From Octopus vulgaris (taxonomy: Eukaryota), in assembly GCA_951406725.2 (NCBI GenBank), contig OX597827.1, forward strand, positions 65,286,001 through 65,350,000: DNA of 64,000 nt. The letters are read 5' to 3'. Positions within the stretch are counted from its first letter, which is position 1; each line of letters opens with the position of its first letter. Position numbers and translations under genes: made by a program. The notes beneath the pieces were generated by a model, which was given only the letters and a program-made list of their open reading frames with translations, was not told the origin of the DNA and searched no databases. Below, piece by piece: positions 1 through 64,000 of this stretch.

Positions 1-170
1 TACACGCAACGGGTTTCTTCCAGTTTCTGTCTACCAAATCCACTCGTAAGGCTTTGGTCGCCCAGTGGCTATAGTATAAGACGCCTGCCCAACGTGTTAC
101 GCAGTGGAACTGAACCCGGAAAGATGTGATTGGGAGGCAATCTTCTTATTACATATCCATGCCTGCTCGT
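1..170 (-). mobile_element. tRNA-derived SINE family A, 5' half (cut by window edge)
   Basis: Matches reverse complement of the complete copy at 57942-58338 (tctaccaaatccactc...ggaactgaacccgga). Confidence 0.85.
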
Positions 171-440
171 ATATTGAATTCTAAAAAGAAATGTCAAAAC
201 TTTCCAAGTTTAAGGTCGAGTAAACTAGCGTTTGGCCGAGTAAACCTATTCCAGTGTTTATATTTTGAAGTTGTGTAAGTTACGGTAAGTTACGGAAACG
301 CAAGCGAATCAACTTCCATAGTATATTTATGTAACACTTTATTCATTGCCAGAAGTTTGTCAAAGGAGATTTCAATCCAAACAGTACTGATGTTATATAT
401 GTGAACCTAGGTAGCAACCATAATGAACATGATAAATGTA

Positions 441-675
441 CTGGGTTGGTGCATAATTATGGCGGCTTTTCTCAACAAATTTTATTCAACAAAAACAATA
501 ACAACATGTAACAAAAACATCTTTAAATGATTATTCCTGATCATATTCACCATCTACTTCAATTACTTTTTCCCGTTTTCTTGGCATTTAGAGATATTTT
601 TGTTTACTATTGTTAGTGTTTTTTGTTGAATAAAATTTATTAAACATCAGCCGCAATAATTATGCACGAACCCTA
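441..675 (-). mobile_element. mariner-derived MITE (internally deleted)
   Basis: TA-flanked TIRs ctgggttggtgcataattatggcggct / agccgcaataattatgcacgaaccct, with further inverted similarity inward; interior keeps a mariner C-terminal remnant on the minus strand (REKVIEVDGEYDQE*). Confidence 0.75.
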
Positions 676-686
676 TAATTCTTTTT

Positions 687-1032
687 GCTGTGTGGTAAGT
701 AGCTTGCGTGGTACCTTGGGCAAACGTCTTCTACTATAACCTCAGGCCGACCAAAGCCTTGTGAGTGGATTTGGTAGACGGAAACTGAAAGAAGCCCGTC
801 ATATATATGTATATGTGTATGTGTGTATATGTTTATGTGTCTGTATTTGTCCCACAACATCGCTTGGTGTGTTTACGTACCCGTAACTTAGCGGTTCGGC
901 AAACGAGACCGATAGAATAAGTACTAGGCTTCCAAAGAATAAGCCCCGGGGTCAATTTGCTTGATTAAAGGCGGTGCTCCAGCATGGCCGCAGTCACATG
1001 ACTGAAACAAGTAAAAGAGAAAAAGAAAGAGA
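687..1032 (+). mobile_element. SINE family A (deletion in head)
   Basis: ccttgggcaa...ggatttggtagacggaaactgaaagaagcccgtc, internal microsatellite, 3' ggcggtgctccagcatggccgcagtc...gtaaaagag tail. Confidence 0.9.
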
Positions 1033-1127
1033 GCCTTAGTTTACTTATACACACACATACACAGTGACACACAACGCACATACACACACAATGTGTCTAG
1101 TTGTGTGTGCATGTGTATATATATATA

Positions 1128-1685
1128 TGCCCGAGCAAAATGCCCCCCATCCAATGGACGGTGCTGAATCATATCTGCTGAATAAAAACAAACAGTGTTT
1201 TCTTTTCATTAAAAAATAATTAAGCCTGCCTTTATTTCAAAAAATTTTTTGGTTTTGCTAAACGAAGTTAAGGCAAAAAAAAAAAAAAAAAACTTCTTGA
1301 GAAACCAAATAGTCTTTCCTTTCTTCATGCCAAGTTTGAAAAATATCTCGTTTGCATCTTACTTTTTTGGTCTTTTAAATAGACTGCATTTTGTGGCATT
1401 ATTTCAAGCCAGCCGGCTTTTTTTGCGCAAACTGCACTTGCATTTTTCTCGCGTACGCGTTGTATCGATCACAACAGCTGATGTACTTGTGCGGTACAAA
1501 TGCAAGTTCCCACGGCTTTATCGATCGTATTCTTACCTGGAATCAATTTTTGTAAGTTTTTTTCATGACTTATACACGCCTTGATACCGTGGGTATCTAG
1601 ATATGAAATTTGAGCGCATTCGGATGGAGGATACCCGAGATCCTAGAAGACACACAGACAGACAGAACGGATTTTGTATAATAGA
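1128..1685 (-). mobile_element. non-autonomous Helitron-like element
   Basis: Minus strand begins A|TCtattatacaaaatccgttctgtctgtctgtg (Helitron 5' TC end); subterminal hairpin ccgtcc-att-ggatgg near the 3' end; CTAG end degenerate. Confidence 0.55.
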
Positions 1686-2043
1686 TAATTATGAAAATAT
1701 ATTTGAAAACAGAGCATTCCTTCTCGGCACGGAAAATTGTGCAAACTTTGTGATAAAATTTGTTCCAAATTAATTACAGTGGCATTAGATTGATGTATTG
1801 CGGGCATCTTTTCATTTCTCCTCCTTCTCACGCACACTGTCAAGTTGAGACTAGACAGTACAACCATTCAAAGTAAAATACCAATAGTAATTAACTGTTC
1901 CAGCAAAGAGAACACAAATTATTGAACTGCATAGTAGGTCCATGAAATATAACCGATGGTGGTTATATTTTTTTTACGTATTTTGGTTCAGATATATGAA
2001 AACAAATGCGCTTACCATTGCGTGTAATTCAATCTTTTAAAAT

Positions 2044-2260
2044 CTTTTTATTCTTTTAATCGTTTCAGTCATTTGACTGCGGCCATGCTAGAACTCCGCC
2101 TATTAGTCGAGCAAATCGACCCCAGGACTTATTCTTTGTTAGCCTAGTACTTATTTTATCGGCCCCTTTTACCGAACTGCTTTACTACGGGGAGGTAAAC
2201 ACACCGTCATCGGTTATCAAGCGATGCTGGGGGGACAAACACAGACACACAAACATACAC
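2044..2260 (-). mobile_element. SINE family A, 3' half
   Basis: tttcagtcatttgactgcggccatgct...ggggacaaacacagacacac. Confidence 0.85.
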
Positions 2261-2515
2261 ACACATACATACATGCATACATAAATACATACATACATAT
2301 AGTGCTTGAATGTATATATACAGGTGTATGTTTGATCGTGCATCTGTTTCTATGCGACTTTCTATGTACTTATGTGTATGCGTATGTATTCAAATACGCC
2401 TCAAGAGTAAAGTGTGACACAGCCACACACGCACATATATATATATATATTTATACGTGTACATATATACATTTATATATATATATATAAGCATAAGCAT
2501 ACATAGCTCTCTCTC

Positions 2516-2547
<32 letters not shown>

Positions 2548-2631
2548 TATATGCATATATAAATAAATATATATCTATTCATATATATTTATATGTATAA
2601 ATATATATATAAATATATATTTATATGCATC

Positions 2632-2706
<75 letters not shown>

Positions 2707-3203
2707 GAATATACATGATTCTAGAATGTTTGAGTGCACGATATTTATTCCATTACAGAATTTGCGACAATTTTCTTTATGATTATACTAAATCTGATAA
2801 CATTTTGTTGAATTATTTTCCTTTCATTGAAATAAATTTATTTACTATAAAACGAACAATAATTATTTGATCTTAGAATATACCTTCCATTCTTTTTTTA
2901 TTTTTTGTAATCACCTCAAGCGAAGACCATCTCGAGCCATCGTGAAAAGTTGCAGAAGTTCTCAAAGAGAGGAATCTTTACATCTTTGAGTTTCGTAATT
3001 GCTTCCAATTTTGCGATATCAGTTTTTCATTTATTTACTATAGTTCTGAAGATGTTCATTCCTGCTTTAGAATGAAGTGAGTTCATCACCCGTTCCGATC
3101 ACACTTTTTCTTCTGTTCCGTTTAATTCTTTTAAGGTTTCAAAATATTTAATCTGCAAAGAAGTATAAAGGGACACACACCAACACGTGTGCATATGTAT
3201 TTC

Positions 3204-3268
<65 letters not shown>

Positions 3269-3359
3269 CATGTTTCTTTCCCACTCTCTCTCTCTCCTCA
3301 TGTATATGAGTGTGTATGTATGTATATATCTATTGATCGTCTCCAATTTTTTTTTCACA

Positions 3360-3475
3360 ATCACTTTTGTTCGGAATTCGACCCATTTTTTTTCTTTTAT
3401 TCTTCCGCAAAAGAAAACCTGTCCTTTGTATTTTGACCCTTCTGTGTTCAGCCCTGCGTGGGCAATAAAGAAATC
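3360..3475 (+). mobile_element. 3' end of a LINE (putative L1/Tx1 3'UTR)
   Basis: Homologous to 23950-24062 and to the reverse complement of 44882-44970; ends agccctgcgtgggcaataaagaaat. Confidence 0.6.
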
Positions 3476-3523
3476 TATCTATACATACATATACATAATA
3501 CACACACACCTACACCCACATAC

Positions 3524-3578
<55 letters not shown>

Positions 3579-3580
<2 letters not shown>

Positions 3581-3899
3581 AAAATTAAGGGTAAAAATTG
3601 ATATCAGTCAATTAAAACCAGTGGTCTAGCACATTAACAAGAATCCGAAGATTAAAATATTTATATATACCAATTAAGGACTGAACACGAAAAAGTGGAC
3701 AGTCAACATGCTAGATATAGACGTCAAATCGCCATTCTCCACAAAGATTTTGTTCTCAAAAAAATAAAATAAAATAAAATTCAGCACGAATTCAGTCGTG
3801 CTGAATTTTATTTTATTTGAGAACAAAATCTTTGTGGAGAAATGGCGATTTGACGTCTATATCTAGCATGTTGACTGTCCACTTTTTCGTGTTCAATCC

Positions 3900-3904
<5 letters not shown>
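3579..3904. mobile_element. (TA)n-embedded fold-back element with ~110-bp palindromic arms
   Basis: 3673-3789 is a near-perfect reverse complement of 3796-3904 with a 6-nt loop; unique extension 3579-3672; (TA)n on both sides. Confidence 0.85.
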
Positions 3905-3938
<34 letters not shown>

Positions 3939-4085
3939 CTGCTCTGTTGTTTCTTCACCAGTCTTCATCTTTTGTTTTCTCTAAATTTGTCAGGCGGAGA
4001 TAGCAGGAAAGGATGAAATAATATATATATATATATATGTGTGTGTGTATGTGTGTGTGTGTGTGTGTGTGTGTCAGTGTGTGAG

Positions 4086-4116
<31 letters not shown>

Positions 4117-4737
4117 GTACATCTGTGCAACCTCCATAAATCCATACATACACATTTGCATATATTTTAGTCTCACGTAGACTTTAGCATAATCTAGACG
4201 GATGTCTTCAAATATGTTTTTAAGCTAATGAAATTATAACTTCAGTCTGTAGCAACGTCATTAACGTTCGTAAAATTTTATTTAACTTATACACGAAACC
4301 TTATGTGATTTAGAGTGATAGAATATAAGACAGTTAGTTACAGTGGTTCGCAGAATATCTTGCATGAATGAAAGAGTGTACATCTACATGGTGTCAAGGT
4401 CTATTAGGCAAAGGTATACAGTTTTTTTTAACAAATCACATCTTACCTTTTTCAGAATAGGAAACAACACGTTTCATAAAATAGTTTTAAAAGTATAAAA
4501 CGAAACAAAAACGAAACGGAGCAATCGCGGCTAAAACAAATTTTATTATCAAGAAACTTATTTATTTATGACTGACCGGAAGATAAATGACAAGATGAAA
4601 TACTCTGTATGGTTGCCGAATATAAGAATATCTCAATAATTTATCATTACTTGTCATTGCCCGCTATCTACATTCACTGCTGGAAATTCAGCGAGGCAGA
4701 GACCTGTCTTTTAATCTTTCATGTTAAAAATATATTT

Positions 4738-5053
4738 GTTGTTATTTGTTCCTTATTGAGCCATGCCTGGCTCATAAGGGCCGGTTTCCCGGTTTCCCGG
4801 TTTCATTGCGGTATAGTTTCCCCACCTGGACAGGAGGCCGGTACGCCACAGGTGAGCTGCTAGATGCATGAGGGAAGAGTGAGAGAAAGTTGTGGCGAGA
4901 GAGTCAGCATAAGTTCGCCATTACCTTCCGCCGGAGACACGTAGAGTTTAGGTGTTTCATTTATAAACACACATATCGCCCGGTCTAAGGTTCAAACATG
5001 CGATCCCACGACCGCGAGCCCGCTGCTCTAACCACTAGGCTATGAGCCTCCAC
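4738..5053 (-). mobile_element. tRNA-derived SINE family C (3' type 2)
   Basis: Minus strand head tggaggctcatagcctagtggttagagcagcgggctcgcggtc with B-box-like motif; tail cccttatgagccaggcatggctc...aacaaataacaac; homologous to 26215-26519. Confidence 0.85.
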
Positions 5054-7019
5054 AAAAATAATATATTAGGAACCCAAATAATTATAAAATCGTATTAATC
5101 GTGAAACCCGGTCCAGTTAAAATGTCTTAAGTAGTCGTTATCATTGATCGTTTATAAGTTTTTATGTTCTGTCGAATATATTATACGTGGGGTGTAGAGA
5201 CAGATATTCTTCTTAATTGCAACCTTTACTTTCTATGTCAAAATTTTCTCTCAATCAATAATACTATCATGAGTCAAATAAATAATCATATAATTACTAA
5301 TGCAGTGATTCGTGTTCGTAGCCCCTTTCCTCGATCGAATGGACACTGCCAAAATATATGACATTGTGCCAGCATTAGAAACACTTAACGCATCAATGTG
5401 CTAGAATCGCTGGCGCACCGAATAAAATACTTTGCGGCATATTTTCTCGGCTTTACGTTTCTTGGTTTGAATTGCGTGCAGATCGATGTAGCTTTTCCAC
5501 CTTCCAGTGATCGATAATATAACTGACAGCTCAGCTTAGCAGTGGTGTCGTTATAACTAATGATTTTCTCCCGCCGCATATTTATTCGCCTTGTGCTGAC
5601 ATTGGAAACAATATTAGAAATATCAATTTATCTTAACAAGAGTCAAAAATGTTGTTATGTCGCACGTTCGGATGCCTTCTCTTCAACTCGACTCCACTCT
5701 ACTCTGACTGCTACTCTCCTGTTCTCTCTGTTTCTTTATTAGCCACAAGGGCCCAAACATAGAGAGAGACAAACAAGGACAGACAGGACACCACAGATAG
5801 GACAATACATAGAACGAATATGATGAGATGATTATACAATAATGGTGTTATGAATGGCTGCATGCGCCCCTCATCACATGCATTACCATTAATCTTTTTA
5901 AACTGTCCGTTTTTATCCTATGTTTAACTAACAATTAATTATCGTCTACCATTACAATTATTTGAACCGTTATATGTTCTCTAAAAATGTTCTATTTTCC
6001 GATATTATTGAACATATCTTCTGTTCTCTCTACCCTGACGTCTAGACGTCTCCCACTATACGTATTGGGCTAGTCTACATCATCATCTGGGGGCTTCTAC
6101 ACACAACAAATGTTTATATGAATCGGAAGTATATCCTCGGATGTTCACCTCACGCATTTCTTGATAAGATTCTAAGTGTCGAGTAAAATATTTGCTTTTT
6201 ACATGTGCATGACGTTAAAATACATTCATGATATCAAAATGCATCCATTCGGGAACTCGAGAATATTGTGGAATGTGGGGTCATCCATTAGTTACCATTA
6301 CTCCCAGGTTCGTTCTAACCCGAAACGGTAGTGGATATCAGGGTTCCGTCAATGAGTTAAATATATTTATATAAGGTAGATTAAGCTCCTTAACTGCAGT
6401 GAAAGAAAGCACCCTAAAAGGAAGACTCTAAAATTAATACCATCTTCCAACATGCCCTATGCCAGCACATCATAGCATGACCGATGAAAGTAACACGAAG
6501 TACACTACCGTCAGAAATTAATTAGCACCCTTGATTTGCTCTCCACTCAAGGTATGTACTGTCACCTAGTGGCCATATCTCGAACTATTGCTTTGTTGCG
6601 AGTTCACTGTTGCGCAGAACGATGACGTAACTTTGTTTGCAGAGCAGTTTGAGAGTCTACAGCCTTATGATGTTGACATAGCAGTGCAACAACAACTTGG
6701 AGTGCGGATGCAGACAAATCTTCCTTTGTTTAATAGATATAGGTAGCGCCTCGCAAGGACCGAAATCACACCATACTAAGTTTTCTCATCGCGTAAGACG
6801 TTTTGAACAGCTCATAGGTTAATTGATTTAACCTATTTAATGTAGAAATTTGAGAAGTGCTAATTAATTTCTGACGCAAGTGTATGTCCAATAACTTGAA
6901 TTCATAACTATTAAGGCAGTTATCTCATGTTAGTGAGAATTGTGCTGTACGCGGATATAGAAGGAAAGGACGACATGATGATTAATCATGTGAATCGAAA
7001 GAAGCTTAGATTCAAATCT

Positions 7020-7251
7020 AAGGCAGCGAGCTGGCAGAACAGTTAGCACGACGGGCGAAATGCTTAGCAGTATTTCGTCTGCCGCTACGTTCTGAGTTCA
7101 AATTCCGCCGAGGTCGACTTTGCCTTTCATCATTTCGGGGTCGATAAATTAAGTACCAGTTATGCAGTGGGGGCGATGCAATCGACTTAATCGCTTTGTC
7201 TGTCCTTGTTTGTCCCCTCTATGTTTAGCCCTTTGTGGGCAATAAAAAGAA
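7020..7251 (+). mobile_element. tRNA-derived SINE family B with 21-bp TSD
   Basis: ggcagcgagctggcagaa...gagttcaaattcc B box; central tttcatcatttcggggtcgataaattaagtacc (Meta-domain-like); TSD aaagaagYttagattcaaatc at 6998-7018 and 7252-7272. Confidence 0.9.
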
Positions 7252-8082
7252 AAAGAAGTTTAGATTCAAATCATACAGGTATAAGATATGATATTGTATA
7301 TTTTCGGGGCTTCGAACGGGAGTTGACTATGCAAACAAATGGTTAAAGTTATTCCAGTCCTTCTAAATGGTATCGTTTACGTTATTGTAGGCTTAGTGTA
7401 ACGCCGGCTGAGTTATTCGCTATGACTTCGCTTTTTTGTATATGATGGTGAATTGTGATTTATGGCTTTCATGTAAAAGCGTTACCTAAATGTTGGGTTG
7501 TGTAATACAAATACGTGTAATACACTTTAACGCTCACGTAAATTCTAGTGATATCAGTGTTACAGCGTTGCATGAAACGAGTTTCCATTAAAAAAAAAAC
7601 AAACAAAATACATGCAAAAGACAAGACGATATGACTAGACAAACAATAATGTTAAAATATAGTAGAAAAACAAGACATATAAATATATAAGCAAATTCAA
7701 CGCATGTACACTTCATCGATATTATCTATCAACAAAATCGAGATTTTGATACTGAAGATAACTGCACTGCTTGTTGATTTTACATCTTAAAAATGATATG
7801 GAAATATTTGTCTTTTGTAACGGAGTGGATATTTGTTGTTAATCGTAGCTTTCAACTGACTGTATTATGTCTGAGTTCACAAAGAAACGTGTATTAAAAA
7901 CAAATGGTGGTAGATATCTGGAAAGCAGACCAGTCTGAGAAAAGCGTCTGTCGCCATTATAGGCTAGGTATTTTTTCTTGTTATATGGGGGCATAAATCT
8001 TATAATATCCCCACAATGATTAAGAGTACCAAACGGCATTTTATACAAATACCTATGCGCCCACACACTGTACGTTGTAATG

Positions 8083-8315
8083 TTCTGGCAGAAACATTAG
8101 CACGCCGGGCGAAATGCGTAGCCGTATTTCGTCTGCCGTATTTCGTTGTGAGTTCAAATTCCGCCGAGGTCGACTTTGCCTTTCATCCTTTCGGGGTCGA
8201 TAAATTAAGTACCAGTTACGCACTGGGGTCGATGTAATCGACTTAATACCTATGTCTGTCTTTGTTTGTCCCCTCTATGTTTAGCCCCTTGTGGGTAATA
8301 AAGAAATAGGTATTT
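8083..8315 (+). mobile_element. SINE family B
   Basis: High identity to 7020-7251. Confidence 0.9.
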
Positions 8316-8761
8316 ATTGTACGAAAATATATTAATTAATCGTTGACTTGCTTTGCTTCCTGTCAGCAGTTAGTGCCTGCTTTCATTTTAATAAGCAAGG
8401 TTTCACTAAATTACCCTCCTGCTGTTGGATGCTGTCTATTATAAATTGCAAAATGTCGAAGAAAGCAATTTACTTTCATACAAAATATACACAAATAACT
8501 TTCAGAAGACAAGGCAACGAATGAAATGTAGGTAGCTTCCTTAATCATTGATTCATTAATTACTGACACAAGATAACACAGTATGCTCAATTATAAACCA
8601 TGTTCCACTTATCACGGTTTGTTCTGCCATAATAAGTGTCGAAGATTCTGCTTGTACCGAAAAAAGGTGTTCCAATGACCACTCTCAGTGCTCAGTTATC
8701 TGGAATACACTAGCTATGGCTTATATGACCGTGTTGCCAAGCTGTCTATTTTTCCTTCATA

Positions 8762-9141
8762 AGGAGTCGCAATGGCCCAGTGGTTAGGGCAGCGGACTCG
8801 CGGTCATATGATCGCGGTTTCGATTCCCATACCGGGCGTTGTGAGTGTTTATTGAGCGAAAACACCTAAAGCTCCACGAGGCTCCGGCAGGGGATGGTGG
8901 TGAATCCTGCTGTACTCTTTCACCACAACTTTCTCTCACGCTTTCTTCCTGTTTCTGTTGTACCTGTATTTCAAAGGGCCGGCCTTGTCATTCTCTGTGT
9001 CACGCTGAATATCCCCGAGAACTACGTTAAGGGTACACGTGTCTGTGGAGTGCTCAACCACTTACACGTTAATTTCACGAGCAGGCTGTTCCGTTGATTC
9101 GGATCAACCGGAACCCTCGTCGTCGTAACCGACGGAGTGCT
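8762..9141 (+). mobile_element. SINE family C (3' type 1), full length
   Basis: A box tggcccagtgg, B box ggtttcgattccc; 3' part ...cacgagcaggctgttccgttgat...gtaaccgacggagtgc. Confidence 0.9.
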
Positions 9142-9791
9142 TCCATCCATTTCTTTCATAAGATATTGCGTATTTGTATCTATCAACGTGAGACCAGTGA
9201 AAAAAAATACGAAGACTCCTGGACCTAACAAATGGCACAGACTAAAGTAATAAAATACGTGACCGTGAAAACTACGTTTCTGCAGAGGTGCTTTATTTAA
9301 AACTGATTCATTTATTACTGTGATATGTTTGGAAAGAAACACCATGGTGATAAACGAGGATATATGTACTAATAGAAAAATGTGGACAGATTTATCCGGA
9401 AAATGAAATGGTGAGCAAGCTTTTTCAACGGAGAAGATAACACATTCATGGCTTCAAAATTTCGTATATAAATCATATGATTCTCGAGAAGAGAATTAAA
9501 AAAAAAATGTTTATTGTAAACATTCAATTAAATAAAAAGAAAAGAAAACATTAACGATAATTAAGATTCTGAAATTTCGAAATGGAAATAAAATGAAATA
9601 AAAGCAAAACAATAAGCGAAATAAAATTAGAGATATTCCACCTACATATTCTTGAAATCTGATAAGTGAAAAAAATTATACCGAATAGATTAGAGCACCT
9701 AACAACGCCACTTATCAAACACAATCACCAGAAACTAGAGAAATTGCGACAAAAGAATTATGTTTATGAATTTTATGTCTGTGGGTACACA

Positions 9792-9824
<33 letters not shown>

Positions 9825-10110
9825 GCACCTATATATATATATATATATATATATATAGGTGTGTGTGTATATATATATATATATACGCAAAACACGTAAA
9901 GACAGACACATATAAAATATTCTTGTATTGTTTATTCGTAGGAGAAAGACAGAATCAATATTACAAGAATGAAAAATACTGCACTCAATACTATGAAAAG
10001 GTTGAGGCTGATGTATTTATATTTTGCCAACGGGGAAATTCAATTTGAATCGAAACAAGATAAACTCTTTAATCTACTCACCGCATTCACTGTATACTCG
10101 CACATAGAAA

Positions 10111-10236
<126 letters not shown>

Positions 10237-10594
10237 CAATCTGTCTGACTGTGCATCTGTCTGTCTATCTATATGTATGTATACACGCATATACTTAGAG
10301 ACACTCACAGACATACACATACACAGATACATTCTGCGTTAAAGTAAGAAACGGCGACGAGTGAACATTCTGTAAATAATAATTGCGATTAGAATTCACT
10401 GTATATTGGTTACAGAAAATAGTCTGATATTAGGGCATCTAGATGTAGGGCACATATGGAAAAATTTACAGAACTCTTTCTGCCGCGGGCTTCTGTAGCC
10501 TAATATACAACTACACTTCGGATATTTATAATCTTAAAGATTATCTTCATTATTTACAGAATATATATAATATATAATACACACAGGGACGCAC

Positions 10595-10628
<34 letters not shown>

Positions 10629-10653
10629 GTGTCTGTGTTTGTGTACGCGTATC

Positions 10654-10698
<45 letters not shown>

Positions 10699-10699
<1 letters not shown>

Positions 10700-11035
10700 C
10701 CAATAAAGTTAGGGGTTGTTGGTCCAATCTAATAAGGGATAATATTTATCCGATATACTGTTGGTATAATACCCAATTATAAATACACAAGTGTTTTTTT
10801 ATTGCATTGCAATTAACTTACCTACTGTATTAAATGGGAGATGGTAAAGAAATATTTTACTATTAATTTATATTGCTAATAAGAAAATGGAGAAGCACAT
10901 TAGTTGGTTCATCAACTTTAGGACGAGATACTTTTATCTATAGACTGAAACAGCTGTAAGTGATTTTAATAATTTATATTCATGTATTTTTATAACTGCT
11001 TGTATTCTTAACTTATATGCATAGAATAATATACT
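10699..11035 (+). mobile_element. (TA)n-flanked short element with degenerate hammerhead-like motif
   Basis: Bounded by TA/ATGT repeats; contains gaaacagctgta (GAAA + palindromic stem III + GUA) between atcaact/agtgat; upstream core degenerate. Confidence 0.4.
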
Positions 11036-11254
11036 ATATGTATGTATGTTATTATTGTTGTCGTTTTGATAAATGAATAAGTCAACATTTTAATGTCCTA
11101 CTGGCCTTCTGCTAAAATTTGAAACCTGCTAACATTTGAAATGTGGGTATACTCAACAATTCAGATAGCTACAAAACTGGAGTAGCTAAATCGCATGCCG
11201 TATGTGTTAACACATAATATCAATATAACTCACTATTAGGGGCTTGTCCTGTAA

Positions 11255-11395
11255 GGCTGCGTGTTCGCTGAATCGTTAGCACAGCCCAAAAAATAATTAG
11301 AAGCATTACGTTCGTCTTTACGTTTTAAGTTCAAATTCCGCCAAGGTCGAATTTCCCTTTCATCTGTTCGTAGTCGATAGAATAAAGACCCATCC
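11255..11395 (+). mobile_element. degenerate SINE family B
   Basis: gaatcgttagcac...agttcaaattccgccaaggtcga. Confidence 0.7.
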
Positions 11396-11804
11396 AGCAG
11401 AAGTCTCTACGTACTTATATTTTATAGTCTAGGACATCGTCTCCCAAGACTTCTACTTGTGTACCATAATTTGAAAGCGATATTTGTGTTATTTTGGTGC
11501 TAATATTGTATTTCGGTGCTAAAATGAATTATAAACTAGTCGCCCTCGTTCTCTGTGGGTGATATAATGTCTGGTGTGTCTAACCGAAATGTTGTTGACA
11601 TCAGTGTTTTCCATTTTGTCCCATATCGGCTTGGAAATTGACGTTTGAATAATAACACAAAAATAATGAGCTCTCTACACTTTAGTACAAAATCGCATTA
11701 CAAAACTTGATTGGTTTCGTAGCATAATTCCATATAACTAATTGTTTCAGGGTAATGCTATAAAACAAAATTATTTTCGTGTACAAGTAGAAAGAACTGA
11801 AATA

Positions 11805-11835
<31 letters not shown>

Positions 11836-12508
11836 ACGTTATGTACTTAAGTTGAAGCATCAAATCAGTCGGGTATTGGGGTATTATCCGCATAGGTCGA
11901 AATAAGGTGAATAAAATAAGTAACAGGATGTCAAGATGTCAAGTAGTAATATACTACGACCTTTTCAAGGGCCTCTATATAATTGAACAATGTAATTATG
12001 GCATCAATTTCAATCAGCGCTATCTTCGACTGCAAGAATTATGGATATTCAACAGACAAGATTAATAAAAATTTTAAAATATGTTTTAACAGAGAAAGAG
12101 GATGAAAAATTTCATGTTGTCACTATTGAAGCAAGAATAGCTAAGAGACGAACAAACTACAAATTTTAGAGCGGCATGGAACACATGGGGGGTGGTCATA
12201 GAGTAGTAATTTACTTCCAGTTTTGCTATCTCCTTATCAACAACAAAGAATCTAAGACTAGAAGACAGCGTTTATTTAGAATAAAGAAGAAAGTGAATTG
12301 GGACCTCAACCTACAAGAAAAACAAATAAAACATTAGAAAGAGTCAATTAGATAGCAGTAAATGTCTATAAAAGAGGTAGTGTAGGGGTGACATTAATTC
12401 ATGACGATGTTACCAGTTAAAGGGGCATACACTATGAAACTTTCGATGCTACTTAGGATGTTTGAGGAAAACATTAGGGGCTCAATGGAAAAAACATTTA
12501 TAAACAAT

Positions 12509-13070
12509 AGGCGTAGGAGTAGCTGTATGGTAGTAGCTTGCTTACGAACCACATGGTTCCTGGTTCAGTCCCACAGCGTGGCATCTTGGGCAGGTGTCTT
12601 CTACTATAGCCACGGGCCGACCAAAGCCTTGTGAGTGGATTTGGTAGACGGAAACTGAAAGAATCCCGTCGTATATATGTATATGTATATATATATATAT
12701 TTTTTTTTTTTTCTTTATCTAAAAGCAACAGAAATTCAACAAAACTTGTTACTCGGAGTTTCCCGTTCGTCGGACAGTTTGGTATTTGAGTACTCTTTTT
12801 TACCACCTTGTTTCACATTTATGTGTTTACTCCGGTCTATATATATACATAAATATGCATGTATATGTGTTTCTGTGTTTGTCCCCCAAACATCGCTTAA
12901 CAACCGATGCTGGGGTGTTTACGCCCCCTTAACTTACCGGTTCGGCAAAAGAGACCGAAAGAATAAGCATTAGGCTTACAAAGAACAAATCCTGGGGTCG
13001 ATTTGCTCGACTAAAAAGGCGGTGCTCCATCATGGCCACAGTCAAATGACCGAAACAAGTGAAAGAGTAA
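12509..13070 (+). mobile_element. SINE family A with nested insert in its internal microsatellite
   Basis: Full head aggcgtaggagtagctg... to tail gtgaaagagt; interrupted at about 12700-12838. Confidence 0.9.
12747..12776 (-). ncRNA. minimal type-I hammerhead ribozyme motif (stem II absent)
   Basis: Minus strand ugu-CCGACGA-acgg-GAAAC-uccga-GUA-aca. Confidence 0.5.
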
Positions 13071-13152
13071 ACATTATTATGTTGTGTAAAAAGTAAAAGT
13101 TTAAAAATTCTAGAAAAGGATATCATAACCAGTTTCGCTAAGATTGATATAT

Positions 13153-13368
13153 ACTCTTTTACTCTTTTACTTGTTTCAGTCATTTGACTGCGGCCATGCT
13201 GGAGCACCGCCTTTAGTCGAGCAAATCGACCCCGGGACTTATTCTTTGTAAGCCCAGTACTTATTCTATCGGTCTCTTTTGCCGAATAGCCAAGTGACGG
13301 GGACGTAAACGCTCCAGCATCGGTTGTCAAGCAATGCTAGGGGGACAAACACAGACACACAAACACAC

Positions 13369-13430
<62 letters not shown>

Positions 13431-13600
13431 CATACATATATACGACAGGCTTCTTTCAGTTTCCGTCTACCAAATCCACTCACAAGGCATTGGTCGGCCC
13501 GGGGCTATAGCAGAAGACACTTGCCCAAGATGCCACGCAGTGGGACTGAACCCGGAACCATGTGGTTGGTTAACAAACTACTTACCACACAGCCACTCCT
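13153..13600 (-). mobile_element. SINE family A, full length
   Basis: Reverse complement of family A including (gtaaaaga)n tail and internal (CA)(TA) tract. Confidence 0.92.
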
Positions 13601-13884
13601 ATAGATCAATTTAAACATTAAAACGTTTACCATTACGTAGAATCAACCCGATGCTGCATCTTTACGTAATTAATTATTATGTGGTCATTATTAAGACCAC
13701 TCACACCGCTTACATATGGAAATTTTCTGGAAAAATATAAATACTATCTATTGATTAAAAGCAAGCAATCAGAAGCAGGGTAATAAGATAAATGATAATT
13801 TATAGACATAATTAAATAAGCATTTTAATAAATCTCAAAAGTGTTTACTGATATAAGTAGACGTAACTGTATAAAAATATTGCA

Positions 13885-13939
<55 letters not shown>

Positions 13940-14068
13940 TATAAATACATACATAGATATATTTATATATATATAAATATATATATATATATGTATATAT
14001 ACGTATATGTATATATATGTTTATATATACATGTATATATATATATATGTATATCTATATGTATATAA

Positions 14069-14111
<43 letters not shown>

Positions 14112-14227
14112 TATATATATACATATACATGTATATATACGCTTATATATATGTATATATATATGTTTACATATATATATATATGTATATATATGTTTAT
14201 ATATATATGTTTGTGTATATACGCTTA

Positions 14228-15462
14228 CGAGGGGCGTTCAATAAGTAATGCCTCTGACCCACTTGCAGTTGTTTAATATAGGCAAATTACAGCTCTGAAC
14301 TAATTGTGGTTTCTGATTTACAGGTGTTTGAACTGAGTCAAGTGTGAAACGGAGCCTGTTGAGTGTCGAGCAGTGATGCGGTTTTTGTATTTGAAAGGAC
14401 GCACACCACGGGAGACTTTTGATGAAATAAAAGTAACTTATGGTGATGACGCCCCATCATATGATCTTGTAAAACACTGGCATCGTGAATTCAAACATGG
14501 TCGGAACTTTGTGGAAACAGCTCCCAGATCTGGTCGCCCCCTTCTGCCATTGATGAGGCATCTGTCCGTCAAGTTGAGGCTGCCATTTTGGAAGATCGAC
14601 GCATAGCTATTCGCCAAATAGCCCATGAGGTTAAGATTAGTACCGGGTTTGTGGAAACTATCATTCATGACCATTTGCATATGCAAAAGGTTTCTGCCAG
14701 ATGGATTCCCAGGCTGCTCACACCTTTCCAGAAGCAAGAACGCGTCGATAGCGCGAGGATGAATTTGAAGATGTGCCAAGAAGATGAGTCAACTTTTTTC
14801 AAAAGACTGATTATACAGGATGAAACCTGGGTCCATCACTATGATCCATAGACCAAAGCCCAGTCAATGCAGGGGAAGCACCGTGTCTCACCTCCTCCAA
14901 AGAAGGCAAGGGTGCAGCCCTCCGCTGGCAAGGTCATGCTCACAGTCTTCTGGGACCAGGACGGAGTAGTGATGACAGATTTCTTGGCAAAGGGTGCCAC
15001 AATTACAGGAGTCTATTATGCTTCACTTTTGAGGAAATTAAGAGAAGCTATCAAAATCAAGAGGCGGGGCAAGATCAGCAAAGGCATCCTCCTCCTGCAG
15101 GACAACGCTCCGATCCACAACTCGCGTGTCGCCAGATCAGAAGCACAGGCGTGCGGCTATGAACTCATCCCCCATCTCCTGACCTGCACCCTCTGATTTT
15201 CACCTCTTCCCAGCCATGAAGTTGTTTTTGAAAGGAAAGCGTTTCCCAGATGATGCAGCCTTGATTTCTGAAGTCACGTCGTGGTTGGAGGACCAAGCTG
15301 GGGTCTTCTACAAAAACGGTCTTCAGAGCTGCATCAAACGATGGGAGAAATGCGTAGCTCTGGGTGGTTCCTATGTTGAAAAAGACTAATAACTGTGCCA
15401 AGTTTCGTTGCTCTACTACTATGGGAAGTGGGTCAGGGGCATTACTTATTGAACGCCCCTCG
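14228..15462 (+). mobile_element. full-length mariner DNA transposon (DD34D), inactivated
   Basis: TIRs cgaggggcgttcaataagtaatgcc / ggcattacttattgaacgcccctcg, TA TSD, inserted in a TA-rich tract; 1235 bp. Confidence 0.96.
14349..15389 (+). pseudogene. mariner transposase pseudogene
   Basis: ORF pieces 14373-14606, 14588-14851, 14867-15196 with KVSARWIPRLLT, DETWVHHYDP, KVMLTVFWD, LLQDNAPIH and an SPDL..SDFHLF remnant; start codon mutated (ACG), frameshifts and a stop. Confidence 0.93.
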
Positions 15463-16533
15463 TATATATATGTACATATATATGTATATATATATATATA
15501 TATACATATGTATGTATATATATATTTATACACTCGATCTAATCGACTTCCCCATCTCTCTTCCCGATATATGAGGTCTAGTGCGTATAGAAGAAGGAAT
15601 TATTTATAATCGCTCTGTATTTTCGCTTGTGTTTAAAAATATTTTAAAATAGTGTAAAGCTAATGAATAATCATCACTCCTCTGCTCTTTTGCGTGGCCG
15701 TCCTATACCTGCAATTTCCCATCCATTCGACATGTAAAATCGGTTCTCAGTGAGCGGTGTCTACATCAGCAGTGCGGCCAATGCAATCTTGTACGTATCG
15801 AATTGTTCAGGTTGAGACTTCACCAAGCAACATTCTTCTCCTCTCCAACGGTACGCACGAAAGCTAATTCTTTCTCCTTCAAATGTTACTCGCCACTCAT
15901 AGAACTAAATTCAGTGGGAAGGTGTCTCCCCAGTGTTTATGCCATTTGAATGCATATAATAGTGATAGATTAGCGTAGGTGTAAGATGCGAAACGGCAAT
16001 TATACTTCTATATTTTATGGTCGGACTGTTCATTAAGAGATAGGTAAGTATTTCAAATGTCATTTCACCTTAACGTCAAAGTTGCGTTTGCGATGCCATC
16101 ATAATATAAGCGACTTATGCTCAAAATTATCTAGTGATTAACGCATTAATTATCGTAATATCGATTATTAACAAGAACTTAGGTATAATGTGGACATAAT
16201 TAAGTTCATTGATCGATTTTATAGACATTGATTGCGACACCACTCACCTTTTATGATGATAGTATTCCACAACGGCTGGTCATGTCAATTGGACCATAAC
16301 CATTTTGAAAAGGAGAGTTAACAACATGGACTCTTGTGGATGATCAACAACTTGAAATCTTTTAAACATAGTACCATTTACCCACATTCAAAAGCCATAG
16401 CCCGATACTACGGGCATATGATTAGAACGTAGCGTGTTTTATCTTATATTTAATCTTTCTATAATATGTAATTTTTCTAAATGATATAATTAAATTTTTC
16501 ATTATTGAATTGATAAAAGGTGGGTTTTTTCCA

Positions 16534-16602
<69 letters not shown>

Positions 16603-16779
16603 ATATTTTGTGAAATTTGATTTAGTATTTCTAAATTGAATGTTTCCCTGTATGTTTGGAATAATATTCCCACATATTATATATTATATACATATATATA
16701 TATATATATATTTATGTATATATTTGTATATACATATACTTGTATGTATATATATAATTTGTATGTATATTTATATTTA

Positions 16780-16851
<72 letters not shown>

Positions 16852-17882
16852 TGTATGTATTTGCATGTGTGTGTATACGTGTCGTATTAGTATGGCTTTA
16901 CCAATTATATACATTACATTCTTCTTATCATTAAAGTGAGACTGTGTTAAGTTAACACCAACTAAACTATAATATTTCATTCAGTAATCGCTATTAAGTT
17001 ACTACTTTTTCGTAGTTCACTCACGATATTTGTACAATGATATCAGGAGATGTCACTGAACGTGTGTACAAGGAGTGAATAACATTGTACTCAAGTGCTA
17101 TTCAATGTAAATATAAAAGGACAATGAGTAAAATATTACAGATACATAGACACGTATATAACACAAAAAGACACACACACACAAACACACATACAGGTAC
17201 CTATATATATACACACGTTCATATTATGATATATGACAACGTTCGAGCCACATTAGAATCACGGGAAAAGAAAAACATGATGGCGGCTATAGTTTTCAAC
17301 TATAAAGTAGTTATAAGAATTTCAAAGAGTCCACAGATGTTTTCGACTGTATATCCGCTCTCCAGCTGGGTAGATTTCTGGAGGTGATCGATTAAACCTT
17401 TCCGTATTATATGAAGTGAAACAAAATAGATAATGTCATGGTTACATATACACTAGTGTTTCAGTGTATGTATGTGTGTATGTATGAATGTATGTATGTA
17501 TGAATATATGCACGTATATATATATATATATGTGATTGTAGACACTAACACACACACACACATATATGGAGAGAGACACACACACACACGGCTGGATGTG
17601 TGGATGTGTATATAGTGACAGAACAGACGAAATTAGCTCTCACATATGAATGCATAAGCATTCATACACCCACATTTATTAATACCTATCCGCACACAGA
17701 TATGCACACGTATGTGCATACACACACACACATATATATATATACATATATACAAACATGTATATACATATATACATATATGTATTTATATGTATATCTT
17801 TTTGCGTATATGTATGTGCATACACACACACGCACACACACATGTGCGTGTGGGTATATATGTCGCTCTCTCTCTCTCTACG

Positions 17883-17918
<36 letters not shown>

Positions 17919-18746
17919 AAGAGAGAGACATATATACAAACATGTATATACATATATGCATACGTGTATTCATATGTATATCTTTTTGTGTATATGTATG
18001 TGCATAAACACACACAACCACATGCGCACATTCGAACGCAAGCATTCTCACACACTCACACACACAGAATCACACACACACACACACAAACACACACATA
18101 TATTTTGTTAAATATAGAAGAGTATATATCTGATTGGATGTATGTAACAATGTTCAACCTTCACAAGGTTTTCGGCAATTTTCAATATTTAGAAATATCT
18201 CAAAATATATACAAACATGTACCTGAAAAACATTTAAACATATTTAAGAACCTCTTATAAAATTTCATAATACGTGTACGTATCCGATAAAATATCTATA
18301 TGCGTCAGTGTGCATATATGAATGTGAGTCCGGTTATGAAGAATTTAACCAATATGTCAGTATTGTTCGCTGTTTACTGTTCAGCATCTCTAATTGATTC
18401 GTTGTACTTATAGGTTTCCATTAAATGATGAATAGATATCTATATATTTATCAAATATATTCATAAAAAATATTTCTAATTTTTGAATTATACGTGTCTC
18501 ACTCTCTCGCTTTCGCTCTCTCTGCATACACTCACCCCATATATGTGTATGTATACACACACACACACACATATATATTTATATGTATACACACAATATA
18601 TATATATACGTATGTATATATGGATAGGTATCTATCTATCCATATTAATATATATATATATATATCTAAATTCGTGTAGATGTATATTTAAATAAATATA
18701 TTCATATATATACGTATATGTAAATGTATATATATGTGCATGTGTG

Positions 18747-18805
<59 letters not shown>

Positions 18806-19444
18806 GTACTTTGGCTAAATATATATCTTTATATACATGTATGTATTTATTGATATACATATGCATGCATGTCTATGTGAAACTATATATATGTATGTAT
18901 GTATATATATATATATATATATAAGTGCTTATGTGAATACGTATATATATATATATATATATATTGATAAATATATGTAAATACACACGCAGACACAAAC
19001 ACGCACACACACTAACATACAAACACACACATTTTAACATGAAATATTCCTTTTCCTTTGATAGTAAACAATAGCAAGCATGTTTATTAATTCGTGGATC
19101 ACATGCAGCTTCATACATGTAACTCACATCTATTCTTTCTTTAATTAAGCCTTCATCTCTTCCTTCTGTTTCCACTGATAGTATCTAAGCTATATCCTTT
19201 GTTTGTTAACATTTTCATCGTAGCTGCCTAACCCAACCCAACCATAGACCTCCCGTTCTCCTGGTACTACTGCACTTGAATTGTGTTTCCAATATTCTCG
19301 GCATATGACCATTGCTCTAAAAATTTGTAAACAAGTTGTTTATGATATATTCGCTAAGGCTTCTTATTGCTTAATTAAAATCCAAATATATACTTCTGCA
19401 TTTACGAAGTCACTTACGCTACTTAACTGCCTGTATTCCTATTA

Positions 19445-19630
19445 TTCTTTTGCTTTTCTGCTGCCATGCTGGAGCACCGCATTTAAGTGGAAGAAATCCA
19501 CCCGAGGACTTATTCGTTGTAAGCTTAGTACTTATCCTATAGGTCTCTTTTGCCGAACCGCTAATTTACAGGGACATAAACACAACATCCGTTGTCAAGC
19601 CACGGTGCGGGGACAAACACACACACACAC
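19445..19630 (-). mobile_element. SINE family A, 3' half
   Basis: gccatgctggagcaccgc...ggtctcttttgccgaaccgctaa. Confidence 0.8.
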
Positions 19631-19637
19631 CTATTTA

Positions 19638-20685
19638 TAGTGGTAGGACAAAATAATGGAAACACCTAGCGTCATAGCATCATAACATTGAAATACCTAT
19701 AAAACCGTCAAAAACTTGTATATTTTTCTTTTTTTTTTATTTATTATAAATTTATTATAAAATTTTATTTATTAATATGTTTTGCTAAAATTGCCTTTTC
19801 TTTTCAGATATCATCAGAACAAGGTAATTAAAATTTATTATAATGAGAGATGTATAGGACTTTCAAAGAGGACAAATTGTTGGTGTTCGTATGGCAGCCG
19901 GTAGCGCAGCGAAAACAGTCGAAATGCTTGGTGTATCAAGAAAACCTGTCTCCAACGTAATGACATCCTTTTAGAATGAAGGGAAAACCTCCTCGTCGAA
20001 ACAAAACTCCGGAAGAAAACCAAACCTTTCAAGTGGGGACCGTCGGACACTTACGCAAATTGTTAGAAAGGAGCATAGAATTACAGCTTCCAAAATCACC
20101 ACAGAGCTTAATGTCCACCTCGAGTAGCCAGTTTCCACAAAAAGTGTGCACCAGGAGCTGCACAAATCCGGATTTCACGGGAGGGCTGCAATAAGAAAAT
20201 CACTTCTTTCAAAAACGTTGCAAAGCGTTTAGAATGGAGTAAAAGACTACAGAATTGGTCCCTAGACCAGTGGAAGAAGGTTATTGTCTCGGACGAATCA
20301 TCCTTTACCTTGTTTCCGAATGCCGGCCGAGTATACGTGTGTAGATAGCCAAAAGAAGCATTTGACTCAGACTACCTTCTTCCAAATGTTAAACACGGAG
20401 AATGATCTGTGATGATCTGGGTTCCTATATCTTGGAAATTCGCCGGCCCGATGGTTTCCCTTTATGGGAGAATTAATACTGAACACTATTTAAGCATCTT
20501 ATCTAATCAAATTCATCCTATGTTTGCGGAACTGTTTCCGGAGGGAAACGCAATCTTTCACGATGATAACGCACCAATTCACCCAGCAAACGTTGTTACT
20601 GAATGGCACGAGGAACATTCTAGTGCAGTTGAACATCTTATCTGGCTACCAAAGTCCCCAGATCTCAATATTATGGAACATCGAA
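19638..20685 (+). mobile_element. Tc1-family transposon (DD34E), 3' truncated, pseudogenised
   Basis: Left end TA|tagtggtaggacaaaataatggaaacacc; motifs SGRKP, WKKVIVSDESSF, VMIW..ISW, FHDDNAPIH, SPDLNIMEH with stops and frameshifts; no right TIR seen. Confidence 0.9.
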
Positions 20686-21139
20686 GCGTTAAAGACTTTT
20701 TCATTTCCCGAGCGTTATACTAATACATATGCTAGCTAGCTAGCTTTCTATCAATATATCTTTGTCTGTCCGTCCGTCTGTCTGTCTGTCTTTCGTCCTT
20801 CCACCCGTCCGTCTTTCTGTCTATCTATACATGTATCTGTTTGGTGCGACGCATCGTATTGCTCAGGATATACGAACTGATTATGTAATTAATGACTCCG
20901 AACTTCAGTTACATGTTGCGCTTCACACAGCATATGTATATTCTGTATATACATACATTATATACACGTCTACGTACATTTTACATCACATCAAAAGAGA
21001 CTCGCATTTCATTACATGTTTCAGAAGAAGCTAATGGCACGTGAGAAAGCTTAGGGAACTGTATAAAACATAGAGCCGCCAAAAAAGATGAAACGAAAGA
21101 AACGCCAAAAAGTCAACAAATTACGTCATATGTAAACAA

Positions 21140-21640
21140 ACATAAGTTTGTCTTTGAAGCGCTTGTCAGGTTGTACCCTCTCCCTGACCACGGCTTTCAA
21201 CCGATTCTGATGAAACTTGACACACACATAGCCCAATGTCATAATTCAAAACTGACGCAGCGAAAATTTTGAAAAGTCTCCCCAGTTCTGAAGAAAATCG
21301 ATGAATTCGACATGGGGTCGAGAATCTAAGCTTTTTATTTGCAACACATTTTCTGTTGTAGTTTTCGCAACTTGCAATCGATTTTCACCAAACTCATGGT
21401 GAAGCTTAATATTACCCTAAGAAACTTAATTCTGACATTAGCTTTCCATGCAATACATTACCATCAGAAAAAAATCGATAAAATCATGCCATTTTGGGAA
21501 ATCGTGTTCAAATTCAAGATGACGTATCTTTCGACAGTATCTTTCACAAATTGGCAGGAATTTTTTAAAAATTCACAGCAAGCATCATGTCTGCTCCAGG
21601 GGCTCTTACATACCCGGGGAATGCCGGGCTATGCTGCTAG
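21140..21640 (+). mobile_element. non-autonomous Helitron
   Basis: 3' hairpin cccggggaatgccggg followed by ctgCTAG|T; internal caaccgattctgatgaaacttgac motif typical of such elements; 5' boundary approximate. Confidence 0.7.
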
Positions 21641-22436
21641 TTTACTATATTACACATAGAAAGATATATTTTTTCAACGCTTATGTACTGATAGAACAGC
21701 ATATATAGGATATGCCGTTGTATCAGTAATTACACGTTGAAAAAATATATCTCTCTACTTCAAATCTATAACGATTTTTATCCCCGTTCCTACATACTGA
21801 AATCGTGAACCATTGCAGTAGTATTTAGTTTGATAATAATTTGTATCATGTGAGAAATTAATTAAATCATTATTCATACAGTGATTTAGCGTAATAATTA
21901 TTATTCAAATTGATTTCTTTGAAAAGTTAACAATGGAACGAGATTCTAAACAAACAATAAACATGCAAGATGGCCGCTGCTCATTGCGTGTCAGTATAGG
22001 AATGAAATGCCAAGAAATCTTACATTAAATGTTATTCTGTTGGCGTAGCGTAACGATTAATACTATTTGAATGTAAGGTGAAACCAAGAGATTTGTATCC
22101 CCTTCTTAACTTTATATGAAACACGTCAGATACATACCATATGAATTGGAATGGCGTCTGAGTGTCTCTCTCTTTATATATATATCTCTCTACATTTTCT
22201 CTTCCTCTCTCAGTGTCTCTCACTTTGCAATGCAATTAACCTTTACAAAATATTTGGCGAGTGCATCGCTGGCCATTAAATGGGAGGTCATTTTACATAT
22301 CTCCAAATCGTTCCAATATTAGTGTATGTGTGTGTATGTGTAAATTGGTGTGCATGTGTGTGCGTGTGTGTGTGTGTTTCAGATCATTATTTCTACGTAT
22401 GTGTCTGCATATATGTATACACGTATATGTATACAA

Positions 22437-22543
<107 letters not shown>

Positions 22544-22641
22544 TACTTGGATAACAATATTCATACACAAACATGCACATACATTATATATATCGTTATA
22601 CATTATATATATATCTATATCTATATCTATATCTATATCTG

Positions 22642-22707
<66 letters not shown>

Positions 22708-23558
22708 TTGGGTTTGTTTCGTCAAACATTGTACTCCTGTCTAAACTTGAGGTTATTATCAAGAGTATTCTGTAACTTGAGTATCATTTATGTGGGTGGA
22801 AACAAAATATTTCTGTGTTGGAATATAGAACATGCGGAAAGAAGAGAATTGTATGTTATCACATTTCAAATAAGGCCGCTAGTTTCATGGGAGTGTGTGA
22901 CAATTATTTTGACAAGGTTCTTCTAAATAAGGTAACATAATATCCATATGCAAGAAGGCAGATATTAGAATATGAGATATTTATCGTTGTCAAATTTTAT
23001 GTTTTTTGTTAGAAATATTGGAAATAAAGCCCGGTAAATACTAAATAGAAGAGCGAAGAGAAAAAAGAGCGAAACAATAAGCAAAACATAAAAAGGCAAG
23101 GAAGAAATCTTTCTTAATATGTAAAGAAATATACGTAAACCTCCTTTTTGTAGGGATCTAATTTGCTATCAGGCGTAGAGTCTTAAATATTCTGATGTTT
23201 CTAGATGAAATGAATATAAGAAGCCTCGTGTTTAAGATTATAATACAAAAATGTGCTGATACGGTAGATAAAAGCGGCAAGTATACTGCAAGATAATTAC
23301 AGAAATGATTTTGTAGCGTATTAGTTTATCAATATATTAATTCCTGAATGCAAACAATGAATTATCTACAGGTATGTATTAATATATTAATGGATTATCC
23401 CTCGTTATTTTCGGGAATACAACGGTAACCACGACCGAATAGTTTTGAGCTAAGGCCTTACAAATGCACTCCTACGTCTGAAGTTTGACGTAAACACTAC
23501 CTCAAACATTATTATTCATCTTTATGAATTGCTTTATGAAATGTGAATGTATTTGTTA

Positions 23559-24708
23559 ATTACATGGAAAAATGCCAGCGAGGGAAATAATATATTCTTA
23601 AGATTATAAACCTGGAAAATTACTGGACAAGTTATTACAACTGGAATAGTTATGGACAACTTATTACATCTGGTAAAATACAGAACAAGAACATTTTTAC
23701 TTAAAATATTGCAGCTAAGGAGAAAATTTCAAATAAAATATTTAGATGTAGAAAATATTAGTTTGACAAAAAAAGAAAGGAAAAAAGAGAGTCACTTACT
23801 GTAATATGTTTTCTTTTTGCGTAACACTATTGCCCAAGGTTCCCGTGGTCTTTTCCGTAGGCTTTTCTATCCACGGACAAGTCTAATCTGTTTTTCCTTT
23901 TTACACGATCCCTATTGATCAGCCTACTTCTTGTTTTCTTTTCACGATCCATTTTGATCGGAATTCGACCCCCTTTTTTCCTGCTCTTCTTCTCCGAAAG
24001 AAAAGCTCTACTTTGCATTTTGTCCCTTCTATTTTCAGCCCTGCGTGGCCAATAAGGAAATCTATTAAAACTAAAAAAATTATAACAAGTTATTACTTTT
24101 ATTTGTTATTACTTGCTACTTCTATTAAACATTAAAAATAACTCAAATATCTTTTGCACTTTAAAAAAAATCATTTTTTCATTATCTATTAATAAGAAAT
24201 TTGAAAATAGGTTATAAAAAGATAGTAGTACATACTTAGTACAATAAATAGAATAATACAAAACTTAGTTATATATCACAGTAAAATCTACCTATAACAA
24301 CAAATTCACAGTAAAATTTGCTTGAGTTATTGCCTAAGTTATTGCCAAGTCTTCACATTTATAGTCTTGACCCAATGCCTATTTTTTACATAAGGAATTT
24401 GCCCACCATATATACTATTCTACTTGGCATAAAACTTCAGCTATATTGGACCCTCTGGTTCTCACTTTGTAAGTATTCAATGTTTTAACAAATGATGGCA
24501 CACTTTTTAAATTTCTTACTTTGTAAGTTAAAATAAAATAGATTAACATTCAAATTTTACCCTTAGCTGCAATATTTTAAGTAAACATTTTCTTGTTTTG
24601 TAATAAGTTATCCTGAACTATTCAAAGTGTAATAACTTGTCCTGTAATTTTCCAGGATTATAATCTTAAGAATATTATTTTGCTTGCTCGCACAGGTTTC
24701 CATGTAAT
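23559..24708. mobile_element. foldback/MITE-like DNA element with ~170-bp imperfect TIRs
   Basis: 23559-23730 matches the reverse complement of 24551-24708 (attacatggaaa...ttcttaagattata...cctggaaaattac...aaaatattgcagctaagg). Confidence 0.75.
23830..24062 (+). mobile_element. LINE 3'UTR fragment (putative L1/Tx1) nested in foldback element
   Basis: Homologous to 3360-3475 and 44882-44970; ends cagccctgcgtggccaataaggaaat. Confidence 0.6.
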
Positions 24709-25648
24709 CCATTGTTTTCCAGGTTATGAATCTCTTGTGTCTTACTTGGACAAAATTTTATGTGGTGGAAATACAATGTTATGGCAACCATATCGGTGAC
24801 ATATTAATAATGCGTACTGTGGATATAAGTGTATTTTAAGTAAGTTCAAGAATTTAACGACTGTGCCGTCTGAAGTTATAAAGATTATGCCAATTAATTC
24901 CGTTATTTCTAACACTACGTAGTTCTTTGTGAGAACTGCTCTGTTCAAGATATAACTTAATTTCTTGAAAGTTACATTTAACGACGTTTTCAAAATAGCA
25001 ATGAGTTCTTTACTAAATTAGCTTATGAAAGTGAATTTTAGAAATTCTGAATGAGGCATAGCTGACGATAACAGTTTCGCAAATTCATGTATATAGTCAA
25101 TATACGTTAAAATTTCTGAAGTGATATCTCTACCAAACACATACCTCCCCAAACACAATTTAGATTACTATTCTTAACTCAATATCGTCGTAGTTAATGA
25201 TCATTTTACGTGCATATAGTTGATGACAATGTCAGTCATTTTAATATTAATTTCAAATTTTAGCACAAGGCTAGTAACTTCAGGGGAGAGTTCAGCGGAT
25301 ATGTCCATTACATCAACACCAGTGTACTTCTTTTATCGCCTCCAAAGAGAAGAAAGAAAATATTCAGAATTAACACAGGTTATAGGAATATAAACCTTCT
25401 TCCACCAAAAGATAGCTTAAACTGTGCTCTAAATGGAGGTGTAGTCAAATCCTATTTTATGGACTCAACCATGTTCTAAAATAAGTCGAAAGGTAAGCTA
25501 CTATAAATCGGCGCGAACTTTCCGGACAACCTAATACAATCAGGAACACAAAAACCTAAACCCGTATTTACATTTTAAATCAAAATCTGAATTCAGATTT
25601 AAAAGCTATCCGTAAGTTTATGCCAGACAAGAACGCTCACTACGTGCG

Positions 25649-25714
<66 letters not shown>

Positions 25715-26041
25715 TGTGTGTATTTATTTCTCCATTTATTACAAAAAATTGTGATACACCTCAACCTACTAATGTGTTTATATTATCTAATTATTCTATT
25801 CCGTTACTTCTTTACGTCATTAACGTAATGGATATGATTTATTTATTATCCATAATACAGTTAGACATTTTCATACTAATATCTGCTATAGACACATTTC
25901 TCTATTTAGCTACTTATGTAAAAGCTAGCTTAAAGCGCTTAAGAATCTGACGAAAATTAAAATATTTCACACTAACCAAATATGATTTGATAACTTCCTG
26001 TATTAATGTAATACATATAGAGTTAAGTAATCCAGACAAGC

Positions 26042-26214
26042 AAGGCAGCGAATAGGAAGAACCGTCCTTCTTTATATTCCGTGTTCAAATAATGCCGAGG
26101 TTGTATTTACCTTTCAAATTTACGCGGTCGATAAAATAAGTACCAGCTGAGCATTGGGGTCCATATAATAGACGTATACCCTCCTCCGAAATTGCTGGTC
26201 TTGTGCTAAATATG
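26042..26214 (+). mobile_element. degenerate SINE family B (host of nested SINE C)
   Basis: gttcaaataatgccgagg...gtcgataaaataagtaccag; continues after 26520. Confidence 0.7.
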
Positions 26215-26519
26215 TGGAGGTACATGACCTAGTCGTTAGAGCAGCGGGCTCGTGGTCGAGGGATTGCGGGTTCAAATCTTAGATCGGGCGATGTGTGTGT
26301 CGATGAGCGAAACGCCTAAGCACCACGTGGGTCCGTCGGAAGGTAATGGCGAACTTCTGCTGACTCTTTCGCCAAAACTTTCTCTCACTCTTTCCTCCTG
26401 CATTTTGCAGCTCACCTGCGACGGACCGACGTCCCGTTTGGGTAGGGAACCTATACGCCAAGTAAACCGGGAACTCGGCCCTTATGAGCCAGGCGTGCCT
26501 CGAGAAGGAACAAACAACA
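26215..26519 (+). mobile_element. SINE family C (3' type 2) with 18-bp TSD
   Basis: Perfect TSD ggtcttgtgctaaatatg at 26197-26214 and 26520-26537; tRNA-like head; aaca-repeat tail. Confidence 0.92.
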
Positions 26520-28868
26520 GGTCTTGTGCTAAATATGAAACCAAATAATAGATTTTCACTGGAAACCTTTATCTGTTGCATCTAACCGTACCAGCTATCA
26601 AATAATTATACCACACTAGTTTCTCAATTAAAATTCTATCCAATATTAAAATTCCACAGGATTTATAGATTCTTCTAAAATATTTATGAAATAAATTCTA
26701 CAGCTGAAAGATCGTTCAGACTCAGACACCTACTTTTCATTAAACAACTAGTCACTTCTTTTCTTACTATTAAAAATATGAACTATAAAGACGATTTAAT
26801 TTTATGATAATAAATTTAGTATATTATACGATTTTAAAGCATTTATAATTTTTCAGTAAAGCAATCTAACACGTGAATACGAGATATTTGCCAGTGATAT
26901 ATCTTATTCAATATTTAGGCCATCTTTTACATAAACACATCTGACTTTAAAATTTTACATATACTCCGTTAAAATTCCACATATACAGCCTTAAATTTAG
27001 AAACTCCATTTAAAGGTGTAAAGTCATCTTGGTGAATGCATTTCTCATAACATCATAATCAGTAACTGATCTTATGTAATTCGAAATCTTTAGTGAAATG
27101 ACCAAGACACTTTCTATATTCCATTTTTGACAAAAAGGTGAACTGGTAAAGGTCTGTTGCTATATTTCTTCCTATATTAAGCCCGAAGTTAACTTTGTTT
27201 CCTGTTTCCTCTTTGATTCCTCTTCTTTCTTACTTTTCTATCTAGTAGCATTCGTTTTTCTTATCTCTTTTTTTTTCCTTTCACGCAAAAATTATTCGAA
27301 AAATTGACACCAAAAAAATCTATTTCTGTGTCTGTTGACTTATTAATGTCGACTTTTTTTCTTCTCACGATTTCTCTAAGAAATGGTAAACACTGATGTT
27401 AATATATATCAAATACATAAATAAATACAAGAAAAATGTCTATTTCATAAGTAAATTTTACAAAATTTCCATATTTAGAAGTATAACAGGAATAGCTCCT
27501 CCCACTTTTAAAGAGGTACAGAAAATTATTATTAATTTTGTTTATTTTCATTAATTTTCCTTCCAAATTAAATTTCCATCGATAATATCCTCATTTGGAA
27601 TGCGATTGGTATATATTGCGAATTAAAAGATATAATTTTTAGAATGCAATCATTTGTGTTCGAGTTTGAGGGGGGCTCTCTTGTATAAGTGCAGTAAACA
27701 TTCGTATATATGTGCGCGTGTCCACTGTGTATATGTTTTTGTGTTTGTGTGTGTTTGTGTGTATACTTGTATACGGCGCATGGCCAAGTGGGTAGAGTGT
27801 TGTACACCCGATTGCGTTATCGTGTTTCAGTTTTCTAATACTGTCAATTTGCTTGACATTAATAGATCTTTTGCCGTCTTAACTGCAGTTTCAAACACAG
27901 TCTTTCGTAACGTATTTTCAACTTTGTCACCATTATATTTTGCTTCCAGCAACACATCATTAAGTATGTTTGAACTGAATTAAATATCTGCTCATAAGTA
28001 CCCTGAGCTTATACTTGCTCCTTTAAGAAACCCATATCACATTTCCATTTTGACATATAATCAAATTATATATATCATTAATACAAATTAACTCATAAAC
28101 TTAATTTTGTGGTATTTCACCATTCCTAATATTCATCTTGTACACTTCCTTATCATTTCCTGTCTTGCTCTTTCCAGTTCTATTATTTTTTGCAACACCT
28201 AACTTCTAATGGGGAATAAATCCCAGTCGTAGCCATTACATATATGTTTATGATTACATATATTAAATGACATTGTTCCACCATCAACTGCTACTTCAGT
28301 GTAATTATCTAGACTTTTTCTGATCTCTTACTACCGATCAATATAATATTCGAGTAGTCTTTTATCGACTATTAATATATTTTAAAATACTACCGTTGTC
28401 GTATGTACGATAGAAAATTACACTAAGGTTAATTTCAACTATCAGATTATCCGTTTCGGTTATAAAGTTCCAAAGTGCCGAAGGATATTCGCATTGTCAT
28501 TTTCCGAAAATAGCAGATTGACAGAGGAGTCATGAAATAAATTGTTAGTGTAAGATGAGGTGGAAATATAAAGTTGAATATGATGCTGGCGATGCTGATT
28601 TTGATGATGATGATGATGACAGCGGTGACGGTGAGGATGATGGTCCTGATAAATGAAGACGATGGTGGATAATGATGATAGCGATGACGAACACGTGGGA
28701 TGAAAGCGGTAACGGTGCAGAAATACGTGGAAGACAAACGAGGAAACAGGGGGAGAAGATGAAAAAGACAAAAAAGGAGTAGAAGATGGAGAAGAATGAA
28801 TAGGGGGAAGGAAATAAGATGATGATAATGAAGAAGAGACCCTGGAAGATGATCGCTTATTATTATTA

Positions 28869-28908
<40 letters not shown>

Positions 28909-28911
28909 GAT

Positions 28912-29153
28912 TATAAATTATTTGATGGATTCTCACAGCTTATTTTGCTGGGTATGATGGAAAGTGTCCGCTGTCCATAGCAAGCAAACAAAGGTGACAT
29001 TTGTTTACTGGTCATGCTTCAATAATTCTCTGAAGAATTATTGCAGTTTCGAAGCAATGCTGATTTTTGTAGGTGTTCTACCATTACATTTGTAGCAATC
29101 TTTTTGATCCATGTTGGTAGTTGAGTGCTGATACTTCCAAGTGCACCAATTAT
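28912..29153 (-). mobile_element. 3' end of R4/Dong-clade (restriction-like endonuclease) LINE
   Basis: Minus frame IIGALGSISTQLPTWIKKIATNVMVEHLQKSALL matches the C-terminal VIGALG...LQKxxLLG signature; short 3'UTR runs into (TAA)n at 28858-28910. Confidence 0.75.
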
Positions 29154-29181
29154 CATCATCACCACCGCCACCACCACCACC

Positions 29182-29215
<34 letters not shown>

Positions 29216-30000
29216 TCATCATCATTATTTAATGAGAGAGCAGCGAGTGCCATGAAAGTGACACTGGTGTAGAAATATACGAAGCCCAATATACCCGACA
29301 CGACTGCCTGTCCAATAAGCGTGGACAGGAATCTGCATCACATCACAGTCATATATATATATATGCAGGCGATTCTGATAATGATTATGATGTTTATGAC
29401 GGTGATGCCGTAAATGGAATTGAAAGAAAAATCCGCAAAATGTATAGGAAACAGGAAGAAGAAGTAAGTATGGAGGTGTACAAAGCATAAATAATTGCAT
29501 AGTAATCTCTAGCATATATTACAAAATACAGAGGAAATACATAAACTTAATAATTAGATACGTATCTAGCTAGAGAAATAACCAATCTAGTATTAGCGTT
29601 AGTTATATTACTCAAGTGGTAGTTGTTGTTGTTGTTATTGTTGTAATATGCCGGTAATAACAACGACGTTGCTAATATTACAACTATTAATCTTAATAGC
29701 ATTGTTAATGTTTTATTTTTCTGCTTACATTTTTGCTTTTTGCTTTTTGTTTTTATCTCGTTACCTGTTATGAATAATGTGAAACTTACGATGGTTTTTA
29801 AGTTGAAATTTTTGAATTTCTGCATTACTCTCTGTTTTTCATTTTTCAAATATGTTCAACCAAAAGAAGACAAACATACTCTCGAAATATTGCTCCTTTG
29901 AATAAATAGTGTCAATCTATATTTTATTACGTATCATATCGCTCTATTCTCATTAGGCATTTATTATTTTTTTTTGGAGTCGTACGTCAAGCTTTGTGTA

Positions 30001-30081
<81 letters not shown>

Positions 30082-30101
30082 CAATAACAATAACAACAAC
30101 A

Positions 30102-30136
<35 letters not shown>

Positions 30137-30179
30137 AATAATAATAATGATGTTAATAATAATAATAATAATAATAATG

Positions 30180-30235
<56 letters not shown>

Positions 30236-30351
30236 TAATAACAATGAGGATAATGATGATGATAATAATAATGATAATAATAATAATGATAATGATAACA
30301 ATAATGATAATAATAACAATAATGATAATAATAATAATAATAATAATAATA

Positions 30352-30410
<59 letters not shown>
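30001..30410. repeat. (AAT)n tract switching to (ATT)n
   Basis: Direct inspection; strand switch near 30352. Confidence 0.95.
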
Positions 30411-30685
30411 CCACTTCTTTCATTTTTCTTCCATTTCTTATATAGTGTCTTCCAGACGTCTAGCGCATAGGAACTCATGTATACATAGGTAGACCATTAC
30501 AATAAACGTACAAGATTGTTCATGTACAACGTCACGTGATAGAAAAAGGGGAAGAGAGAAATTGAACTCAAAACGTATAGTCGGAAAATGCCACTAAACC
30601 TTTTTTATCTGGTGAGATTACCATGTTGATGATACCGATAATGACTACTACTACTCTACTACTACTACTTTTTTTTTTTATGCGC

Positions 30686-30980
30686 CCTTTCCAAGCCTAG
30701 CCAGGCTCACGGGCCTGGTTCCCCGGTTTCTGTGGCGTACGTGCCCCCCCCCCCAGCTGGACGGGACGCCAATCCATCGTAGCGTTACTCAAGAAACAGG
30801 AAGAAAGATTGAGAGAAAGTTGGGGCGAAAGAGTACAACATGGGTCGTCACTACCCCCTGCCGGAGCCTCGTCGTGTTTTAGGTGTTTTCGCTCAATAAA
30901 CACACACGCGCCCGGTCTGGGAATCGAAAGCGCGATCTTCAGAGTCCGCTGCCCTAACCACTGGGACATTGCATCTCCAC
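30686..30980 (-). mobile_element. SINE family C
   Basis: Minus strand tggagatgcaatgtcccagtggttagggcagcggactc...tttattgagcgaaaacacctaaa. Confidence 0.88.
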
Positions 30981-31739
30981 TAGTACTACTTCTACTACTA
31001 AAATTGATAATAGTAACAAGAAGGAAATCTAAAAAGAAAAATTCAAAGGAAGAGACAAACAAACATTATAGAGTCGAAGTGGTGTCTCTGCTTGAGAATT
31101 GCGATTCTACAATGGAATTCTTTAAACGTAAACGTTTGCTTAAATAAAGAAATACAAACGAGTGGGAAAGTTGTTTAGTTTAATACATCCGCGAGCAAAC
31201 TCAAACAGGTTGTGGCGGATTAGGACGAAAATCAAATGTCATCAAACCTGTTGAAAGACAATCTTATAGAAACAACATGAGAATGTTCTTGAGATAGCAA
31301 AGCGAATAGAAAGAAAGTTTTGATAATGTTTATTCTCCAAACAGGCTTCTGTAATTGTGGTTCTAAGACAGATTACAACACAAATGGTAAGAACGGAAGA
31401 GTCTTTCATTTTGAACAAATAATGATAGCGCCATTTTGGTGCCATGTATTATGACAGTAATTCAGGAAATGGTGAGAATAATTGTTATTTTATGGACAGT
31501 TTTATTGGAAGTGGATCTAGAAACAGAAGCGGAGAGTGAAGTCGAGTCGATATCATGGCTGTGTAGAGTATAAATGTTGAACGGATCGTTTCCAGTAAAC
31601 GGTGATGGACAACAACATATTAGATAAAGTGGTCCCCTGCAGCGTATCCTCTCGCTTCAAAGAATGGGGTTAACGACGTCTAGATGAGTGGTTTCTAAAA
31701 CTGAGAAAAATGCGTCTAAATCTAACAAGTGAGGTATTG

Positions 31740-32030
31740 ACTGGAGTGGCACTACGTCAGTTACGACGACGAGTGATTCAGTTGATACTATCAGCTTAAC
31801 GGTATGCTCGTGAAATTAACGTGCAAGTGGCTAAGCGCTCCACAGACGCGCAATTTTCAGGGAGATTCATTGTAACAGAGAACGGTTACTGGTACAAGTC
31901 ATTTTTGCCAGCTGGGTAAACTGGAGTAACGTTAAATAAATCGCATTGCTCAGGGGCACAACTCACCACCAGGCATCGAACTCATGACCTTAGCATCGTG
32001 AGGTGAATACCGTATCCACTAAGACACGCA
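31740..32030 (-). mobile_element. SINE with family D head and family C type-1 3' part
   Basis: 31740-31850 matches the reverse complement of 9035-9141; 31890-32030 is a tRNA head plus CORE-like cccctgagcaa...ttactccagtttacccagctg. Confidence 0.65.
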
Positions 32031-32197
32031 TGAGGTATTGGCACTGTGCTAGAACGCTGGATAATATAGCGTGCTAAGGTCACTTTTCATGTTATCTTTT
32101 TGAGTGCAAAAAAATGCACCAACATAGGGCGGCAGCCCGGTGGAACTGTCAAAATGTGAGACCCCCACCACCAGCACACCCCACCATTATATGCCAA

Positions 32198-32585
32198 CTT
32201 ATTTCTTTATTGCCCACAAGGGGCTACACACAGAGGGCACAAACAAGGACAGACAAACGGATTAAGTCGATTACCTCGACCCCAGGGCGTAACTGGTACT
32301 TACTTAATCGACCTCGGCAGAATTTAAACTCAGAACGTAGCAGCAGACGAAATACCTATTTCTTTACTACCAACAAGGGGCTAAACACAGAGGGGACAAA
32401 CATTGACAGAAAAACGGATTAAGTCGATTACATCGACCCCAGTGCGTAACCGGTACTTAATTTTATCGACCTCGAAAGGATCAAAGGCAAAGTCGACCTC
32501 GGCGGAATTTGAACTCAGAATGGAATGGCAGACGAAATACGGCTACGCACTTCGCCCGGCGTGCTAACATTTCTGCCTCGCCGCC
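32198..32585 (-). mobile_element. SINE family B dimer
   Basis: Two units joined at cgaaatac|ctatttctttac (about 32355). Confidence 0.9.
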
Positions 32586-33410
32586 ATAGTCTACGTGTCA
32601 TCTTGGGCGTGTGGACCTAATCTCTCACTCGTTCTAACACCGACTCATTATCCTTAGTTGTCTCTAACAGAGACAACTCCGGCACCAGAAGTCGGGTCAA
32701 GTCTCAGATTTGAGGATACCTTCCAACCCCTCTATACACACGTGACTGAGGCTTTAGAATGAATATAGGTACTGCCTTCTTTACTGGATAAAAAATAAAA
32801 CGAAAAATGTTGCAATATCGTTTTGCCTTCACTTTTTATTAATGAGAAAACAAATTGGAAATTACATCTACACAATTCTTCCCTGTTTGTCATAATTTTA
32901 TCAGATTTCTCCTTTTGAGTGTGGAGAGCACGTCGCATGTGAATAAGTAGATTAGAATACGGCTAGCCATTTGATGAGGACTGTCCGATATCATGTTTGT
33001 TCTAAAACAATTGTTGCATCACTAACAAAACACCACCACCACCATATAAGTATCACGACGACGACGACGACCACCACCACCACCACCCCAACAACAACGA
33101 CGACAAAGATGACGATGACAACTACAAAATTAATAACAGCGACAATTCTATATGTTGCAGATATTCTCTTGAGCTGAAAATCTCTAAATTAAGTTGATAG
33201 TAAACACATACCGTTTCGAAGTTACAGTTGGCTATCACAATTTTTAATCAAAATAGAGGTACAGTAACATCTACCTGATAACTGAATGAGCCAGCCACAG
33301 TCGCCATACTTTCCAATAATGAAAAGCAAAATGAGGATGATTCATTAACTTACAGTAACCAAGATAGTCAATGACAACTGAAATGTGATAATTTTGTGTC
33401 TTACCCACAG

Positions 33411-33454
<44 letters not shown>

Positions 33455-33721
33455 TATCGCACTACCTGCTTTTTCTTTTCATTATGACACCAGAAGTGGA
33501 TTTGAGTGAAATGTGGTTCTTATTTTTCGCAGATTAAATGGTCAGTTAGAGGTCATCTCAGCGGATTAAAACTAATTTTAACAAATGTTTGTGTTGTTTA
33601 ACAATTTCAAAGTATAAGCGACGGGTATACCATGTATGCGGTCGATTGTCAAAGGCCTTTGCTAATATTTGTCGGTTGCATGTTTCTACAAGAAGTCATG
33701 TCAATGTTCTCATAGCGTTAA

Positions 33722-33930
33722 AGTGATGAGCTGGCCGAATCGTTAGCACGCCGGGTAAAATGCTTGGTGGCATTTCGTCCGTCTTTAAGCTCTGAGTTCA
33801 AATTTCTCATTGGTAGATTTTCCCTTTCATTTTTTGGGGTTCGATTTAAATAAGTACCAGTTGAATACTGTGATCCGTGTAATTGAACAACCCCAACATT
33901 AACGGTTTTGTGCAAAAATTTACAACCAAT
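33722..33930 (+). mobile_element. degenerate SINE family B
   Basis: gagctggccgaatcgttagcacgccggg...gagttcaaatt. Confidence 0.8.
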
Positions 33931-33956
33931 ATACTATCCACAATTCGATTACATTA

Positions 33957-33991
<35 letters not shown>

Positions 33992-35174
33992 ATCATGCAT
34001 ATTTGTGTATGTATATAGATATATATATTACACACACACCTATCAAGAAACAGATACGTTCTTATACACATATATGTACGTATGTATTATACACACGCAC
34101 ACACATATATATTCAGATGTGGACAACGTGTTCTGCAAGTTTACCATCTCAGCCATTTACTATACTATCACAAACTTGCAGATCTGATTTATAATTTCTC
34201 GTAAAAACTCCCCTCCCCTATCATCATTCATCCCATCCAAACATCGATCTTACGTGACTCTCTCTATATATTTCAAATTCAACAGCGGATGTGTTGCATG
34301 AAAGGGGATTTCCTCTACTGAAATTGGATTCCTGTCTACATCTGATAGTTTCCGTTGAGTGTCTGCCTTAATTACAGTCGCTCTTCTTGCTGCTGTTAGC
34401 TTTGTCAATGTCACTTATTGCAACGACCGCTGTTATCGTTGTTGTTACTTTCGCTGTTGATGTATTCGTTAATTTTCTTGTTGATTTTTGATGAATGTTG
34501 CTCTTATTATAAATAATATTTATGCACCTTCTGACTATTACTCTGATGGTGTTATTTCTTCTTTTTACTTTTGTCATTGTTTTGTATAATTTTTTTCCAA
34601 TCGTTCATCATAGAATTTATAGCGTCTGAAAGCTTCGATATCATTTTTCTCTTATGCTTCTTTTTTTTTTTTCAGGATGATGCTTCAGTGCTATTTTTAT
34701 ATGATGAGATATTATAGAAACACTATACAAAACTATACTAATATCTCCAAATATTTCAGCATCATTTACTAACCGCTTCTTAGTGTGAATGAAAGACGAT
34801 TCTTTTGTCCGTTCGTACCTCACTATATCTCTGGTAAATTGGGGAATTTCAACCGTGTTTCGTGGTCTGCTACCACAACAGCTCCTTTATAGGATCCATT
34901 TAGCTCAAGACATCATTAAGAGGAATCACGACCTGTTTCGGCCCCTACTCCTCTACCGTTTTGTCGTGGCAGCCCTCCTCCTTTTGGTGGTGTCTTCAGC
35001 TCTGATGTTGGGTGCATGTCTTCTTTCTTCTTCTCTCTTCTGTTCCCTAGCCTCTTCGATATAGCGTGAAAGAGTATCAGCGGGCGACTGACTGACTTGT
35101 CAAATTTTTTCCCTTTAAATACCTGCTGCTAGGCTCCAGCAGCAGGTATTTAATATAATATTTCAGTAGTCAAT

Positions 35175-35390
35175 AAGACGGCGCGCTGGCAGAATCGAAA
35201 ACACGCGGTGCTAAACGCATAGCAGGATTTCGTTCGTCTTTATATTTTGAATTCAAACTACACCAATGTCATCTTTGCCATCCATAATATCGAGGTCGGT
35301 AAAATATGTTACGATTGAGTACTGGGGTCGATGTGAACGACTTACCCACTCCTCGAAGGTACTGGGTTTGTGCCACAATTTGAAACCAAT
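35175..35390 (+). mobile_element. degenerate SINE family B
   Basis: ggcgcgctggcagaatcg...actggggtcgatgt. Confidence 0.75.
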
Positions 35391-36726
35391 AGCTAAATAG
35401 TAAATAACTATATGAAGTTCCACGATGAATACATATCTCTTGAGATTATCTGCGCATCAGATAATATTTACGGTATGACTAGTGGATGATCTTTCTGCAA
35501 TAAGAAAGACTACATCCAAAAGTCAGTTATGCAAATAATATGAAACAATTTATCTGTAATCCCTGTACGACAGTCACCGTCTCATGACAATAATGTTCTA
35601 TCAGTTTTTGTTTTCTATGTTTTTATTTTTATTTGCGTTTATAGTCAGAGTAAATGTGACGATATCACATGCGGTATTTGTTACGACTCTCTAAACACTG
35701 AGATCATAACATCGCTGAGGTCAACTTTGTACTTCATTTTTTCCAGGTCGATATAAATATACTGCAGAACAGTAATTTGGCGATACCTTTAAAGACTTGG
35801 GTGATATATCCTGTAGTATCAGTCTAGGCCCGATCATTTCTGGTATCGTCCTTTTCCACAACAAGGTAAAGTTCATGCGAGAGGTGTTGCCTGTACTTTG
35901 ATCAAAATTAGTAAAAGACAGGAAAGAAAATTTCTTGCATGAACAGCTACCAGTTAGCAATAAAACATCCTTGTCCAGACCTACGTATAACCAAAACGTT
36001 CCATCCAAATGGACGCTGTTCCCTTGCTTTTTACAAAATGGCTACCAGCTTACAAACACACGACGTTACTGTCTTACACCGCATACGCTGCCCAAAATTC
36101 GTACTCAGTTTCAACATCTAGAACCTTCAAAATTGGACATAAAAATCATTTCTAACATTCCATTCTTTCCTCTTATTTCCAAACGACAGAATCCATATTT
36201 CAATATTTTTAGTATATCGTTTAAAATTGTTTCTTAAATCTCTTTTAAAATTAAGAGGTATTTTCAACGGCATTCAAGTACAAATAGCCTCAATGCTATA
36301 AAATGCATGTCTTTTCCTTTAAAATTTTCGTTATTAGTTTTACAGCACTTACTAGCCTCCATGGCATTTCTGCTTTTGATGTTTTCTTTATTCACACTCA
36401 ATTCCATCGATATTTATCGGAACTATAGTCAAAGTCAATAATCCACCCGTGATAATCCCGTCGGCGATCAAGGCTCTCCATGCTGCCAAGATCTAATGTT
36501 TCAATAATTCATTGGATCTTTCCTTTGCCTTTTGTTGGCTTATTTGCAGTTTACTCTGTTAGTCTCTTGATTTCCTGATTGTAAACTTCAGCCACAGTTC
36601 CTATTTTCCTAGAGGCAAACGAACTGATTCACCTGATATGATATAACTGTACACCTACAAGGATACATACAACGAAATAGCCTAAAAAGAGGAAAAGAAA
36701 TTTTCTCCGTGGCCATGCATATATAT

Positions 36727-36757
36727 ATGTATGTATGTATATATGTATGTATGTATG

Positions 36758-36791
<34 letters not shown>

Positions 36792-37235
36792 TGTATTTAT
36801 GTATGTATGTATGTATGTATGTATGTATGTATATGTGTGTGTATGTATGTATGTATGTATGTATTTATGTATGTATGTATGTATGTGTGTGTATGTATGT
36901 ATGTGTGTGTGTATGTGTGTCTGTATGTATGTATGTATATACGTATGTATGTGTGTATGCATGTATGTATGTATGTATGTATGTGTATATATGTTTGTAT
37001 GTATGCATGCATGCATGTATGTATGTATGCATGCATGTATGTATGTATGTATGTATGTATGTATGTATGTATGTATGTATGTATGTGTGTGTGTATGTAT
37101 GTATGTATGTATGTATGTATGTATGTATGTATGTATGTATGTATATGTGTGTGTGTATGCCAGGCTGAAAAAGAGAGTCTAGAAGAACAGAAAACTGACT
37201 ACAAACACTAATATCTATATGCATGTACATATATA

Positions 37236-37271
<36 letters not shown>

Positions 37272-37372
37272 TGTATGTATGTATGTATGTATGTATGTAT
37301 GTATGTATGTATGTATGTATGTGTGTGTGTGTGTGTATATGTGTATGTATGTGTGTGTGTGTGTGTGTGTGT
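36727..37372. repeat. (ATGT)n compound microsatellite
   Basis: Direct inspection; interrupted by an RTE piece at 37159-37215. Confidence 0.95.
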
Positions 37373-37642
37373 GCCATGCTGAAGAAGATAGACAAGAAGA
37401 ACAGAAAACAAACTACAAACACTAATATTGCGTCCTTAGCACACTACGGTAGCGAGAAATGGAGCGTCTACTCCAGACAAGAAGGACATCTCAACGGCTT
37501 CCCCCTACATGGACTGAGACGCATCGTCTATATCAACCAAGAGACCCGACCGAATCAGCACCACTGAAGTCCTCAACCACGCCAAGATACCCAACATGTT
37601 CACCCTGCTCGAACAGAGCCGTCTTGTCTAGCTTGGTCGCGT
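37373..37642 (+). mobile_element. degenerate RTE (BovB-like) LINE fragment
   Basis: YGSEKWSVYSRQEGHLNGF..GLRRI, then ISTTEVLNHAKIPNMFTLLEQSRL.*LG; first ~55 bp duplicated at 37159-37215. Confidence 0.75.
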
Positions 37643-37657
37643 ATTTGATATATTTGT

Positions 37658-37688
<31 letters not shown>

Positions 37689-38104
37689 CACAAACATTCG
37701 GTTTACATGTTACAATACATTTCGATATTTGATACAACTGAGATGCATAAAATACTTTTGAATAAAATATTTACCAACTGATTCTCGACAAAAGCAATAA
37801 GCGGAAGATATCAAGATACGTAATTCTTATACGGAATGAAATTCTTTCAAAGAAAATTGATTTTTTAAAAGATTTCTTTCTTCTGTCTGACGTAAATACC
37901 ACTAACAACGTCAGTGTTATCGGACTCTATGTCACCGCAGTTTCTAAAGAGAGAACCATTATGTTGCTTCCTGTATATAGATAACCTGAATCAATATTGA
38001 AGATATGTCAACTAATTGGAGATATCTCTCACAGAAAACAGAATTTCCGAATCATAAATTTCCATACATACACTCACAACCACACAAATATATGTAAATT
38101 CATA

Positions 38105-38170
<66 letters not shown>

Positions 38171-38206
38171 TATATACATATACTTATATGTATATATATA
38201 TATATA

Positions 38207-38259
<53 letters not shown>

Positions 38260-39036
38260 ATATATATATATTATGCATATATGTATATGCTTTGTACTTT
38301 GTATTCAGGTATTTTAGGAAGTGAAACTAACATGATTAAAATCAACAATGCGGCAACAATGGCATTGGAAATGGTCAGAGAAACTGAGAGAAATTAATAA
38401 CGATATCACTGCAATCACACACTATTGACAAAAGCCTAGGCGCATGTAGTGCTACACAATTAAAAGGATATGATTGCCACGGTGGTAACAATTTGATCAT
38501 GGCTCTACTAAATCAGGATCGATCGATGAAGACCAAATAAATGCATATGTAATGAGATCGCATGCAAATATAATCGTACATCACATTAGAACATTCATAC
38601 ACCCATATACACGCAAATACTCAGACAGCGACAGATCCAGGGGTTGAACGGACAATATGATAGAAACATATTGTTAAATGGAAATTTTATTTTCCAATTC
38701 GGTGTTGGTTCTTCACAGCTTTAATACACTGAGGAATTGACTCTGTACAGGTTCTGAAAGTTTGTTACGGTATTTGGAAACATTCTCCAAGTAAAGTGTG
38801 TTTTAGTTCCAACAGAGGCGATATTGAGTGTACGCAGATCTTCACCTGCTACTTCAAAATACGCGATAAATATTTGATTATATTGAAAACCGGTGATCAT
38901 GGAGAATGGGCGGGTGGTAATATCCTCCATTTCACTTATGTGTACTTCTTTCCAAATTTGAATAACACTAGGCATATGAATCGACGTATTTTCAGGATTG
39001 CTCAACTACCAGGGAACAATATTTGTACCATAGAAT

Positions 39037-39457
39037 AGGGCGGCGAGCTGGCAGAAACGTTAGCACGCTGAGCGAATAGTATTTCGTCTTTCGCTACGTT
39101 CTGAGTTCAAATTCCGCCGAGGTTGACTTCGCTTTTTATCCGTTCGGGGTCTATTAGATAAGTACTAGTTACGCACTGGGGTCGATGTAATCAACTTAAT
39201 CCATTTTTCTGTCATTGTTTATCCCCGCTATGTTTACCCCCTTGAGGGCAATAAAGAAATAAGAAACGTTAGCACGTCGGGCGCAATGCTTAGCGGTATT
39301 TCGTCTGTCTTTACGTTCTGAGTTCAAATTCCCCGAGGTCGACATTGCATTTCATCCTTCCGGGATTGATGAATTAAGTACCAGTTGCATACTGGGGTCG
39401 CTCTAATCGACTGTCCCCCTCCTCAAATATTACGGGCCTTGTAGAGTAGAAAAGAAT
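39037..39457 (+). mobile_element. SINE family B dimer with two different tails
   Basis: Unit 1 ends gggcaataaagaaata; unit 2 starts agaaacgttagcacg and ends gggccttgtagagtagaaaagaat. Confidence 0.88.
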
Positions 39458-39834
39458 TACCTAAAAACCTGTCTGTAGTATTTTGTTTAACCCCTATATA
39501 AACGCCCACACATTAAGCATATACAGTAAGCAACGCCACATAAGTTTGTCATGCACAAGATTTCATACACACGCAAGCTACCAAGCGTAAAAATACACCC
39601 TGACACAATCATCTACACATTTTTTAACACTGGTTTTCTAAATTCATTTCATAGAATGTTATTTTACGCTAGTTCACAGCTTTTCATCCGTTGTCGTGTT
39701 TTCCCATATTTTGTTCGCACAAACTATCTTTGTATATTTCCCTCTCTCTCTGTTTCATCTTTCGCCACTTTTCCTCCTGACAATAGACTTATATCCGAAG
39801 CGTCACTGTTACTCATCTCTATCTCTTCAGACTT

Positions 39835-40262
39835 ATTCTTTTATTCTCTTTCTTGTTTTAGTCTGCGGCAATGCTGGAGCATCGCCTTAAAGGGTTTTTT
39901 TCTTCCCTTTTAGCGTAACACATAGACCCTAGAACTCGTTTCGTAAGCCTAGTACTTATTTCATCTATTGTTTTTTGCCGAACCGCTAAGTTATGGGGAC
40001 GTAAACACTCCTTGAGAAGCTGTCTAGCGGTAATTAAGAGACAAACCCACACGCAGATATATATATATACACACACACACACACACTCACATATATATAT
40101 ATATACACAACGGACTTATTTCAATTTTCGTCTACCAAATCAACTCACAAGGCTTTGGTCGGTCCAAGGCTATATTAAAAACACTTCCCCCCAAGTTGAC
40201 ACGCAGTGGATCGAACCCGGAACCATGTAACTGGAAAGCATGCTTCCTACCACACAGCCACG
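39835..40262 (-). mobile_element. SINE family A, diverged full length
   Basis: Reverse complement match to family A. Confidence 0.85.
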
Positions 40263-41329
40263 AACACATTATATATTTCATCGCTTCACATTTTAGTTCT
40301 GTAGTAGTCATTCAACAATTATATTGCATTTTTATTTTAATTTTGCTTTCTATAATCTAATTCCTTCAAAGTTTCTATATTAGTTGGAATCTGGAAAATA
40401 CTGAATATTATTAAGAAATGACCAAAGAAACATCAAAACGAAATCAAAAGAATATTCAGTGAAATATGAAGACAATGTAAATTAATTATAAAAACGTCAC
40501 TTTGTGCAAAATGGAAATTATAAAAACGAGAATAATTCACTATAAATCTATTATTGGCAGCCGAAGGATTATGTCTTAAGTACGTGTCGGAATCTGAATC
40601 CGATTCTAATGAGTGGATTAATGACATTACGATGATGTGATATTTCTCTGACTTCTCAGCGTTAAATTGGCTTTCTCTGTTATGTATCAGTGTGTACGAT
40701 TAATTTGAGATCATTGAAGAGGATTACACTACACAATAACATCAAATGTCTTTTGGGAAAAACATATCATTTACGGAGATGAGCGGATCCTAGAGGCTCT
40801 GCACTGCCTTCCGAAGTTGCTAGAAAGTTCAGCCACTTGTCCTTGTCCACTTGTCCGCATTTCTTTCCATGTTAGAAAATGGGTTACGTTATATAATGTG
40901 ATCATAGGGAACATATTAAAGTGAATCATGGTTGAAAATTCTCTGCCCAGTCAAGTTTTTCATTCATCAAACGGTAAAATAATTGGTTTAGATACAAAAA
41001 TTCTCAGTCCAGTGCAATGGAAGAGCAAAATAATCAGAGCGACGGACTGGATATTTTGTGTGATTTTATTTGACTGTATTCAAATGCAAACACGCTCTTA
41101 TTGAACTATCAGAACGTTTGCCGTTATTCGGAAGCAGTATTCTGATTTCGGGATACTTTAATTCACTAAAATTCTTTCTCAACGCCTTTAAAATCTGCAA
41201 CGTTAATAAATAAATTCATAAATGCATTTGCAGACTACTTTTTTTAAAGGAGAAATCAGGGAGAATACACAGGTATTAGAAATGAACGTTGACAAGAAAC
41301 ACATTCAGCATTTCAATACACGTCGTATC

Positions 41330-41545
41330 TAAGGTGCTGAGCTGGTAGAATCGTTAACACACCGGGCGAAATGCTCAGCGGGCATGTCACTGTCTTTAGG
41401 TTCTGAGGTGAAATTCCGAAGAGATCGCCTTTGCTTTTCGTTCGTTCGGGGTCGACAACATGATTACTAGCTGAGTACTTAGGTCGACGTAATTAATTTA
41501 CTCCCTCCCTTAATATTGCCGACCTTCAGTCATAATTTGAAACTA
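41330..41545 (+). mobile_element. degenerate SINE family B
   Basis: gagctggtagaatcgttaacacaccgggcgaaatgc...ttcggggtcga. Confidence 0.75.
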
Positions 41546-41676
41546 CTATGTGAGGTATCTTATCTTTTAAATTATACGCATTTCAGTGATTGTACAACGG
41601 CCATACTTGTTGGACAGCCTTAATTTGTTGACAACATCGGTATATATTTAGTTGATGTCGTTTTACGAACCGCCAG

Positions 41677-41870
41677 GCTTTTGGAGGATGAATAAACCTA
41701 CACCCGCTTTCAAGAGGTGAGGTGGAGAAACAGAAATAAAAAGATATCTGTGTGCGCACAAACACGCACATATATGTACGCGCGCGCACACATACACACT
41801 CCTGTATGCAACTCTCTGAGTATCCCTGTCTTTCTGTGTGTCTATCTATCTATCTATCTATCTATCAATC

Positions 41871-41927
<57 letters not shown>

Positions 41928-41944
41928 GTATATATACATAGATT

Positions 41945-41998
<54 letters not shown>

Positions 41999-42162
41999 CA
42001 CACAGACAGACAGGGATACTCAGAGAGTTGCATGCAGGAGTGTGTATGTGTGCGCGCGAGTACATGTATGTGTGTGTTTATGCGCACACAGGTATCTGTT
42101 TAGTTGTGCTTCTCCACCTCACCTCTTGAAAGTGGGTGTAGGTTTGTTCATCCTCCAAAAGC
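41677..42162. repeat. inverted duplication centred on (TA)n
   Basis: 41677-41885 matches the reverse complement of 41925-42162 with scattered substitutions; both arms include the (ATCT)n tract. Confidence 0.9.
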
Positions 42163-42590
42163 GTGTTATATGGTAGTGAAACATGGGCTACCACAAAGAG
42201 AGAAGAGAAAAGACTGGTAACGGCTCAAAGAGCCATGGAAAGGTCAATGCTTAGTATCTCGTTGAGAGAGCACGTAAGTAGCAAGATCATCAGAAAGAAG
42301 TCCGGCGTGAGAGATGTCATCGCAGAGTATACACGCAGCAAGTATAGATGGGCTGGACACGTCGCCCGGCTCACCGATAATCGGTGGACGCACGCAGTTG
42401 CAGAGTGGTACCCGCGTGAGCGGAAAAGACCACCCGGAAGACCTCCACGACGGTGGAGTTACGATTTCAGGAGGACGATTGGGATCACGTGGATGAGAAA
42501 GGCGCGATCCAGAGAGGAGTGGACTGCGTGCTGTGACCAGCGGTGTCAAATGGACGCCTGACGGACTGGTTGGTCAACGTGATCAAGGTG
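42163..42590 (+). mobile_element. 5'-truncated RTE-clade LINE, open C-terminal ORF (132 aa) plus short 3'UTR
   Basis: LYGSETW, AQRAMERSML, RWAGHVAR..DNRWT, WYPRERKRPPGRPPRRW motifs; ends at (TA)n. Confidence 0.93.
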
Positions 42591-42615
42591 ATATATATAT
42601 ATGTATATATATATG

Positions 42616-42721
<106 letters not shown>

Positions 42722-42740
42722 GTATATATATATGTATGTA

Positions 42741-42783
<43 letters not shown>

Positions 42784-42790
42784 GTATATA

Positions 42791-42849
<59 letters not shown>

Positions 42850-42853
42850 GTAT

Positions 42854-42985
42854 GAGGGTACATGGCTTAATGTTTAGTGTGTTGCATTCACAGCCGCTAG
42901 ATCGTGAGTTTAATTCCTGGATCGGGTAGTGTGTTGAGTTCTTGAGCAAGACACTTCATCCCACGTTGCTCTGTGATCACACCTC
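42854..42985 (+). mobile_element. SINE family D head (tRNA + CORE-like)
   Basis: catggcttaatgtttag...gagtttaattcctgg...ttcttgagcaagacacttcat. Confidence 0.6.
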
Positions 42986-43639
42986 TCACGTGACGGAGAA
43001 AGTGAGCTAATGTGCGGCACGAACAATATGTGTGTGTGTGGGGGGGGGGGGTATACACGACAAGCTTTCACACACTTTCTCTATACCAAACTCACTTACA
43101 AGACATTATTCGGTCTAGGGCTATAATAGAAAGACCACGTTGCCTCTAAGTGGGACTGAACCCTTAAAGCCGTTGAAGCAGCCTTCTCCAAAACCGTATT
43201 CAATGCGACAAATTTAAAATTTAAAATCACCAAAGAACCTTCAACTATCAGAAGGAGAATTGGTTAGTCACATACCACACAACCAGATTTATATTTAGAT
43301 TATTTTCACAAATTCAATCAGAAAATGATGAATGGGAAAGCGATAGCGTAAAAAGGAAGAAAACGTTTCCAAGCAATTTTTAACCAATGACAGAACAACG
43401 AATTTAATGAAGAATATAAAACTAAAAACAAAACGCTTGAATAATGTCTTTGAAATCGATTACCCGGATGCATCCGTGCGTCGCCTTAGTGAACACACTG
43501 AATGTAACATATGCCCGAAGTGGTTCCTCTGTATTGGTGAAAACACACTTGTTGAAACAGACGGGGACATATATAAACACATTCACAAGAGTGCTATTTC
43601 TATATGTGGCTATATATATACGTATATATATATATACAC

Positions 43640-43836
43640 GTGCGTAGCTGAAATTTATTGTAAAGCAAAAGACGAAGACAGGTGTATGAACGGCAAACAA
43701 ATGTATTACTTTGACGCTCGGAAAACGAAAAAAGTCTTGTACGTTTTGAACCAAGTCTCGTCAACAGAATGGAATACGGGAAAATATACAGAGAGAGAAT
43801 GAAGAAAACTAATAGACTTCAGCAGTCCAGAATGGC

Positions 43837-43838
<2 letters not shown>
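43640..43838 (-). mobile_element. (TA)n-flanked Penelope-like short element with decayed hammerhead
   Basis: Minus strand ctgttga-c-gagacttggttc-aaaacgta then ...ccgagcgtcaaagtaatac...; same architecture as 46453-46660; related piece at 3935-3990. Confidence 0.55.
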
Positions 43839-43917
<79 letters not shown>

Positions 43918-44034
43918 CACACATATATAACCGAGTTTTTATGATTATCCTCTAGAGATGATCGAGCAACTTCACTATTCGAGACTTCACTGAACTCCAA
44001 AAGCATGCGTTCTCCATCGTTGAAATTTTCGCAA

Positions 44035-44640
44035 ATCTTACCGACCGAGCATAGCACTTCCTTCTCCACTCTCAGTTTCCTTTTTAAGTGAAATATTAAG
44101 AAATCAATGAGAGCTCTACCAAAAAGGAATACGTCTGCCCTCATGGTTTTCAGACTTGTCCACTAAACAACCGCTTTTGCCACCAGGAAAAGGAAAACTG
44201 CTTTTTCTGCCCCAACTGAAGGAGTACGGCGGGGCGATAATCACTACAGACTCGGCCAACAGACGGATCCGTCCCACATCTGTTCGATATAACCCCCCAA
44301 CAAAGCAGCATTGCCCGGACACAGAACGAGGACGTGCAGAACGGTTCCGTCACTCTGCGCGCACCTCGCATAATCCCATCTGACAGCACGTCCATGCCTG
44401 TAGAGTTTATCCCGAACCGGCAGTGACCCTCGGTCGCACTGCCAGGCGAAAGACATCTGGAAATTATCCATGATGGTTCCCGACCGGAAAGTCTACCGGA
44501 AGAGACTGACCTATTTGTTTCCGTCGGCTCCCAGAGACTCCCCGTGAACATCGTTGCACTTCCCTACCACCAGTCCTCTATAAATTTCTAAACAGAACAC
44601 CACCGATCCCATTGCCCGATTGGTAGAGGACTGAGAGCAC
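44035..44640 (-). mobile_element. L1/Tx1-clade LINE ORF2 C-terminal fragment (zf-RVT region), degenerate
   Basis: FAWQCDRGSLPVRDKLYRHG...ARCAQSDGTVLHVLVLCP (CCHC-knuckle remnant) and downstream FHLKRKLRVEKEVL. Confidence 0.8.
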
Positions 44641-44671
44641 ATGATGGCATTGTAAATAAATGAATAAATAA

Positions 44672-44878
<207 letters not shown>

Positions 44879-44881
44879 AGA

Positions 44882-44970
44882 ATATATTTGTTTATTAGCC
44901 ACACAGGGTTGAACAAAGAGGGGACAACTTACAAAGTAGAACTTTTCTTTTTCGGGAGAAAAAAAAAAAC
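44882..44970 (-). mobile_element. LINE 3' terminus (putative L1/Tx1)
   Basis: Minus strand tgtaagttgtcccctctttgttcaaccctgtgtggctaataaacaaat followed by (TTC)n(ATT)n. Confidence 0.6.
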
Positions 44971-45133
44971 TGAGAGGAGAAGAATAGTAATGGTAGGAAA
45001 AACAATAAAAATACGAATAACTACAACAACAACAAACAGTATAACAATATTATAATTGTTCCGCTAATACGAACACAGTCTGTTCGTTGACGTCATTATC
45101 ATTCGAGAAGGCGACACTTTTATATATATGTGT

Positions 45134-45168
<35 letters not shown>

Positions 45169-46383
45169 AATATACATACATAAAAATATATATATACACA
45201 CACGCACGCACGCACGCACAAACACACACACGGAAACACACGTACTCGCACATACATATGAAGCAACTTTGTCAACACAAAAATGTTGCTATGTTGAAAG
45301 TTCAGCTGATTAAATTTTGTAATTTGTCATGTTGGTCTTCGTGAATTTTTTTTTTGTTTGTTGTTTTCTGCTGTCTTTATGATTTACAGAACTTACTTAC
45401 ATAGCGTTGCACATTTACCGACACACATAAATACATACATACAACTATACATATACATATACGTATATACATACATAGGAATATACATACATGTATACCT
45501 ATACCTATATAGAAACATGCACGCACGCACGCACGCTCGCACTCTGTCTCACACACACATATTTATTTGCTATAGAATTAAACATTTAGCAGCAAATAAA
45601 CACGAACAATGAAAAACGGGCGCAACTAAGACGCAGATCCCGACCAACACAGTCCCCCTCCATCCATTTGGCCATCTATTCATCCATCAATCTATCCATT
45701 CATCCAGATATACATACATAGTCACATACATATAAACAGACTATTTTCTGCTGAGGACACCTAATAAAACTGAAGCATATCTGTAACTGTCATCTTGCTG
45801 GTTCACAAAGATTAAAATTTGCCCTAAAGCACGAAAATTTCAGTTACAGTTGAAATTAATTTCTACTTTCTTGAAATTATCTCTTTCTTTCAGCGTCACC
45901 TAGTAGTGATTCTTGGTTTTTTATCTTTTCACCAAAGAAGGAACAATTTTCTTAAAATTTATTATGTGTTCTTCCTTTCGTTTTTTTTTTTGTTTTTTTT
46001 TTGTATTTGGCATACGCCATTTACTATAATGAAACCTGAATGAAAGATACACATTCTTATTAATAGCCCACTTTAATTATTTCCCCCGGAGAACATTTTG
46101 TAATTAGACAATTTATTCTGTTCCTGTTTCTATCAAATTCATTTTTAGTTGTGAATAAACCTCTTTATTTCTCTGATTAAGATATGAATGTGATAACTAT
46201 TCTGCGCATTTACTCAATGGAACACTGAAACTGGCTAATATCTATTATCTCCCTTGATAAAAAAGTCAAATAGCTTCATGTGCCAAAAAGCAATGTTGGT
46301 CAGAATTCGTGTGTTCAAACTAATGTCAAATTATATGGGAAGTTATTTGTATTTGTCTATACACACACACACGCACATACGTG

Positions 46384-46442
<59 letters not shown>

Positions 46443-46452
46443 CCTTTTAGTA

Positions 46453-46656
46453 TGTGACCTCGTCTGTATCACTAGCGATTTTTTTCCCCTCTGTCTTCCC
46501 TTCTCGGGATCTTTCCTTCTCCTATGTTTCCGACGAAGAGCTCCGCTCGAAACGTCAAACCCTCCTTCTTCCCTTCTTTCTTGAGCGTCCAATAATACTT
46601 TATTTGTTCCACGTCCTCAGGTTGTTGTATTTTTGTTTTCTTGTTTGGATTAACTT

Positions 46657-46660
<4 letters not shown>
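46453..46660 (+). mobile_element. (TA)n-flanked Penelope-like short element with hammerhead
   Basis: Contains the hammerhead at 46526-46560; 3' part shared with 49715-49810. Confidence 0.7.
46526..46560 (+). ncRNA. minimal type-I hammerhead ribozyme (C4 core variant)
   Basis: guuu-CCGACGA-a-gagc(ucc)gcuc-GAAACGUC-aaac: stems I and II pair, palindromic loopless stem III, GUC site. Confidence 0.75.
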
Positions 46661-46707
<47 letters not shown>

Positions 46708-46766
46708 CCGAATTAGGTTAGAAATCCAAGGCTGTGAGGAGTTTTCAAGTCATTTATAAGGAAATA

Positions 46767-46814
46767 GTCTTACAGCTTTTTCTGGGATATTATGGATATC
46801 CCTTCGTCAGAGAC
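46767..46814 (-). ncRNA. type-I hammerhead ribozyme, one stem III mismatch
   Basis: Minus strand gucu-CUGACGA-a-gggauau(ccaua)auauccc-a-GAAA-aagcuGUA-agac. Confidence 0.7.
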
Positions 46815-47919
46815 GGGTGTGAGTAAATATATGAGTTCGAATTAGTGTAGAAAAGGAGGAGATAGGGAATATAGAGGGAAATAAGAGAATGAAAGTAGAA
46901 ATAAGATGTATAAAGATATTGTAGTTGCAGTTCCATTATTCGAGGAAAATGGTGTATAGAAGTGGTAAACATGTTTCCTGTACATGGTTTGTAAGATCCA
47001 ATAGCAGTTCATGTTCAGTCATTTCAAAGCATGGAGCCGTGGAATCGGTGTTGCTCGTTCGAAAGTGTTTTGTGGTGTTAATAAACATTTGAGAATGTAT
47101 TGGTCGTATTCATGGATAGATGGAGGGCGACAGGAGAGATGTGTATGATTAGAAAGAGGAGATAGGTCAAATTTAAAACAGGAAGAGAAAATGAGAGGAA
47201 GAAAGAGAGAAAAAAGAAAAAAAAGGGAAAAGGAGACAAAAAGACGAAGAGTGAAGAAAAGAAAAAAGAAAAGAGAAGAAAGGGTGGAGGAAGTGAGAAA
47301 GGGAGTGTTAGTTGGTGGTCAAGATAACGTAATTGGAAGATGGGAGATGTGTGGGGTGGGGATAGGAAGAGATGAGGGGATAAGGACTAAATGAATGTAA
47401 GATATGTGAGTAGGGGTTATATGACAGAGTCGCATTAAGGGATGGGTAGAGAAAAGGTAGAGAAAAGTTATGGGTAGGGTGATAACGAAGTGAGTAGTAG
47501 TTTTGGTTGTAAAATTTGAGGTAGAGTGAAGAATACAAAGATGTCAAATTACTATAGATAGACGTATCTTATAGGTTAGCGTTATGAAGGAATAGGAAAG
47601 AAGGAAAGAATGTATAATATCATACCTACGCATGCGCTCACATACATATATATATATTTGCGAATATGTATACATATACGATCACACATAAGTATAGACA
47701 TATACATACGCCTATACATACACACACGTATATACACGTGCATGCTCACGCGCATCCGTAAATATATTCATACACGAATATGTGTGCGCATACATGTATA
47801 TATACATGCACATTCACATACGTGCGCGCAGTTGCACACGCATTTAGTCGCATGCATGCGTGCATACTGTACTTACGTATATATATATATACATATATAC
47901 ACATTCATTCATATATACT

Positions 47920-47963
<44 letters not shown>

Positions 47964-48147
47964 AGCACACATACATACGTATACACAAATATCCACGGAT
48001 TTACAGTGTAGATGAACGTTAACTTGGGAAACTACTAAAACATTACTTGGAGTTTTAATCTAAGTAATATCGTCAACCTGGTGTGCCTACGGAGAGTTAA
48101 GATAGTATTCTGCCCAGATTGATAATCCCTCACTCTTTGTTGTCGGT

Positions 48148-48557
48148 CTCTTTTACTCATTTACTTGTTTCAGTCCTCTGACTGTGGCCATGCTGGAGCA
48201 CCGCCTTTAGTCGAGCAAATCGACCCCAGGACTTATTATCTGTGAGCCTAATACTTATTCTATCGGTCTCTTTTGCCAAACCGCTAAGTGACGGGGACTT
48301 AAACACGCCAGCATCAGTTGTCAAGCGATGTTGGGGGGACAAATACAGACACACAAACATATATACACACACATACATATTTATATATATACAAATATAC
48401 GACGGGCTTCTTTCAGTTTCCGTCTACCAAATCCACTCACAAGTCTTTGGTCGGCCCGAGGCTATAGTAGAAGACACTTGCCCAAGGTGCCATGCAGTGG
48501 GACTGAACTCGGAACCATGTGATTCGTAAGCAAGCTACTTACCACACAGCCACTCCT
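48148..48557 (-). mobile_element. SINE family A, full length
   Basis: Reverse complement match to family A. Confidence 0.92.
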
Positions 48558-49504
48558 CCATAAAATAATCACGCATTTATGCCTCCGATGTGTCCCTCAG
48601 TTTCGAATCATTATCTTCTGCAATTCTGCATTTAATTATCCACAGTCTCCCGTTCGCTCAATTCACTGCAATTAAACTGCCTGAAAAAATATTTTTATTT
48701 TCCATTGTAACATTTGTTTAGTATAGGTTGCGTACCTTTAAAGATTCTCTCCATCCTTTTTAAAGTGCTATTATTATTAGCTCCATTTTTCTTGTTTTAT
48801 TTTGCAAAACCGTGTATTTACTACTTAAATAGAAATAAGCGGTATATGCGGATATATTATGCTTTTAAATGTATCTATTTCAACGAAGTTTTATGTTTCC
48901 ATTGATAACAAGTATTTTTTTCCTTGCTAACTCTATTATATACTTTTGTTTTTTCTGTTTTTTTGTTTTTGAATTGTCTGTATTTGAATGCTATATATTC
49001 GGGTGTGTATTTTCTAAGTGATATATATAGTCAAATACTTTACATTGAAACTCTCATTATTGTGATTTATGTATCTCTTTGACAGTCAACCATTTCAAAG
49101 TTATTTCTTAGAGAATTTGCAATGGGTATTCACATTAATGCATTCCCAAATGTTATCCACGCAAACTTTGCTTTAAAAATAATTCTTACTTTTTGGTTTG
49201 AATACAAATTCCTCTTAAACTCTTTTTTTCAATTCACAACAGTATTTTCACATTGTTTTAGTTTTATTAGTTTATTTTTTAACCATATATTTCCATTAGT
49301 TCTTTACTACTGTTACACGTTTTTATCCATATGTTGCCTCTTTAAGATTATATATCTGTAGATGTGTGTGTGTATGTGTGTTTGTGTGTGTTTGTGCACG
49401 TGAGCATTTGTGTACTATTCATGACTAAGTTTATATTTATTACTGCATATGCCTAAAGAGTACATAGCTGTACATGATATTGCTTAGCTAGATTTCCTCT
49501 TCTC

Positions 49505-49603
<99 letters not shown>

Positions 49604-49636
49604 ATATATATACATAATATATATATAATAATAATA

Positions 49637-49810
49637 TGAGGGAATATTAATCCAAACTTATATGGAAAAATTCTATTTAGAAATACTAGATCAAATTTCA
49701 CAGAATATAAACGTTCTTTGTTTCCTTTCTTGAGCGTCCAAAAATACTACACTCGTGCCACGTCCTCGCGTTATTGTGTTTTTTTTAGTATTTTCATGAT
49801 CAGATTCACT
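49637..49810. mobile_element. (TA)n-flanked short element fragment
   Basis: tttcttgagcgtccaa...ccacgtcctc...attgtgtttt homologous to 46575-46660. Confidence 0.6.
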
Positions 49811-49845
49811 ATATATATGTATATATATATGTATGTATGTATATA

Positions 49846-49895
<50 letters not shown>

Positions 49896-49927
49896 TATAT
49901 ACACGTATATATATATATATACGTATA

Positions 49928-49987
<60 letters not shown>

Positions 49988-52194
49988 ATCAAAAAAATCA
50001 ACAAGGATATCCAAGGTAGTGTAGTACAATCGTTTTATGCTACTTCATTTTATTAAACACTGTAAGTATTACATCAGTTTTATTATGTCGAGCAATCTCC
50101 AGCCACATTTAGAATTTTTTAATTAAACGGACAATGCACATTTTTATACGTATTTCATTTGCCAACATTACAAAGAGGGTATATATATAGACAGAGAGGT
50201 TAATTTCCTCATTAAGAACATGATGGTAGTATAAATCTACAGATGGAGAAGAACATATCTACTCCATATTTCGAGCAATTCTCGACAATATGTGACTTCA
50301 AGAAAACAGCTGTTCCCGCAAACCAAGATACAATTGGGGTTTTCGCAGAGGGTCAAAACTGGTAACAAAAACAGGATAGTGAAACACTTGTGAGGGCTGC
50401 TAAACCAGGTGGGGTAAGAGGTGGCGAACGCTGAGGAACATACTTTGACAGGAGAAAAGGTAGAAAAGGAGACAGACAAGAATACATTTGGTCTCTGCAA
50501 CAGACCAAAGAAGAGAAAGATGAACGCATGTGGAAATAATTTTACTATTCTTGGACACTATACCTTATTACAGGTGCAACACGTATTACCGGTTAGAACT
50601 TGTTTACGATTCGTTTCTGTTTTGCTTTTAAATATTTCTCCATCATATTTCTTGTCTTATTACAATGAGTGGTGAGATGCGGAGGAATCGGTGGAGTACC
50701 TGACAAGTTGGGTTGCAGAATTTTATTACTGCCTTTATTGTTTAGAAAAATGGCTTGATATATTGCAAAGATGTCCCTTACGTTCTGACATAAAATTCTT
50801 TCGGGGTCGATTTCAAGAAGTCCCTGGTGTCGGTATAATCAACAGTTTCACTCCACGTCATTTCTCGATTCGTTTCTGTTTGAAACCAATGCTACCTTTA
50901 TTAGCATATGTGTTACCTGTTCTTGCATGATATAATTAATTTCTGAACCTATTTTGGGATTACATTTGATTGCATTTTTAAAAACAGGATTCATATTTTT
51001 TGTCACATTTGTAAAGAATCGTTGCAGGACAGTGAAATGCATGTGCATTAGTTTAAGCTGTTGCATTTGAGCAAACAACAATCTCTAAATAGACAACCTC
51101 TAAAAATATAAAGCTTGTAAAAGCTAGCACCCATGGGATCGATGGAAAAATCTTGTGATCGTACCCCACCATCAAGACAAGAGTTGGACAACTACGAGAC
51201 ATGTTCCGTGCCCCCAATGTCAGGACATGCAATTGTAAGGATGGAGATCAAACGTATTTTCTTGGGAGAACGACTTAGGGATTTAGACAAATCCTTATAT
51301 CGATTAGCACAGAGAACGACTAGGTGACAACAACGTCTTCACCACACTGCAAACTATACAACATCATAAATTGCACTAATTCGGACAAATCTGATACTTA
51401 ATTCCTAATATTATTTCCTTTTGATCGTAAATAGGAAGAGAATAATGCATGGTTAGGTGGAAGGAATGCGGGAAAATAAATGCTGCACTTGATAAGACAT
51501 GGAGAAATAGCCTGACCCAACGCTGGAATTATACATTCTAGGGCTTCATAAATAAAGCGTGTGCGTGTATATGTGATTGTATATGCATGCGAACATGGAC
51601 TTATCTGTGTGAGATAGGTGTCTGTGAGTAAGGAAGAAAGACATCATTGCACGATGGGGAGAGAATAAGAGAGATGAAATATGTTTGCGAGTGAAATTAA
51701 AAGAAACAGTTGCAGACTGAAAAATAAAACGAATTTGAAATAAAATTGAGAATTCTACCTCTAAATGATATTAACACATTTATTTTATTTTATTGACGTT
51801 TCATTACAATTATCAAACCTCCACAATCTCTTTCCATGAAGTCATCTTGTTTACAACATCGGCTTGTCTCGGACTGGGATTTAAAAAAAAAATTTTATCA
51901 TGCCTTGTAATCCAAAATATCAGATATGTGTGCCAATGTTTGCAAAGATTTCTTTTTTTTTTTGAGAGATGGTGGCATTGTTTCAAAACAATAATGAATA
52001 CTGGAATATATAGGTAAACTGATACGTTTTTATAACACAACGATAAAGATTAGCCCGCGCTAGACTGAATTTATTGATATACAGCTATTGTTGTTTAATG
52101 ATAGTGCGTGTTTCTGACTGCGTAGTTCCAGGTACAGACTTAAACTTTTTCACACCTACGGATTACAAATTCAAGTAAACAGCTTTAAGCGTAT

Positions 52195-52281
<87 letters not shown>

Positions 52282-52445
52282 CGCGCGCGAGTATGTGTGC
52301 GCGCGCGAGTATGTGTGCGTGTATGTACACATATATATGAATATGTATGTGTATATATATGTATATATATATCGGTATATATATATATGTAAATATATGT
52401 ATATATATGTATATATCTACATACATACATACACACACACACACA

Positions 52446-52480
<35 letters not shown>

Positions 52481-52563
52481 CTACATATACACACATATAT
52501 TCATATACATCAAGTATACTTATATGCACCTAGAAACCCACGAGTTTATATATATATATATAT

Positions 52564-52617
<54 letters not shown>

Positions 52618-52622
52618 ATATA

Positions 52623-52655
<33 letters not shown>

Positions 52656-53162
52656 GTATATATGTATATATATCTACACACATACATGTTTGTGAGTTTA
52701 TGTACACATACATATGTATGCGTATATATACACTCGACACAGTTACAGAACAAACACAGAACCATGCGCAGACGTATGAATAGGCACATCAGAATAAACA
52801 AGCGCAACCATATTAAACAACCAAGTGATCTGAAACGCCGTTTCACAGAGCCAACGCTACTGTGTTATTTATATGATTTACACATTTAACTTCTGTCTTA
52901 AATATGTGTCCTTGCTGTGAATGTACTAAGCATAGTATTTACATGATATGAATATCGATATTTATTGTTTTGCCTATTGTTCTTGCTTTCTGAAATGTTG
53001 TATATTTGTTAGGTGTTCATAAGAAATACGTCACTACGTACGTTTTAATATATTGTTGTATTAGTGATTGAATGACAAATGCAGTAAGAAATTATACATA
53101 TATAGACACACACACAGAGAGACACGTATATATATACGTATATATCTGTACATATTTATGTT

Positions 53163-53202
<40 letters not shown>

Positions 53203-53217
53203 TGTGTGTTAGGTATT

Positions 53218-53433
53218 TACTCTTTTACGCTTTTACTTGTTTCAGTCATTTGATTGCGGTCATGTTGGAGCACCGCCTTTGGTTGAGAAAATCGACCCCA
53301 AGACTTATTCCATTGAAAGGCTAGTACTTATTCTATCGGTCTCTTTTGCCGAACCGCTAAGTTACGGGGACGTAAACACACCAGCATCGGTTGTCAAGCG
53401 CTGTTGGGGGACAAACACAGACACACAAACATA

Positions 53434-53477
<44 letters not shown>

Positions 53478-53662
53478 TCTATATATATGCATATATACGA
53501 CGGGCTTCTTTTCAGCTTCCGTCTACCATATCCAGTCACAAGGCTTTGATCGACCCGAGGCTATAGTGGAAGACACTTGTCCAAGGTGCCACGCAGTGGG
53601 ACTGAACCCGGACCTATGTGGTTCGTAAGGAAGCTACTTACCACTCAGCCACTCCTACGCCT
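53218..53662 (-). mobile_element. SINE family A flanked by ~150-bp direct duplication
   Basis: Full-length SINE; 53059-53219 repeated at 53664-53808. Confidence 0.92.
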
Positions 53663-54233
53663 ATATTAGTGATTGAAAGACAATCACAGTAAGAAATTAT
53701 ACACACATACACACACACAGACACGTATATATACATATATATCTATACATATTTATGTTTGTATGTGTGTGTGTGTGTGTGTATGTGTGTGTGGGCATTA
53801 GGTATTTATTGAATTTTTTTTTCAAAATTGGTAAGCCAAGTAAACAAAGCTTGTATATCACCGATAGAAACATGTCAAATAATAATATCACAACCGTCAC
53901 GACCATCAGCAGCATTAACAACAACAATGACAGCGATCAAAATCCCCTCCCCCAAAACGTCTGGCCTTGTGCCTAGAAGTAGAAAAGATAATAAATGTTG
54001 ATGCAAAACTACGTCAGAGGTGTACTCGAGGGCACTTTGATGTTGGAATTCAATTGTTGTTGAACATATAGCCCCCAATGTAAAGTTACTCAAGAGTACG
54101 CAAACAGAGATTCATATAATACATACACACGTACGCACTCATAGATACAAACGTACACGCATGTGCTTATCATATATACGTACATACCGATGTATATATA
54201 AATATATAAATACATACATATACATACATACAT

Positions 54234-54290
<57 letters not shown>

Positions 54291-54297
<7 letters not shown>

Positions 54298-54728
54298 ATA
54301 GTAAAGTGTGAAAAACGACAGAAGGCTTAAATGTTAAAAAATATATATATTTGTGTCAAAATGTCTGGAGAATATTGGAAAAATTTTTTTCCTTTCCTTA
54401 AAATGACATAATTTTAAAATTTTTAAAGAAATTACCGGTTTCGCGTGTAGCTTCAAATTTCTTGTGACGTTATGTTTATATTGCATGGAATTATAATATA
54501 AACATAACGTCACAAGAAATTTGAAAAGCTACACGCGAAACCGGTAATTTCTTTAAAAAATTTTAAAATTATGTCATTTTAAGGAAAGGAAAAAAATTTT
54601 TCCAATATTCTCCAGACATTTTGACACAAATATATATATTTTTTAACATTTAAGCCTTCTGTCGTTTTTTCACACTTTACTATTTTCTTATATATTCACC
54701 CACGTGCTTTACCAAACAAACTTTCTTA

Positions 54729-54730
<2 letters not shown>
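54291..54730 (+). mobile_element. (TA)n-embedded fold-back element with ~190-bp arms carrying a hammerhead
   Basis: 54291-54482 is the reverse complement of 54495-54690; unique tail 54691-54730; (TA)n on both sides. Confidence 0.88.
54514..54553 (+). ncRNA. minimal type-I hammerhead ribozyme (U3-A8 variant)
   Basis: aagaaau-UUGAAAA-gc(uacac)gc-GAAACCGGUA-auuucuu: 7-bp stem I, palindromic stem III ACCGGU, GUA site. Confidence 0.7.
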
Positions 54731-54797
<67 letters not shown>

Positions 54798-54799
<2 letters not shown>

Positions 54800-55271
54800 A
54801 ATAGAAATATTAAAATTACTAAGTCTCTCTAAAGGAGATTACGGCAGCGTTACTGGAAATTAATAGTTATCGCCATACTAATATGGCACTCTTATAAATA
54901 TAAGACTAAAGCTGTCGCTGATTAGCTCCATGAGGCCACCGCCTCAAGCTAGATATTTATCACACAAACTGCGTCCATTATAAACCTTCGGACAGGGGAG
55001 GTCAGCCGCTTCATCCTGCCAGTCAGACAGCTGCAGACATTGTTTCAGGGTATCTGCCCTTTATCAATGCAGCGTAGTCAGACCCAGCAGGTGTTGCTAC
55101 TGACTGTCCCTGTTCGAAGAATCTATTTACCTAGTTTCAGTGGAATACATCCACTTGTTTTCAATAATAGAAATATTAAAATTACTAAGTCTCTCTAAAG
55201 GGGATTACGGCAGCGTTACTGGAAATTAATAGTTATCGCCATACTATTATGGCAGTCTTATAAATATAAGA
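54798..55271 (-). mobile_element. retrozyme-like 1.3-mer (366-bp unit, 108-bp terminal direct repeat)
   Basis: 54798-54905 repeated at 55164-55271 (3 mismatches); internal hammerhead; no ORF; (TA)n on the left. Confidence 0.75.
55030..55073 (-). ncRNA. type-I hammerhead ribozyme (U3-A8 variant)
   Basis: Minus strand gcugca-UUGAUAA-aggg(cagaua)cccu-GAAAC(aau)GUC-ugcagc; all three stems pair. Confidence 0.82.
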
Positions 55272-55576
55272 TATAGGGTAAAAAAATATTAATTTATAAT
55301 TAATAAATTTCACCAAGTAGTTTCGGTATGGAAAGGAACCGTGTTCGGTAAAAACTTATACAAGAAGTTTTATATATAATTATGACAATAGTTAAGGGTT
55401 TAGCAACGAGTTGCTTAACCACATACCGAAAAATTTAGAAATAGCAGCCAAAAGACCGTTATTTCTGTTCGCTACAAAATATGACTCTACTGACAAACCT
55501 CTCTGTAACTCACACTGACAAGAAAGAAGGAAAATAATGAAATCAAACAGACTTCAGTTAATTATGGACGCGTTTT

Positions 55577-56147
55577 AATACCTATTTCTTTACTTCCCAC
55601 AAGGGGCTACATACAGAGGGGACAAACAAGGACAGACAAACGGATTAAGTCGATTACATCGACCCCAGTGCGTAACTGGTACTTATTTAATCGACACCGA
55701 AAGGATGAAAGGCAAAGTCGACCTCGGCGGAATTTTGACTCAGAACGTAGCGGCAGACGAAATACCTATTTCTTTACTACCCACAAGGGGCTACACATAG
55801 AGTGGGCAAACAAGGACAGACAAACGGATTAAGTCGATTACATCGACCCCAGTGCGTAACTGGTAATTATTTAATCGACGCCGAAAGGATCAAAGGCAAA
55901 GCCGACCTCGGCGGAACGGCAGACAAAATACCTATTTCTTTACTACCCACAAGGGGCTACGCATAGAGTGGGCAAACGGGTTAAGTCGATTACATTGACC
56001 CCAGTGCGTAACTAGTACTTAATTTATCGACGTCGAATGGATGAAAGGCAAAGTCGACCTCGGCGGAATTTGAACTCAGAACGTAACGGCAGAGGAAATG
56101 CGGCTACGCATTTCGTCCGGCGTGCTAACGTTTCTTCCAGCTCGCCG
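55577..56147 (-). mobile_element. SINE family B trimer
   Basis: One full head plus two further units joined at aaatac|ctatttctttac (about 55765 and 55931). Confidence 0.92.
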
Positions 56148-56907
56148 ACTACCATCTTTGTTATATTGTAATCCTCACACATGCACAGAAGAACATAAAC
56201 ACACACAGACGATATATACTCACAGATACTTAATGGATTCGTAGTAAAAAATATATATATATTTAAAGTAATGTTAAATTAATTAATGAGTAAAATTTAT
56301 TATTAAAAAAAAATTATGCACTCTGTTTTCGCTTCTTGCTTGCTTTGAATTCTTTTTAAGCACTAAGCTAGAAACGAAATCTGCGATATACATCAGCGAT
56401 AAATTTTCTACACCGTATATGTGAAGCGAAGCGAAATATATTTTTTTAACGAAAATTATCTGACAGTGACAAAATTTTACTTGATTTCAAGTACGGGCAA
56501 TGTATGGAAATTTAATTGCTTTTGAAGTTGAAAGGAGATTAAATGATTAACTGAGAGGTGCGTAAATATTGTAGTGATATCTTATAAACTGTTCGTTAAT
56601 CTGTGTTAGATGTTGGGGATATGGCTAATATAATAATTGAGGAACAACGACAAAGTAAATAGAGAAGGAATACGTTTATGGCTGTGATGAAGAAGCTATG
56701 TGGTATTCGTACGTTTATGTATGTATGTGTGTGCGTGTGTGTGCATGTATACATGTTTATGTGTACTTGTCATCGCGTATGTTGCCAAATAAATAACAAT
56801 TAAATATACACACATATGTACATACACACACACGCACACACACACTCACAAACACACAGGCATATATGTATATATACGTGTGTGTGTGTGTGTGTGTGTG
56901 TCTGTGC

Positions 56908-56939
<32 letters not shown>

Positions 56940-56944
56940 ATGTG

Positions 56945-57216
56945 TGGAGGCGCAATGGCCCAGTGGATCGGGCAGAGGACTCGCTGTCTTGGGATCGCGG
57001 TTTCGATTACCAGACTGGGCATTGTGAGTGTTTATTGAGCGAAAACAGCTAAAGCTGCACGAGGCTCCGGCAGGGAGTGCTGGTGAATCCTGCTATACTC
57101 TTTCACTACAACTTTCTCTCACACTTTTTTGCTGTTTCTGTTGCACCTGTATTTCAAAGGGCCAGCCTTGTCACACTCTGTGTCACGCTGAATCTCCCCG
57201 AGAACTACGTAAGGGT
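56945..57216 (+). mobile_element. SINE family C (type 1), 3' truncated
   Basis: Colinear with 8762-9035. Confidence 0.88.
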
Positions 57217-57298
57217 ATATATATTAAGTTAGACGTGGCCGGGGCCAATAATGGCCGAAACCTATCAAAGTATCAAAGTATCAAAGTACATATATATG

Positions 57299-57362
<64 letters not shown>

Positions 57363-57368
<6 letters not shown>

Positions 57369-57520
57369 ACGGAAGCCTTTCAGTTCCAGTCTACCAAATC
57401 CGCGCACAATGTCTTGATCGACCTGATGCTATAGTAGAAGGCAGTTGCACCAAGTGTCACGCAGTGAAACTGAACTCGGAACCATGTGGTTGGGGAGCAA
57501 GCTTCTTATCACACAGCCAC
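57363..57520 (-). mobile_element. SINE family A, 5' half
   Basis: tctaccaaatcc...ctgaactcggaaccatgtggttgg. Confidence 0.8.
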
Positions 57521-57941
57521 AGATCGTATATACTAAATTAGTTTAATTACAATATACGTAGAAATCAGCATCTTTTCGCAATTATATACTATTTATAAAA
57601 GACATATTAGTGATTCAACTATGTATTCTTTTAATCATCTTTTCTTCGAAGGCCAAAAATATCTAGGGCCTTGTTGAATAAATACATATTATATTATGTA
57701 AAGGAGAATAGTGTAGTCGGTATGCAAGTATTTACGGTATTAAGACAAATGCACCTTGACATATTTTTAGGTATTCCATGTAAATTCATACATTATACAT
57801 CCTCGGTAACATACATGTGTTCATTTTTATAATATACACATCAAATATAAAGTGTATAAAGAAACGTGCCTAAGGAAAAATGTACGCGTGTATTACACCC
57901 ACCGTTTACTTTTATTGTATATAAATTTATATTGAATAAAC

Positions 57942-58338
57942 AGGCGTAGGAGTGGCTGTGTGGTAATTAGCTTGTTTACCAACCACAAGGTTCCGGGTTC
58001 AGTCCCACTGCGTGGCACATTGGGCAAGTGTCTTCTACTATTGCCTCGGATCGACCAAAGCTTTGTGAGTAGATTTGGTAGCCGGAAACTGAAAGAAGCC
58101 CCTTATATATATATGTGTGTATATGTTTGTGTGTTTGTGTTAGTCCCCCCCAACATCATTTGACAACCGATGCTGGTATGTTTACGTCGCCGTCACTTAG
58201 CAGTGCGGCAAAAGAGAGAGATAGAATAAGTACTATGCTTACAAAGAATATGTCCGGGGTTCGATTTGCTCGACTAAAGGCGGTGCTCCAGCATGGTCAC
58301 AGTTAAATGACTGAAACAAGTAAAAGAGTAAAAGAGTA
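57942..58338 (+). mobile_element. SINE family A, full-length reference copy
   Basis: A box tggctgtgtgg, B box ggttcagtccc, CORE-like ttgggcaagtgtctt, internal microsatellite, (gtaaaaga)n tail. Confidence 0.93.
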
Positions 58339-58356
58339 AACAAGCATAAAATATTG

Positions 58357-59297
58357 ATTTCAAATTTTGGAATAAATCTAGTAATTTTGCGGCAGTAAGA
58401 AAGTCCGTAACATCGACCCCAGCGCTCCGCTGGTGCATTTAAAAAAAAATGAAACTCGAAGTAATTGAAGGTGGTGCCGACAGCGGCGGAATTTGAATTT
58501 AGAACGTAAGAACGGACTAAATGCCACTGAGCATTCTGCCTACCGTGCTTACGATACGGCTAGCTCGCCGACTTAAAAGGTACTCAAATGGTACTTAATT
58601 TATCAATTCCGAAATGATGAAAGATAATGTCGACCTGGCGGAATTTGAAAAAATAGACATAAAATATCAGTTTCGAATTTTGTCACAAGGCCAGCAGTCT
58701 TGGGGGAGGGTTTAAGTCCATTACATCGGCCCCGACGCTCAGCTTGTGCTTTTTCCTTTATCGAATCCGATAGGATGAACGTCAAAGTCGACCTCGGTGG
58801 AATTCGGACTCAGAGCGTAAGGACGGACAAATTGCAACCAAGCACTTTACCCAGCGTGCTAGCGATTCTACCAGCTCACCGTATTGACTAAGCATAAATT
58901 ATTTTTTTCTACTCTAGGCACAAGGATCGAAATATTTGGGGAGGGGGACAGTCGAGTAGACCGACCCTAGTACGCAACTGGCACTTAATTTATCGACCCC
59001 GAAAGGATGAAAAGCAAAGTAGACCTCGGCGGAATTTGAACTCAGAACGTAGAGGCAGACGAAATACCTATTTCTTTACTACCCACAAGGGGCTAAACAC
59101 AGATGGGACAAACAGGGACAGACAAACGGATTAAGTCGATTATATCGACCTCAGTGCGTAACTGGTACTTATTCAATTGATCCCCGAGAGGATGAAAAGC
59201 AAAGTCGACCTCGGCGGAATTTGAACTCAGAACGTGACGACAGACGAAATACTGCTAAGCATTTCGCCCGGCGTGCTAACATTTCTTCCAGCTCACC
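58357..59297 (-). mobile_element. cluster of 4-5 head-to-tail SINE family B units
   Basis: Repeated ggcggaatttgaactcagaacgt units; cluster bounded by gcataaaatattg at 58344-58356 and 59308-59320. Confidence 0.88.
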
Positions 59298-60156
59298 ATC
59301 AAATGAGGCATAAAATATTGCATTTCCTTATATGAGTATATTCTTTTGGGATATAACTATATCTATCGTTATCTAAATTATGGAACGTATGAATTGAGGA
59401 ACTTATGGGAAAAAATTTACAAGTGTCAACCCATTATATATTTTACCTATTTCTCAATCTTTATTTTTAAAGAGGCAACTATAAATATTCGATTTAATCT
59501 TAAGTATATGCAAGACTTTAGTTACAACACAGTGATACATGGAGACAATATAACGTTATTAGCATATACTGGAGTTAACTGCACACTTATAAATCATCCA
59601 TTAATTTATTTTCATTCAAAGCTATTTTGAAGTACGTTATTTGTTTCAGGACAAAAATTTATTATAATACATGTAAATAACTAATATATATATATTTGAG
59701 AAATGCTAATATATGCATATATGTGATATGACTGCATAACTATTTAAACATATTCAAGAGAATTCGGCATCAAACAAGACCATGTAATATTTATATTTTT
59801 CCAATTTCTTTATGTATATTTAACTTATTTTATCTGCCATCTTCAATTCGTTCAATGTTGTTAAGATTAAGGTTAATCTTTGCATATCGACAATTTGAAT
59901 TGCGTAAAAATTTAATCGCTCTGGAGACTGCGTTCCCGTTGACGCCTTCAATGTGTATTTTATATTGTGCACGCCCGAGGACCGATAGAAGATGAATTAT
60001 AACGTATATATAGATGGGAATAGGAAAGCGAGTCCTTGATTACATACACAATCACACTCACAAACACACACTTACACGCACACACACACTCACACACGCA
60101 CTCACACACACATACATACTCACAAACACACACGTACGCACACACATACGTATCGT

Positions 60157-60255
60157 TTATTCTTTTACTTGGTTCAGTCATTTGACTGCGGTCATGCTGG
60201 AGCACCGCCTTTAGTCGAATAAATCAACCCCAGGAGTTTTGCCGGACCGCTAAGT
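60157..60255 (-). mobile_element. SINE family A 3' fragment
   Basis: cagtcatttgactgcggtcatgctggagcaccgcctttagtcga. Confidence 0.8.
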
Positions 60256-60636
60256 TATATATATAAATATATATATATATAGGGAGAGAGACTGAGGGAG
60301 AGAAAGAGGGAAAGAAACATAAAAACGAACGTAGAGACGTTTATATATATAAACATATAAACATAGTTCAGTGTGCAAATGCATGTGTGCATAACGTGTG
60401 TATGTGTGTGTGTGTTTATATATATTTTACTTAAAGAAATTTCAACTCTGATTTTCATGTTATATTTACAAACTTATAATAATATAAGATAATATAATGT
60501 AATGAAATAATTGACTATAAAACATGAAGCCGCATGGCTCAATGACCGGATTTTCCCGGACTTGTGCCTAGGAGGGTGACCTTCTCGGTGTAATCCTATG
60601 ATCCGAAGGGGATCTCAGAAATGTATATTCTGTTAG

Positions 60637-60762
60637 AACTAGTACTTTCATGCTTTTAACTATGCAATCTTCAGGTTCACAGTTGTAAACTGTAGGACAT
60701 AACTGTCACCACTACTACATGAACCTGAAGATTGCATTGTTTAATGCATGAAAGTACTAGTT
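60637..60762. repeat. short inverted repeat (43-bp arms), MITE-like
   Basis: aactagtactttcatgc..atgcaatcttcaggttca vs tgaacctgaagattgcat..gcatgaaagtactagtt. Confidence 0.8.
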
Positions 60763-60888
60763 GAATAAGAAGGGAGATTTAATATTCTCTCATTTCATTA
60801 AATTATCTTGTATTATATTATTACAAGATTGTAAATAAAACGTGAAAATCAACGTTGGAATTTCTTTGAGTAATATATTCTTCTATAA

Positions 60889-61230
60889 AAGGCGGCGAGC
60901 TGGCAGAAAAGGTTAGCACGCTGGACGAAAATAGTACCAGTTACACACTGTGGTCGATGTAATCGACTTAATCCCTTTGTCTGTTCTTCTTTGTCCCCTA
61001 TATGTTTAGCCTCTTGTGGACAGTAAACAAATAAGAAACATTAGAATGCCGGGCGAAATACTTAGCGATATTTCGTCTGACTTTACGTTCTGAGTTCAAA
61101 TTCTGCTGAGGTCGACTTTGCCTTTCATCCTTCCGGGGTTGATAAATTAAGTACCAGCTGTATACTGGAGTCGATCTAATCGAGTGGCCCCTCCTCTAAA
61201 CTTTCGAGCCTTGTATATAGAGGAGAAAAC
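60889..61230 (+). mobile_element. SINE family B dimer
   Basis: Same dimer junction (aaataagaaac.ttag) and tail order as 39037-39457. Confidence 0.85.
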
Positions 61231-61250
61231 AATATATTCTTCTATACACA

Positions 61251-61313
<63 letters not shown>

Positions 61314-61689
61314 GGGTGAGTACGATTGTGTATGGATGAATATATTCTTTTCTTCTGTAGGGACCGGGCTCGAAAGATTTGGGGAGGAGGTGCAAAGCAT
61401 ACGGTGATTGGTACGTCTTTCAATTTATCACTTAATTTAAAAGTAAATTATACAACATAATTAGTTAATTATGGTCATTTTAATTAACTAATTATGCTGC
61501 ATAATTACCTGTTAAACTAAAATAAAAATGTGAGTATGGCTCAGTCCCCATATTCTTTGTAATTATTTTGGATTCACCCTCCCCAAAATACTGGTACTCC
61601 AGCAACGGATAATGGTCGGTGTGTTTATTTAAAAAATCCCAAAATATAATAATTTACACTTCCATACAAGCAATGGAATAATTGTTCTC

Positions 61690-61899
61690 TTTTCTCTTTT
61701 ACTTTTTTTCAATCATTTGGCTGCAGCCATACTGGAGCACCGCCTTTAGTCGAACCAATCGACCCCAGGACTTATTCTTTGTAAGTGTAGTACTTATTCT
61801 ATCTGTCTCTTTTGCTGAACTGCTATGTTACGGGACGTAAACACCCCAGCATAGGTTGTCAAGCGATGTTTTGAGGACGAACACAGACACACAAACACA

Positions 61900-61956
<57 letters not shown>

Positions 61957-62183
61957 TCTCTTTTACTCTTTTACTCTTTTACTTGTTTCAGTCATTTGAC
62001 TGCGGCCATGCTGCAGCACCGTCTTTAATCGAGCAACTCGACCCCGGGACTTATTCTTTTGTAAGCCCAGTACTTATTCTATCGGTCTCTTTTGCCGAAT
62101 CGCTACGTAACGGGGACATAAACACACCAGCATCGGTTGTGAAGCAATGCTAGTGGGACAAACACAGACACACAAACACACAA

Positions 62184-62235
<52 letters not shown>

Positions 62236-62565
62236 GACAGGCGTCTTTCGGTTTCCGTCTACCAAATCCACTCACAAGGCATTGGTCGGCCCGGGGCTAT
62301 AGCAGAAGACATTTGCCCAAGATGCCACGCAGTGGGATTGAACCCGGAACCATGTGGTTGGTTAGCAAGCTACTTACCACACAGCCACTCCTGCGCCTAT
62401 ATACATACATATAGACGACGGGCTTCTTTCAGTTTCCGTCTACCAAATCCACACACAAGGCTTTGGTCGGCCCGAGTCTATAGTAGAAGACATTTGCCTA
62501 AGGTGCCACGCAGTAGGACTGAACTCAGAACGATGTTGTTGGTAAACAAGCTACTTACCGGCCAC
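61690..62565 (-). mobile_element. three adjacent SINE family A copies or fragments
   Basis: 61690-61900 (3' half), 61957-62398 (full), 62413-62565 (5' half). Confidence 0.9.
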
Positions 62566-63057
62566 TAATTTCACCATTCCCTCTCAAAGACGAAGAGCTT
62601 AACAGTTTAGACAATACGGATAAACTAGGAATTGTGTAATGCGTATAAACGAAGGAAGCTAAGTGGAATTGAATTTGAAGGTTATAAACCACCCCGAAGC
62701 ATTATCTGGTAAGAGCAGCCGCACAATAGACTCACTTGATCATTTTTCAACGATGCAACTGGCCAAGGCGTATAAAAAATTCACTTTATTTAATAAAGTT
62801 GCAAAATTTGATTTAACAATAACAAGAAAAAGACAAAGACTCGGAAGGAAAGTACAAAGAAAAGTACACTTTTCATGAAAGAAACACCGCCGGGTAAAAT
62901 AAATCACCAATTTAAACAGACGCAATGAAATTACCACAGTGACCTGGACTCAAAAGTGCATAAAAGTGCATAAAATACTTTTGGTTAATATATAAGAGAT
63001 TAAAACGGTAAACAAATAAACACGCAAACTTTGTATATTCTATGAAACTAAGATGTT

Positions 63058-63405
63058 ACACACACACACACACACACACATACACACACACTTGCACACA
63101 TACACACACATATATATATATATATTCATGTATATATATCCATATCTATGTACATATCCATCTATATATGTATGCATACATGTATATATGAATATATATT
63201 CATGTATATATATATATATATGTATATATATGCATGCCTATATATATATACATATGTATATATATATATACATGTATGTATATATATATATATGTATATA
63301 TATACATATATGTATATCTATATATATATGTATATAGATATACATATATGTATGTATAAACATATATTTGTATATATATATATATATATATATAAATATA
63401 TGTTT

Positions 63406-63459
<54 letters not shown>

Positions 63460-63480
63460 CACGTATATATATGCAAATAA
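63058..63480. repeat. compound (CA)n/(TA)n microsatellite field
   Basis: Direct inspection; similar fields at 13880-14225, 16535-16870, 17460-18100, 22320-22705, 42590-42855, 49507-49985, 52195-52730. Confidence 0.95.
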
Positions 63481-63945
63481 ATGTGTATGTAATACAAACA
63501 CACATACACAAAACGCAAGCATATGTTCTGCACAATATACACGTAGCGTGTAAGTATGTACATAAATATATATGCATGTATGCACGGTATGTATATCCAC
63601 GTTCGTAAGTAGTCGTGTCGAATTCTGTTAGTATGTTTGCAATGGAAAATATTAGTGAAACTCTATTATCATTAAGAAAGTCAAAGTTGAAGTTTCATCA
63701 AAGCGAACATTAACTTCATTTGCACTCAGGTCATGGCTGACTAATATCATAAAATAAAATCAATATAATAATATTAGTTTAAGTATCAAAGTATCAATTC
63801 AATTAGGGTGAGTAGTTTCTTGCATGTCTGCTGAATTTGTTCAGTGAAGTTATGTAATCACGTGTTAGGTTTAATCTTCTTATTTTCTATCAGTCTCTCT
63901 CATATATGTATATGTGTATATATATGTACACATACATTCACTCTA

Positions 63946-64000
<55 letters not shown>

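What the first reader, a model, noticed from the sequence alone, without database searches (positions are those of the whole stretch)
54291..54730. Near-perfect ~190-bp palindrome containing a hammerhead and its antisense copy
Seen: arms 54291-54482 and 54495-54690 with a 12-nt loop and a 40-nt unique tail on the right. The right arm has an intact UUGAAAA core; the left arm copy (54426-54463, minus strand) lacks two core A's. Known: Penelope insertions often carry an inverted, truncated copy at their 5' end. Inference: formed by fold-back synthesis during integration. A read-through transcript would form long dsRNA that sequesters the ribozyme and could feed ADAR or siRNA pathways.
Basis: partly seen in the sequence, partly recalled or inferred. 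Interest (0 to 1): 0.7.

Follow-up and report, generated by a model that had tools for sequence, protein, structure and literature searches.

The report
Head-to-head Penelope stub with hammerhead
The palindrome is real and is made of two cut-short copies of one abundant repeat joined head to head inside a TA microsatellite; it is likely an ordinary insertion stub of a Penelope-like jumping gene, and its predicted hammerhead ribozyme has not been shown to cut or to be transcribed here.

Summary
The palindrome is confirmed (arms 54286-54482 and 54495-54695, 97.5% alike). The right arm holds a minimal type-I hammerhead pattern with the published U3-A8 core; the left copy lacks two core A's. Contigs from 4 public runs show a very abundant repeat family. 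The 12-nt 'loop' is family sequence that belongs to the left copy. One contig is a plain, non-palindromic member. Members end either at 54695 or after a 34-35-nt tail, and two contigs suggest head-to-head joins at other centres. This is the published insertion architecture of Penelope-like elements (inverted 5'-truncated copy, optional 30-40-bp tail, microsatellite target) and argues against a MITE. Simple fold-back cannot be the whole mechanism, since each arm holds letters the other lacks; two separately primed cDNAs fit better (inferred). Not shown: the autonomous partner, cleavage, transcription of this locus, ADAR or siRNA use, and independent support for this junction. A second, unrelated hammerhead-bearing repeat (54798-55271, minus strand) ends in the same TA tract. 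Verdict: new member of a known kind, low interest.

The parts
54246..54290 (.). Left (TA)n tract, preceded by (TACA)n-type repeat; likely target site
   Evidence: sequence
54286..54494 (-). Left copy: 5'-truncated, tail-less family copy on the minus strand, including the 12-nt 'loop' as its 5' end; its 3' end matches the recurrent family end (54695 in right-arm coordinates)
   Evidence: loose ends behind 54494 in 4 of 4 runs and behind 54695
54426..54463 (-). Hammerhead copy of the left arm, two core A's missing (real mutation or assembly error, undecided)
   Evidence: table 4
54483..54494 (-). 12-nt spacer of the palindrome = family sequence upstream of the hammerhead
   Evidence: tables 7 and 8 (record 9)
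54495..54695 (+). Right copy: 5'-truncated family copy on the plus strand, starting 26 nt upstream of the hammerhead core
54514..54553 (+). Predicted minimal type-I hammerhead, U3-A8 core (54521-54527), 2-bp helix II, self-complementary helix III, predicted cut after 54546
   Evidence: compared with PMC4209133
54696..54730 (+). 34-35-nt optional tail, present in only part of the family
   Evidence: tables 2, 7, 8; PMC8557442 passage
54731..54797 (.). Right (TA)n tract, shared with the neighbouring element
   Evidence: sequence
54798..55271 (-). Neighbour, not homologous to the palindrome: 108-nt direct repeats 366 nt apart (97%), with a second U3-A8 hammerhead pattern at 55030-55073; its 3' end faces the same TA tract

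Best explanation
The palindrome consists of two 5'-truncated copies of the end of one abundant hammerhead-pattern repeat, lying head to head in a TA microsatellite, and is likely a single short insertion made by the reverse transcriptase and endonuclease of a Penelope-like element. Shown: the two arms, their unequal ends, the family's two recurrent 3' ends, a non-palindromic member. Inferred mechanism: the element's protein cut both strands of the AT-rich target; each free end primed its own cDNA on element RNA, one from the tail end and one from the start site about 35 nt further in; both stopped early, 26 and 38 nt upstream of the hammerhead core, and were joined head to head by end-joining or by a short fold-back step. 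The stub encodes nothing and would be inert; the hammerhead is a passenger that would cut only as a dimer or with the element's protein. If any transcript ran through the site it is predicted to form a ~195-bp hairpin, as a by-product.
For: Arms, spacer and tail. Hammerhead pattern 2 hits vs 1 in 30 shuffles; U3-A8 covariation, G10.1-C11.1 and palindromic helix III are published traits of Penelope hammerheads, and pairs of motifs 100-700 bp apart on opposite strands were noted there (PMC4209133). Family: 20 of 24 listed runs hold half or more of the sampled words, 11 studies, 7 organism labels; 1816, 638, 468 and 3 contigs laid from X1, X2, X4, X13. Spacer is family sequence: loose ends behind 54494 continue with like letters in 5, 4, 3 and 1 contigs. 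X13 record 9 (340 nt) runs 75 nt upstream + spacer + arm with the full core + tail, then a microsatellite, with no mirror arm. Two 3' ends: 8 contigs of X1 pass into (AT)n behind 54695 and listed pieces of X2 and X4 stop matching there; one contig each of X4 and X13 pass into a microsatellite behind 54729 and 54727; summed depth over the tail is 0.14, 0.38 and 0.37 of the bin before it in X1, X2, X4 (no copy number). Two X1 contigs jump from left to right arm at other places (54344>54662, 54453>54513), as head-to-head joins with other centres would. A 2-contig loose end in X2 reads as a relative with G at core position 8 and another loop II but the same helix II. None of the 6 listed letter changes falls in 54514-54553. 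Published architecture: inverted 5'-truncated copy, 30-40-bp tail, (TA)n bias (PMC8557442; PMC3846280). In vitro, a Penelope protein cuts and extends both target strands and starts at two sites that bound the tail (PMC11167929).
Against: No reverse transcriptase or GIY-YIG frame could be tied to the family: no whole genome is held, and none of 150 window frames scanned (of 187 that passed my filter) hit such a Pfam family. Rfam does not recognise the hammerhead; its helix II has 2 bp, shorter than in the rows of the published alignment I read, it lacks the extra nucleotide after position 9 of most Penelope hammerheads, and it folds no better than shuffles. No listed contig bridges the 54494/54495 junction (27 contigs shown, 2906 more pieces not shown) and no run holds all sampled words (best 0.82; family-only words would give about 0.68), so this junction rests on the window alone. 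The two other-centre joins are single contigs with 29 letters on the short side. No target-site duplication can be read in (TA)n. Arkhipova et al. read such junctions as self-priming.
Confidence: 0.82

Rival explanations
1. Same Penelope-like origin, but made by fold-back: one cDNA (the left arm with the spacer) turned on itself and copied itself, and the left tail was lost afterwards, or the right outer part came from a second cDNA that annealed to the folded-back strand. This is the first reader's mechanism and competes only with the two-cDNA step of the best explanation.
For: The spacer is continuous with one arm, as in a fold-back product. Arms are 97.5% alike. Self-priming was proposed for Penelope inverted junctions (PMC3846280) and endonuclease trimming for the one-sided tail (PMC8557442).
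Against: The tail is only on the arm that would be the copy; 0 Watson-Crick pairs adjoin the junction inside the spacer; at the run near 54419/54560 the arms differ at a place that varies in the family, and X13 record 9 sides with the left arm there but with the right arm at the core.
Confidence: 0.33
2. A palindromic non-autonomous DNA transposon (MITE or foldback type) inserted at TA, the hammerhead pattern being chance or captured.
For: Long inverted repeat, TA on both sides, high copy number, no ORF; mariner remnants exist in the window.
Against: Ends are unequal; a non-palindromic member exists; the spacer continues into more family sequence; joins at other centres are seen; the pattern is rare in shuffles.
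Confidence: 0.05
3. The mirror image is an assembly or library fold-back artefact of a single family copy.
For: No listed contig bridges the junction and no run holds all words; the three indels all shorten homopolymer runs in one arm, a pattern typical of long-read error (own knowledge); complex Penelope insertions trouble assemblies.
Against: An artefact would mirror the flanks too, but the flanks differ, the left arm stops at a natural family end and the right arm at the other, and the left arm has 12 family letters the right lacks. The indels may be errors even if the palindrome is real.
Confidence: 0.07
4. A host-kept hairpin RNA gene (siRNA or microRNA-like precursor, or ADAR substrate) whose job is to silence the family.
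For: Predicted very stable hairpin; Penelope repeats are heavily edited in lizard and octopus has abundant dsRNA-forming loci (PMC5625713); Penelope copies give small RNAs in a rotifer.
Against: Near-identity to the family and no sign of locus-specific conservation; Rfam microRNA hits are all far below gathering score and reflect any hairpin; no host exon found in the window.
Confidence: 0.04

Closest known systems
Insertion architecture of endonuclease-bearing Penelope-like elements: inverted 5'-truncated copy plus optional 30-40-bp tail (Craig et al. 2021, PMC8557442; Arkhipova et al. 2013, PMC3846280)
   Same: Head-to-head arrangement, unequal 5' truncation, tail on one side only (34-35 nt), microsatellite target, no readable target duplication.
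   Different: Here the whole insertion is only about 445 bp, with no ORF and no tandem copy; the autonomous partner is unidentified.
Minimal type-I hammerheads of metazoan Penelope-like elements (Cervera and de la Pena 2014, PMC4209133); closest rows read: Marsupenaeus japonicus PLE (7-nt core, small palindromic helix III, A at 17) and Schistosoma mansoni U3-A8 variants
   Same: U3-A8 covariation, G10.1-C11.1, self-complementary helix III suited to dimer formation, NUH site, AU-rich surroundings.
   Different: Helix II is only 2 bp; no extra nucleotide between 9 and 10.1; the combination of U3-A8 with a 7-nt core is not among the alignment rows I read; no octopus entry in the supplement file searched.
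Poseidon element PAc of Anolis (Frangieh et al. 2024, PMC11167929)
   Same: Hammerhead upstream of two 3' ends that bound the tail; AT-rich target; both-strand priming would explain the two arms.
   Different: In PAc the ORF starts inside the hammerhead; here no open frame follows it, and the 3' ends lie 149 and 183 nt past the predicted cut.
Animal non-LTR retrozymes (as described in bioRxiv 10.64898/2026.07.22.740005)
   Same: Non-coding, type-I hammerhead, probable non-autonomous derivative of Penelope-like elements; solo monomers are described.
   Different: Retrozymes are defined by head-to-tail units each with a hammerhead; this locus is head to head. The neighbour at 54798-55271 (1.3 units of 366 nt) is closer to that plan.
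Naiad elements of Octopus (Naiad_Obim, Naiad_Ovul; supplement of PMC8557442)
   Same: (TA)n preference, inverted copies and tail.
   Different: Naiads lack canonical hammerheads; the parts of the two octopus consensus sequences shown do not resemble this family by eye.

Membership tests
Penelope-like element (EN+) | Single ORF with telomerase-like RT and GIY-YIG endonuclease, in the element or its autonomous partner | not testable with these tools
   No ORF in the stub; no genome held; 0 of 150 window frames hit GIY-YIG or core RT Pfam families; contigs laid reach only 75 nt upstream.
Penelope-like element (EN+) | Type-I hammerhead in the terminal repeat, sense strand, upstream of the 3' end | tested here: met
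   Pattern at 54514-54553, 2 hits vs 1 in 30 shuffles; met by pattern only, Rfam negative, cleavage untested.
Penelope-like element (EN+) | Inverted 5'-truncated copy adjoining the 5' end | tested here: met
   spacer belongs to the inverted copy.
Penelope-like element (EN+) | Optional 30-40-bp tail at one end | tested here: met
   34-35 nt; two recurrent 3' ends in family contigs.
Penelope-like element (EN+) | Variable 5' truncation | tested here: met
   Arms start 12 nt apart; family continues upstream; loose ends before 54514-54515 and joins at other centres.
Penelope-like element (EN+) | Partial tandem forming direct pseudo-LTRs | tested here: inconclusive
   Absent at this locus, but truncated stubs need not have it; family-wide arrangement not visible in short contigs.
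Penelope-like element (EN+) | Target-site duplication or microsatellite target | tested here: inconclusive
   (TA)n on both sides fits the microsatellite bias but hides any duplication.
Minimal PLE hammerhead (Cervera 2014) | 3-8 pair (C-G or U-A), G10.1-C11.1, GAAA, NUH, palindromic helix III | tested here: met
   helix III self-duplex -8.3 kcal/mol.
Minimal PLE hammerhead (Cervera 2014) | [quoted passage not shown] | tested here: not met
   7-nt core and 2-bp helix II; two published rows also have the 7-nt core, so it is a variant, not the consensus type.
Minimal PLE hammerhead (Cervera 2014) | Self-cleavage (as dimer or protein-assisted) | not testable with these tools
   Needs an in vitro assay.
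Non-LTR retrozyme | At least two head-to-tail units, each with a complete type-I hammerhead | tested here: not met
   One complete motif, inverted arrangement (definition).
MITE / foldback DNA transposon | Identical terminal inverted repeats at both ends and a fixed centre in all copies | tested here: not met
   Unequal ends, non-palindromic member, other centres.
Naiad PLE | No canonical hammerhead; similarity to octopus Naiad consensus | tested here: inconclusive
   Hammerhead pattern present; only the ends of the two consensus sequences were seen, unlike by eye; no alignment run.

The most novel reading that the evidence does not exclude
A very abundant, several-species family of non-coding Penelope derivatives with an unusually stripped hammerhead (U3-A8, 2-bp helix II, dimer-only) builds near-perfect hairpins anew at each insertion by priming two cDNAs from the two cut target ends. 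Such stubs would be the in-vivo footprint of the both-strand, two-start-site priming seen in vitro, and, if the host is an octopus as it appears, a main renewable source of the long dsRNA behind cephalopod hyper-editing.
Probability: 0.12. Interest if true: 0.55.

Novelty: new member of a known kind. Interest (0 to 1): 0.2.

Why it matters
As a single locus it matters little: it is one dead stub of a described insertion type. It is useful in two ways. First, its unequal arms are a simple logical test of how Penelope inverted repeats arise, favouring two primed cDNAs over plain fold-back, and the family looks large enough to test this by counting. Second, two unrelated U3-A8 hammerhead families sit side by side, and I found no paper on hammerheads in octopus repeats in the library (searches; 'ribozyme' 0 times in the 2026 Octopus vulgaris repeat annotation), so the family may be unannotated as ribozyme-bearing; most subscription papers and repeat databases were not searched.

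Tried and rejected
Rfam: 0 matches at gathering in 64 kb; 26 matches at E<=10 around the locus, mostly microRNA models matching the hairpin or TA repeats, all below gathering, no hammerhead: rejected as chance. Further family copies in the window: none beyond 13-36-nt low-complexity matches. Hammerhead motif scans of collections: metagenome 0, viral 4, prokaryotic genomes 15; blastn of the family against these 19 loci gave 4 hits confined to the motif, best E 3e-4 and the 4 viral hits have no U or C at core position 3: rejected as chance. Pfam on 150 of 187 filtered frames: 7 with E<=0.01, 2 above cut-off (mariner), none Penelope, no host exon; the UBE2O-like hit at 29041-29337 is a low-complexity run. 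Host naming by protein search with an RTE-like frame gave 11 relatives, none informative; the octopus reading rests on my recall of the look of the SINE at 53491-53665 and of the microsatellite-rich DNA, on no call. No RNA holder listed; X13 is only guessed to be RNA and its long contig is another copy, so it says nothing on this locus. A possible intron starting at the hammerhead cut, suggested by splice-like letters, found no matching joint among the 3 joints listed; contigs show presence only. Earlier scan notes by sequence and place: nothing. Homology between the two neighbouring elements: only short matches, best E 0.075: rejected.

Full report
Observation. The stretch 54286-54482 is the reverse complement of 54495-54695 at 97.5% over 201 columns (E 2.6e-93), around a 12-nt spacer at 54483-54494; a further 34-35 nt (54696-54730) follow on the right only, and (TA)n tracts lie on both sides. 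The arms differ by three homopolymer indels, all shorter on the left, and one substitution. On the plus strand 54514-54553 fits a minimal type-I hammerhead: 7-bp helix I, core with U3-A8, 2-bp helix II closed by G10.1-C11.1, GAAA, a self-complementary helix III and a GUA site. My relaxed scan found 2 such patterns in the window, against 1 in 30 shuffled windows. Against the ribozyme reading, Rfam finds no hammerhead and the 61-nt piece folds no better than shuffles (z 0.37); helix I is predicted at about 0.6 in that piece but at 0.001 in the whole right arm.

The family. No genome is held for the window, so I used public runs. 20 of 24 listed runs hold at least half of the 38 sampled words; they come from 11 studies and 7 organism labels; none holds all (best 0.82). 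Words that lie wholly in family sequence are about 218 of 321 distinct words, 0.68 (206 counted plus 12 by my arithmetic), so these shares do not show that any run holds this junction. I laid 4 of the 20 holders (X1, X2, X4, X13; labels A, B, C, A), all contigs: 1816, 638, 468 and 3 were laid. The output shows 21 loose ends and 27 contigs; 109 and 2906 more rows are hidden. (a) In all four runs contigs follow the left arm through the spacer to 54494 and go on with mutually similar other letters (5, 4, 3, 1 contigs). The spacer is therefore the family's own upstream sequence and belongs to the left copy. (b) X13 record 9, 340 nt, is a plain member: 75 nt upstream, spacer, arm with the full core, tail, then a microsatellite. 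(c) There are two 3' ends: behind 54695 (8 contigs of X1 pass into AT repeat; listed pieces of X2 and X4 also stop matching there) and behind 54727-54729 (one contig each in X13 and X4). Summed depth over the tail is 0.14, 0.38 and 0.37 of the bin before it in X1, X2 and X4; this is no copy number but shows an optional tail. (d) Two single X1 contigs pass from left arm to right arm at 54344>54662 and 54453>54513, as head-to-head joins with other centres would; each has only 29 letters on the short side. (e) A 2-contig loose end in X2 reads as a relative with G at core position 8, another loop II and the same helix II; the matching position 3 is not shown. None of the 6 listed substitutions lies in the hammerhead; one listed single-letter loss lies in loop II. 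(f) No listed contig bridges 54494/54495. At the core deletion 455 of 1302 depth in X1 (5 contigs), 68 of 135 in X2, 33 of 199 in X4 and 36 of 36 in X13 carry the two extra letters, while most contigs were laid on the right arm; whether the left-arm loss is real or an assembly error stays open.

What it is. Craig et al. 2021 (PMC8557442; passages read) describe for Penelope-like elements an inverted 5'-truncated copy adjoining the 5' end, a 30-40-bp tail at one end, and insertion bias for microsatellites including (TA)n. Arkhipova et al. 2013 (PMC3846280; passages) show the same in a rotifer. Cervera and de la Pena 2014 (PMC4209133; parts 1-2 of 4 and part 2 of supplement file 2) report the U3-A8 core, palindromic helix III, dimer dependence, no activity of a single motif, and motif pairs 100-700 bp apart on opposite strands. 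Five structural traits match here: hammerhead, inverted copy, tail, ragged 5' ends, microsatellite target. The defining ORF could not be tested: the stub has none and 0 of 150 window frames hit a Penelope domain. So it works like a Penelope-like insertion (about 0.85), and family membership is probable but not completed. A MITE is unlikely because ends are unequal, a single-arm member exists and centres vary.

How it arose. In sense orientation the left copy starts 38 nt and the right copy 26 nt upstream of the core; the left ends at the first family end, the right at the tail end. If the right arm had been made first and copied, the 12 spacer letters would have no template; if the left had been made first and copied, the tail would have none. 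There is also no Watson-Crick pair just inside the junction. Plain fold-back therefore needs an added step. Frangieh et al. 2024 (PMC11167929; parts 1-2 of 4) found that a Penelope protein cuts and extends both target strands in AT-rich DNA, starts at two sites that bound the tail, is predicted to be a dimer, and does not need hammerhead cleavage for insertion. Two cDNAs, one from each cut end and each start site, stopped early and joined head to head, give exactly this product. I put that at about 0.55, fold-back with later tail loss or as the joining step at about 0.35. This step is inferred, not shown; Arkhipova et al. favour self-priming.

The dsRNA claim. Either strand is predicted to fold into one hairpin of about -283 to -289 kcal/mol in which the hammerhead helices have probability 0.000. 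That is a consequence of any such palindrome. Nothing here shows the locus is transcribed: no host exon was recognised. Porath-type hyper-editing data (PMC5625713; passages) show that Penelope repeats are edited in lizard and that octopus has many dsRNA-forming loci, which makes the idea plausible in general, not here. The octopus assignment itself is recalled from the look of the SINE and comes from no call (one search did not name the host). Penelope families are abundant and partly recent in Octopus (PMC13282606 and PMC8967140; passages).

Neighbour. On the minus strand 54798-55271 holds 108-nt direct repeats 366 nt apart (97%) and a second U3-A8 hammerhead pattern at 55030-55073 with 6-bp helix I and 4-bp helix II, folding better than 200 of 200 shuffles (z -2.9). 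It is not homologous to the palindrome and ends in the same TA tract. It looks like 1.3 units of a retrozyme-like monomer (definition in bioRxiv 10.64898/2026.07.22.740005, part 1 of 5 read); I could not lay reads on it.

Verdict. Real, ordinary in kind. Earlier scan notes describe the same stump palindromes in other genomes (8 of 35 shown; unchecked AI notes, not counted as support). New member of a known kind; interest 0.2.

Noticed in passing
window 54798-55271 (minus): Second, unrelated hammerhead-bearing repeat: 108-nt direct repeats 366 nt apart, U3-A8 core at 55061-55067, better-formed helices than the finding's motif, 3' end in the same TA tract; retrozyme-like partial tandem.
   Followed up: partly
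window 3578-3902: Another head-to-head palindrome (arms about 3657-3788 and 3797-3920 by alignment, 118 of 133 columns alike) with TA tracts on both sides and a left arm about 80-90 nt longer; same asymmetric plan, different family, no hammerhead pattern found by my scan.
   Followed up: partly
window 41674-42165: Palindrome of about 240-nt arms (214 of 240 columns alike) centred on a TA tract, with GATA repeats in both arms; two copies of one repeat facing each other around a microsatellite.
   Followed up: no
window 12860-13367: Two SINE-like copies in inverted orientation (183 of 212 columns alike) 86 nt apart; another potential dsRNA source.
   Followed up: no
loose ends before 54514-54515 (X1 6 contigs, X2 3 contigs): Several family contigs stop matching at the outer edge of helix I, 6-7 nt upstream of the core, some against AT repeat, and depth peaks over 54516-54545; either a favoured 5' truncation point or sub-families sharing only the hammerhead.
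   Followed up: no
window 14337-15193 (plus): Broken mariner transposase (Pfam HTH_48 and Transposase_1 above cut-off).
   Followed up: no
window 42142-42558 (plus): C-terminal fragment of an endonuclease-reverse transcriptase of LINE type; named relatives come from a turtle and nematodes, a spread typical of horizontally moving RTE elements (own knowledge).
   Followed up: partly
window 55577-56099: Three head-to-tail copies of a 150-185-nt SINE-like unit directly beside the neighbour element.
   Followed up: no
window 53491-53665: SINE-like repeat with 10 matches in the window at 76-90% (self included); its look is what suggests an octopus host (recalled).
   Followed up: partly
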